A DNA stretch of 64,000 nt. It comes from Ascoidea asiatica JCM 7603 (taxonomy: Eukaryota > Fungi > Ascomycota). Positions 1-64,000 of this stretch are shown in pieces. The DNA lies in NCBI GenBank assembly GCA_001600695.1, contig BCKQ01000003.1:838003-902002 (forward strand), read 5' to 3'. Numbering within the stretch: position 1 is the stretch's first letter; each line of letters begins with the position of its first letter. Under the pieces are notes generated by a model, which had not been told where the DNA came from, ran no database searches, and was given only the letters and a program-made list of their open reading frames with translations. A program made the position numbers and the translations under genes.

Positions 1-48
1 GACAAGGCAAGAAACAGCAAGAAGCAGTACACATATGTGTTATTACAG

Positions 49-149
49 AGCCCTAATAATGTAGCCCTAATGTTACATCACGTGGTTAATAACACGTGTA
101 AGATTGAAACCATTAAATTGGATCCTTTAATTTTTTTAAAAATCACGTG
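49..149. promoter_or_regulatory. Cluster of Tbf1-like (AGCCCTAA x2) and E-box CACGTG (x3) motifs upstream of the FLC1-like gene
   Basis: AGCCCTAA at 49-56 and 63-70; CACGTG at 79-84, 93-98 and 144-149. Factor assignment (Tbf1; Cbf1/Tye7/Pho4) is by analogy with S. cerevisiae consensus. Confidence 0.5.
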
Positions 150-986
150 GAAGAAAAAAAAATAAACGGGGCTGGTGCTGCTGGCTGGTGCAGCTGCTGG
201 CGGTGCTGGCGATGCTCGACTCTTGACGCTGGTGTTTACTGGGCTTGCACTGCCAGTTTCTTAGTTAAGTTACTAGGAGAGCAGAAAAGAAAATAACGTT
301 GGAAATAAATAATAATAGAATCTACCGGTACTGTAGAAAAGAATAATAGTATCGTTAATAGAAATTTGATACATATTTGAAATATATTATTTGAAATATC
401 TTGATATATTGATATATTCAATAATAATTATCTTATTATCATACCCAGTAATTCCATTACATTATTGAAGATCAATAAAGAAAGAATACCCCATCACTTT
501 GCTCAAAGACTTTTTTGTTGTAGCAGCTGAATCAATATTCCAATCATCTTTCAAATATTATATCAAATAACATTATATTTCATACCCTTTAATCAAAAAT
601 AAACAATAGATAAAATCATATCGAATTCTATCAGATCAGTTCAGTTCAAATCAAATCAAATTCTATATATTATATATCTAATCAGATAATTGTACATTTC
701 AAAATATATTATAGTAATTGCTTTTTTTCAATATTTTAATTACTGTTATCATACTTCTCGTTTAATATTAGACTGATATCTGTTTATATACAGAATATAC
801 ACAACTTTTATTTATATTTTGAGAATTACCTTTTAATTATCTTTCATTTTATCTTCAATTATCAAAAACATTACCTTTACTTACAATTCTATTATTGCAT
901 TTTATCAAATTCAAATATTATTACTAAGATTAAAAAAAAATTAAAGTAATATAATATATATTAAAAATTAAAAATTCTTTTCAAAA

Positions 987-3647
987 ATGAATCCAATAAA
1001 TTTCTTACTTATTTTTTTATCAATATTAAATATATCCTTAGCTAAAAGATCTTTATCTGCATCTTCTTTAGTAACATGTATGGATAATTCTCAATTATCT
1101 GCTTCTTATTTCGATGTTGTTTTTAATCCTGATGATCGTTCTCTAAATTATGATCTTGATTTAACAAGTGAAATTGATGGTTATGTAATTGCAAATATTC
1201 AAGTTTATGCTTATGGGTTTAAAATTATTCATGAAACTTTAGATATGTGTTCATTAAGTTTTAAACAATTTTGTCCACTTTATCCAGGTCCTGTTGATAT
1301 TGAATCAACTGAATATATAAGTTCTTCAATAACAAAACAAATTCCAGGAATTGCATATACTGTTCCTGATATTGATGCTTTTATAAGAATTGAAATTCAA
1401 AATACAAATAAAACTAAATTAGCTTGTATTCAAGCTGATTTCTCAAATGGTAAAACTGTCTCTCATATTGCTATAAAATGGGTAACTGCATTCATTGCAG
1501 GTTTAGGTTTATTAACTTCTGCTTTATTATCTTCTTTAGGTAATAATTCAAATGCTGCTTCTCATATTGCTGCAAATGCTGTTTCTTTATTTTCTTATTT
1601 TCAATCTGTTGTTATTGTAACAATGCAACATGTTGATAGAGTTCCTCCAATTGCTTCTGCTTGGTCTCAAAATTTAGCTTGGTCAATGGGTTTAATAAGA
1701 ACTGAATTTATGCAAAAAATTTTTAGATGGTATATACAATCAACTGGTGGTACTCCAACTTTATATTTTACTTCTGAAACTGTTTCAATTTTAGTTCAAA
1801 GAAGTTTAGATTTATTTAAAAGAACTTTTCCAAATACTACTTCTCTTATTAAAAGAGCTAAAACTTATGTTCTTTATGGTAATAAAAATTTATTAATATT
1901 TAGAGGTATTAAAAGAGTTGGTTATTTAGCTCATATTGAAGCAACTTCAATAGTTGTAACTGGTTTTACTTTTTTTATAATTTGTGCTTATGTTTTAGTT
2001 TTTGCAATTTTATTATTTAAATATTTCTTAGAATTATTAATTAAATTAAAATTAATTAAAGTTCAAACTGGTTTAGAATTTAGAAAAAATTATAAACATA
2101 TTTTAAAAGGTTCTTTATTAAGATATATTTATATTGGTTTTACTCAATTAACTATTTTCTCATTATGGGAATTTACTGAAAATGATTCTCCAGCAGTAAT
2201 TGTACTTGCAGTTTTATTTTTAATGTTAGCTGTTGGAATTATTGGTTTTACATCTTATAGAACTTTATATTTTGGTAAAAAAAGTAGAAAATTACATAAT
2301 AATCCTGCTGCTATTCTTTATGGTGAACAAAAAATTTTAGATAAATATGGTTTTTTTTATACAATGTTTAATGCAAAATTATATTGGTGGGGTTCAGTTT
2401 TTTTCTTTTTCACTTTATCAAAATCAATTTTTATTGGTTTAGTTCAAAGTTCTGGTAAAGTTCAATGTCTTTTAGTTTTTATATTTGATTTAATTTATTT
2501 AATTTTATTATCATATTTTAAGCCATTCCTTGATAAACCAACAAATATTTTAAATATTTTAATTCAAACTGTTAATACTTTAAATTCATTTCTATTTTTA
2601 TTTTTTTCAAATCTTTTTGGTCAACCTGCTGCTGTTGGTTCTATAATGGGCTGGGTTTTTTTCATTTTAAATGCTGCTTTTTCTTTAATTTTATTAATTT
2701 TAATTATCATTTATGCAATTTTATCTATTTTTTCAAAAAATCCAGATGCAAGATTTCAACCTGCAAAAGATGATAGAACTTCATTTCAAAGAAGTTCTCA
2801 AATTATTGATAGAGATAGTATGGCTCAAGATAATTTTGTTTCAGAATTATTTGCTCTTGGTGCAACTGCAAAAAATCATCAAAGTGATTGGGCAAATGAT
2901 TTAAAAACTTTTGATAGTCCAGGTTTATCTCCATATGATTTAAGATTTCAAAGAAGTGAAAAAGCATTTAAAGATCATCAAGCAAGTATAAATAATGAAA
3001 ATAGATCAGATGATTCTCCATTCAGTGATAATTTAAGTAATAATAAAAATAAGAATACTCTTAATCCTTCTAATGTTAATGAAAGTTCATCATTAGGAGT
3101 TAAAACTGCTTTAGCAGGATTAATGAGAAAATTTTCTAATGCTAGAAGAAATCATTCTATTAAAAGACAGAAATCTTCAAATGGTAGTGGTTCAAATAAA
3201 AGAGGTTTATCTTTAAAATTAAATTCAAATAATTCAAATGTAGGATATTCAGATCCAAATTCAAATAGAGGAATCAATACAGTTGATGAAATAGCAGTTT
3301 TATCACCTCAGAGAGAAGTACCAGAAAGTTCAATATTTTCACCAACTTCAAAACATACAAGAAATGAATCAAGCATGCCAATAAATGCAAAAGATAATAG
3401 TGTTAACAATATGCATGATAATCATTTAGGTGATACTTACTCAACACTTTCATATGAAGAAGAAGATGAAAATCGATATAGTACAAATCAATTAACAAAT
3501 ACAGGAGGAGTCCAAGCAACTGATTTCGTTGAACCTGGATTTCAATTTGAAGATAATTATGCCTACTCTCCACAAAAGGATCCATATGACTCTTCAGCCA
3601 ATCAAAGTAATGAAAAAATAAATCCTACAAACTCAAAATTACTCTAA
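987..3647 (+). CDS. FLC1: Flavin carrier / fungal TRP-like ER membrane transporter (FLC1/FLC3 family), 886 aa
   Basis: Signal peptide, ML-like N-domain (SLVTCM..YFDVVF..FCPLYPG..IPGIAYTVPDID), family motif WSQNLAWSMGLIR..FRWYIQSTGGTP, many TM helices, disordered C-tail. Confidence 0.88.
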   Translation: MNPINFLLIFLSILNISLAKRSLSASSLVTCMDNSQLSASYFDVVFNPDDRSLNYDLDLTSEIDGYVIANIQVYAYGFKIIHETLDMCSLSFKQFCPLYPGPVDIESTEYISSSITKQIPGIAYTVPDIDAFIRIEIQNTNKTKLACIQADFSNGKTVSHIAIKWVTAFIAGLGLLTSALLSSLGNNSNAASHIAANAVSLFSYFQSVVIVTMQHVDRVPPIASAWSQNLAWSMGLIRTEFMQKIFRWYIQSTGGTPTLYFTSETVSILVQRSLDLFKRTFPNTTSLIKRAKTYVLYGNKNLLIFRGIKRVGYLAHIEATSIVVTGFTFFIICAYVLVFAILLFKYFLELLIKLKLIKVQTGLEFRKNYKHILKGSLLRYIYIGFTQLTIFSLWEFTENDSPAVIVLAVLFLMLAVGIIGFTSYRTLYFGKKSRKLHNNPAAILYGEQKILDKYGFFYTMFNAKLYWWGSVFFFFTLSKSIFIGLVQSSGKVQCLLVFIFDLIYLILLSYFKPFLDKPTNILNILIQTVNTLNSFLFLFFSNLFGQPAAVGSIMGWVFFILNAAFSLILLILIIIYAILSIFSKNPDARFQPAKDDRTSFQRSSQIIDRDSMAQDNFVSELFALGATAKNHQSDWANDLKTFDSPGLSPYDLRFQRSEKAFKDHQASINNENRSDDSPFSDNLSNNKNKNTLNPSNVNESSSLGVKTALAGLMRKFSNARRNHSIKRQKSSNGSGSNKRGLSLKLNSNNSNVGYSDPNSNRGINTVDEIAVLSPQREVPESSIFSPTSKHTRNESSMPINAKDNSVNNMHDNHLGDTYSTLSYEEEDENRYSTNQLTNTGGVQATDFVEPGFQFEDNYAYSPQKDPYDSSANQSNEKINPTNSKLL

Positions 3648-4209
3648 TAATAAACTAATTTCAAATTTATCTTCCTTCAACTTCTTATTTTTTTTTATTT
3701 AATTCTAGGACCCCGATTTAATAATATTATTTTAGGTTAATATCTTTTCTTTTCTCAAGAGAATGAAATTTGTTTAATGTTATTTTAAAAAGAATTCTCA
3801 TTCCAAGGTTTTTATTTCTTCATCTTTTTTTTTGGTTTTTTTTTTGTATTAAAAAAATTTTGAATCTTTTTTTTGTTTATTTTTATATTTTTTTTTTTAA
3901 AAAAAAAATCGAACTATAAACTTAACAGTTAAGATTAATCAAGAAAGATTTAATTTGGGTTTATAGAAATCAATCCTAAGATTTCAGTTTGCTATTATAA
4001 TTTGGAAGTCTTCAATGACTGAAATTGATACTAAAGAAATTTAAATCTTTTCGATCAAAAATAATATATCTGTTACTCTAATATTTGTTGCTCTGATGAT
4101 TTACCCAATGATGAATGATTTTCAAAGATGCCAGTAGGCTAGGCTTTAGGTAGAAGACATTCCAATTAATAACTTACCTTTTCCATAATTCTCTATACTC
4201 TACTTTACA

Positions 4210-4223
4210 CCCCCCCCCCCCCC
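4210..4223 (+). repeat. Poly-C tract (C14)
   Basis: 14 consecutive C in AT-rich intergenic DNA. Confidence 0.9.
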
Positions 4224-4512
4224 TATCTTTTTTTAATTCCATATATTTTTGTATTCTTATTTAGCAAATCCATCTAATTTCTCTTCTTCATTCACTTCGT
4301 CTAGCTCATCTGCTTTATCTACCATATTAATTAACATTATTTCTGTTAAAAGATTCGAAAAGTTTCATTTAATTCACTAGCCTTATATTCCAGCCATAAC
4401 CAGCCACAATATGTTTTTCCCAAAGCATTTCCGTACATTTGGTCTCTTGTTTTTTTTGCGCAAGGCCTTCTCCTCTGTTTAGATCTCGTTTTTGTTCCAT
4501 TATTTTCGTAGC

Positions 4513-4518
4513 ACGCGT
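4513..4518. promoter_or_regulatory. MCB element (ACGCGT) upstream of PWWP gene
   Basis: ACGCGT about 245 nt upstream of ATG 4760; CG-rich hexamer is rare in this background. Single site, function inferred. Confidence 0.4.
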
Positions 4519-4759
4519 CGTTAATAGTTCTTTTTTAATTCACTTAAAATATTTATTCAAATGAAAACAAATTCAGTTATTTTGAATGTTTTTTTTTGAT
4601 TCAATCAAATCAATTGTAATAATTATTCCTTTTTTTTAAAATTAGAAACAGTTAGTTTAATAAAATCTTAATTGATATTTTGAAAATTCTCAGCTTTCAT
4701 TCCGATAAGCTATATATGTTTTTTGGCTTTTATGTTATTTAACTCTTCAAGGAAATTTG

Positions 4760-7207
4760 ATGGATCTGCAACTTTTTGATCATGATTCGTGGATACCAAA
4801 AACTGGAGAAAGAGTTTTATGTCAAGTTCCTGGTTATCCAGCTTGGCCTTCGATGGTATTACCTTTAGATACATTACCTATTCATATTGCTCAAAAGAAA
4901 CCAAAGAGATCAAAAGTACCTTTATATCCAGTAGTATTTTATAATGATCCAACTTTTTATTGGGCGAAAAAACAATATTTAAAATTATTAACAGATTCAA
5001 TAATAAATAATTACATAACGAGAAATAAAAAAGCTAAAAATTTCCAATTATATGAAGCATATGTTGAATCTCTAAAATATCCAACTTTCGAAGATTATTT
5101 GGTGCTTAATGGAGGACAAGAGGATTTAGTTAATCCAGATAATGAATTATTAAATTCAATTAGACAAAGTATAGCGACTGCAAGAAATGAATCAGTGAAA
5201 AAAATTGCTGAATCTGAAAATTATGTTGAGATTCTTGATCCAGATGATTCTGACTCAAATTATTCTGAGAATTCTAACAACCCTGATCATCAAACCGTTA
5301 TAGATCATTATGATCATAACAAGCAAAGTAACGAAAACAATGACTTTGATGATGATGATGATAATAATGATTCAAACTCCCCTTTATTTAAATCATTCAA
5401 CGATGTATTATTAGATGACGAATATTTCGAAAATGAAAGGCAGATAGAAGAGCAGATTAAGAACCAAAAGCAATTATTAAATGAGGATGATAATGAATCT
5501 GATACTGATTCTAATACAGATACCGATAATCAAGGTTCAAATAAAAATAAAAATAAAAATAAAAATAAAAATGAAAGTGAAAGTGAGTCTGAATATGAAT
5601 ATGAAGATGATTCTGATTACAAAAATAGAAATGTAGAAAAAACTAGAAGTAGAAGCAGAAGCAAAAACGGTAGACTTTTAAAACTCCGTGCTATATCAAG
5701 AAAAGCTAAACAGACTAAGCAAACAGTAAAAAAGAAAAAAATATTAGAAAGTGATTTAGAAAATGAAATTGAAAATGAAATTGTATCAGATAATGCGCCT
5801 TCAAGTAAAACATCAGATAATACAGTTAATGATACAATAATTTCAAGTCCAAATATATCTAAAAATAATATTTCAAAAAGTAAATCCCTAGTTTTAAGAA
5901 AAAAAACATCTAATCAGCTATCTAGAATAAAAACTAAAAACAAAGTAACAAAAGAAGACGTTGCAACTCCTGAAGAATTGAGACTTTTAGAAGAAGAAAA
6001 TGAGTTTGAAAATAAAATCTGGATTCCATTAATTGGCAATAGAGTTGCCTGTAAAGTTCCAACTTATCCTGCCGCTCCTGGTATGATTATACCCTTGAAA
6101 CTCCTTCCATTATCAGTCATGAAAGAAATTCCACCAAATTTAACACTTGATGAAGTTTTCCCAGTATCATTTTACAATGAAACCACTTATTATTGGGCTC
6201 AACGATATGAATTAAATTTACTATCTGATACAAAAATTGATGTATTTTTAAGGATTCAAAAGAAAAAAAATTTTGGGACAAAATCAAAATCAAATTTGGA
6301 TTTAATTTCTGCTTACTTGCAAGCAAAAGAATATAAAACTTTAAGTGAATTTATAACTTTAAAAAATTTTGATACCGAGAAGCTTTTAGACCAAGATCCT
6401 GAAAAAATAAATAGGTATGAAGCAAATGTTAGATTACAGGAATCGAACATTCATCCAATTACAATTGAGAAAAAGCCTACAATTGCTACTCAAACTGATT
6501 TACTCACTGATGTAAATAATATTCTGCAAAGTTATAATATTCCAATAGCGGCTACACCTTTAACAACTCTGGTAGTTTCTCAACAGAATACCGAAATTCC
6601 AAATAGCTCAATATCATCACAAAGCCAAATGGTCAACAGTTATCGAAATTTATTTGGTAATATCAATGATCCCAAAAAAAATAATGTATTTAACAATTCA
6701 GGCTTGACAACTCCTTTGCCTCTATATTCTCTTCAGGTTCCTATAGTAAATAATTCCGAAAATAACTACAAATTACCACTTGAAGACTCTTCATTGAATG
6801 TAGCGAGTGGAGTAAAAGTCAAAAACGAATACATCAAAGTTCAGATCCCAAAAGAAAATGAAAGCTCCAATAAATATTCTAAGCCAAACCCACATGTTAG
6901 GAAGCCAAATAATGGAAAAGGTCGTTCTTTCGGTCCTGTTGACTCTGAAACTTCAGAAGATTCTTCAAATTCATATAAAGAAGCAAGTGATTGGAGAACT
7001 GGCAGTCCTAAAAAGCCTACTATTGGCATTGTAGCTGGAATTATTCCTAAAAGGGATTATGATATAACGCCAACAGTTACATCTAGTTTCGAAGAAGGTA
7101 CTACTACAATTGGAAAGCTCTCATCCACAGGATTATTTAAGCCTCCTGATTTTTATAGACAGTTATCTTATAATCAATCCCCTCCTAACAAAAGAAGAAA
7201 AGTTTAA
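4760..7207 (+). CDS. Tandem PWWP-domain chromatin protein (Pdp3/Ioc4-related), 815 aa
   Basis: First ATG is 4760 (track starts at TTG 4757). Domain 1 GERVLCQVPGYPAWPSMV..VVFYNDPTFYWA..LYEAY; domain 2 GNRVACKVPTYPAAPGMI..VSFYNETTYYWA..LISAY; C-terminal NLS-like PNKRRKV. Confidence 0.8.
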   Translation: MDLQLFDHDSWIPKTGERVLCQVPGYPAWPSMVLPLDTLPIHIAQKKPKRSKVPLYPVVFYNDPTFYWAKKQYLKLLTDSIINNYITRNKKAKNFQLYEAYVESLKYPTFEDYLVLNGGQEDLVNPDNELLNSIRQSIATARNESVKKIAESENYVEILDPDDSDSNYSENSNNPDHQTVIDHYDHNKQSNENNDFDDDDDNNDSNSPLFKSFNDVLLDDEYFENERQIEEQIKNQKQLLNEDDNESDTDSNTDTDNQGSNKNKNKNKNKNESESESEYEYEDDSDYKNRNVEKTRSRSRSKNGRLLKLRAISRKAKQTKQTVKKKKILESDLENEIENEIVSDNAPSSKTSDNTVNDTIISSPNISKNNISKSKSLVLRKKTSNQLSRIKTKNKVTKEDVATPEELRLLEEENEFENKIWIPLIGNRVACKVPTYPAAPGMIIPLKLLPLSVMKEIPPNLTLDEVFPVSFYNETTYYWAQRYELNLLSDTKIDVFLRIQKKKNFGTKSKSNLDLISAYLQAKEYKTLSEFITLKNFDTEKLLDQDPEKINRYEANVRLQESNIHPITIEKKPTIATQTDLLTDVNNILQSYNIPIAATPLTTLVVSQQNTEIPNSSISSQSQMVNSYRNLFGNINDPKKNNVFNNSGLTTPLPLYSLQVPIVNNSENNYKLPLEDSSLNVASGVKVKNEYIKVQIPKENESSNKYSKPNPHVRKPNNGKGRSFGPVDSETSEDSSNSYKEASDWRTGSPKKPTIGIVAGIIPKRDYDITPTVTSSFEEGTTTIGKLSSTGLFKPPDFYRQLSYNQSPPNKRRKV

Positions 7208-7773
7208 AGAAATATGAATTTCATTTTTATCTCGTTGATAAAGAGATGAAAAGGCAGGTAAGCTATGTATAGTATCAAAAATTTTGCTACCTTCAAATTC
7301 ACTTGAAAGTTTAAGAATAAAATCCTAAAATTTAGGTACTTTTCTCAATTTCTCTCTTTTTTCCTCATTAAAACTATAATTAAGTTGCAGAGAAAACTCT
7401 ATAAACTGCAAATTTTGCTTTTATTCGATAATTATAAATAAGAAATTGAGTTTTTTTGCTAAATTTTGTTATTTTAATTTTACATAACTTGTTCAAAAAA
7501 GTATTTCAACTTCTTATTTTAGTTCAATCAAGACATAATGAAGAAATTTGTTTTTAAGTTAATGTTGATTATCAACAATATATTAGTATAATATATACTT
7601 TTTATATATTTATATGTATATAGGTGTGTATATAATGAAAGGTTAGAAAATATAAAAAAAAGGCAAATAAGCAGAAATAAATATTACAAAGCAAAAGAAA
7701 ACTAAAAAAATAAAATGATAAGGTAAGTAAAAAGAAAATAGAAAACCATTATGTAAAAAAAGAATAAGAAGAA

Positions 7774-9435
7774 TTACTCTTCTTTTTCAACAGGAACAAC
7801 ATGATCAATATTTAATCTTGGTCCCTTAAACCATTTATGAGCATCTACTAAGTACCAAGTGATTGCCATTAACATTGGACCAAAATAAACAACTACAGTC
7901 CAATTCATTTCATCTGCGGTATTATCTTTACCTCTAAGATATGGGAAACATAAAAATGGTGTCATCATTACAACAAAAGCAACAGCAAGACAACCAATTG
8001 GTTTTGAGAATTTTCCAAGATTCCATGGTCCAGGTTTGAAATTTTCTGCTGGAATAATAAGTTTAATAGCTGTTGGAATTGTAAAAGATATAAAAGCTGC
8101 AAGAGCACCTACACTAAAAATAGCACCAATAGCAGTATCACCTGCAAAAATTAATAATAATAATAATTCACCAACAAACCAATTAAACCAGACAGCATTT
8201 ACAGGAGTTTGAGTATGTTTATTAACTATTTTCCAATATCTTGATAATGGAAAACAACCATCTCTAGAATAAGCAAAAGTAACTCTACTAGCAGCAATCA
8301 TTCCTGCTTGTAACATGAAAAAAGAAGAAATAATGGTCATTATAATTACCATATCAACTAATTTTGTTGGTAAAACTTGAGCTGCATAAGTTACAAAAGG
8401 TTGACCTAATTCACTATTATTAATTGCAACTAAATCAACAGCAGTATATGCAATTGTTAATTGAAGTAACCAACCAAAAATTCCTCCAGTAAGAGAAGTT
8501 AAAGTAATTGCTCTTGGAACACAAATTGCAGCATTTGAAGATTCTTCAGCAAGATGAAAAGCACTATCATAACCACTAAGAGTCCAAATAAGATTAAGAA
8601 AAGACATTAAAACAGCAACACCATCAGACCATTCAGTTTGATTTACAGTTGTACTCCAAACAAAAGCATTTGAATTATATCTTGATAAACCTTGATCAGT
8701 TCTATTATCACCAGCAAGAATTGCAATCATTACAACAAATAAAAATATCATATTTAAAGAACCACCTAAATTATTAAACCAAGCAATCCATTTTGTTGGC
8801 ATTGAAGAAATTATACTTAAAAAAAAAGTAAAAGCAGTTGTTATACCAAATATTGCACCATCACCATAAGTAAAATTTGGATCATGAAAACTTTTTAAAG
8901 CTAAAATCATACAAGTTAAAGCATAACCAATTGAAGGACCAGAAGTTATTTGAACTAACCAATTTGACCAACCAACACACCATGAAGCAAATGGAGCATA
9001 TTTTGGATGAACAGGAGCTAATAAAGCATTTGCAGCATAATATAAACCAGAAGATAAAGGCATTGAAGAAGCTATTTCTGCCATTGATAAAGCAACACAT
9101 TGAACACCAATCCAAGCAACTAACCAACCCCAAGACATTGAAACTGTACCAGAATATAAAGAATAATAAAGACAAGAAGCAGTACTTGGTAATAAACCAA
9201 GTAATGAAAAAGATATATTAAAAGTTGACCATAAAGTTAATTCTCTTTTAAATTCTTGTTTATAACCTAAAGCAGTTAATCTTTGTTCATCAGAACCCAT
9301 ATCATGATCAATAACTGGATTTAAACCTTGATTTGATAATATTGAAGTTAAATTCATTAAATCAACTTCAAGAACTTTTCCAGTTCCTGTTTCTTGAGCA
9401 TTTGTGGAAGATATTGATTTTTCTTTATCACTCAT
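7774..9435 (-). CDS. APC-superfamily amino acid/polyamine/GABA permease (UGA4/TPO5/HNM1 family), 553 aa
   Basis: LGYKQEFKREL, SMAEIASSMPLSSGLYY, SGYDSAFHLAEE, SRVTFAYSRDG, FKPGPWNLG, MNWTVVV..AHKWFKGP motifs; about 12 hydrophobic segments. Confidence 0.9.
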   Translation of the reverse strand: MSDKEKSISSTNAQETGTGKVLEVDLMNLTSILSNQGLNPVIDHDMGSDEQRLTALGYKQEFKRELTLWSTFNISFSLLGLLPSTASCLYYSLYSGTVSMSWGWLVAWIGVQCVALSMAEIASSMPLSSGLYYAANALLAPVHPKYAPFASWCVGWSNWLVQITSGPSIGYALTCMILALKSFHDPNFTYGDGAIFGITTAFTFFLSIISSMPTKWIAWFNNLGGSLNMIFLFVVMIAILAGDNRTDQGLSRYNSNAFVWSTTVNQTEWSDGVAVLMSFLNLIWTLSGYDSAFHLAEESSNAAICVPRAITLTSLTGGIFGWLLQLTIAYTAVDLVAINNSELGQPFVTYAAQVLPTKLVDMVIIMTIISSFFMLQAGMIAASRVTFAYSRDGCFPLSRYWKIVNKHTQTPVNAVWFNWFVGELLLLLIFAGDTAIGAIFSVGALAAFISFTIPTAIKLIIPAENFKPGPWNLGKFSKPIGCLAVAFVVMMTPFLCFPYLRGKDNTADEMNWTVVVYFGPMLMAITWYLVDAHKWFKGPRLNIDHVVPVEKEE

Positions 9436-10235
9436 TTTTATTAGTTTATTTATTTATTTATTTATTTATATATATATTAATGTATATATATATATTGTAT
9501 ATATATTAATGTATATATATATATTGTATATATATTTTATTTTTGAGATATTCAATTATTTTTATGATTTTAAAATTATATTTTTTTTTTGTAATTATAA
9601 AAATCTTTTAAACATTCTATTTCTTAAAATGAATATATTATTATATACTTTCTTTTTTTTTGAAATATTGTAAGTATGAATGAATTATATAAACTTTAAG
9701 TGATAAAATTCTTTATGTCTTAATGTCTTAATTTCTAAATTTTTTATTTTAATTTTTATTTAAAAAAAAGATAAAGTTGAGAATGAAAATACTGGGAATA
9801 GATTTATATTTATATATATTTATATCTATATACAAAAATAGTGTATAAAAATATAATATAATACAAAATTATATAATTATTTAAAGAAAAAAAAAAAAGA
9901 AAGAGAAGTAAAATTGAAATGAATATGAAAGAAATATTTGACAGTAGTAATAGAGTTTATAGAAGTAGTTTACTGTATAAAGTTATAAGATTTGAAAAAG
10001 TTAGATTAAGTGAAGTTAAAAAAATAATGCAGATGATAAAGTTTTTTAAACAAGTTTACGATAATGAAAATAAGTTGTAAAATTATTATAAAAAATAATA
10101 ATAATAATAATATTCAAATATAAAACCAAAGAAAAAAAAGCATAGAGAAAAAATTATTTGAAATAGGAATTTTTTATTTATTTACTGTAGTAATTCAAAA
10201 TTTAAATTAAAATTGAAATTAAAATTGAAAATATT

Positions 10236-10498
10236 CTTATCAGTAACTAAATTAGTACTTGATGTATAGAATGTCTGAGATTATAAACTCAATAGACTTG
10301 TCTCAATTGTCATTTTTGTCATAATTATTTATATTTACTTATTACGATTATCCAAATTAGTAAATTATATATAAATTCAAAAAGGTTCAAAAAGGAATAA
10401 TATCAAAAGATCAAATTGAGTGAGTTCTGGGAAAATAATAAAATCAAAATCAAAATCAAAATCAAAATCAAACGAGAATGAAAAGTTCTTGTGATAAG
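10236..10498. promoter_or_regulatory. GATA (nitrogen catabolite repression-type) motifs upstream of permease
   Basis: CTTATC 10236-10241 and GATAAG 10493-10498. Fits the gene class but such hexamers arise easily by chance in AT-rich DNA. Confidence 0.25.
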
Positions 10499-11649
10499 AG
10501 AATCAATAAATATTGCTTATTTTGAATAAAACTGACTACAACAGTGAATTAACTAAGTAAAATAAACATAATTAACAAGAAATTGTTCATTTGAGTAACG
10601 AGGAATTAATTGCAGTTAATCTCCGTTTACTTCAATAACTGAAATAATAAAAATTATGATAATTCAAAAGTAACTGTTGATAATTGTAATAAAGGTCTTT
10701 ATGCTTTATTTCAAATACTTTAATGGTGAAAGAGGTTACTTCCTAAAACGAAGAATTAAACTGAAAACGAAATCGAAATAGTTTTTATTCATTTCTTTCT
10801 CTTTCTGCAAAAAAAAAAAAAATAACGGGGTTTCTTCACTAACAACGCTTTTCGGGACAGAAATTAATCAGAAATCAGAAATTAATGCAGCTCGAAAAGG
10901 CCCCGTTTTCTTGTTTTCTGTTTTAGCGGCGCAAGAAGAGGCAGCTGTACGCTTGCACCGCCACAGAATTTGCTATGAAGGTAGGTCCAAGCACAGTACG
11001 GACCCCGTGACAAGCGTAAAGAAGAATTCTTAATAAAAGTTAATCCGAGGGTAACGCTTTTTCTTGTCCCCGAATCAAAGAAAGTGCGGTGTATTCTTTC
11101 ATTCAACTATCGTCTCTGGAAGCATAAAAGCATTAGCAGTCTATTATAATATTCACTCTTAAAAGAAGCATTTTCTGACAATCTCATGCTAATCCGTTTA
11201 TATTAAGAGTTTCCAAGTAACTCCATGAATTGGAATAGAAGAACCGTAAACCAAAAATCCAAAGAGTATCAGGGACAAGGCAACAGAGAGCACTCTGTCC
11301 TATATTTGCAAGTGACAATAGGACAGACTGCTCTTAGTTAGTTGTGAGTGTTATGGAAATGAGGTTGGGTCGTTGGATTGCTGGACTGGTCTGACGGTTG
11401 CAGCGGCCTGGCTGCTCGGCGTTATCGCAGTCTCAAAAGCTTAAGGGAAACGGCTGTCCAGCTGCAATTCAATTCCACTTTTCAGATCTTCTCTGAGCCG
11501 GACTTTGACAGCACTGAGATAATCGAAGTGAGCGGCGGTGTGTCGCTTGATTCCTTTTTCGCTTATTTGGCTCTAAGCGCGTTTTTTTTCCTTTCTTCAT
11601 TCAATTTTTTGAAGATGCTTGTTAAGAAGGAACCTATTGTTGGTCTCAA

Positions 11650-11840
11650 ACACGTCATGTGATTTTTTTTGCTTTTTTTTTGATCACGTTTTAACTTTTT
11701 TTGAAATTATAATATATTCCCCAATACTTAGCCACGTGATGTTGTATTTTGGCGTTTGTTTACGTTTGTGCTTGTTGTTTACTTGTGTTTGTTTACCTTT
11801 TACTCAACTGGGTAAGCACGCGTATAACCTCACGTGCTTT
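11650..11840. promoter_or_regulatory. Cbf1-like (CACGTG/TCACATG) and MCB motifs upstream of GTT3
   Basis: GTCATGTGA near 11654, CACGTG near 11733 and 11831, ACGCGT 11818-11823, 300-480 nt before ATG 12134. Confidence 0.45.
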
Positions 11841-12133
11841 CCTCATTTTTGCTGATTCTTCCTCATTTTCTTCTTACTTTGCTGTATTTTTGCTGTGTTT
11901 TTGCTGTGTTTTTGCTGTAATTTTGCTTACAAACGCAATTTCTCCAGAAATCGGATATGATTTCTTGCTTTCGCTTAACGCTTTAATTTATTTAAGACAT
12001 ATATACATTATATTATTATATTATTATTTTAAAATATTATTTTATTAATTTATTATTTAAAAACAATAAATAATAAACAATAATTTAAATATATATATTT
12101 ATTTATTTTCTTACATAATAATATCAATTAAAA

Positions 12134-12418
12134 ATGAGTTTATCAAGATTAAGAAAAGCAGATTTACAATCTTTAGCTTTACAATTAGGTTTAGGTGAAA
12201 TTAATGGTACAAAATCAGTTATAGAAAATGATATAATTAAATTTCTTTATAATAATCCTGAATTACAAAATAAAAAAGAATTTGAAAAATATTATGCTTC
12301 TTTAAGAAGATCTCCTTCAAAACAAATATCTAAATTAAATTCAATATCAAGAACTAATTCAAGAAATAATTCAAGACCAAATACTTCTAATTCTTCAAAT
12401 GATATAAATACTGATATA

Positions 12419-12449
<31 letters not shown>

Positions 12450-13453
12450 TTAATAGTAATGAAAATGATAATGATAATTTTATTGGTAATTTAACTTCAA
12501 CTCCTTCCAAAAAAAGACATTCAACAAGATTATCTTCATCTTTTATTCATGTTAAAAAAGAATCTTCTCCTTTATTCAATTCTTCTAAACATAATATTCA
12601 ATTCGATAATAATGATAATGTTAATGAAAGTCAAGAGGAAGATGATGAAGAAGAAGAAGAAGAAGAAGAAGAGGAACAAGAGGAGGGTGAAGATAATGGA
12701 ATTGATAATGATAGTGATATAGAAGATATAACTGATCAAGAAATTAAATTAAATTCTAAAATTAATAATAATTTCAAAAATGAATTAAAAATTAAATTAA
12801 AAACTGGTTTAAATAATACTCGTAACTTTATTTATGAAATTCCTTTAATTACAAAAACAAAAATATCAAAATTTAATAAAATTTTTAATGAAAATTTATC
12901 CAATTTATTAAATTTCTTAATTACATCTTTTGAAAATTCAAATAATTTATTAAAAAAAAAATTATCAACAAATTTTTCAATTAATTTAATTCAATTAATC
13001 TCAGAATATTTAATTATAATTTCAAATAAAATTCCATTAACTAAATTTTCAATTAAATTTCCAAAAATTTTTAATTTTTTAAATAAAAATATAAATAAAA
13101 TTTCAAATAAACTTTCAGATAATTCAAATATTTCAAATAAAAAATATTTAGATTTTTTAATTTTTGATTATAATTATTTTTTCAATCTAGATTTTTTAGA
13201 ATTATTTTTTTTCTGGCTTTTAATTTTTTTAATTTTACCTTTAATTACTTCTTATTATATTAATTTTAATAAACTGAATCATCATAATAATAACAAGAAA
13301 ACTAATAATAATAATAATAATAAAACAACTTCTAGTTTTGATCCTTTAGTTTTCAATTTATCAAGATTTTTAGCATATTTTATTTTCTTAATTTCAAAAA
13401 TTAATTCTAAAGATTTAAAATATGAAGCAATTCATTTTGCTGAAAAAGAAGGT

Positions 13454-13484
<31 letters not shown>

Positions 13485-13612
13485 ATTGCTATTTATTACC
13501 TTTAAAAACTTGGATTTTTCATAACTCAATTTTATTAAGACCAATTTTATCAAAAGTTCCTTTAATTGGTTCAATTATTGGTACAATTATTGCAATTTAT
13601 GATGCTATTTAA
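12134..13612 (+). CDS. GTT3: Gtt3-like nuclear-envelope membrane protein, 492 aa
   Basis: N-terminal LSRLRKADLQSLA..LGL..TKS helix pair, low-complexity middle, C-terminal TM region with LPLITSYYINF, FDPLVFNL and IGTIIAIYDAI typical of the fungal Gtt3 family. Confidence 0.7.
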
Positions 13613-14214
13613 TTTCCTATTATATTTAAAAATTCAATTATTAATATCACTTTGTACTTCCTATTATTCCTAATCTTATTCTCCAATTTTTCAAATTATC
13701 AAACTTTTATTTATTAATTATATCTATATCCGTTTATTGCTTTCTATCTAAACTTTTTTTTTTTTTTTGTTTTCTTTTATTTTATTCTATTTTTTCAATT
13801 AAACTTTTCAAATTTCTTATTTTTATTTCAATATACAGTATATGTTTTTTTGGTGTCCTTTTTTTTCTTTCTCTTTATTTTTATATATATTAGTTCTTAG
13901 CTTTAAATTTATTATTTTGATTTTTCTTGTTTTGATTAAGATTTGTATTGTATGTATATTAATTTAGTCTTTTTTAATTGCAGAAAAAAAATCTTTTTCC
14001 CTTTTTCTCTTTTTTTTGTATTTTGAACTAAGTTTTAATAAATATTTTATTAGAACTTAAAAATTTTACTCGATTTTAGTTATTTTTACAAAAAAGAAAG
14101 TTTAAATTATCATTAAAATTTTAAATATTTTTATTAATTAACAAATGAATAAATTATACTATTCATAATAGTTATAGTTATTAAATTTAAAATATTTTTA
14201 AAATAATTATAAAA

Positions 14215-15599
14215 TTATGATTGTGGAGCATCTTTGAAAGAAATACAAGCTTCTTCACCCATTGCAGAAATAATAGTAACAACTAATTCTTTACCATCAT
14301 CAAATTCAGCAGTTAATTTATCACCTAATTCACCTTCTGGTAATTTAACATCATCTTTAGTATCACCATCAGTATTCATTAAACTTAAATAACCATCATC
14401 AATATCAATTAATTGAAATTCATTTCTTTTAACAACAGGAACTTCCATATTATGAGTTGAAGGAGATAAATCTTCTAATTTTTTACCAGTAAAAATATCT
14501 AAAGCAACTAAATGAACTTTAGCATGACCATGTTTACCAGTTTTTGAAGTTGACATATCAACAATTTTACATGGTCTACTTTTAATAACAACGAAACCAT
14601 TTTTTCTTAATGATGAACATTGCATTGGGAAAGTTAATGAAGCACCAGCATTGGCGGTATCAAAATGATGCTAAAGAAAGTAAACATTTAGTTAGTAAAT
14701 CTAATTAATTTGAATATACTTTTTAATTTACAATTAATATTCTTTAATCATTCTTAACACTTAATATCAGGATGTTTGATTTAATAAAACTTTTTTAATA
14801 TATTATCTCATAAAAACTCTTAAAATGTGTTTCTTTAGTCTCATATATCTTATAAATCTCATAAATCTCATAAATCTCTTTTAAACCTATTTTAAATCTT
14901 TCTTCTTAATCTGATTTCTCATGAAATCCGTGTAAACTGATAAAATATAAGAAATTCCGTGTGGATCCGGGATCATGGAAGTTTTTAATCAGATTTTAAT
15001 ATAAGGACAGATTTATAAAGAAAAAAAATTGAAAAAGGGCCCAAATTGAATGAATAATAATAAATAGAAATGATGTCGAGAATATAATATTCAGTAATAA
15101 GTAATAATGATTTTAATAAATATTATATTTCTTTGAAGGATTTAGTTGATTTGATTTTCTGGGGTATATTATATGTTGAATTCGGTTAAGTGAATAATGA
15201 TAGTAATAATATACATTAATGGATAATCTTGTTAATGCATATTATGATTACTGATAACCATTTTAATAGAGTTGAAAGTAGAAACTCGAGATAAGATGAG
15301 ATGAGGTGAGATGAAATTAGATGAGATAAGATGAGACGAAATAAATAAAATAATATATAATTTGATCAATTTTGATGGTTTCATTAATTTGAAAAAAGTA
15401 TTTGTTTTATTTAATTGAATATTTTAGTATTATATGAATAATTAAGAATAATAATCAAATAATGATATTCTTAGAAACTGATTATTTATATGAATAAATA
15501 AGTGTAAATAATAAAATTAATAATAAAATTAATAATAAAATCAATAATAAAAATTGATTATCAAAATAAAGAAAAATAACATACTTCTTCGTCAGACAT
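14215..15599 (-). CDS. HYP2: Translation factor eIF5A, 156 aa; spliced: exon1 15599-15585, exon2 14670-14215
   Basis: Hypusine loop [12 protein letters not shown]. Joining exons restores the canonical N-terminus MSDEE|[28 protein letters not shown]2 vs ANB1 naming is not resolvable. Confidence 0.97.
14671..15584 (-). other. Spliceosomal intron of eIF5A gene, 914 nt, phase 0
   Basis: 5'ss GTATGT (15584-15579), branch TACTAAC (14697-14691), 3'ss TAG (14673-14671); splicing keeps frame. Confidence 0.95.
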
Positions 15600-16202
15600 T
15601 ATGAAAGATTTATAGATGAATAAGAATTAAAGGAATTAATAAATAAAATTAATGAATATAGGCTAATTAAAGTCTTTCTTTTATGTATATGTATATATAT
15701 ATAAATAAAAAATTAAAATATTAAATAATATAGTAAGTAAATATTATGAAATTTTTTTAATTTAAAAAGAACGATAAAATTAAGATATATATATATAAAA
15801 TTTTAAAGAGAAAAAAAATAAAAAAAAATACTAAAAGTTTTTACTTTGGGTTTCAAAAGGTCTATTAAAACGAAAGAGGCAAATGAAATTAAGTAAATGC
15901 GCGAACGAAAAAAAAAAATAAAAAAAGGATAATTTTAGCTAGAAGAAATGAGAAAACAGGAGAAAAACTGAAGAAATTCAAAGGAAATACAAAGAATCGA
16001 TAAAAGAAGAAGAGTTTGTGCAGTAAATGCTACGGTAACATTCTATGATTGTTGGTGGTTTAGGCACGAGACTTAACTGTAGAAATAGGACTTCTTTGAA
16101 ACAGATCTGTATTAGGACACCGTAAACTGAGTCACAGCAGCGTAATATGGAAACCGACACCTCTCGAGCGGGAATTTGGTTCGCAAGTGGGAAGCGAAAA
16201 GA

Positions 16203-16210
16203 GCGATGAG
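16203..16210. promoter_or_regulatory. PAC element (GCGATGAG) upstream of eIF5A
   Basis: Exact PAC consensus about 600 nt upstream of the ATG, within a GC-richer island. Confidence 0.35.
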
Positions 16211-17637
16211 CTTCAAAAGACTTGTGGTCAGAAAGTGGACAAGCAGTGAAATCCAAAAAGAGGGTAACATTTAGGGAAAGCAGGAGTCGGTGTAATTTGC
16301 AGTGTCTTTGCATGACTGAGCAGCTACATTTGTTTTTGTTTTCAGGACCTTTCTTTTCGGGACTGCGCGGCTTGATTTTTATGTGTTCAAGAAGTTTTAA
16401 ACAATTGTTTTTTTTTTTCGTTTTGACTGGATAGAGAGCTGTGATTGGTCAGATTCCCCTTTTAATCGCTGAGTTTGTGAATATATAAAAATATATGTTT
16501 GTGTATATTTTATATTTAGTCTTTAATCTATAGTAATGACAATGAAAGTGATATGAAACTTTATAGAATTCCCTAAAGGATTAGATATAAATTCATGATG
16601 TGAGAGTTAAAACAAAAAAATTATCACTTTATTTTTGAAATTAATCCTTTTTTCTCCACAGAGATGTTATTTTTTTATCTGATAGCCAGCCAGTAAAAGA
16701 AAGTGTAAGAGAATACAAAAAACAAACCGATTTTTCTTTAATCAAACTATCAGTTAGTCAGTGAAAATACTTTATCTGCACATACGAACTTATAAAAAAC
16801 ATTGATTATCCAATGTTGATCGATGAGATGACAACTATTTTTGTGAAAAAAAAAAACTAAAATTTTTTATAAAAATACGTAATCGTTTTAATTAATTCAA
16901 AAATATCTTAAAAATCTCAAATTAAAAACAGAATCATCAGAAACCAAAAAGAACTCTTTGAAGTAAATTTTTTTAATTTTCGGAAAAAAAAAAGGTGTTT
17001 CAAAAATTTAAAAGATTTTTATATTTAAAAAAGGGTTAAATTTTATTTATTTATTTAGAAAGCTTTATAAATATACGGCTACTAAAATTATTTATCAATT
17101 CTTTTTTGGTAAATAAGATTCTTTTTATAAATAAAACATCAAAAATATAAAAAAAATAAAAATTGAATTGTACGATCTCAAATGAATCTTCAGAATTCAC
17201 TGAGATTGTGATTCAATTGATTTTTAAGAGCTAAAAAGATCGAGATTTTGAGACTGAGATTGAGAAGGTAAGAATCAAGGGCCGGATAGCAGGGGGCTGG
17301 AATCGGTACTGCTGTAAATTTATGGATACGACTTAATAATAATCTTCTCTGTGAAGTTCATTGGCCCAAACAGGGAAGCCCTCTCGTAGCCGGACCCCTG
17401 GCGGTACGAAACCGTATGCCCTCATCGCTGTGAGCACGGACTGCAGCCCTCCAATTGGCTGGGTGCCCGCTGCGCTGCTCCCACTCAAAATCCTTGTTTG
17501 TCTTTGTCTTGCACCAATTTTATTTTTAAAAAAAAAAAAAAAAAAACAGTCACATGACTGGTAACTTTTTTTATTATAATCCACAGAACTGGAACTGTAA
17601 TCGGATATGAATCCAGTTTTATGGGTCTTCAAAATAA

Positions 17638-19317
17638 TTATTGTCCATTAATATCTGAAATAAGTTTATTAAGACACTTGATCTTATCAATAATTCCAAA
17701 TTCTGGATTAATTATATCATCATTTTCAATTAATTTCATTTTAATATCATTAACCAAAGTTAAATTATCTTCTTCATCATCATTTAATTCACTATCAACA
17801 GAATTTAATTCATAATCATTATTGTTCTTGAATTTTTCAATTTCTTCAATTTCTTCATCCATTTCTTTAATTTCCAAAAAATTTCTCCTTTTGATTAAAT
17901 TCTCATTTCTTAAAATCTCTAGTTTTTTTTCAATATCTTTATGTTTTGATCTTAATTCAAAAATTTCTTTTCTTATTAAATTTTTCTTTCTAGAAATTTT
18001 TCTTAAATTTGATATTAAATCATTATTAATTAGATTATTATAATCATTTAATTTATTAAAATGCTTTATTAGATTTTTTTTATAATTTTCAATCAAATTT
18101 ATTTCAAATTCATTATTATTATTATTATTATCTGATTTTTTGGATCTTTTTTCTTCTTTTTCTTCTTTTTCTTCTTTTTCTTCTTCTTCCTCATCTTCTT
18201 CTATTCTTTCTTCTTGTAATTTTATCAAATATTCCTCTATAATCTGTGTAACTATGTCAATTGAATTAATCAGTGAGCCACTTGAATTTCCATTATATCT
18301 TTTATTTAATCTTTTCAATCTTATTTCAATTTTGTCTTCTTTATTTATATCATCTTTCTTACTTGACTGTTTCTTATCATTATTATGAATTTCCTCTTCA
18401 TTTTCATTATTTTCAAATTTTCGTTTTCCTCTATTAATTAGTTTTTTATCTATTCTTCTCTTTTTATTATTCAAAATTGATTTCTTTTGTCTATTCACAT
18501 TCTGCTCTTTTCTTTTTCGTATTCTTTTACTTATTAATGAGCTTACATTTTTTTTGTCTTTTTGTTTTTCATCATCAACGCTTATATCTTTAATTTTTCT
18601 TTTTTTTCTTGTCTCATTTCCTCCAATTAATGATCCGCTATCTAAAATTTCTATTTTAACATTATTTTCATTTTCTGTAATTTTATTATTATTTGATACT
18701 GATTTATCTATTTCTTTTATTTTAGTTTTAGGTATTTTTTTACCACTAAGATTTTTAGAAATTGTTTTTTTTGAATTTAGTGTATTATTTTTATTTATTC
18801 TTCCAGAATTTATTTTTGAAAGTAATCTTGGTGACCTTCTAAGAGTAATATCAGATCTTGCTTTTTCCTCTGAACTAGAAGAGTTTTTTGTTTCTATCTT
18901 GGGTGATTTCGATAATGATCTCGACCTTAATCTTGATCTTAACCTTGAACTTGATATTGAACTTGATCTAGATCTAGTTCTAGTAGTAGGTCCACCTACT
19001 CCACTTTCATTATCATCTGTAAAATCACCTAATCTCTTATTATTATCATTATTACTATCATTCTTTTTCGGCGTACTTATTGCCAATACAATATCTTGAA
19101 AATTTGTTTTTCGACTATAGTTTCAAAAAAAAAATAAAATGAAACAAAAACAAACCAATTGTCATTGTTTTTTTTTCAAATTAATAAACTTGTTAGTTTC
19201 AATCAAAAACTCTTTTTAGCAATAAACTACACAATAAAACAATACTTACCCAGCTCCTCTTATTCTGGCTTCTCTTCTAGCAACTCTATCTAAATCTAAA
19301 GGCAAAGATATTACCAT
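17638..19317 (-). CDS. AME1: Inner kinetochore subunit Ame1/CENP-U-like, 514 aa; spliced: exon1 19317-19250, exon2 19114-17638
   Basis: Track ORF starts at TTG. Upstream exon encodes MVISLPLDLDRVARREARIRGAG, resembling the fungal Ame1 N-terminal R-x-RG motif. NSIDIVTQIIEEYL plus C-terminal coiled coil fit the CENP-U domain. Confidence 0.75.
19115..19249 (-). other. Spliceosomal intron of AME1-like gene, 135 nt, phase 2
   Basis: 5'ss GTAAGT (19249-19244), branch AACTAAC (19198-19192), 3'ss TAG (19117-19115); GG|T junction is in frame with the long ORF. Confidence 0.85.
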
Positions 19318-19458
19318 ATTTATAATTGATTTTATTTTTCACTTCATATCTTTTCAATTAAATCATTTTTATTTCATCAAACCTATTTTTAATTAAATAT
19401 AAATAAAGGTAAACAGTTGAATAACGTTATTCCCACGATTTTGGCGTTGCCTTATAGG

Positions 19459-19507
19459 CGGGTAACCATGATTTCATATATAAATTAATCTTCAAATATT
19501 TACGCGT
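19459..19507. promoter_or_regulatory. Reb1-like (CGGGTAA) and MCB (ACGCGT) motifs in AME1 promoter
   Basis: CGGGTAA 19459-19465 and ACGCGT 19502-19507, 140-190 nt upstream of ATG 19317. Confidence 0.5.
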
Positions 19508-19786
19508 TGTGTAACATTAACTTAAATTGCTATATACAGTATGTTAATTTTAGTTATTGATAATTACAAACAATTTTAACAACGTTAGAAACATTTAATC
19601 ATTAAATAAATTATCTCTTTGGAAAAATATATATATATATATATAGAAGTAGAAAATAATAGTTCTAAAAATAATGCCGAAAACTAAATAAATATTAGAA
19701 AAATTAGAGAAATAAAGAATATAAAAAAAATATAAAAAAAAATATAAATATAAAATGTTTAAAAAATTATGAGAACATAAACCATA

Positions 19787-22700
19787 CTATATATTATTGA
19801 TTAAAATTAAATCATTATTTATTTCATCATTCGTTAGTCCTTTTAATCCAGGAGCTCTTTTTCTAGATAATGAAACTTCTTTTTCATTTTTTTCTTTTAT
19901 GATTTTCACTAAAAATCCGTTTTTACTTACTCCTCTTTTTCTTCCTCTTGTTCTCTTTCTTCCAACTGGATTAAGTGAATCTGTTTCACTATTTTTATTT
20001 GTACTATTTCTAATATCGGATCCACTCTCATTACTATCACTATTATTGACACTAATGAAATTACTATTTCTAATTTCATTTTCACCATTACTCAAAAATG
20101 AATTTAATTTCAAATCTTCTTTGGAATTATTGAGATTATGCTTTTCATCATAATATTTTTTATATGTGAGTTTTTTATTTTTATCTCCAATTGCTTCATC
20201 AATTGCTAACCTTACACTCTCTTCAGTAATAAGAGGAGAAAACCCTTCAATCAATGAAATCATGGAATGTTTAGAATTGTTATCAAAAACTGAAAGGCCA
20301 TTATTATCATAATTATTTGAAGTACTATAAGCCTTTTTTATTAAAAGTTCCTTTGTCTTCCTTCTTTTAGAACTATTTTCAATCGCATTTGTCTCATGAT
20401 TTTCTTTTTCATTGCTTAAATTGTCATCTTTTTTATTTTCCTCATCATCACTTTCATTTCCTGCAATTATATCTCTAATAGATTCATCTATCTTTTCCAG
20501 AAATTCATCAGTTTCATTAAATCCATATAATAAATTATTTGATAATTTTGAATTTACATCAAATAGTTCCTTATTATTATTAGCTTTTAATTTGGTTTTT
20601 TGATTTTCAAGATAATTTTTTAAATTTTCTAACTTATTTTGTAAATGCAAATAAATCTTTTCATAAATGTTGAAATTATCTTTTAAAAAAATTTTCAAAT
20701 TTAAATTCAATCTATAAAAATCCCATAATTTTAATCTCACTAATTCGAAATCTCTCTCTTCTCTTATATCTTTCTCATTATCGATTAGTTCATTTAATTT
20801 CTCAACATCACAATTTGAGGGATTCAATAATTCTTCATTACTAAGGATATCTGAAATTGATAAATTTGGAGGTAATAAAAATAAAGATTTCAACAAATTT
20901 TCTTTTTCTTCAATTTCTTTTTCTAAAATTAAATTCTTATTTGATTCAGTGAAATTATCTAACTTACTATAATTTTTGTAAAGAGATTGTGCTCTTCTTT
21001 TTCTATTACTGTTTGAAACTATTGCAGTTATTTCGTTATTTCCTTTTGATATTAACTTTGAAGGATCTGTAATTATCGATAAATTTTCTGTTTTATTTGC
21101 ATTATCTTCATTACTAAGAGATTTATCATCAATATTAAATTCATCATTATGAACTTCGAAGTTAGGATACATAGCATTTTTAGAAAAGATTTCCGTTATA
21201 CTCCCATCTTTATCTTTATCATTTCGATCTTTAAAGCTTTTTATTTCTTCAATAACTTCTAAGTTCTTCTGAATAGTTGAGTTTTTTACTCTTTTTTTTT
21301 TTTTTTCCTTTTCTTTTACATTTTCATTTTTTGAAACTCTGGAATTCCGATGAGACAACTCCTTTTTTGTAACATTTAACCAACTTTTTGGGGGAGTGGG
21401 TTCGGTTTTTAAAAATTCTTCAACTTCCTCCGGTTCAATAATATTTAGTGGGCCTAATTCATCATCTTCTTCAATCAAAATATCATTCTCATCATCAACT
21501 TTTGTAATTGAACTATTTTTAGTATTGCTAATTGAATTCTGCTTTTTCTTTTCAATTAAGTTACGCTTCGAATCATTATAGATCGTGAACAAAATTCCAA
21601 CAGCTGATGAAATTTCCTCATCGCATATCATTGGCTCACTGGTCAAATTAGAGTGCCTTATTCCATTTGATTCCTTAGCAACAACAAGCTCTGTAGCTTT
21701 CAATAAATTATCAAAATTACTATTATTATTATTTGGATTTAAGTTAGCTCTTGAAATGTTTTCTTTTTGTACATTATCAAATTTAAGTAAACTCTCATTT
21801 TGATTTGAACTTTTTGGTATTTCATTTGTAATGCTAAAAAAGTCATCTTTGATACTTTGATCGATATTGATCGCCTTCAATTTCTTGCTTTTATCAAAAT
21901 TTTCATTTTGAACAACAGGTGAAGAAGTAAATTTGAGATTTTCCTTGGGTTTTTTTTCAACAATATCCTGAATATATGAATTACTTTTGACAGAATTACT
22001 GTTATTTTTAACTTTTTTGGCTTTTCTTTCTTTCTTATCTTTTTTAACCTTTTTGACTTTTTTATCATTCTTCTCTTTTATTTCATTTTTTTCATATTTT
22101 TCTTTTAAATTGAATACAGGCTCATTGAAGCCTTTAGTTTGCTCGGAGGTACTAGAAATTTCACTTTTTTTTGTTGAGTTCAAATTTGAAGACTCTTTGT
22201 TAGTTAATGGAGAGTTCAAAATATTGTTTATTTTTAAATTATCATTCTTAATTGTTGTAGAAGAGATAAATTTGATTTCATTATAATGAGAACTTTCACT
22301 GGATTTGCTTGAAGATGGAATCATTTCAGAATTTAAGAAAGAGTTTGAATTTGTATTTGAATTAAAAGGAGTATTAGATATTATATTATAAATCGAATTC
22401 GGCTTTGATTTGTTATTTGGATAAAGTGGAGTGGAAATTGGATTTAAAAGTGACATCATATCAGTTTTTCTTCGTTGAGGAAGATTAGTATCTTTTTTAT
22501 TTGAAGTTTCCAAAGATTTTTGAGTAGAAAATTTGGAGTTATTTAATTTTCCTATTTCATTCAAAGAATTGTTTAAAATTGATGGATAACCAGCAGTTTT
22601 ATTGATTGGAATTGTATTCAAATGTTTAGTAGAAGAATCTTTAAAACTATTGTTGTAAGGACTGTAAAATGATTGAGGAGTTTGCAGTTGATTTGCCATA

Positions 22701-25123
22701 TTATTCTGAGATGAATTGATTACTGTATTCACTTGTTTATCAGATGGGTTTGATGTTTGAATATATTGATTATGATATGGACCTTGAATTTCTTTTACAT
22801 TTGGAATCATACTTTGAACTTTAGCTTGAGTCTGAGATTGTTTTGGGATCTGATGAGATTTTTCATTTGAAGTGAGAATAGAATTGGAAGCAGGTATTGA
22901 ATTGGAATAAGAATTGAAATTGAAGCCATTAGAATATAAATAGCTTTCTTTATTATCATTGTTACTCTTCCTATTATTATAATAGGGTATATTTTTATCA
23001 TCAAAATCATTATTAAGTATATTATTGATTTTGTTTGTTCGATGAATAGGCATTGTTATTGATTTATTTGGATTTGGATTTGGATTTAAAATCTGGGATT
23101 GATTTAAGGTATGAGGAAGTGTCTGAACTTGAGAATGAGGACGAGGCTGGCCATGAGATTGAGGATGAGATTGAGATGGAGCCAGATATTTGAAAGATTC
23201 AGTTAATGGAAAAGTTATAGGCTGAGTTGGAGGAGGAGGAATTGGATAGACAGATGATTTTGGTGGTGATTTTATTGGATGGTTATAATAAGAGTTTCCA
23301 ATTGTAGAAACATTATTTTTATTAATTTTTGTTGAAAGTGAAGGTGGAGTACCTCTAGCTATTTGAAAGTTAATTTCTGGAGATCTTTGGAAATAATATT
23401 GAGATTGAGATTGAGACTGAGGCTGACCAGAGTTACTTGAAATTAAATGAGAATTAGTTTGACTTGGATTTATAATTGAATTATGGCCCTGGTTTTGATT
23501 TGTAATTGTTATATTTGAGGGAGTATTATTATGACTTTGAATATTTGAGGGTGGGAATCTTTTGGGATATGAATAAACGGGACTTTCCGAAGAAATAACG
23601 GGAACAGTGGGAACATTGGGAATAGCGGGGCTAATGTGGTTGGGCTGAACGGTGGAATTATAGTTTAGAGGTGCAGCTGAGCTAAAACTAAGATTAGTGC
23701 CTGGAGATGCAGATGGACCGTTTTCAATTCCAATTTTTCTGTTTAAAATTGTTCTTGAGATTCTGGTTTGCTGAGAGTCCATTGGCATTAAAGACTGGGA
23801 TTGAGATTGAGATTGAGATTGTAAAGGAAATAAAAATGGAGAATTAAACTGATCATTTATATTTTGATTGGAATTAAGCAAATTATTGGAATTTATTGGA
23901 TTAACTTTCATATTGCTCATATCATTTGTTTTTGATCTTGATTTTGGTTTAGGTTTTGATTTTGATCTTACTTTAGTTTTTGGTTTAGTCTTATTTAGAA
24001 TCTTAGTTGAAGAATTTTTTATAGAAGAAAAATTAGTACTTGGATTGAAATCAGGATTAGGGAATGTAGATGGAAGTGGATTACTATTAACAAGCTGATT
24101 TACAATTTGAGTTTGATTTGGAATTAATTTGGAATTTGTAATAGGATTTGTAATAGGATTTGAATTAGAGCCAAAACTAGGATTGATATTTTGATTTTGA
24201 TTTTTATTTTTACTTTTATTACTATTATTAATATTATTAACATTATTATTAATGAATTCATTTGAATTTGGATTTAAATTCAAGTTTGAATTAGGATTGG
24301 GATTTGGATTTGGAAGTATATTAGAGTTAGGATTAGAATTAAACCAATATTTATTATTATATTGAGAACTTGCTGGATATTGATTTTGATTAATATTTTG
24401 GTTAACATTTTGATTACTATAATTCAGATTATTGATATTTTGATTTTGGGATTGTAATGAATTAAACCTTTGATCATTACTGTTATTATTATTTGAATTA
24501 TTATTGGAATTAAGAATATTTGATTGATAATTGGTTTGAGGATTTGAATTATAAGTATTTAAATTTGATGAGTTTAAATCTGAATTTGGTTGAGTATAGT
24601 TAAATGAATTATAGTTATTATTATTACTACTATTAGTATTATTATTGGTAGTAATAGCAGTAGTAGTTATAGTATTATTATTACTATTATTATGGACAAT
24701 ACGCTGAAGATTATGTTGAGGCTGATTTTTAGAAGAAGTAGAAGTTGCAACAGGTAAAGAATAGTTGAAATATTCTTGATTTTGTTGTCCTTGACTATAG
24801 TTGATTATATTAGTATTGTTATTATATGGTATAATATTTTGATTTTGATTATTAATCTGATTATTAAGTAATGAGGGTTGATTAATTTGTTGATTAATTT
24901 GCTGATTATTTTGATGAATAATTGGTTGATTATTATTGAATTGATTAATTAAATTAATTTGATTATTATTTTGATTATTATTTTGTTTTATATTATTATT
25001 TAAAGAATTAAATTGATTATTAATATTATTATTTATATTGTTATTAATAATATTTGAATCTTTAGTTTGCCTCTTACGTTTTGAAGAAGATAAATTATTA
25101 TTTCTTGATCTTTTAGGAGGCAT
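19787..25123 (-). CDS. SDS3: Sds3-like (Rpd3L HDAC complex) protein with very long N/Q/S/P-rich N-terminal extension, 1778 aa
   Basis: C-terminal ~400 aa carry Sds3 hallmarks: NRKRRAQSL..KL..F, EERDFELVRLKLWDFYRLN (recalled yeast Sds3 ERDLELVRLRLFEEYRVS) and terminal LKGLTNDEINNDLILI. ORF uninterrupted. Confidence 0.7.
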   Translation of the reverse strand: MPPKRSRNNNLSSSKRKRQTKDSNIINNNINNNINNQFNSLNNNIKQNNNQNNNQINLINQFNNNQPIIHQNNQQINQQINQPSLLNNQINNQNQNIIPYNNNTNIINYSQGQQNQEYFNYSLPVATSTSSKNQPQHNLQRIVHNNSNNNTITTTAITTNNNTNSSNNNNYNSFNYTQPNSDLNSSNLNTYNSNPQTNYQSNILNSNNNSNNNNSNDQRFNSLQSQNQNINNLNYSNQNVNQNINQNQYPASSQYNNKYWFNSNPNSNILPNPNPNPNSNLNLNPNSNEFINNNVNNINNSNKSKNKNQNQNINPSFGSNSNPITNPITNSKLIPNQTQIVNQLVNSNPLPSTFPNPDFNPSTNFSSIKNSSTKILNKTKPKTKVRSKSKPKPKSRSKTNDMSNMKVNPINSNNLLNSNQNINDQFNSPFLFPLQSQSQSQSQSLMPMDSQQTRISRTILNRKIGIENGPSASPGTNLSFSSAAPLNYNSTVQPNHISPAIPNVPTVPVISSESPVYSYPKRFPPSNIQSHNNTPSNITITNQNQGHNSIINPSQTNSHLISSNSGQPQSQSQSQYYFQRSPEINFQIARGTPPSLSTKINKNNVSTIGNSYYNHPIKSPPKSSVYPIPPPPTQPITFPLTESFKYLAPSQSHPQSHGQPRPHSQVQTLPHTLNQSQILNPNPNPNKSITMPIHRTNKINNILNNDFDDKNIPYYNNRKSNNDNKESYLYSNGFNFNSYSNSIPASNSILTSNEKSHQIPKQSQTQAKVQSMIPNVKEIQGPYHNQYIQTSNPSDKQVNTVINSSQNNMANQLQTPQSFYSPYNNSFKDSSTKHLNTIPINKTAGYPSILNNSLNEIGKLNNSKFSTQKSLETSNKKDTNLPQRRKTDMMSLLNPISTPLYPNNKSKPNSIYNIISNTPFNSNTNSNSFLNSEMIPSSSKSSESSHYNEIKFISSTTIKNDNLKINNILNSPLTNKESSNLNSTKKSEISSTSEQTKGFNEPVFNLKEKYEKNEIKEKNDKKVKKVKKDKKERKAKKVKNNSNSVKSNSYIQDIVEKKPKENLKFTSSPVVQNENFDKSKKLKAINIDQSIKDDFFSITNEIPKSSNQNESLLKFDNVQKENISRANLNPNNNNSNFDNLLKATELVVAKESNGIRHSNLTSEPMICDEEISSAVGILFTIYNDSKRNLIEKKKQNSISNTKNSSITKVDDENDILIEEDDELGPLNIIEPEEVEEFLKTEPTPPKSWLNVTKKELSHRNSRVSKNENVKEKEKKKKRVKNSTIQKNLEVIEEIKSFKDRNDKDKDGSITEIFSKNAMYPNFEVHNDEFNIDDKSLSNEDNANKTENLSIITDPSKLISKGNNEITAIVSNSNRKRRAQSLYKNYSKLDNFTESNKNLILEKEIEEKENLLKSLFLLPPNLSISDILSNEELLNPSNCDVEKLNELIDNEKDIREERDFELVRLKLWDFYRLNLNLKIFLKDNFNIYEKIYLHLQNKLENLKNYLENQKTKLKANNNKELFDVNSKLSNNLLYGFNETDEFLEKIDESIRDIIAGNESDDEENKKDDNLSNEKENHETNAIENSSKRRKTKELLIKKAYSTSNNYDNNGLSVFDNNSKHSMISLIEGFSPLITEESVRLAIDEAIGDKNKKLTYKKYYDEKHNLNNSKEDLKLNSFLSNGENEIRNSNFISVNNSDSNESGSDIRNSTNKNSETDSLNPVGRKRTRGRKRGVSKNGFLVKIIKEKNEKEVSLSRKRAPGLKGLTNDEINNDLILINNI

Positions 25124-28100
25124 TTTTTTTTAATAATGATAAATTATAATAGAGAATGACAAAATTTAACTTAAAATACAAAATGTAAATAAATTTAAAT
25201 TATATTTATGATAAAATTAAAGAAAATATATGGATATAGATAGATTATATGGAAGAAAGAAAGAAAGAAAGTATTTAAAGATTAGTAGATTTAAATGAAT
25301 AAGTATTATCAGTAATTATTAGAGTATTTGATATATATTATAAATAGGATAATGAATATGATAATGAATATGATATTGAATATGATATTGAATACAGTAA
25401 AATTTAAAATAATAAAAGGATTATTTTAAATTGAGAAGGAAAAAATGTATTGATAAAATAAAAAAGAAAATGAGTATTAATATGGCTTACAATTAATATA
25501 TTATAAAAAAACAGAGAGAATATCTCAGTAATTAGTGTAGTAAGAAATAGAAATTTAGTGTATTGAGTTAAATAGTTGAGTAAATTAGATCAATGTATTG
25601 AAATATTATTATTATTATGATTGATATTGATAGTGATAATGGAAAACAAACAAATTGAATTCAAAAAGCATGAATAGTAAGTAATAATTAATTAATAGTT
25701 AATTAATAATTAATTGTTAATAGGCTATTTGAATTTATGATTAAATAAATAAATGAATATTCAAATATTTAAAAAAAATAGTTGAAAAAAGATTAAAAAT
25801 ATGCTGAAAAGAAGAAAATAAGTTGAAAATAATTTGAAAATAAATTAAAAAAAAGTGGAAAAAACCTTGAGAATACTAATGAATATGATACTGGCAAGTT
25901 TAATTAGAAACCTGATTGAGAATAATACAAGAATTAGAATTAGAATGAGAATAAATGAAAGAATAAGAGTAAAAATGAAAATAAAAGGCAAATAAGCAAA
26001 TATTATTATTATTAGTATTATTATTAGTATTAGTATTAGTATTAGAATTTTATTTCAAAATTATTTCATAATTATTTCATTATTATTTTATTATTCTTAG
26101 CCTGCAAAAGTATCACAATCTGTTGCAATATTCATCCATATGAATTAGCGTCAGGAGTTAAGGCACGCGGACTGTAGCACCTCAGCGTGGGAACCTGGAA
26201 ACTGGGCCCTGCAAAATGCCCCAGGCTGCTCGGGACCCCAAAAAGCCCAGGTGTCCCAAGGACACAATGGCCCAATTGCCCAATGACCGCTTCTCTAGAC
26301 ACAGTTGCTATTCAAAGATTGTTGTTCCCGCGACTCGGTTTCCCGTCGGTGGGCGCGGGAAAAGAAACTTTAACTGACAACGGTGGGTGTATTTAAAAGC
26401 GGGTCAATGTAAAAAATGCTTTTACTTCGGAACACAAAATTATCGGAAACCTGAACCCAAATATGTGCTACAGTAACCTGGGCAGTACCACAGGAAGGAG
26501 CACAGTATCAAAGTGGATTAATCAGCTCGTACCATTCACATTGCTTCTTCCTATCACTCCCTATCAATTTACTTCAATCTTTAAATCCAATACCAGAGTA
26601 GTCATGTCTTGAAGTACTGCTGTCTGGAAGTATTGTGCTGTCTTTGTGTCTCGATGAATTGATATCATTTACAAACAAAAAAGAAGTATTTTTAAAACAA
26701 TTTCATTTTCAATGACTGTTACTCAGTTGTAGAGTTTTTTGGGGTTGATTTTTGTTATTCAACATTCCAGTATTTGTATGGTTGCAATAATCCCCATTTC
26801 TGCCTCATTTTTTTTTTTTTTTTTTGAATCCAGGAACTTCTGGCTTGCAAACATGAAATTTTTTTTTAATCTCTGTAGAGATATAAAAAAGCATTCTTTT
26901 TCAAAATTCTGTTTCAACCCAGATGAAATTAAATACTAGGAAGGATAAATCATTTATTAATGTACCAGGATATAAGTCTTAAATGGGTTTCTTGGGCTTT
27001 TTTCGCTATTTAAATACTCCATGTTCTATGGTATGATTTCAAGATTATACTCAATAAAACACAATAAAAGCGCTAATTTGAATCATCTTTACCACACACT
27101 AAAATATAAAATATAAAATTCAACATAAATAAAAATAAGGTTGAAACACCAATCTTATGTGCACCTAATAGATCAATTTGTTATTATCCTCAACACTGAG
27201 TTTACAGTTTTTCCACTTATCAAAGCTGAGATAAGCCATCAACCACCGGTTTTCACCGAGCCTTGCTGGCATTTTTGATTTTTCTGAGTTCGATTAAGTT
27301 TGATTGGGAATTTATTTTGGTGATATTTTAATTTAATTTTGCCTACAAAATCCATTCCATTTTTTTAATTTGGTTTTTCGGGTCTGTTTTACATAATTGC
27401 GGGTTTGTATACCCCAGAAACATTCTGATGAAGTCACAGTCACGTGAAATACACGGATCTATAATTTTGATTTTGTAGAGCCGTATCCGGAAGATGTATC
27501 ACATGACTTGCATTTCTTGGTGCCAAGAAGCACGGGTGCTGTTGCAAAGACAAAGACGAAGGCAGGGTGACTGCTTCCAACCGAGGGAGTGTTGCTGGGC
27601 TTGCTTGGTCCGGCTTGCTCTGGCTGCAATCCGTGGGATCTTCGTAATTTCTCCGGCTTATCCAATCAATTAATAAAATATTCCACGTGTTTTAGTAATA
27701 TAGAATGAAATGTATTAACATTTTGTCTTCTTTTTTTATTTTGTTTAGTTTTTAAAAATCGTGAAACCCTTTATAATCAGTATTTTATTTTATAAACTAA
27801 ATGATATAACTTTTTTATAAATTCCTTTATCTACCGTGGGCCTAAGTCTAGGGGTTAAACAAAATTAATGCTCATCATGAAATAAAATGGATTTAGCGAT
27901 AAAGGTTAAATAATTACTGATACTGAAATTGATATTGATATTAATTTATTGATGATTAACTGGTTTATTAGTTTAAACAACTGAATAAAAAATTTATTGT
28001 TTTTTTTTTATTCAATAAAATATTTCTCAATTTATTAATATATTTAATTAAAGGACTCAAAGTTTTTAATAGATTTAATAAAATATTCGAGCAAGCAAAT

Positions 28101-28795
28101 AAATTCAAAATAACTGTCATATTTTGAAAATATTGTATATTTCTTGAATTCCTCTTGATTTTAGAATACATTCACCTAAAACAACCATAATATATACATT
28201 TTTTTTTATTTTCCCATATAATTTTAAAATATTATATAATCCCTTAAAAATTTATTAATATTATCAAAGACTATAGATAAATTATTAAAATACACAATAT
28301 AAAACATTAATTTGCAAAAAAAAATTCAGTTTTAAAATTGTTACATCAAAAACAATCTATCAAATAATTTTTTTTGGTTTTACCAAAAGGGATATTTTCA
28401 TAACTTTCTCAATTTTTAAATCAGTATCCAATATTATATTCTATCAATATATCTAAGAAACTTATCTAAAAGATATAAGAAAATTATTTTAAAAGATTGC
28501 TATTAACTAAATTCCTCAAATTTATTCCTTGAAACTGTTTCTTAAAAGTATTCTCTAAAAGTATTCCCTAAAATATTTTTCAAATAAATCAAATTATCCC
28601 ATAAAGTTTTATTCAATACCTCATTTTATTCATTAGAAATTATTATATTATTATATGAGAATGCTTATATGATAAAATAAATTCAAATTCTACAAAATTT
28701 CCATAATAAAAAATATATTTCATACATTTATTTATATAAACAAAAAAAAAATTCAATTTAAAAAATATAAATTTAAAATATAAATTGAAAAAAAA

Positions 28796-30907
28796 ATGTC
28801 TGAATCAATACCTAATTTATACCCTACTGCAACTTCAACTCCATTATTAGTTTCCTATTTATCATCAACTACTTCTGCCTTAGCTGATTCTTCATATCCA
28901 TCCCCTTCCTCTTCATCATCATCTTCTTCTTCTTCTACAAATTGGACTGCAAATAAACCGTCTGCTGTTTTATTTTTTATAGCTGTAGCTGTTGGTGTCT
29001 TTATTGCTATTTTATTTATATTCTTTACCATAAGATACTTCTTAAGATCAAGAATTGGTATACATTTATCAACTTCTTCAAATCAAGATTTACAAGATTT
29101 AACTTCAATTTTATTATTCGATTATTATAATCATGCCCATAATAATCAATCACACAATAATAATAACAACAATGATGATAATAATGACAATAATAATGAT
29201 AATGACAATGACAATAATAACAACAACGATAATAATAATAACAATAACAATAACAATAATGCTGATATTAATCAAGAAATTCCTCAAAGACCAAGAAGAT
29301 CAAGATTTAGAAATTTCTTTTATTCTTCAAATACCTACCATTTACCTCAACATCAATTCACTTTATATCCAACTTATAATTTTTTAAATTATGAATTAAA
29401 TAATTTTTCAAATTTAAATAATCAAAATTCTTCAAATTTAAATAGATCAAGAAGAAGATATAAATATTTAAAAAGAAGAAAATTAAGTAAAATTGAAGTT
29501 GAATATTTATTTCCAAATAGAACTTATATAAATTGGTTAAATGGTGGTGCTGAAAAAGATGCAATTGAAAGAAACATTCATGATCAAATTAAATATAATG
29601 ATGTTAATATTGATCAAGATGAATTTAATGAAAAATTAAATAATGATCTGGATGATGATGATAATCATAATACTACCGATAATAATAACAATAACAATAA
29701 CATCACAGATATCAATAATACAAATACTACTTCTACCAAAAATAAAAATAATCTTAAACTTCCTAATAATACAGTAAATAATGGTAGTAACCCTTCAGAT
29801 ACAACACTTACTATAATAAATTTAACTTCTTCTCCAATAATAAATGATGTGGATAATATTGAAAATGATATAACTGCAAATTCAATTATAAATTCGAAAT
29901 TTTCTCCAATAATTTCTAATAAATTATCTATTAATAAAACTTTAAGTCCTACAACTGAAAATAATTTAATTGAAAAAGAATATGATATAGCTGAATTACA
30001 TCCTTTAAATACATCTAATAATAATAATCATAATAATAAAGATATTATAAATAATATTACAACTACTATTAATGATCAAAATCGTGATACAATAATTAAT
30101 AATACTCCTCATTTTACTTCAGGAATTTGTGCTATTTGTATTGAAGAATTTCAAGATGATGATAATGTGCGTGGTTTAATTTGTGGTCATGTATTTCATA
30201 CTGAATGTATTGATCCTTGGTTAACTACAAGAAAAGCTTGTTGTCCAAGTTGTAAAAGAGATTATTTTATTAAAAATTCAAATTTAAATGCTAAAACCAA
30301 TTCAAGACATAATAGACGTCTTCGTCATCATAATCGTCATGATGAATCTATTGAAAATGATAATAATGAAACAGTGAATCCTCATCTTGAATTATTGGCT
30401 CAAGAAGAAATTGATGCTTTAAGAGAAGAAGAAGAACAATATCTTCAAAATATTAGAAATCAACATAATAATCAACCTGATTCCTTTAATGAATATTTCA
30501 ATCGTTTTAGACCATTAGATATTAGAGCAAATGAAGTTCTAATTGCCAATCCAGAATTTGAGCAATTATCAGTAGATAAAATCAACAGTTCATTTTTCAA
30601 TTGGAGGTATAGATTTTTTTGGAACGTTATGGGTATAACTAAAAGGGATTTAATTAATGCTTTTATTATTTGTTTGGCCCATCGTCAACATGAAAATTCA
30701 ACAAATGAGAGTAATGATGCTGACTCAAACAATAATACAACTAATCCTAATTCTAGTGTAGCTAATAACGATATCACTAATTCGACTTCAAATGCTGCTA
30801 ATAATAATACTTCTTCTACTAATACCCAACCTATTGGATCTATTGAAGAGACATCTGAATCTCATAGGATTGCAAATGATCGTCATTCACTTGATAATGC
30901 AGTCTAG
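28796..30907 (+). CDS. Single-pass membrane RING-H2 E3 ubiquitin ligase, 703 aa
   Basis: TM helix VLFFIAVAVGVFIAILFIFFTIRY; RING-H2 CAICIEEF..VRGLICGHVFHTECIDPWLTTRKACCPSCK. Confidence 0.88.
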   Translation: MSESIPNLYPTATSTPLLVSYLSSTTSALADSSYPSPSSSSSSSSSSTNWTANKPSAVLFFIAVAVGVFIAILFIFFTIRYFLRSRIGIHLSTSSNQDLQDLTSILLFDYYNHAHNNQSHNNNNNNDDNNDNNNDNDNDNNNNNDNNNNNNNNNNADINQEIPQRPRRSRFRNFFYSSNTYHLPQHQFTLYPTYNFLNYELNNFSNLNNQNSSNLNRSRRRYKYLKRRKLSKIEVEYLFPNRTYINWLNGGAEKDAIERNIHDQIKYNDVNIDQDEFNEKLNNDLDDDDNHNTTDNNNNNNNITDINNTNTTSTKNKNNLKLPNNTVNNGSNPSDTTLTIINLTSSPIINDVDNIENDITANSIINSKFSPIISNKLSINKTLSPTTENNLIEKEYDIAELHPLNTSNNNNHNNKDIINNITTTINDQNRDTIINNTPHFTSGICAICIEEFQDDDNVRGLICGHVFHTECIDPWLTTRKACCPSCKRDYFIKNSNLNAKTNSRHNRRLRHHNRHDESIENDNNETVNPHLELLAQEEIDALREEEEQYLQNIRNQHNNQPDSFNEYFNRFRPLDIRANEVLIANPEFEQLSVDKINSSFFNWRYRFFWNVMGITKRDLINAFIICLAHRQHENSTNESNDADSNNNTTNPNSSVANNDITNSTSNAANNNTSSTNTQPIGSIEETSESHRIANDRHSLDNAV

Positions 30908-32012
30908 ATTTAGTGAATATTCTGCTCTTCATTAGACGATACGAGACTTTTTTTGTCTCTTTACATTTTTTGTTCGTCTATTCTTTTCCTTAGTATATCC
31001 TACGGTTTTTTCTTCCCTCACATAATATTCTTTGGTTATTTTCTTACTTATCGTTTATTAATTTTGAACATTTTTTGATTCTTTTTTTTGATTTTATGAC
31101 TGCTTTCTGATTATTTATTGGTTTTATTGGTTTTATCGTTGCAGCTATTTATACATTTTACATTTAGCCTTAATCAATTGAGCTTCTTGATTTATGAAAT
31201 TAACTTTTTTTAGCATATTTCTTTTTTAATTCTCTTCAATTCCTATTTTTAATTTTATATTCTACTTTAATACTTGTGAAACTACTGTAGTAAACTTACA
31301 ACTTTCGGATCTGTAGACCATTTATCTTTAAAAATAGACCACTTGTAACTTTCCTTTTTTGTTTCCCAAAATTTTGATGATTTTAGACTAGGTATAAGAT
31401 TCATCAAAGAGCGTGAAAAAAACATATCATGTAATTATAACTTGATGTCTAGAAAATTTATTAAAAGCTATTTATTTATTTTCTCATAGGTTTCGAGGGA
31501 AAGTTTTTGTTGTAAAATGTAAATTAAAGTACAATTAACAGTAGGTATAATTTTGGAAAAAAATTTCAAATATAAAAAAATATAAGAGTAATAAAGTTTA
31601 GAATGAAAAAAAGAACGACGACAGATTTAAAGAAAGAGAAATTAAACTATAAAGAATAATTTTTAATAATTAAATAAACAATAAAAAAATTTGTTCAAGA
31701 AAAAAGTAAATAAAAAAAACATCACAATCTGCTGAAACAGAGCATAAACTGAGAACAGTGGAAAATGTATGAATGCCATAAATAAAAAACCAATATACAT
31801 AGTAAACAATATAAAAAATAAGAAAGAAGAAAACAAGAAAATACACGATGGATATAAATGATATAAAAAAAAAAAGAAAAATTTTCAAGCTTTAATAAAA
31901 CTAAAAGTGATTTCATATTCCTTTTTTAATTTGTTTTTTTCTATTAGTAGTTTTTGTTAAAAGAGTGCTGAAAGATTATAAGGTAAACCATGTAATATTA
32001 TATATACAGAAA

Positions 32013-34021
32013 TCATTTTTTTGATTTTGCAACAATTTTCCAACCATTATCATCAACATCATCAACGGTTAAAGCAGCTGCAGCTTTTTCTAATTGAGTT
32101 AATTGTTCTTTTTTTGGAGCAATTTTTACAGATTTATTTTCTTTATCATCATCATCATCATCTTCAGTAGTTAATACACTATAAATTGATTTTTTTGGTT
32201 TAGGTGGAGCAACTTGAAGTTCTTCATTTTTAGATTTTGGATTGATATATGAATGATTTTTAAATTGACGAGGATTTGCATGAAGTTTTTCACCACGTTT
32301 AGACCAATCAAGTTCTTCTTTCTGTTCTTTTGGATCTCTTGATGAAGATTTTCTTCTATAAGTATTTGGTTTCATATTATTATTATTATTATTATTATTA
32401 TTGTTGTTGTTGTTATTATTATTATGATTCTGTTTTGAATTATTGAAAGATCTTGGACCAGTACGAGCAGAACCCCAATCAAGTTCAGGTTCTTCAATAC
32501 GTGGTTTTCTTTCTCTAAAATGAGGTTTGAAAGCTTGTTTATCTTTTTGAATTTCATTTGAATCATTTGAATCATTTGATTCAGTGATAATTTCATCATT
32601 ATTATCTTTTTTAAAATCTTTTTTAAATTCTTTTTCTTTTTTTGGAATAGATGGAGGTAATTCAGCTTTTTCTTTTACAGCAGATTCCCAATCAAGTTCA
32701 GGTTCTTCTTTTCTTGGTTTTCTTGGTTCCCTTGGTTCTCTTTGTTCTCTTGGTTCTCTTCGATGATATTTTTTTTCATTAAATTCATTTTTTTGTTTTT
32801 CTTCTTCAGTTTGTGGAGGTAATTCAATTTTAGTTGAACGAGCAGCACCCCAATCTAAATCAGGTTCTTCTTTACGCAATGGTTTTCTTTGTCTTGAATT
32901 ATGACGTTCATTTGAAATAATACTTGAAGATCTTTGATTTGATTGTGGTAAATCAGCTTTTTCTTTTAAAGCTTTTTCCCAATCTAAATTATCTTCTTTA
33001 AATTCACGATGTGGTCTTTCAAAACTTCCAGTTCTTGGAGTATTTGGTCTTCTATTTGATCTTTGTCTTTCAGAATTTAAATTTGATGGAGGTAATGAAA
33101 TTTTTTCATCACGAGCAGTACCCCAATCTAATTCAGGTTCAGGAGATTTATTACGACCACCAAAATCATTATTATCATTATCATCATAATTTCTATTGAA
33201 ATTTCCATTACCTCTACCTCTTTGTTGAAATCTTGAATTTGAACCACTTCTCATATTATTATTATTGTTGTTGTTGTTATTATCTAAAGGAGGTAATGGA
33301 CCACCAGATCTTAAATTTGACCAATCAATTTCTTTTTCTTCTCTTGGACCAGAATTTGAAAATCTATTATTTGACATACCACCACCACTATTCATTCTAT
33401 CATTTTTATTTGGAGAAGCAACATTAATATAAACTTTTCTACCATTTAATTCATCACCAGAATATTGTAAAATATTTTCAAGATCATTTCTATTTTTAAA
33501 AGTAACAAAAGCAAAACCTCTTAATTTAGATCTATCCATATTATCTCTTGGTAGAGTTAAATCATCAATTATATTACTATTTGATTGTAATTTTTGATTT
33601 AAATAATCACTTAATGAATTTTCATCAGCATCCCAAGGTAAATTATTAATAATTGCTTTATATGGAGGTTGATCAGGAACAGGAAATTCTTCTCTTACAG
33701 GTTTTGAAGAATAATTTGAAGTTGTACCTTGACGATAACTATCAGATCTATTACCCATATTATTTGATAAACCAAAACCAGAAGATGCAAAACGAGATTG
33801 AGCTTGCATTGTTGGAACAGAAATTGAAGAAATATCAAGATCATCATCAGCCCATGAACCACCTAAAGATTCATCAGCAAGAAAGGATGCTAAATCCATT
33901 TTTTGAGCCTTTTTTGGAGCTTTATATTAAAGAAGAAATAAAAAAATTTGATATTAGTAACATTTTTACTTTAAATGAAAATTGAATGAAAATATATAGA
34001 TGAATAATAATACATACCCAT
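32013..34021 (-). CDS. TIF3: Translation initiation factor eIF4B, 636 aa; spliced: exon1 34021-34018, exon2 33919-32013
   Basis: MDLASFLADESLGGSWADD N-terminus, RRM (INNLPWD, RGFAFVTF), about 7 (E/D)LDW repeats. Splicing gives MAPKKAQKMDL, matching recalled yeast Tif3 MAPPKKTVKKMDL. Confidence 0.93.
33920..34017 (-). other. Spliceosomal intron of TIF3, 98 nt, phase 1, non-consensus branch and acceptor
   Basis: ATGG|GTATGT at 34017; branch TACTAAT (33959-33953); 3'ss AAG (33922-33920); frame preserved. Confidence 0.85.
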
Positions 34022-34438
34022 TTTGAAAAAATTTGATAATTTTTTTTTATAAATTTAATTAAAAATAAATTAATTATTAAAAGATTATGTTTGAAATTTT
34101 AAATAAAAATTTCAATATTTTATATATTTATATTCTTTTATTTGTAAATATTTAAATATATGTGTATATATATATATATAGATAGATTAAATTCTATATA
34201 AAATATAAGATAACTATATAAAAAAAAAAAGAAAGATATAATAAATATATTAAAGGAAGTAACAATCACAAGAATATATCAAGCAATAGAATAAATTATA
34301 TAATCTAATAATGTGTATGTAATGTAATAATAGTAATAAAAATAAATTAGAATAATTATTCAAATTGCTGAATTTTATTGAGAGTTTAGATTGAAAGTAA
34401 TTGATTGTTTTTGCTTAGACGACACTTTGTAGAAAAAA

Positions 34439-34449
34439 TGAAAAATTTT
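34439..34449. promoter_or_regulatory. RRPE element upstream of TIF3
   Basis: TGAAAAATTTT about 420 nt upstream of the ATG; fits a translation factor gene but is AT-rich. Confidence 0.4.
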
Positions 34450-34530
34450 CCTTTAAAGTTATGAAAAAAATTAAAGGCATTTTTGAAAAAGAATGAAACG
34501 ATGAAAGTTTGCTGTGAGAAATGTTAGCAA

Positions 34531-34666
34531 GGCTGGTTGGGGCTGGTTGGGGCTGGTTGGGGCTGAGGAAGGTGTTGGGGTGCACGCTCAGGCAGTGCTT
34601 TTGGACCGGTTCTTGGGAGGTTTGGGGTTTAGGGGGGTTGGGAGGTTTAGGGGGATTTAAAGGGGT
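34531..34666 (+). repeat. G-rich tract: (GGCTGGTTGG)x3 followed by six G3-G6 runs
   Basis: Direct reading; 34615-34665 GGGAGGTTTGGGGTTTAGGGGGGTTGGGAGGTTTAGGGGGATTTAAAGGGG. Confidence 0.85.
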
Positions 34667-35074
34667 TAACTACGGATAACAATGGAAAAAGTTACGGATT
34701 ATATAAGCATGATGTTTAGAGACCGCTTTTATGGAACTTCTTGTACATGCAAAGAAACGTATTTAGCTGTCTTTTGCCGTTGACTTGGCATTTCCTTGCA
34801 GTACCCAGATTTTCAAATTATTTTTATATAACTTTATTCATTACTACTGTACTACTGTACTTTTATTTATTATTCAATGATGATTTTTTATTTAAATTTA
34901 TTTAAATTACATAAAATAAAATGATTTTTAAGGAGAAAGAGAAGAAAAGTATTGTTATTATAATATAGCGGAACACTTCAATATATATGAAGGATATGAT
35001 GTTTATAGATGTAAGAAAAAAGAAATGAAATTTAATGAAATGATTATTAATTTTTTTTTTTAGTTTTTTTTATG

Positions 35075-35373
35075 TCAATTATCAAAATTATTCAAATATC
35101 TTTCTGTTGAATTAGAGAAGTTTAAATATTGTATACTTTTTCTAAAGGACTTAGAAGTATTTGATGAAGAAGAAGAATTACTATCATTAGTAGTAGTAGT
35201 AGTAGTAGTAGTGTTAGCTGTGTTTGTAATAGATTGTGGATTAAATTGAGTTTGATTTTGAAGTGGATGTGGAGGAGGTACAGCCAGATTTATATTATTA
35301 TTATATTGAGACATTGAGATATTTGAAATTGAATCATTTTGATTAAAAGAACTATGAAAATCATAATAATCTC

Positions 35374-35413
<40 letters not shown>

Positions 35414-36913
35414 ATAATTATTATAATTTGAATTTATAATATCATGTTTTAAAGAACCAATACAAACTTGATTTGAATAATTATTATAATCCATATCAAT
35501 AAATTTTCCACTATAAATATCTTTTAATTGAATTTTATTATATTGATTATCATTATCTTTGTTATTATTATAAAGAATATTATTAATATGATTTAAATCA
35601 TTAAAATTTTTTGAGATTGGTAAATATGAATAAAAAGTTGAAGAATCATTTGATAAACAATAAATAATTTTTTTATTATTAATATAATTAAATTTATTAT
35701 TATCATTAATTATTGAAAATTTAGAATTTTTTATAAATTTATTATTTAAATTTAAAAAATTAGATAAATTATAATATTTATAAATTAATTTATTTTTATT
35801 ATTTAAATCAAAAATTCTAATTTCATTATTATTAGTTGATAAAGTATAAATAAAATTTGAATCATAATCAATTTCAAATTGTTTATTACCATTATCAATT
35901 GTATTATTATTATTAATATTATTATTAATATTATTATTAATATTATTATTAATATTATTTGTAAAAGATTTATATTGATTTTTTTTATTAAATCTTAAAT
36001 CATATAAATTTATATTTGAATCTAAATTTGAAGTTGAAATAATTTTATAATCATTATAAAATTTTAAATCAGTTAATTTATTATTAATTTTTAAATTATT
36101 ATTATGATTTGAAATTAAATTAAAAATTGAATTTTTTTGTCTAATATCATAAATTGATAATAAATTTTTATTTGAAGTTATTAATAAATTTTTATTAAAT
36201 TTTGAAAAACATGAATTATTAAAACAAGAAATTGAATTTAAAGATTTAATTGAATTAATTTTAAAAATTGAAATTTTTTTTATTGAATCTAATAAATTAA
36301 TTTGATTTAATTGAGTTATTAAAAAAATTGAATCATCATTTGATAAATTTAAATTAATAATATTACCAAAATTAATTAAATTTGAAAAATTTTCTAAAAT
36401 TACAGTATCTTGTTTAATTTCTGAATGAATATTAATTAAACCATTATTATCACCAGATAATACAAAAGAATTATTATTAAAAGTTTTTAATTTAAAATTT
36501 ATAGAATTTGAAGAATATGAAATTATATGAGAATTTGAAATTTTTTTATTTTTTAAATAATATAAAGGTAAATAATTATTCCAATTATTTAAATAATTTA
36601 AATTTGATAAATTTGAATAAATGAGTAAATTATTTTGATTTATATTATTATTATTATTATTATTTGAAATAAATTTTAAATTATGATTATTAATATTTTG
36701 ATATAATTGATTTTTTTTTAAATTTATATTCAGATTTGATAATGATCTTTTTCTCTTTACTTGAATATTGTTATTGTTATTGTTATTGTCAACTTCATGT
36801 TCTTGTTCTTGTTCTTGTTCTTCTTGTTCTTGTACTTGTTGTTCTTCTTTTTCTTTTTCTTTGCCTTTGTTTTTATTTTTATTGTTATTTTGTAATAAGG
36901 ATACAATATCCAT
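35075..36913 (-). CDS. WD40 DCAF-type protein, divergent Cdt2/DTL-like, 612 aa
   Basis: First ATG 36913. Degenerate WD repeats with two DxR boxes (IYDIR, LYDLR); segments LSNDDSIFL, FSKFNKNLLIT, LTDLKFYNDYKIISTSNLDSNINLYDLR follow the order of recalled Cdt2/DTL motifs. Confidence 0.6.
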
Positions 36914-37344
36914 TCTCAAAATATATATATATATATATATATACTATATATTGTATATGATATATATTATATGATTTTGATACATATAGATTTAAATATA
37001 TATCAATCTATCAATATATATATGAGATATGAGATATTATTACTTTTTAGTATTATTTTATAAATTATATTGATAATATTAGTATTATTATTAACATCTT
37101 TATTATATTAACAACAGAGTTATACTCCTAATATATATAATATATATAATATATATAATATATAATGATATTATTATATCATTGTTTTAGCATAGTCTCG
37201 TTATTATATCACTGATATTTTGGTAGTGTTTCTATTGTTTTATTGTTTTATTATGGCAGTTGGAAGCCAGCGGGATTGAAATAGGACAAAGAAGAGCAAC
37301 AAAAGAAGCAAAAGAAGGAAGAGCCCAGTCCTAGCTGAGCCCGG

Positions 37345-37465
37345 GCTGCGTCTGGCTGCGTCTGGCTGCATCTGGCGATTTTGGAGGTTTTGTGTTTGTG
37401 TTCTGGTGGTTTTGGTGCGTGTGGTGCGTGTGGTGTTGGAAGTGGTTGGTGGTTGGTGGTTGGTG
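37345..37465 (+). repeat. GC/GT-rich short tandem repeats (GCTGCGTCTG x3; TGGTGCGTG x2; TGGTTGG x3)
   Basis: Direct reading, in the divergent intergenic region between the WD40 gene and the microprotein gene; followed by GTCACGTG near 37481. Confidence 0.75.
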
Positions 37466-37930
37466 ACTGTGGGGAATCCAGTCACGTGTGGGTGGGTCAC
37501 TGTGTTTCCTAATTGATATAATCATAACTAGATAATTAGATATTTAGGTAATTAGGTAATTAGTTATTTAGTTAATTAGTTGATATTTGATACGTTACAA
37601 AAAAAAGCAGGAAGAGAATCTTCAAGTTGGGAAACAAATAAATAAATCTACTGATTGTGGAGTGAAGAAGTGAATGAAGAAGTGAAGAATCATTCACCAA
37701 CTATTACTAACAATCACTTGATGCACTCCTTCAATACAATACAATACAATACAATCAATTCTCTCTCTTCTTTCTCTTCTTTCTCTTCTCCAGGTTTATT
37801 CAATTGACTTATTCAATTGACTTAATTCAAATTCCAGGTGTAAAAACGCCGTTTGGATACTTTGAATGTTTGAAACCTGGGGAAGGCCAGATGTTCAATC
37901 ATTGAATATATGAAGAATTCATTGAATATC

Positions 37931-37969
37931 TTAAGAAATCTTAAGAAATCTTAAGAAATCTTAAGAAAT
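37931..37969 (+). repeat. Tandem repeat (TTAAGAAATC)x4
   Basis: Direct reading. Confidence 0.85.
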
Positions 37970-38398
37970 GTGTTATTTCATAAATGAATATTCAATTATT
38001 TCAGTTATTTTCAAATCTTCAATTTTACCAGTTTACCAGTTTATCATTTATCATTTATCATTTATTTTACCTTTTACCTTTTACTTTTTACTTTTTCATT
38101 TTACATTTTACATTTTACTATCAATACTATTATTAGTTAATACTAAATATACTACTATACTAAATATACTATTATACTATTATACTATTATACTATTATA
38201 CTATTATACTGTTTATTTAATATTTATATAAATATGGGGTAAATTCTTCCTTTTTATATCCATATCCATACAATCTATCAATCTATCAATCTATCAATCT
38301 ATCAATTTATCATTATATCTTATATCTCATATTATATATTATATATTATATTATATTATATTATACTATCATTCTCTCACTTCATATCATATATCAAA

Positions 38399-38696
38399 AT
38401 GGTAAGTAACTAATCATATATATCAATATAATATATATCAATATAATATATATCAATATAATATTACTTAATCAATCAATTTTACTAACAATATAATTAA
38501 TTTAATTAATTTTTTATTTATTTAGTCTGGTTTAAAAAAATGTCTTTTATGTGAACAAAATTTTCCTGAAATTGGTATTAATAAAATTGGTTTATGTTTT
38601 GGTTGTTCAGGAATTTATTTTAGAGAAATGCAAAGTCCATTAGCTGATAGATATAAATTAATTTCAAAATTAAAAGGTAAAGGTAAATTTAAATAA
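38399..38696 (+). CDS. Spliced 57-aa Cys4 (CxxC-x14-CxxC) basic microprotein; exon1 38399-38401 (ATG only), exon2 38526-38696
   Basis: CAAAATG|GTAAGT, TACTAAC at 38483-38489, TTTAG at 38521-38525. Product MSGLKKCLLCEQNFPEIGINKIGLCFGCSGIYFREMQSPLADRYKLISKLKGKGKFK; codon choice (GGT, TTA, TGT, GAA, AGA) matches the housekeeping genes here. Confidence 0.85.
38402..38525 (+). other. Spliceosomal intron directly after the start codon, 124 nt
   Basis: Consensus GTAAGT / TACTAAC / TAG, with no AG between branch point and acceptor. Confidence 0.9.
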
Positions 38697-39197
38697 TCTA
38701 TTATATTATAATCAATCTATTATATTATATATCTATATTATATCAATGTTAATGTTAATGTCAATGTTTTATATCTATATCTATATTTATCTTTTAATTA
38801 CATCTTTGCTATTTCATTAACTATTTCATTAACTATTTCATATATTATCATTATCATTTAATTCATTCTTTATCTATTCATTTAGTTATTCATTTAGTTA
38901 TTCATTTAATAAACTTCATTTCTTTTTATATCATTCTCACTCGTCATTATAATTACTGTAATTAATGATTGATTGAAGAATAAAATTATTTAATAAAAAT
39001 AAAAAATATTTATAGTCACGTGCATATTAAACTAGAGCCTTAACACTGGACCGCTGGCTTTTATCAAGAATTTAATTAAATATTCCTTTATATTTGTTTA
39101 TCTATTATTTATATCTTATTTGTTTATTTATTTATTTATCTATCTTCATTCAATTCAATTCAATTCAATTCAATTCAATCAATTCATTATATTCAAA

Positions 39198-40052
39198 ATG
39201 ACAAATGATATCTCAAATAATAACAATTCAAATGACAATAAAGATGATAATGAATTAAATGAAATTTTAAAAGATCAATTATTAGATTCTTCTCGTTTAG
39301 ATAATTTAGATTTACTTAATTCAATTTTTAAAAAATTAAATAATAATAATTTAAAAATTTCAAATTTAATTAATTCAACTTTTGATACTTTTGGTAATAC
39401 TCCTTTACATCTTTCAATAAAATATGGTAGTTTTCAAATCTTAGATACAATCTTAGATTTTGAAAATATAGAAATTGATCCAAAAAATAAAATTAATTAT
39501 GAAACTCCATTACATTTCTCAATTTATTATTTATTTAATATTACTGATAACTTTAATAATAATAATAACAAAAAAGATATTTTGGAACTTGAAGATAAAT
39601 TAAATTTTGGTAAATTATTACTTGAAACTTTAATTGAATCAGGTTCAGATCCAAGAATTAAAAATAAAAATAATGAAAAATCAATAGATTTAATTTATTT
39701 AAAATTTCCAAATTTATTATCAAAAAATTTTAATAATAAAATTATTTTAAATTTTCAAGAAAATTTTTATTTAAATTTAATAAATTATTTAAAAAATTCT
39801 GAATTACAATTTATTCAAGAAGAATCTATACAATTTTTAGAAAAAAAATCTTCATTAAATTCAATTACCAATAATAATAATAATAATAATAATAATGATA
39901 ATAATATAATTCCAGATGAATTTAAACAAAATATTTCAAATTCAGATTCAAATTCAGATTCAAATTCAGCTTCAGATTCTGATGATGAAAATGATATTGA
40001 TGATCCAAATATTCAAAATTTATCAAATAATACTAAAAAATTATCAATTTAA
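39198..40052 (+). CDS. Ankyrin-repeat protein, YGL242C-like, 284 aa
   Basis: First ATG 39198. LKDQLLDSSRLDNLDLL, FGNTPLHLSIKYGSFQILDTILD..IEIDPKN..ETPLH, GSDPRIKNK; acidic tail; adjacent to KAP114 as in S. cerevisiae. Confidence 0.85.
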   Translation: MTNDISNNNNSNDNKDDNELNEILKDQLLDSSRLDNLDLLNSIFKKLNNNNLKISNLINSTFDTFGNTPLHLSIKYGSFQILDTILDFENIEIDPKNKINYETPLHFSIYYLFNITDNFNNNNNKKDILELEDKLNFGKLLLETLIESGSDPRIKNKNNEKSIDLIYLKFPNLLSKNFNNKIILNFQENFYLNLINYLKNSELQFIQEESIQFLEKKSSLNSITNNNNNNNNNDNNIIPDEFKQNISNSDSNSDSNSASDSDDENDIDDPNIQNLSNNTKKLSI

Positions 40053-40305
40053 TCTTTCATTTCTTATTTCTCTTTATCTCTATTCATTCTTTATCTTTTT
40101 TCATCTTTTTCATCTTTTTCATCTTTTTCATCTTTTTCATCTTTTTTTTCTCATATTATCTAATTTCTCACTTTTTTTATTTCAAATTCATTTAATTTTC
40201 ATCTTTTTTAGAATCTTCTTTTTTATTTATACAATATATAGTTATATTTATATTTATATTTATATTTATATATAATTTAATAAACCCATTTTTTTTTAAT
40301 TATAT

Positions 40306-43300
40306 TTAAATAATCTCTTTGGCTAAAATTGTTTTTTCTTCATCATTTAATTTCTCATAATATTTCTTAATTCTATTATTATTTTCTTTATTCTTAAAAC
40401 ATTCTTTAAAAAATTCAATTAAAATTTCTTTTATACTACGTTTATCTTTTATTTTATTTCTTTTTATTCCATTTATTTCATATTCCCCTTCTTCATAATC
40501 ACTATCATCATCACCATAATCATCATCATCTTCATCTGTTCTTTCTATTTCCATTTCTCGTTCTCCATCAACTTCTTCAACTACATTTTCATAATCTGAA
40601 ATATATTTCCTTAATTTATCAAATGTTGGAACTCCAATATCTTCAATATCTTCCCATCCATCTTCATCTTTACTTTCATCATTTTCATTTTCATTCTCAG
40701 TTTCATTTATTTCATCTTCCATTTTACCAATTATAAAATCATTTGGATCTGGTTGTTGAGTTTCAAATTTTAATTCTGATATAAATAATTTTAAAATTTT
40801 TATATTTCCATTTATTTTTTCATATTTTAATGGATGTTTTTTACTTATTGATCTTGTAATAATTAAATTTGGATCTAATCCTTGATCTTTTAATAAATCT
40901 CCATCAAAATAAATTTTTTCAATTCTTAAATCTTCAAGTAAAAAAATTTTACCTAATGCTAATATATTTTTTTTTAATTTTTCTTTACCTGAAATACTTG
41001 AAAAAATTTCAAACCATGAATTTAAAACAATTTCTAATCCATTTTTATAAAATTCATTATTATTTAAAAAAAATTTTATTTTTATATCATATAAAATATT
41101 TATAATTTCATTTGTTGAAATTAAAATTAAATTACAAAAAACTAAAATTAAATTTTCTTTAATTAAAATTTCTTTACAAATTGATAATCTTTTAATAATT
41201 AATTCAATAATTATAAAATAATATTCATTAAGATAATTACCAAGTTTATTTATTATTGAATTTATAATTATTCCACTAAATTTTGCTGCAGAATCTGATA
41301 ATTCAATTAAAAGAAATTTTTGTATACATTTTAAAAGAATTTCAATTCCTGAATTATTTCTTAAAAAATCTTTATATTCAATAAAATAATTTGAATTTGA
41401 ACTTATTAATATTGAATTTAAAACTTCACTACTTGTTTGTAAAATTTGATCATCAATATTATCTAATAAAATTAAATTAATTAATTTTGGAAATATAAAT
41501 TTAAATACATCATTTGGTAATTCTTTATTTGGACAATATTTTATAAAACTATTAATTAATTCTAATGAAAAAATTAATTCTGAAGAATATTCACATGAAT
41601 TTGAATAATTTTTAATATTTTCATTAATAATTTCAATTAAAATTGGTAATCCAAATTCTGCTTGTTTTAAATATTGTTGTAAAGAAATTCCTTTTAAAAA
41701 AATTTTTAAAACATTTTTTGCATCTTCAATTATTGTTAAATTACTAAAATCTATTGCAGAAATTTTAAAAATTAATTTAATTATTGTATCATTTAATCTT
41801 GCAGTTTCAAAATTAATTTTTATTAATGGTGTTAAACTTTCCATTAAAATTGTTGGTGTATCATCTGTTGAAGAATCTAATAAATCAGAAATAATTGATA
41901 AAATCATTTCTTGATATGTTGAAGATATTTGAAGTTTATCAAATTCTAAAATATTATTATAAAATGATAAAGCAATTAAAGTTGATGATCTAACTAAGTT
42001 AACTTTATTTTTAATATCATCATCTTCATCATCATCTTCTTCTTCTCTAGAATTATTATTATGATTTTCATTTAAATATTTATGTAAATTAAATGAAGTT
42101 TCAATTGAGATAGTAAATGAATGTATAATTAATTCTTTATTAAGTAAATCTGAGAATCTTTCAATAAATTTAGTTATAAGAAGTAAACTTCTAGAAATAA
42201 TAAATGGATTTTCATTAATTTGAATATTAACAACAAATTTATATAAATCATTAAAAGTTATATTCATTTCAGTAAATTTTAAAAGTAAATCTTCAGGCTC
42301 TTCATCATCAACAAAATCATTAATAAATAAACCTTGTAAGATTGATAAAATAGATTCTTTAATTAAATAATAATTATTTTTTGAAAGTATTTGAAAACAT
42401 GGTAATGAATTATTTATAATAGATAAATTTTGAAATGAATTTAATTTTGAATTTTCTAAAAAATTTAAACCATTTATAGAAAAAGATAAATATTTAAATG
42501 AATCAAAAGAATTTAATTCTGATAAATATTCATTAATTGAATCTCTAACATTATAATCAACACTCATTCCAGATTCTATTGTTACAAAAGAATTGAAATT
42601 TAATAAATAATCTTCAATTGTATCATTTGGATAAATATTAAAAATTACAATTGAATTAAATAATTTCAATAATAAATCATCATTTTTGAATTTATTTTCA
42701 GCAGAAGGATCAGATAATGAATTATCACTAACACAAGTTAAGAATTGAAAAATTTGAATTAATAACTTACTTAAAGATTGATCATCAGAATCAATTGAAG
42801 TAGAATGTGAGGAAGAAGAGGAATTAATAATTGAGTAATCTGAATTTGAATTTGAATTTGAATTTGAATTTGAATTTGAATTTGAAATATTTAAATTAGA
42901 AGGATCTATTGATTGTTTATAGTAAAATAATGTTAAAGAAGATAATTGATTGATTGCCAATGGAATTAATTCTGGATAATAATGTTTTAATTTAAAATAA
43001 TTGACTAAAGATACTAAAATTTTATAAAATTGTTCAGCTAATTTTAAATAATCTAATTCTAAGATTTTATTTGAAATTGTATAATTGTATAAATCATTTA
43101 ATAAAGATATTAATAATTTCATTATTTGAACAACAGTTGATTGAACAAAATTTTTTCTTTTTTTATTATTATTTGATTCAGAAGATTGAAATTGTTTTAA
43201 ACAATTTTCTAAAAATTTTGAAGCTTCAATTTTTACATTAAGAGAAATTTGATTATTTGATTGTGATAAAAGATTAATACAATAATTAATTGTATTTAAA

Positions 43301-43824
43301 CCAACGGAACCTTCATAAAATTGTTCATCAGTTATTATATCATCAAAAATATTTGTTAAAACTATTAAACCACCAAGTAATGAATTTTCATTACAATTTG
43401 AATTTGATAAATCTATAAAAGAGTATAATATATTTAATAAATCTGGCCATTCATCAGGATAATCAACAACAGCAATTTGAGAAATACAATAAGCAGAAGA
43501 ACTTTTAATTTTACTATCATTATCAATTAATAAATTTAATAATTGAGATCTAATAATTTTTTTAATATTTTGATTTATTGGATTACCTTTAAAAGATACA
43601 AACCCAATTGACCAATAATATGGAACTAGTCTTTTTAAATTTAATAAAGCACTTTGTCTATTTGATATTAATTGATTTAAATCAGAAGCAATATTAATTA
43701 AAGCTAAAGAAATATTGGAAGGATCATTTGAAGAAATTTCTTTAAAATTTGATTCAGCTTGAGAACGAATTGAGTTATCTGGATTTTGAGTATTTATAAG
43801 AATATCTAAAATTGTTGAGTCCAT
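40306..43824 (-). CDS. KAP114: Importin-9 family karyopherin Kap114, 1172 aa
   Basis: IBN_N domain (NPDNSIRSQAE..RQSALLNLKRLVPYYWSIGF), IAVVDYPDEWPDLL, HEAT repeats, GDL..IITRS and DEDGWEDIED C-terminal motifs. Confidence 0.9.
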   Translation of the reverse strand: MDSTILDILINTQNPDNSIRSQAESNFKEISSNDPSNISLALINIASDLNQLISNRQSALLNLKRLVPYYWSIGFVSFKGNPINQNIKKIIRSQLLNLLIDNDSKIKSSSAYCISQIAVVDYPDEWPDLLNILYSFIDLSNSNCNENSLLGGLIVLTNIFDDIITDEQFYEGSVGLNTINYCINLLSQSNNQISLNVKIEASKFLENCLKQFQSSESNNNKKRKNFVQSTVVQIMKLLISLLNDLYNYTISNKILELDYLKLAEQFYKILVSLVNYFKLKHYYPELIPLAINQLSSLTLFYYKQSIDPSNLNISNSNSNSNSNSNSNSDYSIINSSSSSHSTSIDSDDQSLSKLLIQIFQFLTCVSDNSLSDPSAENKFKNDDLLLKLFNSIVIFNIYPNDTIEDYLLNFNSFVTIESGMSVDYNVRDSINEYLSELNSFDSFKYLSFSINGLNFLENSKLNSFQNLSIINNSLPCFQILSKNNYYLIKESILSILQGLFINDFVDDEEPEDLLLKFTEMNITFNDLYKFVVNIQINENPFIISRSLLLITKFIERFSDLLNKELIIHSFTISIETSFNLHKYLNENHNNNSREEEDDDEDDDIKNKVNLVRSSTLIALSFYNNILEFDKLQISSTYQEMILSIISDLLDSSTDDTPTILMESLTPLIKINFETARLNDTIIKLIFKISAIDFSNLTIIEDAKNVLKIFLKGISLQQYLKQAEFGLPILIEIINENIKNYSNSCEYSSELIFSLELINSFIKYCPNKELPNDVFKFIFPKLINLILLDNIDDQILQTSSEVLNSILISSNSNYFIEYKDFLRNNSGIEILLKCIQKFLLIELSDSAAKFSGIIINSIINKLGNYLNEYYFIIIELIIKRLSICKEILIKENLILVFCNLILISTNEIINILYDIKIKFFLNNNEFYKNGLEIVLNSWFEIFSSISGKEKLKKNILALGKIFLLEDLRIEKIYFDGDLLKDQGLDPNLIITRSISKKHPLKYEKINGNIKILKLFISELKFETQQPDPNDFIIGKMEDEINETENENENDESKDEDGWEDIEDIGVPTFDKLRKYISDYENVVEEVDGEREMEIERTDEDDDDYGDDDSDYEEGEYEINGIKRNKIKDKRSIKEILIEFFKECFKNKENNNRIKKYYEKLNDEEKTILAKEII

Positions 43825-44977
43825 TTGTTTTAAGTTGTTAAAAAAAGAGTTATAATAAAAAATTGATATGAAAAAAAAGTTATTAGTTATTAGTTATTAG
43901 TTATTAATTATTAATTATTAGATACTAATTGTTGAATTGAATTAGTATTTATTAGTGGTCAGGATCTTATCCTTTGAAAATTTGAAATAAATTTAGTCAG
44001 AGAATGAATTAAAAATTGACTAATTGAGAATAATAATAATATTATTTTGTTTATGACAATTTAGTCTCTATAGTTTCTCTGGATATTGGAGTAATTATTA
44101 AAGCTTCATAAAAAGACTTCTTGTAAACAATAAATGAAAGCAAAAAAAAAGCTGAATCAAGTTGTGAACCAAGTGCTGGAATTGAAAATGATTTGAATAA
44201 TTCAATAAAGATGTATCAATTATATTTTCAGAATGAATTAACAATAATTTAGCAATAAATTGAATTAATTTAAATTAATTTGAAATAAAATAATAAATAA
44301 ATAATAAATAATAAAACCAGAAAACCGTTAAAGAATCAAAAAAATAAAGCATTAAAACATTAAAGCTTTAAGAATTAAAATACTTTAACGCCAGTTCAAA
44401 TCTCCCAGTGAAAAACACGACAATTTTCATTTTCACACCCAACGCCAAAAATCAAATAATCAAATATTTTTTCGGTGCGTGCGCCAAAATTCCAATTTTT
44501 CTTCTGTCCACTGGGAATTTGCACTTGAATATTATTTTATTGATTATTTTATTTATTATTTTATTGATTATTTCAACAGTTTTGATTTCTGAAAGAGAAT
44601 ATGAGCTTATGAGTCTAAGAATATGAGAATTATTATGAGCTTAGTGATCATGAAAGAAGGTTGAAGAAGTTAGGCAGACTCTGCAAATAAAATTATGATT
44701 AATGTTAGTGTTCAGATTTAAGAACCAAGCTTTAACTACAGAAATATCAGTACTGTTGATAAGAATTGGTTTTATTATTATTAATATTTTTATTAATATT
44801 CTTATTAATTACAGAGAAGAATGAAAAGAAAGACAAAAGAAAAATTAAAAAGAAAGACAAACCTGTTTTAAAGATAAGAAAAAATACACAGAGATAACTA
44901 AGAGATAAGAAAAGATAACAAAGATAAACTGAAGTAAACAGAGATAAACTTTATTTTAAAAGAAAAATAATATATAA

Positions 44978-47143
44978 TCAATCAACTTTGATATCTAAGT
45001 TTAAATTTATAGATTGAATTACTTCATCTAAACCACCAAATTGACGATATCTAGCTTTTAATAATAATTGTTCTTCAACTTGAGCATTTTCTTCTTTTTT
45101 AATAGTTTCTTCAATAATTTCTGCTTTTGCATTTTCATTTGCTTCTTTTTGAGCTTCTTCATAATACATTTTTGTATTTGTTTTTAATCTACTAAATGGA
45201 TTTTGAAATTCACCTTTTGATTGTTTTTTTCTTAATTCACTATTTTTAATTTCTGCTTGTCTAACAGAAATTTCATTTTGTCTTCTTGCTCTTTCTGATA
45301 ATTTATCTAATTTTGATAATGAAGAATCAACTGAATTTTGTTTTTGATAAACTTTAATTGAATGATTTAATAATCTTAATTTTTTTTCAGAATCTTTAAT
45401 ACCTTTAATATCATTTTTAGCAATTGCAACTTTTAACATTGAATTTAATTCAGTTTTTTTAATAATTGCATTAACACCAACTTTATTTGTTGTTAATTTT
45501 CTTCTTCTTTCAATAATTTGACTATTTTCTTCTTTTGATAAAATTTTTGATGTTAAATTTTTTAATTCATTATATTTTTCTTTATATTCTTTAAAAGTTG
45601 GTAATTTATCTTTTAAAAATTTTAATTGTTCTAAATAAAAATTAAATTCATTTATTGAAATTTTTTGATCTGAACAATTTGTAAATGGAAATCTTTTAAT
45701 TTTTTTACCAATTTTTACTAAAACATATTGATCAACAGTTATTTTATTTAATTTATATGGTGATGCATAAGAAATTTTATGAATTTTAAATAATTGATAT
45801 CTACCAGGACCAATTGTTACTCTAACATAAGCATTTTTTGCAACTTCATTAAAATTTGGATATTGACAATAATTTTCAAAACCAGATCTACCTAATTTAA
45901 TATTATTAACTTCTTTAATTGTAACAAAATCATTTAAATTTGAACTTGGAACTATATTTATATTTGAACTTGAATTTGTAAGAGAAATTGAAGAAATTGA
46001 TTTATTTGAATGATTTGAATGATTTGAATAAGAATCTGATTTAGATTTTGATTTTGATTTTGATTTAGAATTTGATTGAAGATTATCAGGATCATAATCA
46101 TCATTATCATCTTCTGGAGAATAATCATCATTTTCATCTTCGTCATTTTCATTTTCGTTTTCATTTTCATTTTCATCATCTTCATCATTATCATATTCTT
46201 CATTATTATTATCATAAGAATCTTCATTAAGTTCATAATCATCATTATCATTATCATAAGATTTTGATTGATTTGATTTTATTGCTCTTTGTTTTTTCAA
46301 TTCAGATAATTGATTTGATTTAATTTGTTTTTTTGAATTTTTATTTAAATTTTTATCTTTATCTTTATCTTTATCTTTATCTTTATTTTTATTTTTAATT
46401 AATTTTGCTTGAGTTAATTCTTTATCTTTTTTAATTCTATCATTTAATTTTTCTTCTTGTTTTAATCTATTCATTAAAAATTTTTTTTCTTTATGCTTTT
46501 CTAATTGTTGAACTCTTTCAAATAAAATTTGTTCTCTTTCAATTTCATTCATATTTAATAATTTTGATTTATCATTTTCATCAATATATTTACCTTCTAA
46601 AGGATATGGATTTATATCATTTTTTAATTTTTCATTTATGTAATCAATTTCATTTATTTTATTATATTTATTATTATTGTTATTATTATTATCATCTAGT
46701 TCTTGATCAGATTGATCAGATTGAAATTCTTTAAAATCATTATTCAGATTATAATTATCATTATCATTTTCATTATCATTATCATTTTCATTATCATTTT
46801 CATTATCATTTTGGTTATCATTATCTTGAAGAATATGATCTGATTTTTTGGGTATACTCATATTATCATTATGATTATTATTGTCATTCTCTTGATCATC
46901 TACAAATTTATTAGAATCAGCATTTCCATATATGTCGTCATCATCATCTTCTTCAATATTTTCATCATCACCTGCATAAATATTATCTTGTTTCTTTCTT
47001 TTTGGTAATTGTTGATTTAAATTTGATGAAGATTTCCTTTTTTTTGAATCATCTGAAGATAATTTTTCTGAATGATTTTCTGTTTCAGAATCAGAATCAA
47101 TTCCTCCAGCTAAAGCTAAAAGATCATCATCTAAATCAGACAT
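44978..47143 (-). CDS. RTF1: Paf1 complex subunit Rtf1, 721 aa
   Basis: MSDLDDDLLALAG start, HMD NPYPLEGKYIDE..MNEIEREQILFER, Plus3 domain (YPNF..YVRVTIG..SDQKI), NPFSRLKT motif. Confidence 0.95.
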   Translation of the reverse strand: MSDLDDDLLALAGGIDSDSETENHSEKLSSDDSKKRKSSSNLNQQLPKRKKQDNIYAGDDENIEEDDDDDIYGNADSNKFVDDQENDNNNHNDNMSIPKKSDHILQDNDNQNDNENDNENDNDNENDNDNYNLNNDFKEFQSDQSDQELDDNNNNNNNKYNKINEIDYINEKLKNDINPYPLEGKYIDENDKSKLLNMNEIEREQILFERVQQLEKHKEKKFLMNRLKQEEKLNDRIKKDKELTQAKLIKNKNKDKDKDKDKDKNLNKNSKKQIKSNQLSELKKQRAIKSNQSKSYDNDNDDYELNEDSYDNNNEEYDNDEDDENENENENENDEDENDDYSPEDDNDDYDPDNLQSNSKSKSKSKSKSDSYSNHSNHSNKSISSISLTNSSSNINIVPSSNLNDFVTIKEVNNIKLGRSGFENYCQYPNFNEVAKNAYVRVTIGPGRYQLFKIHKISYASPYKLNKITVDQYVLVKIGKKIKRFPFTNCSDQKISINEFNFYLEQLKFLKDKLPTFKEYKEKYNELKNLTSKILSKEENSQIIERRRKLTTNKVGVNAIIKKTELNSMLKVAIAKNDIKGIKDSEKKLRLLNHSIKVYQKQNSVDSSLSKLDKLSERARRQNEISVRQAEIKNSELRKKQSKGEFQNPFSRLKTNTKMYYEEAQKEANENAKAEIIEETIKKEENAQVEEQLLLKARYRQFGGLDEVIQSINLNLDIKVD

Positions 47144-47302
47144 TTCTAATATAAATTTAGTTGGTTAATTATTTGAATAGTTTCAATAGTTTTTTAGATT
47201 ATATTAATAATAATTGAAATAAATCATTAAACTTATTCTTTATCCTTATTGTATTTATTATTTATTATATTTATTATATTCATTCATTTATTATAAAATA
47301 AG

Positions 47303-47975
47303 AGCCCTAAATAAACGTCATGTGACTTTCTAAAAGAAGGGCTCTTTTTTTTGAAATTTATATTTTATGAGATTCTCCCTTCGAGGGATTCGAAACAACA
47401 GACATGATTTTAAAAGCCAAAAAAGCCAGGTTTGTGGGTATAATCTCCAGAGGAAGTATTTTGGCTGGTGTCATTTACGACCCCTTGTTATCACGTGCCT
47501 ATAAGCGAAGTCAAACTGAACTGAAACATCTTCTTCCATAGTAAACTTTGACATCTTTCTCAGTTTTCTCCTTTTCTTTTCTGTTCAATGAAATAACGAG
47601 AGAAACTCCTTGGCGGAAAAAGAAGGCCCCTTGAAAGTGGATCAGTTTCAATACCCACTTTTAGTAGCCGCACATTAGCACGTGATTGTAGACACCACTT
47701 TGTAATTGATTGCTACGAAGCAATCTTTGCTCAAAGCAATAAACAATTTAACGTTAACGCTAATAAAAGAGCTTTCAAATCTCATCTCATCTTTGTGTCG
47801 AGTTAGTTCAGGATTCGAGATTTATCCGGATCCTGTTTTTGATATGATGCCACTTTTCTTTTTTTGCAATTCTGTGCCCTTGTCACCTGTGCTAAAGCGT
47901 TCTAAGAAGTGCTGCTCTGCATTTTTCTGATCTTCCCTGGACGCTTTTTAAAGCATATTCCAGAGTGGCACCCCT
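47303..47975. promoter_or_regulatory. Divergent RTF1/GPH1 promoter with STRE, E-box and Tbf1-like motifs
   Basis: CCCCT at 47481, 47627, 47971; CACGTG at 47492 and 47679; GTCATGTGAC 47317-47326; AGCCCTAA 47303-47310. STRE control of GPH1 is known in S. cerevisiae. Confidence 0.55.
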
Positions 47976-48200
47976 TCTATCGGAACATTGCCTGACTGCG
48001 GTGACATTAAAAAAAAAAAACGCTCCAGCAATAAGCCATATGGCAGCGAAATGGTACCAGCGGGTGGCCCAGAAATCCCCGTGTGGGAACAGCGAAACCC
48101 TTTCTTCTCCTATCCGGATCTCTTTTTGTTTTGTTCTGTGAAAAGTGAACTCAATTCTTTAAATTCCTTGGTTGTTACGCTTGCTCCGAGTTCTCTGGTG

Positions 48201-48251
48201 GTTACTGAACAGTTACTGAACAGTTACTAAACAGTTACTGAACAGTTACTG
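48201..48251 (+). repeat. 11-bp tandem repeat (GTTACTGAACA) x ~4.5
   Basis: Direct reading; one copy has G>A. Confidence 0.9.
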
Positions 48252-48709
48252 TATGGCTCCAATCCCGATAAGAGACTTTCCTCTGCTCTCTGCCAGTTTA
48301 ATTCGATGTCGAAATCCAAACCACTGCAATAATTCCATATCTAATGCCAAAATCCATACTAATAATAATAACACTAATAATAATGATAATAATAACTAAC
48401 AATAATTCAAATGATAATCAAATAATCAAATCTTTGAGAAAAAAATAATAATTTTTAAGCTGGATAAAGTGGAATTACTTATCAAAATAATCATAATTTA
48501 TTATATCAATTATCATTTATACTCAACAAAATCATATAAATTAATATATATTATATTTATATATTTTTATAACCACCAAATTGATATTGAAATCTTATCT
48601 ATATTCCTTTATTTGCTTTATATCCTCATTTATCAACTTAATCGATTTAATAAAACTGATCAAAATAATAATAATAATATCATATTAATCAATTAAGAAT
48701 TTTTAAAAA

Positions 48710-51349
48710 ATGTCTGATTTTACATATAATTCAACTGATTTACCTGCTCCTTCTCAATTTAAAATTCGTCATAAAAGAAGATTAACAGGTTTTTCATTAA
48801 ATGAAATTAAAGCAATTGAAGCTGAAATACCTGAAAAATCAAGAGAAATTTGGAATAAATTTAAAACAACTGAATTTACTACAAAAGATGAATTTGAAAA
48901 AGATTTTGTTAAACATATTGAAACAACTTTAGCAAGATCAATGTATAATTGTGATGATTTAGCTGCTTATCAAGCTGCTTCAAATACTATAAGAGATAAA
49001 TTAATTATTGAATGGAATAAAACTCAACAATTACAAACTTTAAAAGATCAAAAAAGAATTTATTATTTATCTTTAGAATTCTTAATGGGTAGAGCTTTTG
49101 ATAATGCAATGATTAATTCAAATTCAAGAGATTTAGTTAAAGATTCAGTATCTGAATTAGGTTTTAATCTTGAAGATTTAATTGATCAAGAACCTGATGC
49201 TGCTCTTGGTAATGGTGGTTTAGGTAGATTAGCTGCTTGTTTCTTAGATTCTTTATCAACTGGTAATTATCCTTCTTGGGGTTATGGTTTAAGATATCAA
49301 TATGGTATATTTGCTCAAAAAATTATTGATGGTTATCAAGTTGAATCTCCTGATTATTGGTTAACTTTTTCAAATCCATGGGAAATTCCAAGATTTGAAA
49401 TTCAAATACCTGTAGATTTTTATGGTTATGTTGATGAAGAAAAAGATAATTTTACAAATAAAGTTAAAAAAATTTGGAAAGGTGGTGAAAGAGTTATTGC
49501 TTGTGCTTATGATTTTCCAATTCCTGGTTATAATACAAAAAATGTTAATAATTTAAGATTATGGTCTGCAAAACCAACAACTGAATTTGATTTTTCTAAA
49601 TTTAATAGTGGTGATTATCAAAATTCTGTTTCTTTACAACAAAGAGCTGAATCTATAACTGCAGTTTTATATCCAAATGATAATTTTGATCAAGGTAAAG
49701 AATTAAGATTAAAACAACAATATTTTTGGGTTGCAGCTTCTTTACATGATATTGTTAGAAGATTTAAAAAAACTAAAAGATCATGGATTGAATTTCCTTT
49801 ACAAATTGCAATTCAATTAAATGATACTCATCCAACTTTAGCAATTGTTGAATTAATGAGAATTTTAGTTGATTTAGAAAATTTATCATGGGATCAATCT
49901 TGGGAAATTGTTACAAAAACTTTTGGTTATACAAATCATACTGTAATGCAAGAAGCTTTAGAAAAATGGCCAATTCCATTATTTGAAAAATTATTACCAA
50001 GACATTTAGAAATTATTTATAATATTAATTTTTTTTTCTTAAAAAATATTGAAAAAAAATTTTCAAAAATTTATAAAAAAAATGAATTAAATTCATTATT
50101 ATCAAATCTTTCAATTATTGAAGAATCTTTTCCAAGACAAGTTAGAATGGCAAATTTAGCAATTATTGGTTCTCATAAAGTTAATGGTGTTGCAGAATTA
50201 CATTCTGAATTAATTAGAACTACAATTTTTAAAGATTTTGTTAAAGTTCTTGGTATTGATAGATTTACAAATGTTACAAATGGTATTACTCCAAGACGTT
50301 GGTTAAGAGAAGCAAATCCAGAATTATCTGAATTAATTGCATCAAAATTAGGTGGTTATGAATTTTTAACAAATTTAAATTTATTAAAAAATTTAGAAAA
50401 TTATATTAATAATAAAGAATTTAAATTAAAATGGGATAAAGTTAAATTAGTTAAAAAATATAAATTAACAAAATTAATTTATAAAACAACAGGTATTGAA
50501 ATTGATCCAACAAAATATTTATTTGATATTCAAGTTAAAAGAATTCATGAATATAAAAGACAACAATTAAATATATTTGGAGTTATTCATAGATATCTTT
50601 GGATTAAATCTTTAACAGTTGAAGAAAGAAAATTACAAGTTCAACCAAAAATTCATATATTTGGTGGTAAATCAGCTCCAGGTTATTATATGGCAAAATT
50701 AATTATAAAATTAATTAATGAAGTTGGTAATGTTATTAATAATGATCCAGAATTAAATGATTATTTAAAATGTATTTTTATACCAGATTATAATGTTTCA
50801 AAAGCAGAAATTATTATTCCAGCTTCAGATATTTCAGAACATATTTCAACTGCAGGTACTGAAGCTTCAGGTACATCAAATATGAAATTTGTTTTAAATG
50901 GTGGATTAATTATTGGTACAGTTGATGGTGCAAATGTTGAAATTACAAGAGAAATTGGAGAAGATCAAATATTTTTATTTGGTAATTTAGCTGAAAATGT
51001 TGATTCAATTAGAGATACACATAAATATGGTAGTGATTTAAAATTAAGTGATTCATTAAAGAAAGTATTTGATTTAATTGATTCTGGTAAATTTGGATAT
51101 TCAGATGAATATAAACCATTATTAGATTCAGTTAGATATCATGGAGATTATTATTTAGTTTCCGATGATTTTGAAAGTTATTTACAAGCTCAAGGATTAA
51201 TTGATGAAGCATATAAAGATCGTGATATGTGGATTACAAAATCTATAATTAGTGTTGCAAATATGGGATTTTTTTCATCAGATAGATGTATTGAAGAATA
51301 TGCTGATAATATTTGGGATGTTGAACCACTTGAAAGATCAGATAATTAG
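48710..51349 (+). CDS. GPH1: Glycogen phosphorylase, 879 aa
   Basis: RRLTGF phospho-site, YYLSLEFLMGRA, DAALGNGGLGRLAACFLDS, QLNDTHP, KRIHEYKRQ, PLP motif EASGTSNMKF. Confidence 0.99.
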   Translation: MSDFTYNSTDLPAPSQFKIRHKRRLTGFSLNEIKAIEAEIPEKSREIWNKFKTTEFTTKDEFEKDFVKHIETTLARSMYNCDDLAAYQAASNTIRDKLIIEWNKTQQLQTLKDQKRIYYLSLEFLMGRAFDNAMINSNSRDLVKDSVSELGFNLEDLIDQEPDAALGNGGLGRLAACFLDSLSTGNYPSWGYGLRYQYGIFAQKIIDGYQVESPDYWLTFSNPWEIPRFEIQIPVDFYGYVDEEKDNFTNKVKKIWKGGERVIACAYDFPIPGYNTKNVNNLRLWSAKPTTEFDFSKFNSGDYQNSVSLQQRAESITAVLYPNDNFDQGKELRLKQQYFWVAASLHDIVRRFKKTKRSWIEFPLQIAIQLNDTHPTLAIVELMRILVDLENLSWDQSWEIVTKTFGYTNHTVMQEALEKWPIPLFEKLLPRHLEIIYNINFFFLKNIEKKFSKIYKKNELNSLLSNLSIIEESFPRQVRMANLAIIGSHKVNGVAELHSELIRTTIFKDFVKVLGIDRFTNVTNGITPRRWLREANPELSELIASKLGGYEFLTNLNLLKNLENYINNKEFKLKWDKVKLVKKYKLTKLIYKTTGIEIDPTKYLFDIQVKRIHEYKRQQLNIFGVIHRYLWIKSLTVEERKLQVQPKIHIFGGKSAPGYYMAKLIIKLINEVGNVINNDPELNDYLKCIFIPDYNVSKAEIIIPASDISEHISTAGTEASGTSNMKFVLNGGLIIGTVDGANVEITREIGEDQIFLFGNLAENVDSIRDTHKYGSDLKLSDSLKKVFDLIDSGKFGYSDEYKPLLDSVRYHGDYYLVSDDFESYLQAQGLIDEAYKDRDMWITKSIISVANMGFFSSDRCIEEYADNIWDVEPLERSDN

Positions 51350-51383
51350 TAGTTTTTATTAAATTTTCTGAATTTCAAAATAT

Positions 51384-51414
<31 letters not shown>

Positions 51415-53147
51415 TTTCTTTATTTCTTTACTTCTTTTTATTTACGTACTTATTAATTGACTTATTAATTTGTTAATTTATATCTTTTTAACTACTATTT
51501 TATTATTTTTTATATATCTAACTAATATACTAAATTTCATTAAATTTCAACAAATCTCCTTATTTTTTCACTAAAATTGAATTAAAGAGAATTAATAATA
51601 TGAAGACAAAGTCAAATTACACTATTTTATTGAAAGTTAATAATATTACGATCAAACACCATTTTTTCACATAACTTCCATAATTATTTATTAAATTCGA
51701 ATTTCATTTGATTCAATTTCGTTTAATTTGAGATATACCTGGAAAGCATTTTGAAAAATTCTTGATTGTTTTGGATTCATTTCTTTTACGAATATAATTG
51801 TAATCATATTTTATAGTTTTTAAATAATAATATTTCCAATCAATTTCAATTGAAATCCATTGCTTTGAAATGGTTTCAATTGATTTCAAATGATTTTCAA
51901 TGAATTCCAATGAATTCCAATCATTTTTAACCAATTTTTAGCCAGTTTTTAGCCAGTTTCAATTGTTTCTGCTGAAAAAACAGAGACCAGTTCTATGGGA
52001 CGAGCGTATCTGCTGCACATACAAAAACATTAAGCTTCAACACACAGGAACTGGCAACGAACCGAGGATTCTAAGCATATATATACAGACGTAGTGCGTT
52101 GAAACACAGCCTCCTGCGTGGAATTATGTCATTTTTTTCTTCTGGAAGGAACTGCCGCAATCAACGCAACCCGTCTTATTGGTTCTGCGCGCGTGGTCCT
52201 TATTCATGGATAATGGAGTGATTTTAGCAATTTTGAAGGAAACACCAGGCTAGAAGTGGCTAATAAGAGGATAATGCATGGCTAGAGAGTGGCGCATAAT
52301 GGTAAATGACCCCCAAAAGCACGCCTCTGCGGCCAGAACAAACTCGTCACCGCCAAAGAAACCTCAGTGTGCATCGGCTTGAGCCTACTTGAGCTGTGGG
52401 CAAAAACTTCTTTGGAACTGAGTTGATTACGAACGAAAACAATCAAACGATAAAAAAGAAGAAAATAATAATAAAATAATCAAATATACAAACATAATGC
52501 AATAAAAGAATGTATAAATATTAAAATATTTACAAAATAATAGTAAAATATTTAATAATATCAAATAATATTATCAAGAAGACTCTTCAAATTCATTCTA
52601 AAGGTTCTTTTTCACGTTCTTTCCACATTATTTTCATATTATTTCCATATTATTTCCATATTCTTTTACAGTAAAGGTTCTTCAAAGCTTCTTTAAAGCT
52701 TCTTTGTCTTAATTCCTTCTTCGCATTTCACTGCTGAGAAGAATTATTTATTCATTTCATTCCAGAACTTCAAATTAATGAACAATATCTCATATATTTT
52801 CAATTCAATCATCTTTCATTAAATAATATTCATTAAGTTATAAAAATTTTATAACTTATCATCATCTATTCCCAGTATAACAAGTATAACAAGTATAACA
52901 AGTATCAAAAATACTAAAAGTACAAGTTCTATTTAATACAACTTATTTCTCCCTGTTTTTTTTAATTCTTTCTCTTCGTTCTTTTCTTTTATTCTCTTAT
53001 TTATCTATTTTCTCTCTTCTCTCTCTTTTTTATCTTTTTTCTCTTTTCTCTTTTCTTTTTTTAATTGTAATCTCAAATTCAAAGTCAAAATAAAATTCAA
53101 ATTCAATATATTATTCTATTTGTTGTATTATATGTAATATAAACTAT

Positions 53148-55151
53148 ATGAATATGTTTTCAGGAATTTCAAACAATTATCAAATAACTAATACAAATAA
53201 TAATAATAATAATAATAATACAATCAATAATTCAATCAATAACAATAACATAAACAATAATGATCCTTTAGTTCCAACTTTAGAAGAACTTATAAATTGT
53301 TCTTATATACTTGATGGTTTATCTGATAATGATCTTTTAAAAATTAATAAAAATTTCTCTTTTGAAGATTTAGAATTCTATAAATCAACTAATAATTCAA
53401 ACTCAAATTCAAATGATTTTAATAAATCTTTATATAATCAATTTTCAAATTTAATATCAAATGAATTCTCTTCTAATTTTCAACTAAAACTTTTAAATAA
53501 TACTAATAATAATAATACCAAAAATTTGAATAATAATGATAATAATAATAATGATAATAATAATAATTATAATAATAATAATAATAATATAGATTTAGAT
53601 CCATTATCTCCATTATCATCAAATCAAATTCAACTCTCAAGTATTAATACAAATCACAATAATAATAATAATAATAATAAATATCAATATAATAAAGAAA
53701 AAATAAAAAATTTAATAAATATAACTAAACAATTCAAATTAAATTTAATTAAAAGTTTAACAATTGAAAATTTAAATTTTTTAATTGAAATTTATAATTA
53801 TCAAAAAATTTGGAATTTTATTTTCATAAATAGAAGATATTCAATTTTAAAATGTAAAACAACAATTAGTTATAAATCAAAAAGATTAAGTTCAATTGAT
53901 TATTCTTTTTTAAATAAAAGAAAAAATTCATTATCATTAATCAATAATAATAATAATAATAATAGTAATAATTATTCAATAAATTTAAGAAATAATTCAA
54001 TCACTTCAAATAACTCAAATGTTTCAAATAATTCAAATAACTCAAATAATTCAATCTCAAGTAAATTTTATGATTATAATAATTCAAAAATTAAAGATCA
54101 AAAAACTTTAGAAATATTTAAATTAGAATTAAAAAAAAGATGGTCTGATATTATAAATTTTTATATCTCAAATAATTCTTATAATCAAATTAATTTACCA
54201 ATTGAAATTTATAAAAATATTATGGATGAAAATAATAATAATGATATTCTTTATCATTCTCCTTTATTTTTATTACAATCTAAAGATTCAATCTTACAAT
54301 TATTAAGAGAAAATGTTTATGATTCTTTTATCTTTAATCTAAATTTAAATTTATCTCCAATTTCTTCTCAATCTGATAATTCAAAAGATATTAATAATAA
54401 TCTCAAAGACTTCAATCATAATAATAATAATAGTAATAGTAATGGTAATAGTAATAGTAACAATAATAATATAAATTCAATTACTAATGATATTAGAAAT
54501 TCAGTTATAAATGATAATATTCCATTTTTAGTAGATAATTCAAATTCAAATAACTCTCAAAATTCAAACTCAATTATAAATTCAAATTCAATTACAAACT
54601 CAAATTCAAATAATTCTCAAAATTCCAATTTCAAATTAAATTCAAATTCAAGATCAAACACAATGCCCATTTCAAAATCTATTCAGTTATCTGATAAAGA
54701 TCCATTTAAAAATAAATCAAGACCAAAATCTTTTTTATCAAAATATACTTTAAGTTATAATGGAAATAATCATAAACATACAAATTCAAATTCAAATTCA
54801 GAAATCCAAACAACTGAAAAAAAATTAAAAAGTCATACTCATAATCACAATCATAGTCATTCTCATAAACATAAACGTAATCATAATCATAATCATAATC
54901 ATGATAACAATGATAATAATATCAACACTAATATCACTAATAATAGTGATAATGACAATAATAGCAGAAATTCAAAAGTAAATATTTCATTAGATGAAGG
55001 CCATCAACGTTATCCATTAAATATACCAAGGGGTCCTTGTGGTATGGTTTTTGATGAAAACGTTTACAATCCAAAACCTCCTTTAACAAAAAGACCAACA
55101 AGTAAATGGGGCTCAATAATTGGAAAATTCAAAAAACTGTCAGATGAATGA
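53148..55151 (+). CDS. RGS2: RGS-domain protein (Rgs2-like), 667 aa, heavily Asn-expanded
   Basis: PTLEELIN; FKLNLIKSLTIENLNFLIEIYNY; WSDIINFYISNNSYNQINLP; ILQLLRENVYDSF match RGS helices, separated by low-complexity inserts. Confidence 0.7.
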   Translation: MNMFSGISNNYQITNTNNNNNNNNTINNSINNNNINNNDPLVPTLEELINCSYILDGLSDNDLLKINKNFSFEDLEFYKSTNNSNSNSNDFNKSLYNQFSNLISNEFSSNFQLKLLNNTNNNNTKNLNNNDNNNNDNNNNYNNNNNNIDLDPLSPLSSNQIQLSSINTNHNNNNNNNKYQYNKEKIKNLINITKQFKLNLIKSLTIENLNFLIEIYNYQKIWNFIFINRRYSILKCKTTISYKSKRLSSIDYSFLNKRKNSLSLINNNNNNNSNNYSINLRNNSITSNNSNVSNNSNNSNNSISSKFYDYNNSKIKDQKTLEIFKLELKKRWSDIINFYISNNSYNQINLPIEIYKNIMDENNNNDILYHSPLFLLQSKDSILQLLRENVYDSFIFNLNLNLSPISSQSDNSKDINNNLKDFNHNNNNSNSNGNSNSNNNNINSITNDIRNSVINDNIPFLVDNSNSNNSQNSNSIINSNSITNSNSNNSQNSNFKLNSNSRSNTMPISKSIQLSDKDPFKNKSRPKSFLSKYTLSYNGNNHKHTNSNSNSEIQTTEKKLKSHTHNHNHSHSHKHKRNHNHNHNHDNNDNNINTNITNNSDNDNNSRNSKVNISLDEGHQRYPLNIPRGPCGMVFDENVYNPKPPLTKRPTSKWGSIIGKFKKLSDE

Positions 55152-55432
55152 CAATCAACTTTTTTTTATAAAACTACAGATTTTTATATATTTTCATTTT
55201 TATAGCATTAAAAAGACTCTTCAATTCTACTAATATATAATTTCATAAATTTTTTTACGAATAATTAAAAAATGTCATTAAAAATCTATTTAAACCACAT
55301 ATCATAAACATAAAACAAAAGATCGATTGAAGAAAAATAAAAAAAATTAAGAACATTAACCAAAGAATAAAAAGATAAAATAAATTAAAACGTTCAATAC
55401 CATTGAAATTAGAATTCCAAAAAAATTCATTT

Positions 55433-58400
55433 TCAGCTTTCCTCATACATAGGAGGAAGTTCAGAAACAATAGATGAAGCATTGTTTTCATAAACATCCT
55501 CTCCTAAAACTTCTCCAATAGTTGAATATGTTGGACCAGTAAATCCTGATCTATGAGCTGTATCATTAGACATAGCTCTTGATAATGATAAAGGATCTAT
55601 ATTGCAATCATCATAAGTCGTTGTAGATTGAGGTTTTGGTGAACTATTTAAAAGAGGAAATGATGGAAAACTTTCATCCATACGACTATTAAAACCCATA
55701 GGAGAAAATGTAGGAGAATATACAGGAGAAGCTAAAGGACTTGAATAACTAAGTCTTGTTTCCAGTCTTTCTAAAGTGTATTCTGGTTGTTGAAGAGCTT
55801 CTTCAAAAGAAGGTAAACAATCATCATCAAGATCTTCATCAAATTTTGCTAAAACTGTATTTTCATCAGTAGGGGTTTCAATATATGGAGGTAAGTTTAT
55901 ATGTTCTGGTTTACATAAACTTGATAAGAAAACTATAGGAGTATCAATCATAACCTCAAAATGATGATATTTTTCATCAGTTGGATTATTTTTTTTTGAA
56001 ATTCTAAAACATATTTGAACTCTATGTGCAATATTAATGAAATCAAAATTAGAACTATCAGGAAAAAGTTTTAATTGACGAACATCTAATTCATTTCCTT
56101 GAGGTTGAGATAGAGATAAACGTTCCACTTTGAAATTTTTACCACCTGCTTTAATTATAGTTTGTCTACTTGAATCTATATTAGAAGTAGAAACAGGTTC
56201 TCTTTCTGCACTTCTGAAAAGCAATGGAGTTTCAATAACAATAGGAGAAGTTATTGCAATTTCTTTATCATCATCCTTTTTTAAAGAATTTTTATTTTCT
56301 GGTAAAGAATTGAAACAAAAAGTTAATAAATTATCTTTATGAGTATTTTTTACAATTTCTTCTCTTACAGCTTTTGAACCTTTTGATTTTGTTCTAATTT
56401 CAACTAAAGGTATTGTTCTTTCTTTTATAAAATTTTCAGAAGTTGTTTTACTTACTAAAACAATTTTTTCTAAAACATTTATTTTTATTCTTTTTATACA
56501 TATATCTTTAATTGATGGAACTAATTTAATTTTCATTGGAATTTCTGAATTTAAAGGTATATATTTTTGAGGAAAAGAAATTTCATAACCTAAAGAATCA
56601 TTCCAAATTCTATTAACATAAATTGGTTTATTAGCAGTTGAAAGAAATGAATCAGGTGGTGATCTAATTATTGGTAAATTAAAAGATCTTTGAATTAATT
56701 CATCTTTAAAATTTAAATTTTTTGAATCTTGATGATCAGGAGAATCAGTTAATTTTGTAAAATTTTTTAAGAAACCTAATTTTGACATAAAATTACCTTT
56801 TGTTGGAACAAGATTATTTAAATTTAAATTAAATGAATAATTTAATAAACCCTTTGGAGCTATAATAGTTTCAGGTAAATCAGGTTGAAATACACAAGGT
56901 AATATAAAAATATAATCACCTGGAGGATAATAAAAATATTGATCAGAAATTTCATCAGATTTTGAATCTTTTAAATTTTTAGAATTTGATTTTGAATCAA
57001 AAGATAAAGTATGAAATAAATGATTTTGATCTTCATGAAAATTTTTTCTTATTGATTTAAAAGTATGAGAATTTTTATCATCTAAATCTAGACTTTTAAC
57101 TCTTTTTAATTCCATACTTTTTTTATTTTTTATTAATCTTTTTTTATTTTCATCATTTAATAAATAATCATTATTAATTACATCATCAATTGAAAATAAA
57201 GAGAAATTTTGTAAATTTTGTTCAGATTTTGAACCTATAATTATTTTTTTAGATAAAGGAAATGAGGAATTATTTGAATTATTGGAATCATTTTCAAAAT
57301 CAATTTCATTATTTAAAGAAAGATTTGTATTACTTTTATTATTTTTAAATTGATTTAAACAATTTAAAGAATCAGAATCAGTTGGAATATAATAATTAAA
57401 ATCTTTTAAAAGGTTTAAATTCCAATCTTTTCTACCAATTAAAAATCTTTCATTAAAATTCATATAACCATCAAATAATTCTTTATATTTTGAATAATTA
57501 TAAGAATTATTTGTTTCAACAGTTGAACCTCTTGCCCATAAAATTTCACAAATTAAATCTAAAGAAATATTAAAATTATTTAAATCAACAGTAGTTGCAG
57601 TTGAATTTTGTTTTAAATTAAATGGAGTAGAATTTGAATTTGAATTTGAATTTGAATTTGAATTTGAATTTGAATTTGAATTTGATGATGAAGATGTAAA
57701 AGAGAAAGAAGAATTTGAAGAATTTATTGGAGATGAATTATCAAGGGTCATTTTTTTTTTTAATTTTGGTAAATTATGAGAAGCATGAACAGAAGGTTGT
57801 AAAATTGGAGAATTTACTGAACTTTGATGATGGTGATGATTATTATTGTTATTGTTATTAGTTGAAGATGAATTATAATTATTAATATTAGTATTATTAT
57901 TAGTATTTATACTTGTTGAATCAGAATCTAAAGAAGAATCATTATTTATATCATTAATATTTTTAGATATATTATTTTGATTTAAATTTGAATCATTTAA
58001 AGATATTGGAGAGTTATTATCATTAATAATTTTTGGAATTGAAATAACTATGGCAAAAGTATGTAAAGTTGAATCTGGATCTAAATTATTTTGTAAATTA
58101 TTATTATTAGTATTATTATTAGTATTATTATTAGTATTATTATTATTATTTTCATGATTATTATGATTATGAGTTGATTCATATAAATTTTCATCATCAT
58201 TATCATTATTATTAAAATCATTAAATAAATTTGCAACATGAGTTCTACGATTTGAATTAATATTATGAATATTTGAAGAATGATTATTATTATTTGAATT
58301 AATATAAGAAGGATTTTGAATATAAATTTTATCATTTGAATTTAAAATTGAAATTTTTAAATTATCATTTAAATATTGACTAAAATCATTGTTATTGTTG

Positions 58401-59427
58401 TTATTGTTGTTATTGTTGTTATTTATGGTATTATTTATATTGGCGCTTATATTTGTGTTTATATTATTATTATTATTATTATTATTATTTGAAGATGTAT
58501 TGGATATATTATTTGAATTATTTTGAGTAATATTATTATTTGAAATAGTATGTTTTAAAAGATATTGATGATTTTTTTGATATAATTTATTATTAATTGA
58601 ATTTTGAAAATGATTTGAATTTGAATTAACAATAATTGTTGAATTTATTGGAGAAGTTGTAGTTGTAGTTGTAGTTAAATTTGAATTTGAAATTAAAATA
58701 TTTGAAGAAATTGAATTATTTGAAGATACTGGAGATAATAATTTTAAAGAATTTAAGAAATTGAAATTATTTTTAAAAGAATTTGAAATATGAGATGAAT
58801 TACTTAAAGTTTTTTTTAATGGAGATAAATCTTGTAAAGAATTTTCAATACTATTATTATTATTATAATCTTCATTATCTTCATTTGTATTAGTGGTAGA
58901 AGTGGTTGGAGAAGAAGTTTTATTTATGAATTTAGATTGATTAAATTGATATAAATTTAAATTGATTAAGAATTTAATTGAATTTAAATTTGATAAATTA
59001 AAACCAAATTTTAATTTTAATATTTTTTTTAAATATTCAATATTATTCAAATTACTTGTTAAATTTTCAAGATTTGTTAATTCATTATCTTTAAATTTAT
59101 CAAATTTTAAAGGATTTTTAAATTTTAATTTATTATTAATTGAATTATTAATTGAATTATTAATTGAATTATTAATTGAATTATTATTTAAATTTTCAGA
59201 TATTGAAATATCTTTAATTGAATTCATTTTTGTTAAATTTGATTGATTTTGAAATTGATTTGTATTTATATTTGAATTTGAATTGGAGATTGAATTAGAA
59301 TTTGAATGAGAATGAGAATGAGAATGAGAATGAGAATGAGAATTGAAACGATGAAGATGTAAAGAAGAAGTTAAAGAAGATCTTCTTTTAGATAAAGAAG
59401 GATCCGAATTATTATGTATATTATTTG

Positions 59428-59479
<52 letters not shown>

Positions 59480-59611
59480 TGTAGTTGTAGAATTAGAATT
59501 AGAATTAGAAACAGGAGTTAAAATTGAATTTATTGGAGAAGTTGAAGCAGAACTTGATTTTCTAGTTCTATTATTGGAATTAGATCCTGAAAAATGAGTA
59601 AAAAGAGGCAT
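55433..59611 (-). CDS. ALY2: Alpha-arrestin Rsp5 adaptor (Aly1/Aly2, Art6/Art3 family), 1392 aa
   Basis: PPGDYIF..LPETI, KPIYVNRIWNDSLGYEISFPQKYIPL, HRVQICFRISK..HHFEVMIDTPI, PY-type motifs LPPY, LPSFEEA, LPPMY. ALY1 and ALY2 are not distinguishable. Confidence 0.85.
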
Positions 59612-61063
59612 TAATAATGCAATATTTAAATTATCTTTTAATTTTTAATATTTTTTATATTTGAATTATATATTGATATTGATATTGATATTGATATTGG
59701 TGATGTTCGAATTACAGTATATTGAAAAAGTAGATAGCAAAGAGTCGATTTGAATCCTAGATTTAATATTTTGGAATGTATTCTAATTAATATTTTATTA
59801 TTTTGATGTATTGGATTATATTCTTTTATTCAAAAGTATGATGATGATGATATATTATTTGATGTTTATTATCTATTACTATCATTATCATTATCATTAT
59901 CATTATCATTATCATTATCTTTATCGTATTGCCTTATTACTATTACTACTATTATCAAGTATCCTGATCTGGTTAATCTAATCTTTCTTAATTTTTCCTT
60001 GATCTTTCTTTGTCTGCTGTCTGATCACTGCCTTTTCTTACCAATTGGCTGTATTCTGGTCTATTGTTCCCCGGGCGGTGGCAAGTGTCCCGTTTAGCCA
60101 GGGCGGCTCCATCCCTTCAGCTGCGTGCGGGTCTCCCCGTCTGGCCCCATGCTCCTTCTCCTGCGGGTCGACTGCACGGGTGTGCAGTCGTGCAGTCGTG
60201 CAGTAATAAACTGATCATGTGGCTGAGACAACTCGCAATTCCACAGATTCACAAGCAGCAGAACCAGCAGCAGAACCATCTTCTTTTAATTCTTCATTAT
60301 CTTCATTATCATCAGCAAAAAGATCACATAATTTTATACTTTTTAATAACATATTCTTATTCTTATTCTTATTATTCTTATTATTCTTATTATTCTTATT
60401 ATTATTATTTTTATTAATATTATATCTTTTAGTAGCCATTATTCTTATCTTTATCTATTTTATTTCCATATATTTTATCTTTATCTATTTTATATTATTT
60501 GTTTTTTTTAGCATATATCAATTTCAATTTCAATTTCAATTTCAATTACAAATACAAATACAATTTCAATTACAAATACTTTTGTAATACTCTTTTGTGG
60601 TTGTCGGGTATAGCTTAAACCAATTTATTAACTTAACCTATATCCGATTACCATCTGGGTGGATTCAATAACATTTTAAATTTTAGATCCAATTTTAGAG
60701 TCAGATTTGAATTTCTATTTTTTGCCCAAGAAAATTCTATTTTAAGCCGTGTTTGAATACATCGGTAAGTCGCAAACTGCATAATCTGGGGATTATTTTA
60801 CATTATACTGTTTCTTTAGGGAATTTTGTTATTATATTACATAGTATCTATAATGTAAAATTATTATGAATGTGGAAATAAGTTTCATTAAAAACAGGGT
60901 TATAACGTGACTACCTTTATATTTGAATTTTAAAAATCAAATATAAAGGTGATTTTCATTTTTTTGATAAATCAATATTGAATTAAATAAGAAAGAGAAA
61001 AGAATAAAGGAAGACAAGAGATAGATTATAGATTATAAATTATAGATTATTAATTATTTTCTA

Positions 61064-62731
61064 ATGAAAGTGATATATAATAATTTGTTTTATAATTCCA
61101 AAAGAACAATTAATTCAATACTATTCAACAATAAAAGAAAATATTCAAATAAATTATCAAATGATATAAATGATATAAATGATATAAATGATATAAATGA
61201 TATAAATGATAGTAAAAACTTAAAAGAAGATAATGTTAAACAATTTCTTGAATTAGATGAAAATGGATATTTACCAATAAGTTTTAATAATAAAAATTTT
61301 AAAAATTTACCAAATCCATTTCAAGTTTATAATTTTATAAATTCAAAACCATTTTTAAAATCTTCAATAAAAAAAGAAGATAAATTAATTAATCCAAAAA
61401 TTTATTATGATTATTATTATAAAAATTTAGAAGAAGAGAAAGAAAAAGAAAAAGAAAAAGAAAATAAAGCTTTTGTACCTGATATGTTATATTATAATAA
61501 AGAAATGTCACATTATAATATACCAAGATTATCAGTAACAAGTTTATTAACAAATCAATATTGTGAATATAGATTTTTATATGATTTATATTCAAATTAT
61601 AAAAAAGAAACAAAGGCAATGAATTCAGGTAAAAAAATTCATTTTTTTTTAGAAAATGAAATTTATTTCTTAACTCAAGATAAATTAAATAATATTAAAG
61701 ATGAATTAATTAATAAAAAAGTAAATAAATTAAAATTAAGAAATTCAATTGATATTCTTGGTTATAAATGGATAAATAATATAATAAGATTAAAAAATTT
61801 ATTTTTTTTTGGAGAATCAAGAGAAATTTTAGTTCATGGATATTTTAATAAAATTTTAATATCTGGGATTATAGATCATTTAATTTTAACAAATTTTAAA
61901 TTAAAAAATATTGAATTAGAAGAAAATTTAAATTATTTAAGTAAATTTAATTATAAATTTGGTTTTAATAAATTTATAAATTTAGAAATTAATGAATTTT
62001 TTAAAAAATTTGATAATGAAATGAAAGAAATTTTATTAAATTATAAATTTAAAATAATTTTAAGTGATATAAAAAGTAGATATATTAAAAAAATTCCAAT
62101 TCAAAAAAAAATTATAAATTCATCAATTTTTCAAGTTAATTTATATTTTAAATTATTACAAGATTTAATTTTTAAAGATAATAATAAAATTTTTTTAAAT
62201 GAAGATGAAATTTATAAAAAAATTATAAAAAATTGTGAAAATAGAAATTTAAATATTGAAAAAAATATAAATAAAGATTATTTAAAATTATATATTATTG
62301 AATTTCCAGAATTTAAAAAATATGAAAAAAATGGTATAAATTTAAAAAAAATTGGAAAATTATTAAGTAAAATATTATATAGAATTGGACCATTTATTAA
62401 AATTTCAAATTTTAATAAAAATGAATTAAAAATTGAATATTTACTTAATTATAATGGTAAAATTTTTAAAGAATTAAATTTTTTAAAATTAAATAATTTC
62501 AAATTAAATGAAATTATTGAAAATAATTTTAATCTTTGGTTAGGTAAAAGAGATCCAAAAAGTATTGATGAACCAATATTAAATTTAAAAAAAGTTGATG
62601 AATTTGGTAATATTGATGAAATTAATTCAAAAGAAGTTGAAGAAATTAATGATATTAAAGAAAGATATTGTAATAAATGTAGATATAAAAAAAAATGTTC
62701 TTGGTTTCAAAAAAATAAAACTACAGATTAA
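61064..62731 (+). CDS. EXO5: Exonuclease V (Exo5/Dem1), 4Fe-4S RecB-family nuclease, 555 aa
   Basis: PRLSVTSLL..YCEY, GKKIH..LE, GESREILVHG, SGIIDHL, SDIKSR, QVNLY, WLGKRDP, terminal CNKCRYKKKCSW; basic N-terminus resembling a mitochondrial presequence. Confidence 0.92.
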   Translation: MKVIYNNLFYNSKRTINSILFNNKRKYSNKLSNDINDINDINDINDINDSKNLKEDNVKQFLELDENGYLPISFNNKNFKNLPNPFQVYNFINSKPFLKSSIKKEDKLINPKIYYDYYYKNLEEEKEKEKEKENKAFVPDMLYYNKEMSHYNIPRLSVTSLLTNQYCEYRFLYDLYSNYKKETKAMNSGKKIHFFLENEIYFLTQDKLNNIKDELINKKVNKLKLRNSIDILGYKWINNIIRLKNLFFFGESREILVHGYFNKILISGIIDHLILTNFKLKNIELEENLNYLSKFNYKFGFNKFINLEINEFFKKFDNEMKEILLNYKFKIILSDIKSRYIKKIPIQKKIINSSIFQVNLYFKLLQDLIFKDNNKIFLNEDEIYKKIIKNCENRNLNIEKNINKDYLKLYIIEFPEFKKYEKNGINLKKIGKLLSKILYRIGPFIKISNFNKNELKIEYLLNYNGKIFKELNFLKLNNFKLNEIIENNFNLWLGKRDPKSIDEPILNLKKVDEFGNIDEINSKEVEEINDIKERYCNKCRYKKKCSWFQKNKTTD

Positions 62732-62871
62732 TTATTAAATTCATCATCAGTTTATCATCAGATACTTTGTATATATATATTATTACTTCTTTCCCATACT
62801 GTACATTATTTCCTATATTATAAAGTAACAAGAATTTTATCAGTGTTTTATTACTGTTGTTTATTATTTTC

Positions 62872-63275
62872 TGGGCGAGACCAAGTCTGTGGGAGCCGTC
62901 GCAGGCAGGTTTTGAACTAGATCCGGTGCATCCTTGACTGCGGATGTGTCTGCTGACCACAGAATACAATCCGATAACGGACTGGCCCGGACGTAAGCCA
63001 CCGGGTCACGCTGCCGCAGCAACTGCGCTTTTTGTTGGCGTGGTTACCAAACGCCCAGACGGCCCTCGGAAATACCCTCGGAGATACTAGATGGCTGGCT
63101 TGCCGGGGTGGACTAAAACCAGAAAAATAGCCGTTTACAGCACCTCCCACCGGTACACTTACCTCGAGTCTACTTTTCACTATGCAAAAGTCTGGCCGGA
63201 GTGTCACATGTTCTGTTTTTTTGGCTGGCTGTCGGTTCCCAGCACGCTTGGCTTAGAAACAGCCTGCGCTGGTTT
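62872..63275. promoter_or_regulatory. GC-rich CGG-dense island, probable UAS of a gene beyond the window end
   Basis: Sharp GC rise; direct repeat CCCTCGGAAATA/CCCTCGGAGATA near 63063-63088; GTCACATG near 63203; followed by an AT-rich leader-like stretch. Confidence 0.45.
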
Positions 63276-64000
63276 AGAAATTGAGGAATCTTTTTAAGCT
63301 CAATCTGCATTTATATTTTTATTTTACTGGTTTTGAATCAAATATATTCAATTATATTCAATTATATTCAATTATATTCAAATATAATCAAATATATTCA
63401 AATATTTTCAATCTTTTCAGTAAATTATGGCGAATCAAATCCAAATTCATGTCAATTTAATTACAAATGCGATTTAATGGCTTTCCAAATATTATTTAAA
63501 CTTTTATTCTATTAAACATACTTTTTACTCCTGACTTTAACTTACTTAATTTAAATAATAAAATTTAAAGGTAACTTTTTAATAATTTCATTTCTTTAAT
63601 AATTAAAACTAAAATTACAATGGCTAGCTATTTTTTAAATTATAAATCTTAAATGTTAAATCTTATAAATTAATAAGGCTGAACGAACGTTTTGAAAAGA
63701 AAAGGAACTAATTTTTTCTTGCCTCTTTTTTTTTTTTTTTCAAATTACAATTCTTAAAATATACTCCATGAATTATTCATTTATTTCAATTAATCAATTA
63801 CAATTCCTAGAATATTTTATAAATTATATTCAATATCTCAATTACTTTTCCAAATTAAGCAAGCATTTTATTCTTCTTTATTTTAATCTCGTCTATTATA
63901 CTTTTCTTTCTTACATCAATCAATCAATCAATCAATCAATAATATATCTCAATCTTTTAATCAATTATATCCATTTCTTCAACTCATTCATATTCTAGAT

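What the first reader, a model, noticed from the sequence alone, without database searches (positions are those of the whole stretch)
38399..38696. Hidden spliced gene for a 57-aa CxxC-x14-CxxC zinc-finger microprotein
Seen: an ATG-only first exon in strong context (CAAAATG), a consensus intron (GTAAGT/TACTAAC/TAG) and a 171-nt exon with host-like codon usage embedded in low-complexity AT sequence. It is below the ORF track cut-off and needs splicing, so annotation pipelines would tend to miss it. Product MSGLKKCLLCEQNFPEIGINKIGLCFGCSGIYFREMQSPLADRYKLISKLKGKGKFK has four Cys and a Lys-rich tail. Knowledge: the Cys spacing equals that of ribosomal uS14/S29 (C-x2-C-x14-C-x2-C then FRE), and ATG-proximal introns are typical of highly expressed yeast genes, but the rest does not match S29, Rpb12 or A20 fingers as I recall them. 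Inference: an unassigned treble-clef-type nucleic-acid or protein-binding microprotein.
Basis: partly seen in the sequence, partly recalled or inferred. Interest (0 to 1): 0.85.

Follow-up and report, generated by a model that had tools for sequence, protein, structure and literature searches.

The report
Conserved spliced zinc-finger microprotein gene
This is a real, spliced yeast gene for a 57-residue four-cysteine zinc-finger protein that is kept almost unchanged between two distant Ascoidea-type yeasts; its counterpart is already annotated as "uncharacterized" in Ascoidea rubescens, and its function is unknown.

Summary

**A real gene.** Ascoidea rubescens has a syntenic ortholog, ASCRUDRAFT_75649 (59 aa, "uncharacterized protein"). 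It has the same ATG|intron layout, all four Cys and an identical C-terminal tail. Exon 2 is 81-85% identical in protein. The three neighbouring genes are 37-49% identical and RPS29 is 73%. Synonymous sites are saturated (pS 0.86, pN 0.17), and the antisense frame carries a stop in both species. So the gene is not hidden everywhere: one pipeline already calls it.

**Family.** No family could be assigned from Pfam, a PDB sequence search, an exhaustive HMMER search of 1.84 billion representatives, or four fold searches. The AlphaFold model (pLDDT 85-90 for residues 1-30) shows a treble-clef-like knuckle plus helix, followed by a basic tail modelled at low confidence.

**uS14/eS29.** The resemblance is spacing only. 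It fails profile tests, and a genuine RPS29 lies elsewhere in the genome.

**Best reading.** A strongly constrained zinc microprotein known only from Ascoidea so far, probably binding an RNA/RNP or a protein partner (inferred).

No RNA evidence could be obtained. The scan noted this same stretch twice, on this genome only.

The parts
38226..38235 (+). TATA-like element (TATATAAATA), about 165 nt upstream of the ATG; candidate core promoter
   Evidence: Sequence. The best colinear DNA alignment with A. rubescens starts here, and at TATAAATA in L001 about 4779. Weak evidence, because such motifs are common in AT-rich DNA.
38399..38401 (+). Exon 1 coding part: the start codon only, in CAAAATG context
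   Evidence: There is no other ATG between the TATA-like element and this one apart from ATG-GGG-TAA at 38233. A. rubescens also has ATG followed directly by GTATGT.
38402..38525 (+). 124-nt phase-0 intron: donor GTAAGT 38402-38407, branch site TACTAAC 38483-38489, T-rich tract, acceptor TAG 38523-38525
   Evidence: The ortholog has a 67-nt intron at the same position (GTATGT, CACTAAC, CAG). Not confirmed by RNA reads.
38526..38696 (+). Exon 2: 56 codons plus TAA. It encodes the whole protein except the initiator Met.
   Evidence: 85% identical to P0001. pN 0.17 against pS 0.86. It is the only translated conservation in the 2.3-kb interval. The antisense frame has a stop in both species.
38541..38606 (+). 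C4 zinc-finger core: Cys codons at 38541, 38550, 38595 and 38604 (CxxC-x14-CxxC)
   Evidence: all four Cys and the GINKIGLCF loop are invariant. The AF2 model has pLDDT 85-90 here, a hairpin, and a helix starting at the second CxxC.
38649..38693 (+). Basic C-terminal tail (RYKL.SKLKGKGKFK), modelled at low confidence
   Evidence: 14 of its 15 residues are identical in both species. pLDDT is below 50 for residues 37-56.

Best explanation
A single-copy, spliced protein-coding gene: ATG, a 124-nt intron, then a 171-nt exon. It encodes a 57-residue basic microprotein. It is the ortholog of Ascoidea rubescens ASCRUDRAFT_75649, a deposited but uncharacterized protein.

Shown here:
- gene structure, orthology, synteny and the conserved intron position;
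- very strong purifying selection;
- no detectable relative outside these two yeasts.

Predicted, not shown: four invariant Cys hold one Zn in a small treble-clef-like (beta-beta-alpha) knuckle. A short helix and a Lys-rich, probably flexible tail follow.

Inferred mechanism: the zinc knuckle is a rigid recognition module and the conserved basic tail adds electrostatic grip. The protein would then act as a small stoichiometric binder of a conserved macromolecule. An RNA or RNP (ribosome, pre-ribosome or a nuclear RNP) is most likely (about 0.35-0.4). A conserved protein partner is the alternative.

The confidence of 0.75 refers to the gene, the orthology and the zinc-finger nature, not to the target.
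For: Structure and orthology
- Sequence and translation.
- The only database relative is P0001, 59 aa, 85% identical over 93% of the query.
- The A. rubescens gene model spans 247 bp for a 59-aa product, which implies a 67-nt intron directly after the ATG, with GTATGT, CACTAAC and CAG.
- Gene order is the same in both species: a large gene on the minus strand, the microprotein, an ankyrin-repeat gene on the plus strand, and a KAP114 importin on the minus strand.

Selection
- pN 0.166 against pS 0.86. 23 of the 44 identical residues use different codons.
- The microprotein is 81-85% identical, against 37%, 49% and 45% for the three neighbours and 73% for RPS29.
- Only 2 of its 56 residues are Asn, against about 17% Asn in the neighbouring proteins.
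- tblastx finds no other conserved stretch in the interval. The antisense frame is closed in both species.
- The gene is single copy in the 20.3-Mb genome.

Fold
- pLDDT is 85-90 over residues 1-30, with a hairpin and a helix beginning at the second CxxC.
- Every weak structural neighbour is a small zinc module: uS14, FYVE, GATA, FCS, ZAD, the ClpX ZBD, and HNH-type fingers.
- Net charge is about +7, counted.
Against: - There is no transcript, junction or peptide evidence.
- Zinc binding and the fold rest on an AlphaFold model built from only two sequences (mean pLDDT 71, pTM 0.42).
- No structural match is significant: Foldseek E >= 1.8 against the PDB, best VIA Z 3.7.
- The binding target is pure inference from charge, fold class and degree of conservation.
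- The restricted range may be an artefact. Fungal genomes could not be searched at DNA level here, and an ATG-only first exon is easily missed by annotators.
Confidence: 0.75

Rival explanations
1. The microprotein acts through protein-protein contacts. It would be a zinc-stabilised adaptor or dimerisation module, like ZAD domains, the ClpX zinc-binding domain, CsfB or A20/MIU-type fingers, and would regulate or bridge a conserved protein rather than bind nucleic acid.
For: The best rows of the Foldseek-independent search are ZAD domains (Z 3.3-3.7), the Rabex-5 A20 finger plus helix (Z 3.4), CsfB (Z 3.1) and the ClpX ZBD (Z 2.8). FYVE fingers overlay residues 1-35 at 1.1-1.2 A rmsd. Invariant aromatic and hydrophobic surface residues (F13, F25, Y31, F32, Y43) would suit a protein interface.
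Against: All Z scores are below 4, and the tool's own note says that Z under 8 may reflect only a common arrangement. The strongly basic, invariant tail is more typical of nucleic-acid binders. There is no partner candidate and no paralogous domain in the genome that it could mimic.
Confidence: 0.25
2. It is a highly diverged paralog of ribosomal protein uS14/eS29 and serves as an alternative, zinc-containing small-subunit protein.
For: The CxxC-x14-CxxC spacing is the same, and an FRE motif lies nearby. The top Foldseek rows include archaeal, bacterial and eukaryotic uS14 (E 1.8-5, TM 0.42-0.47). This genome's only RPS29 has lost two of its four zinc ligands.
Against: - Pfam Ribosomal_S14 does not match it even at E <= 10. 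The genome-wide PF00253 scan finds only two other loci.
- hhalign against the genome's own RPS29 gives probability 7% and aligns only 13 columns, out of register.
- The invariant eS29 N-terminal block is absent, and FRE is shifted by four residues.
- A. rubescens has a fully Cys-bearing RPS29 and still keeps the microprotein. Cys-poor RPS29 also occurs in Nadsonia, Zygotorulaspora and S. pombe. So there is no co-variation.
Confidence: 0.04
3. It is not lineage-restricted. It would be a member of a wider yeast or fungal microprotein family that is missing from protein databases because the ATG-only first exon defeats gene callers.
For: Conservation at or above the level of a ribosomal protein across a divergence that leaves KAP114 at 45% identity is unusual for a young orphan gene. 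The searches here could see annotated proteins only. The genome tools cover bacteria and archaea only.
Against: The exhaustive HMMER search of 1.84 billion representatives returned only P0001 and repeat artefacts. The PDB sequence search found nothing credible. The metagenome scan found nothing. No yeast protein that I can recall fits; that recollection is not a test.
Confidence: 0.3
4. It is a chance open frame next to chance splice signals, not a gene.
For: The splice-signal pattern alone occurs 1.4 times per strand in shuffled windows. No expression data are available.
Against: The frame, the four Cys, the stop position and the intron position are all conserved in A. rubescens, with saturated synonymous change and pN/pS about 0.19. 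The surrounding 2.3 kb does not align.
Confidence: 0.02

Closest known systems
Ascoidea rubescens DSM 1968 ASCRUDRAFT_75649 (P0001), 59 aa, deposited as 'uncharacterized protein'
   Same: Ortholog. It is 85% identical over the finger and tail, has the same ATG|intron|exon architecture, the same stop position and the same neighbouring genes.
   Different: There are seven variable residues between the Met and the first Cys, against five in the window product. The intron is 67 nt rather than 124 nt. GC content of exon 2 is 38% against 22%. No function is attached to the record.
Ribosomal protein uS14/eS29 (Pfam PF00253)
   Same: A small basic protein with CxxC-x14-CxxC spacing, an FRE motif near the second knuckle and a treble-clef fold class. 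uS14 chains give the weak top Foldseek rows.
   Different: No profile match. It lacks the conserved eS29 N-terminal block, FRE is offset by four residues, and the C-terminus is unrelated. Genuine RPS29 and a mitochondrial uS14-like gene lie elsewhere in the genome.
Small treble-clef zinc modules used for binding or dimerisation (ZAD, ClpX ZBD, CsfB, FYVE and GATA fingers)
   Same: A zinc-knuckle hairpin, with the second CxxC at the start of a helix. Some of these modules also have a following helix, as in this model.
   Different: Z <= 3.7 and sequence identity 11-26%. FYVE needs eight ligands and GATA a 17-18 residue spacer. None of these families is detected by sequence.
Zinc-finger micro-proteins of Haloferax volcanii (C(P)XCG proteins; PMC11241148, PMC10716476)
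   Same: Stand-alone one-domain proteins of under 70 aa with two CxxC pairs and mostly unknown roles. I compared titles and abstracts only.
   Different: They are archaeal, their genes have no introns, and no sequence relationship was found. The comparison is of kind, not of family.

Membership tests
Orthologous group of ASCRUDRAFT_75649 | High sequence identity over the full length | tested here: met
   E 1.9e-21, 85% identity, 93% coverage. 44 invariant columns, including all four Cys.
Orthologous group of ASCRUDRAFT_75649 | Same intron position and conserved gene neighbourhood | tested here: met
   ATG followed directly by a GT intron in both species. The flanking large gene, the ankyrin-repeat gene and KAP114 are in the same order and orientation.
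uS14/eS29 (PF00253 Ribosomal_S14) | Match to the family profile above the curated cut-off | tested here: not met
   No Pfam family at E <= 10. The PF00253 scan of the whole genome hits only C2 and C15, not this locus. hhalign against the genome's own RPS29 gives probability 7%.
uS14/eS29 (PF00253 Ribosomal_S14) | CxxC-x14-CxxC spacing of the eukaryotic and archaeal zinc form | tested here: met
   The spacing is identical. This is the only shared defining feature.
uS14/eS29 (PF00253 Ribosomal_S14) | Invariant N-terminal block (W7, S9, P11, R12, GKGSR) and FRE directly after the second Cys pair | tested here: not met
   The fungal eS29 alignment shows these columns as invariant. The microprotein has only five residues between the initiator Met and the first Cys, and FRE lies four residues after the last Cys.
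Treble-clef zinc-finger fold group | First CxxC in a beta-hairpin knuckle, second CxxC at the N-terminus of a helix | tested here: met
   In the AF2 model the strands are at 3-5 and 12-14 and a helix runs 25-35, starting at the second CxxC. pLDDT is 85-90. This is a prediction from a two-sequence alignment.
Treble-clef zinc-finger fold group | Binding of one Zn by the four Cys | not testable with these tools
   It needs metal analysis of the purified protein. Only the invariance of the four Cys is shown.
GATA zinc finger (PF00320) | CxxC-x17/18-CxxC with the family profile | tested here: not met
   The spacer is 14 residues and there is no Pfam match. AtGATA18 appears only as a weak fold row (E 2.6, Z 2.6).
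FYVE finger | Eight zinc ligands in a cross-brace holding two Zn | tested here: not met
   The protein has only four Cys, and the window product has no His. The Vps27 FYVE sequence match has E 0.92 and pairs Cys that belong to different sites.
ZAD (zinc-finger-associated domain) | C4 treble clef plus a long C-terminal helix forming a homodimer | tested here: inconclusive
   Best VIA rows have Z 3.3-3.7 at rmsd 3.9-4.2 A, within the range of chance arrangements. The homodimer prediction gave no verdict.
HNH / beta-beta-alpha-Me nuclease | Catalytic His in the beta-beta-alpha motif | tested here: not met
   HNH proteins appear among the weak viral and Atlas fold rows. The window product has no His at all, and the single His in P0001 sits at a variable position.

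The most novel reading that the evidence does not exclude
The microprotein is a lineage-specific stoichiometric component of a core RNP machine in Ascoideaceae, for example a new zinc-binding ribosome or pre-ribosome subunit. That would explain why it is conserved at least as tightly as RPS29 although no relative was detected outside these two yeasts.
Probability: 0.1. Interest if true: 0.7.

Novelty: new member of a known kind. Interest (0 to 1): 0.4.

Why it matters
The locus shows that a 57-residue protein behind an ATG-only first exon can be among the most constrained genes in its neighbourhood while having no family, no domain model and no function. If the range really is limited to Ascoidea, this is a tightly constrained, taxonomically restricted zinc protein worth a knockout and a pull-down. 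If exon-aware searches find it across yeasts, it is a systematically missed gene. The practical value is modest. The ortholog is already deposited, and C4 microproteins are a familiar kind.

Tried and rejected
**How the searches were run.** As the operators required, all protein searches used exon 2 by reference (window:38526-38693:+) or the deposited ortholog P0001. The joined 57-aa product (Met plus exon 2) was never submitted anywhere.

**Searches that found nothing useful**
- Pfam: no family at E <= 10.
- PDB sequence profile: only chance rows, namely AMPK, Vps27 FYVE and Rpb9, at E 0.5-1.4. In the FYVE and Rpb9 rows the Cys are out of register.
- Exhaustive HMMER search: apart from P0001, four hits that are repeat or low-complexity artefacts.
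- ESM Atlas by features and by shape: unnamed small proteins and generic zinc modules.
- Foldseek against the PDB and BFVD, and VIA wide: nothing significant.
- Metagenome contig scan: 475 pattern matches, none confirmed.
- Two literature searches found nothing on this protein.
- Rfam and tRNA scans of the surroundings found nothing.

- Complex prediction for a homodimer with Zn: no verdict, score 0.00. This counts neither for nor against dimerisation.

**Ideas rejected**
- Antisense coding: there is a stop in the antisense frame in both species.
- A link between the Cys-poor RPS29 of this genome and the microprotein: the two do not co-vary across species.
- A microProtein derived from a larger paralog: no second match in the genome at E <= 10.

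Full report
**Observation.**
- CAAAATG has its ATG at 38399-38401.
- GTAAGT lies at 38402-38407 and TACTAAC at 38483-38489.
- A T-rich tract ends in TAG at 38523-38525.
- An open frame runs from 38526 to the TAA at 38694-38696.

One search translates exon 2 to 56 residues. It has two CxxC pairs 14 residues apart, FRE four residues after the last Cys, and a Lys-rich end. The acceptor TAG is itself an in-frame stop, and the only in-frame internal ATG would give 22 residues. The finger can therefore be made only from a spliced message.

As the operators required, every protein search used exon 2 by reference or the deposited ortholog. The joined Met-plus-exon-2 product was not submitted anywhere.

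**Is it more than chance?** The signals alone are not. Block shuffles of the window give 1.4 donor/branch/acceptor patterns per strand against one observed. A run of 56 open codons has p about 0.013 at the local base composition. The case rests on comparison with a second species.

**Orthology.** The large protein search returned one relative, P0001. This is Ascoidea rubescens ASCRUDRAFT_75649, 59 aa, deposited as an uncharacterized protein, with E 1.9e-21 and 85% identity.
- Its gene spans 247 bp for a 59-aa product.
- The DNA shows ATG followed at once by GTATGT, then CACTAAC and CAG. That makes a 67-nt intron at the same position as here.
- The neighbours agree in both species: a large gene on the minus strand upstream, an ankyrin-repeat gene downstream on the plus strand, then an importin on the minus strand.
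- The PDB sequence search identifies the importin as KAP114 (E 8e-95).

**Selection.** In the codon alignment, 44 of 56 residues are identical, and 23 of those use different codons. pS is 0.86 (saturated) and pN is 0.166.

| Protein | Identity to A. rubescens |
|---|---|
| Microprotein | 81-85% |
| Upstream gene | 37% |
| Ankyrin-repeat gene | 49% |
| KAP114 | 45% |
| RPS29 | 73% |

- A translated comparison of the whole 2.3-kb interval finds only exon 2.
- The antisense frame that also scored there has a stop in both species.
- The best DNA alignment runs from a TATA-like element through the gene; the other hits are long, roughly 60%-identical matches in AT-rich low-complexity sequence.
- The protein has resisted the Asn enrichment of this proteome: 2 Asn in 56 residues against about 17% in the neighbours.
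- The gene is single copy in the 20.3-Mb assembly.

I take it as a real, strongly constrained protein-coding gene.

**What family?** None that I could find.
- Pfam gives nothing at E <= 10.
- A profile search of all PDB sequences covers yeast cytosolic and mitochondrial ribosomes, polymerases, spliceosomes and Yarrowia complex I. It gives only rows at E 0.5-1.4, and in the FYVE and Rpb9 rows the Cys are out of register.
- An exhaustive HMMER search of 1.84 billion representatives finds P0001 and four repeat artefacts.
- A metagenome scan finds nothing.

The AlphaFold model comes from a two-sequence alignment, with mean pLDDT 71, and 85-90 over residues 1-30. It shows a hairpin carrying the first CxxC and a helix starting at the second CxxC. 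A second short helix and a tail at pLDDT below 50 follow. That is the treble-clef arrangement.

Fold searches return only weak, generic zinc modules:
- uS14, FYVE, GATA, FCS and nuclear-receptor fingers, at Foldseek E >= 1.8;
- ZAD, the Rabex-5 A20 finger, CsfB and the ClpX ZBD, at Z 2.8-3.7;
- HNH-type fingers in the viral and Atlas libraries.

The HNH reading fails because the window product has no His.

**The uS14/eS29 idea.** The spacing is indeed the same, and uS14 chains head the Foldseek list. Homology tests fail, however.
- The Ribosomal_S14 profile does not see the protein.
- A genome-wide scan with that profile finds only two other loci.
- hhalign against the genome's own RPS29 gives 7% probability over 13 columns that are out of register.
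- The invariant eS29 N-terminal block is absent.

One side observation looked suggestive: this genome's only RPS29 has lost the second and fourth zinc ligands (CRIT...CRQA). But A. rubescens keeps CRVC...CRQC and still has the microprotein. Cys-poor RPS29 also occurs in Nadsonia, Zygotorulaspora and S. pombe. The two features do not co-vary, so I dropped the link.

**How it probably works.**
- Shown: gene structure, orthology and constraint.
- Predicted: a Zn(Cys)4 knuckle.
- Inferred: the rigid knuckle and the invariant basic tail (net charge about +7) bind a conserved macromolecule.

I favour an RNA or RNP target (0.35-0.4). The reasons are the charge, the fold class and a level of conservation typical of core-machine subunits. 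A protein-adaptor or dimerisation role is the main rival (0.25). A homodimer prediction gave no verdict and is not evidence either way.

**What is missing.** No fungal genome could be searched at DNA level, because the genome collection holds only bacteria and archaea. The apparent restriction to Ascoidea could therefore be an annotation artefact. I give that about 0.3.

**Novelty and verdict.** It is not new to the databases, since its ortholog is deposited, and it belongs to a familiar kind, the stand-alone C4 zinc microprotein. What stands out is the contrast between very tight conservation and the absence of any detectable family. Interest 0.4. I class it as a new member of a known kind.

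The scan had noted the same stretch twice (s1-627220, s1-627221), on this genome only.

Noticed in passing
L004:1498-1665 (-), = G000 contig C15 about 278093-278260: The genome's only eS29/uS14 gene encodes a protein that has lost two of its four zinc ligands (CRIT...CRQA). A. rubescens keeps CRVC...CRQC. Similar Cys-poor forms occur in Nadsonia, Zygotorulaspora and S. pombe, so zinc loss in eS29 appears to be recurrent in fungi.
   Followed up: partly
window 37211-37560: A GC-rich, G-skewed island (up to 57% GC in a window that averages 24% GC). It has short tandem repeats and a TCACGTG E-box at 37482-37488, and lies between the divergent upstream gene and the microprotein gene. A. rubescens has a larger GC-rich island at the equivalent place (L001 about 4100-4700), also with CACGTG, but the two do not align. 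No Rfam or tRNA match.
   Followed up: partly
window, 17 segments (e.g. 61-340, 17231-17570, 26081-26530, 34451-34750, 59961-60320, 62811-63330): GC-rich islands of 150-540 bp recur every few kb. Eight of the 11 CACGTG sites in the window lie in these islands and two more lie just beside one. This suggests promoter-type islands carrying Cbf1/Pho4-like sites. That is an inference; the positions relative to genes were not tabulated.
   Followed up: no
window 37705-37793 (+): A second TACTAAC is followed by a long CT-rich tract and CAG, with no obvious donor or downstream ORF. It could be a 5'-UTR intron acceptor or chance. It is not conserved with A. rubescens at DNA or translated level.
   Followed up: partly
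window 39198-40049 (+) and 40309-43824 (-): An ankyrin-repeat gene lies next to a KAP114 ortholog, as in A. rubescens. From memory, S. cerevisiae also has an ankyrin-repeat gene (YGL242C) beside KAP114 (YGL241W), which would make this an old gene pair. The S. cerevisiae part was not tested here.
   Followed up: partly
window 37900-38400 and 38700-39180: The intergenic DNA on both sides of the microprotein gene is almost entirely short tandem repeats of 5-12 nt units (for example cttaagaaat, tatactat, atcaatct, ttcaa). The coding exon is the only non-repetitive stretch there.
   Followed up: no
L001 about 5118-5120: The A. rubescens ortholog has one CTG codon, at a position that is not conserved (P-L-E against P-E-I here). 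From memory, Ascoidea decodes CUG ambiguously as Ser or Leu. The window's exon 2 has no CTG.
   Followed up: no
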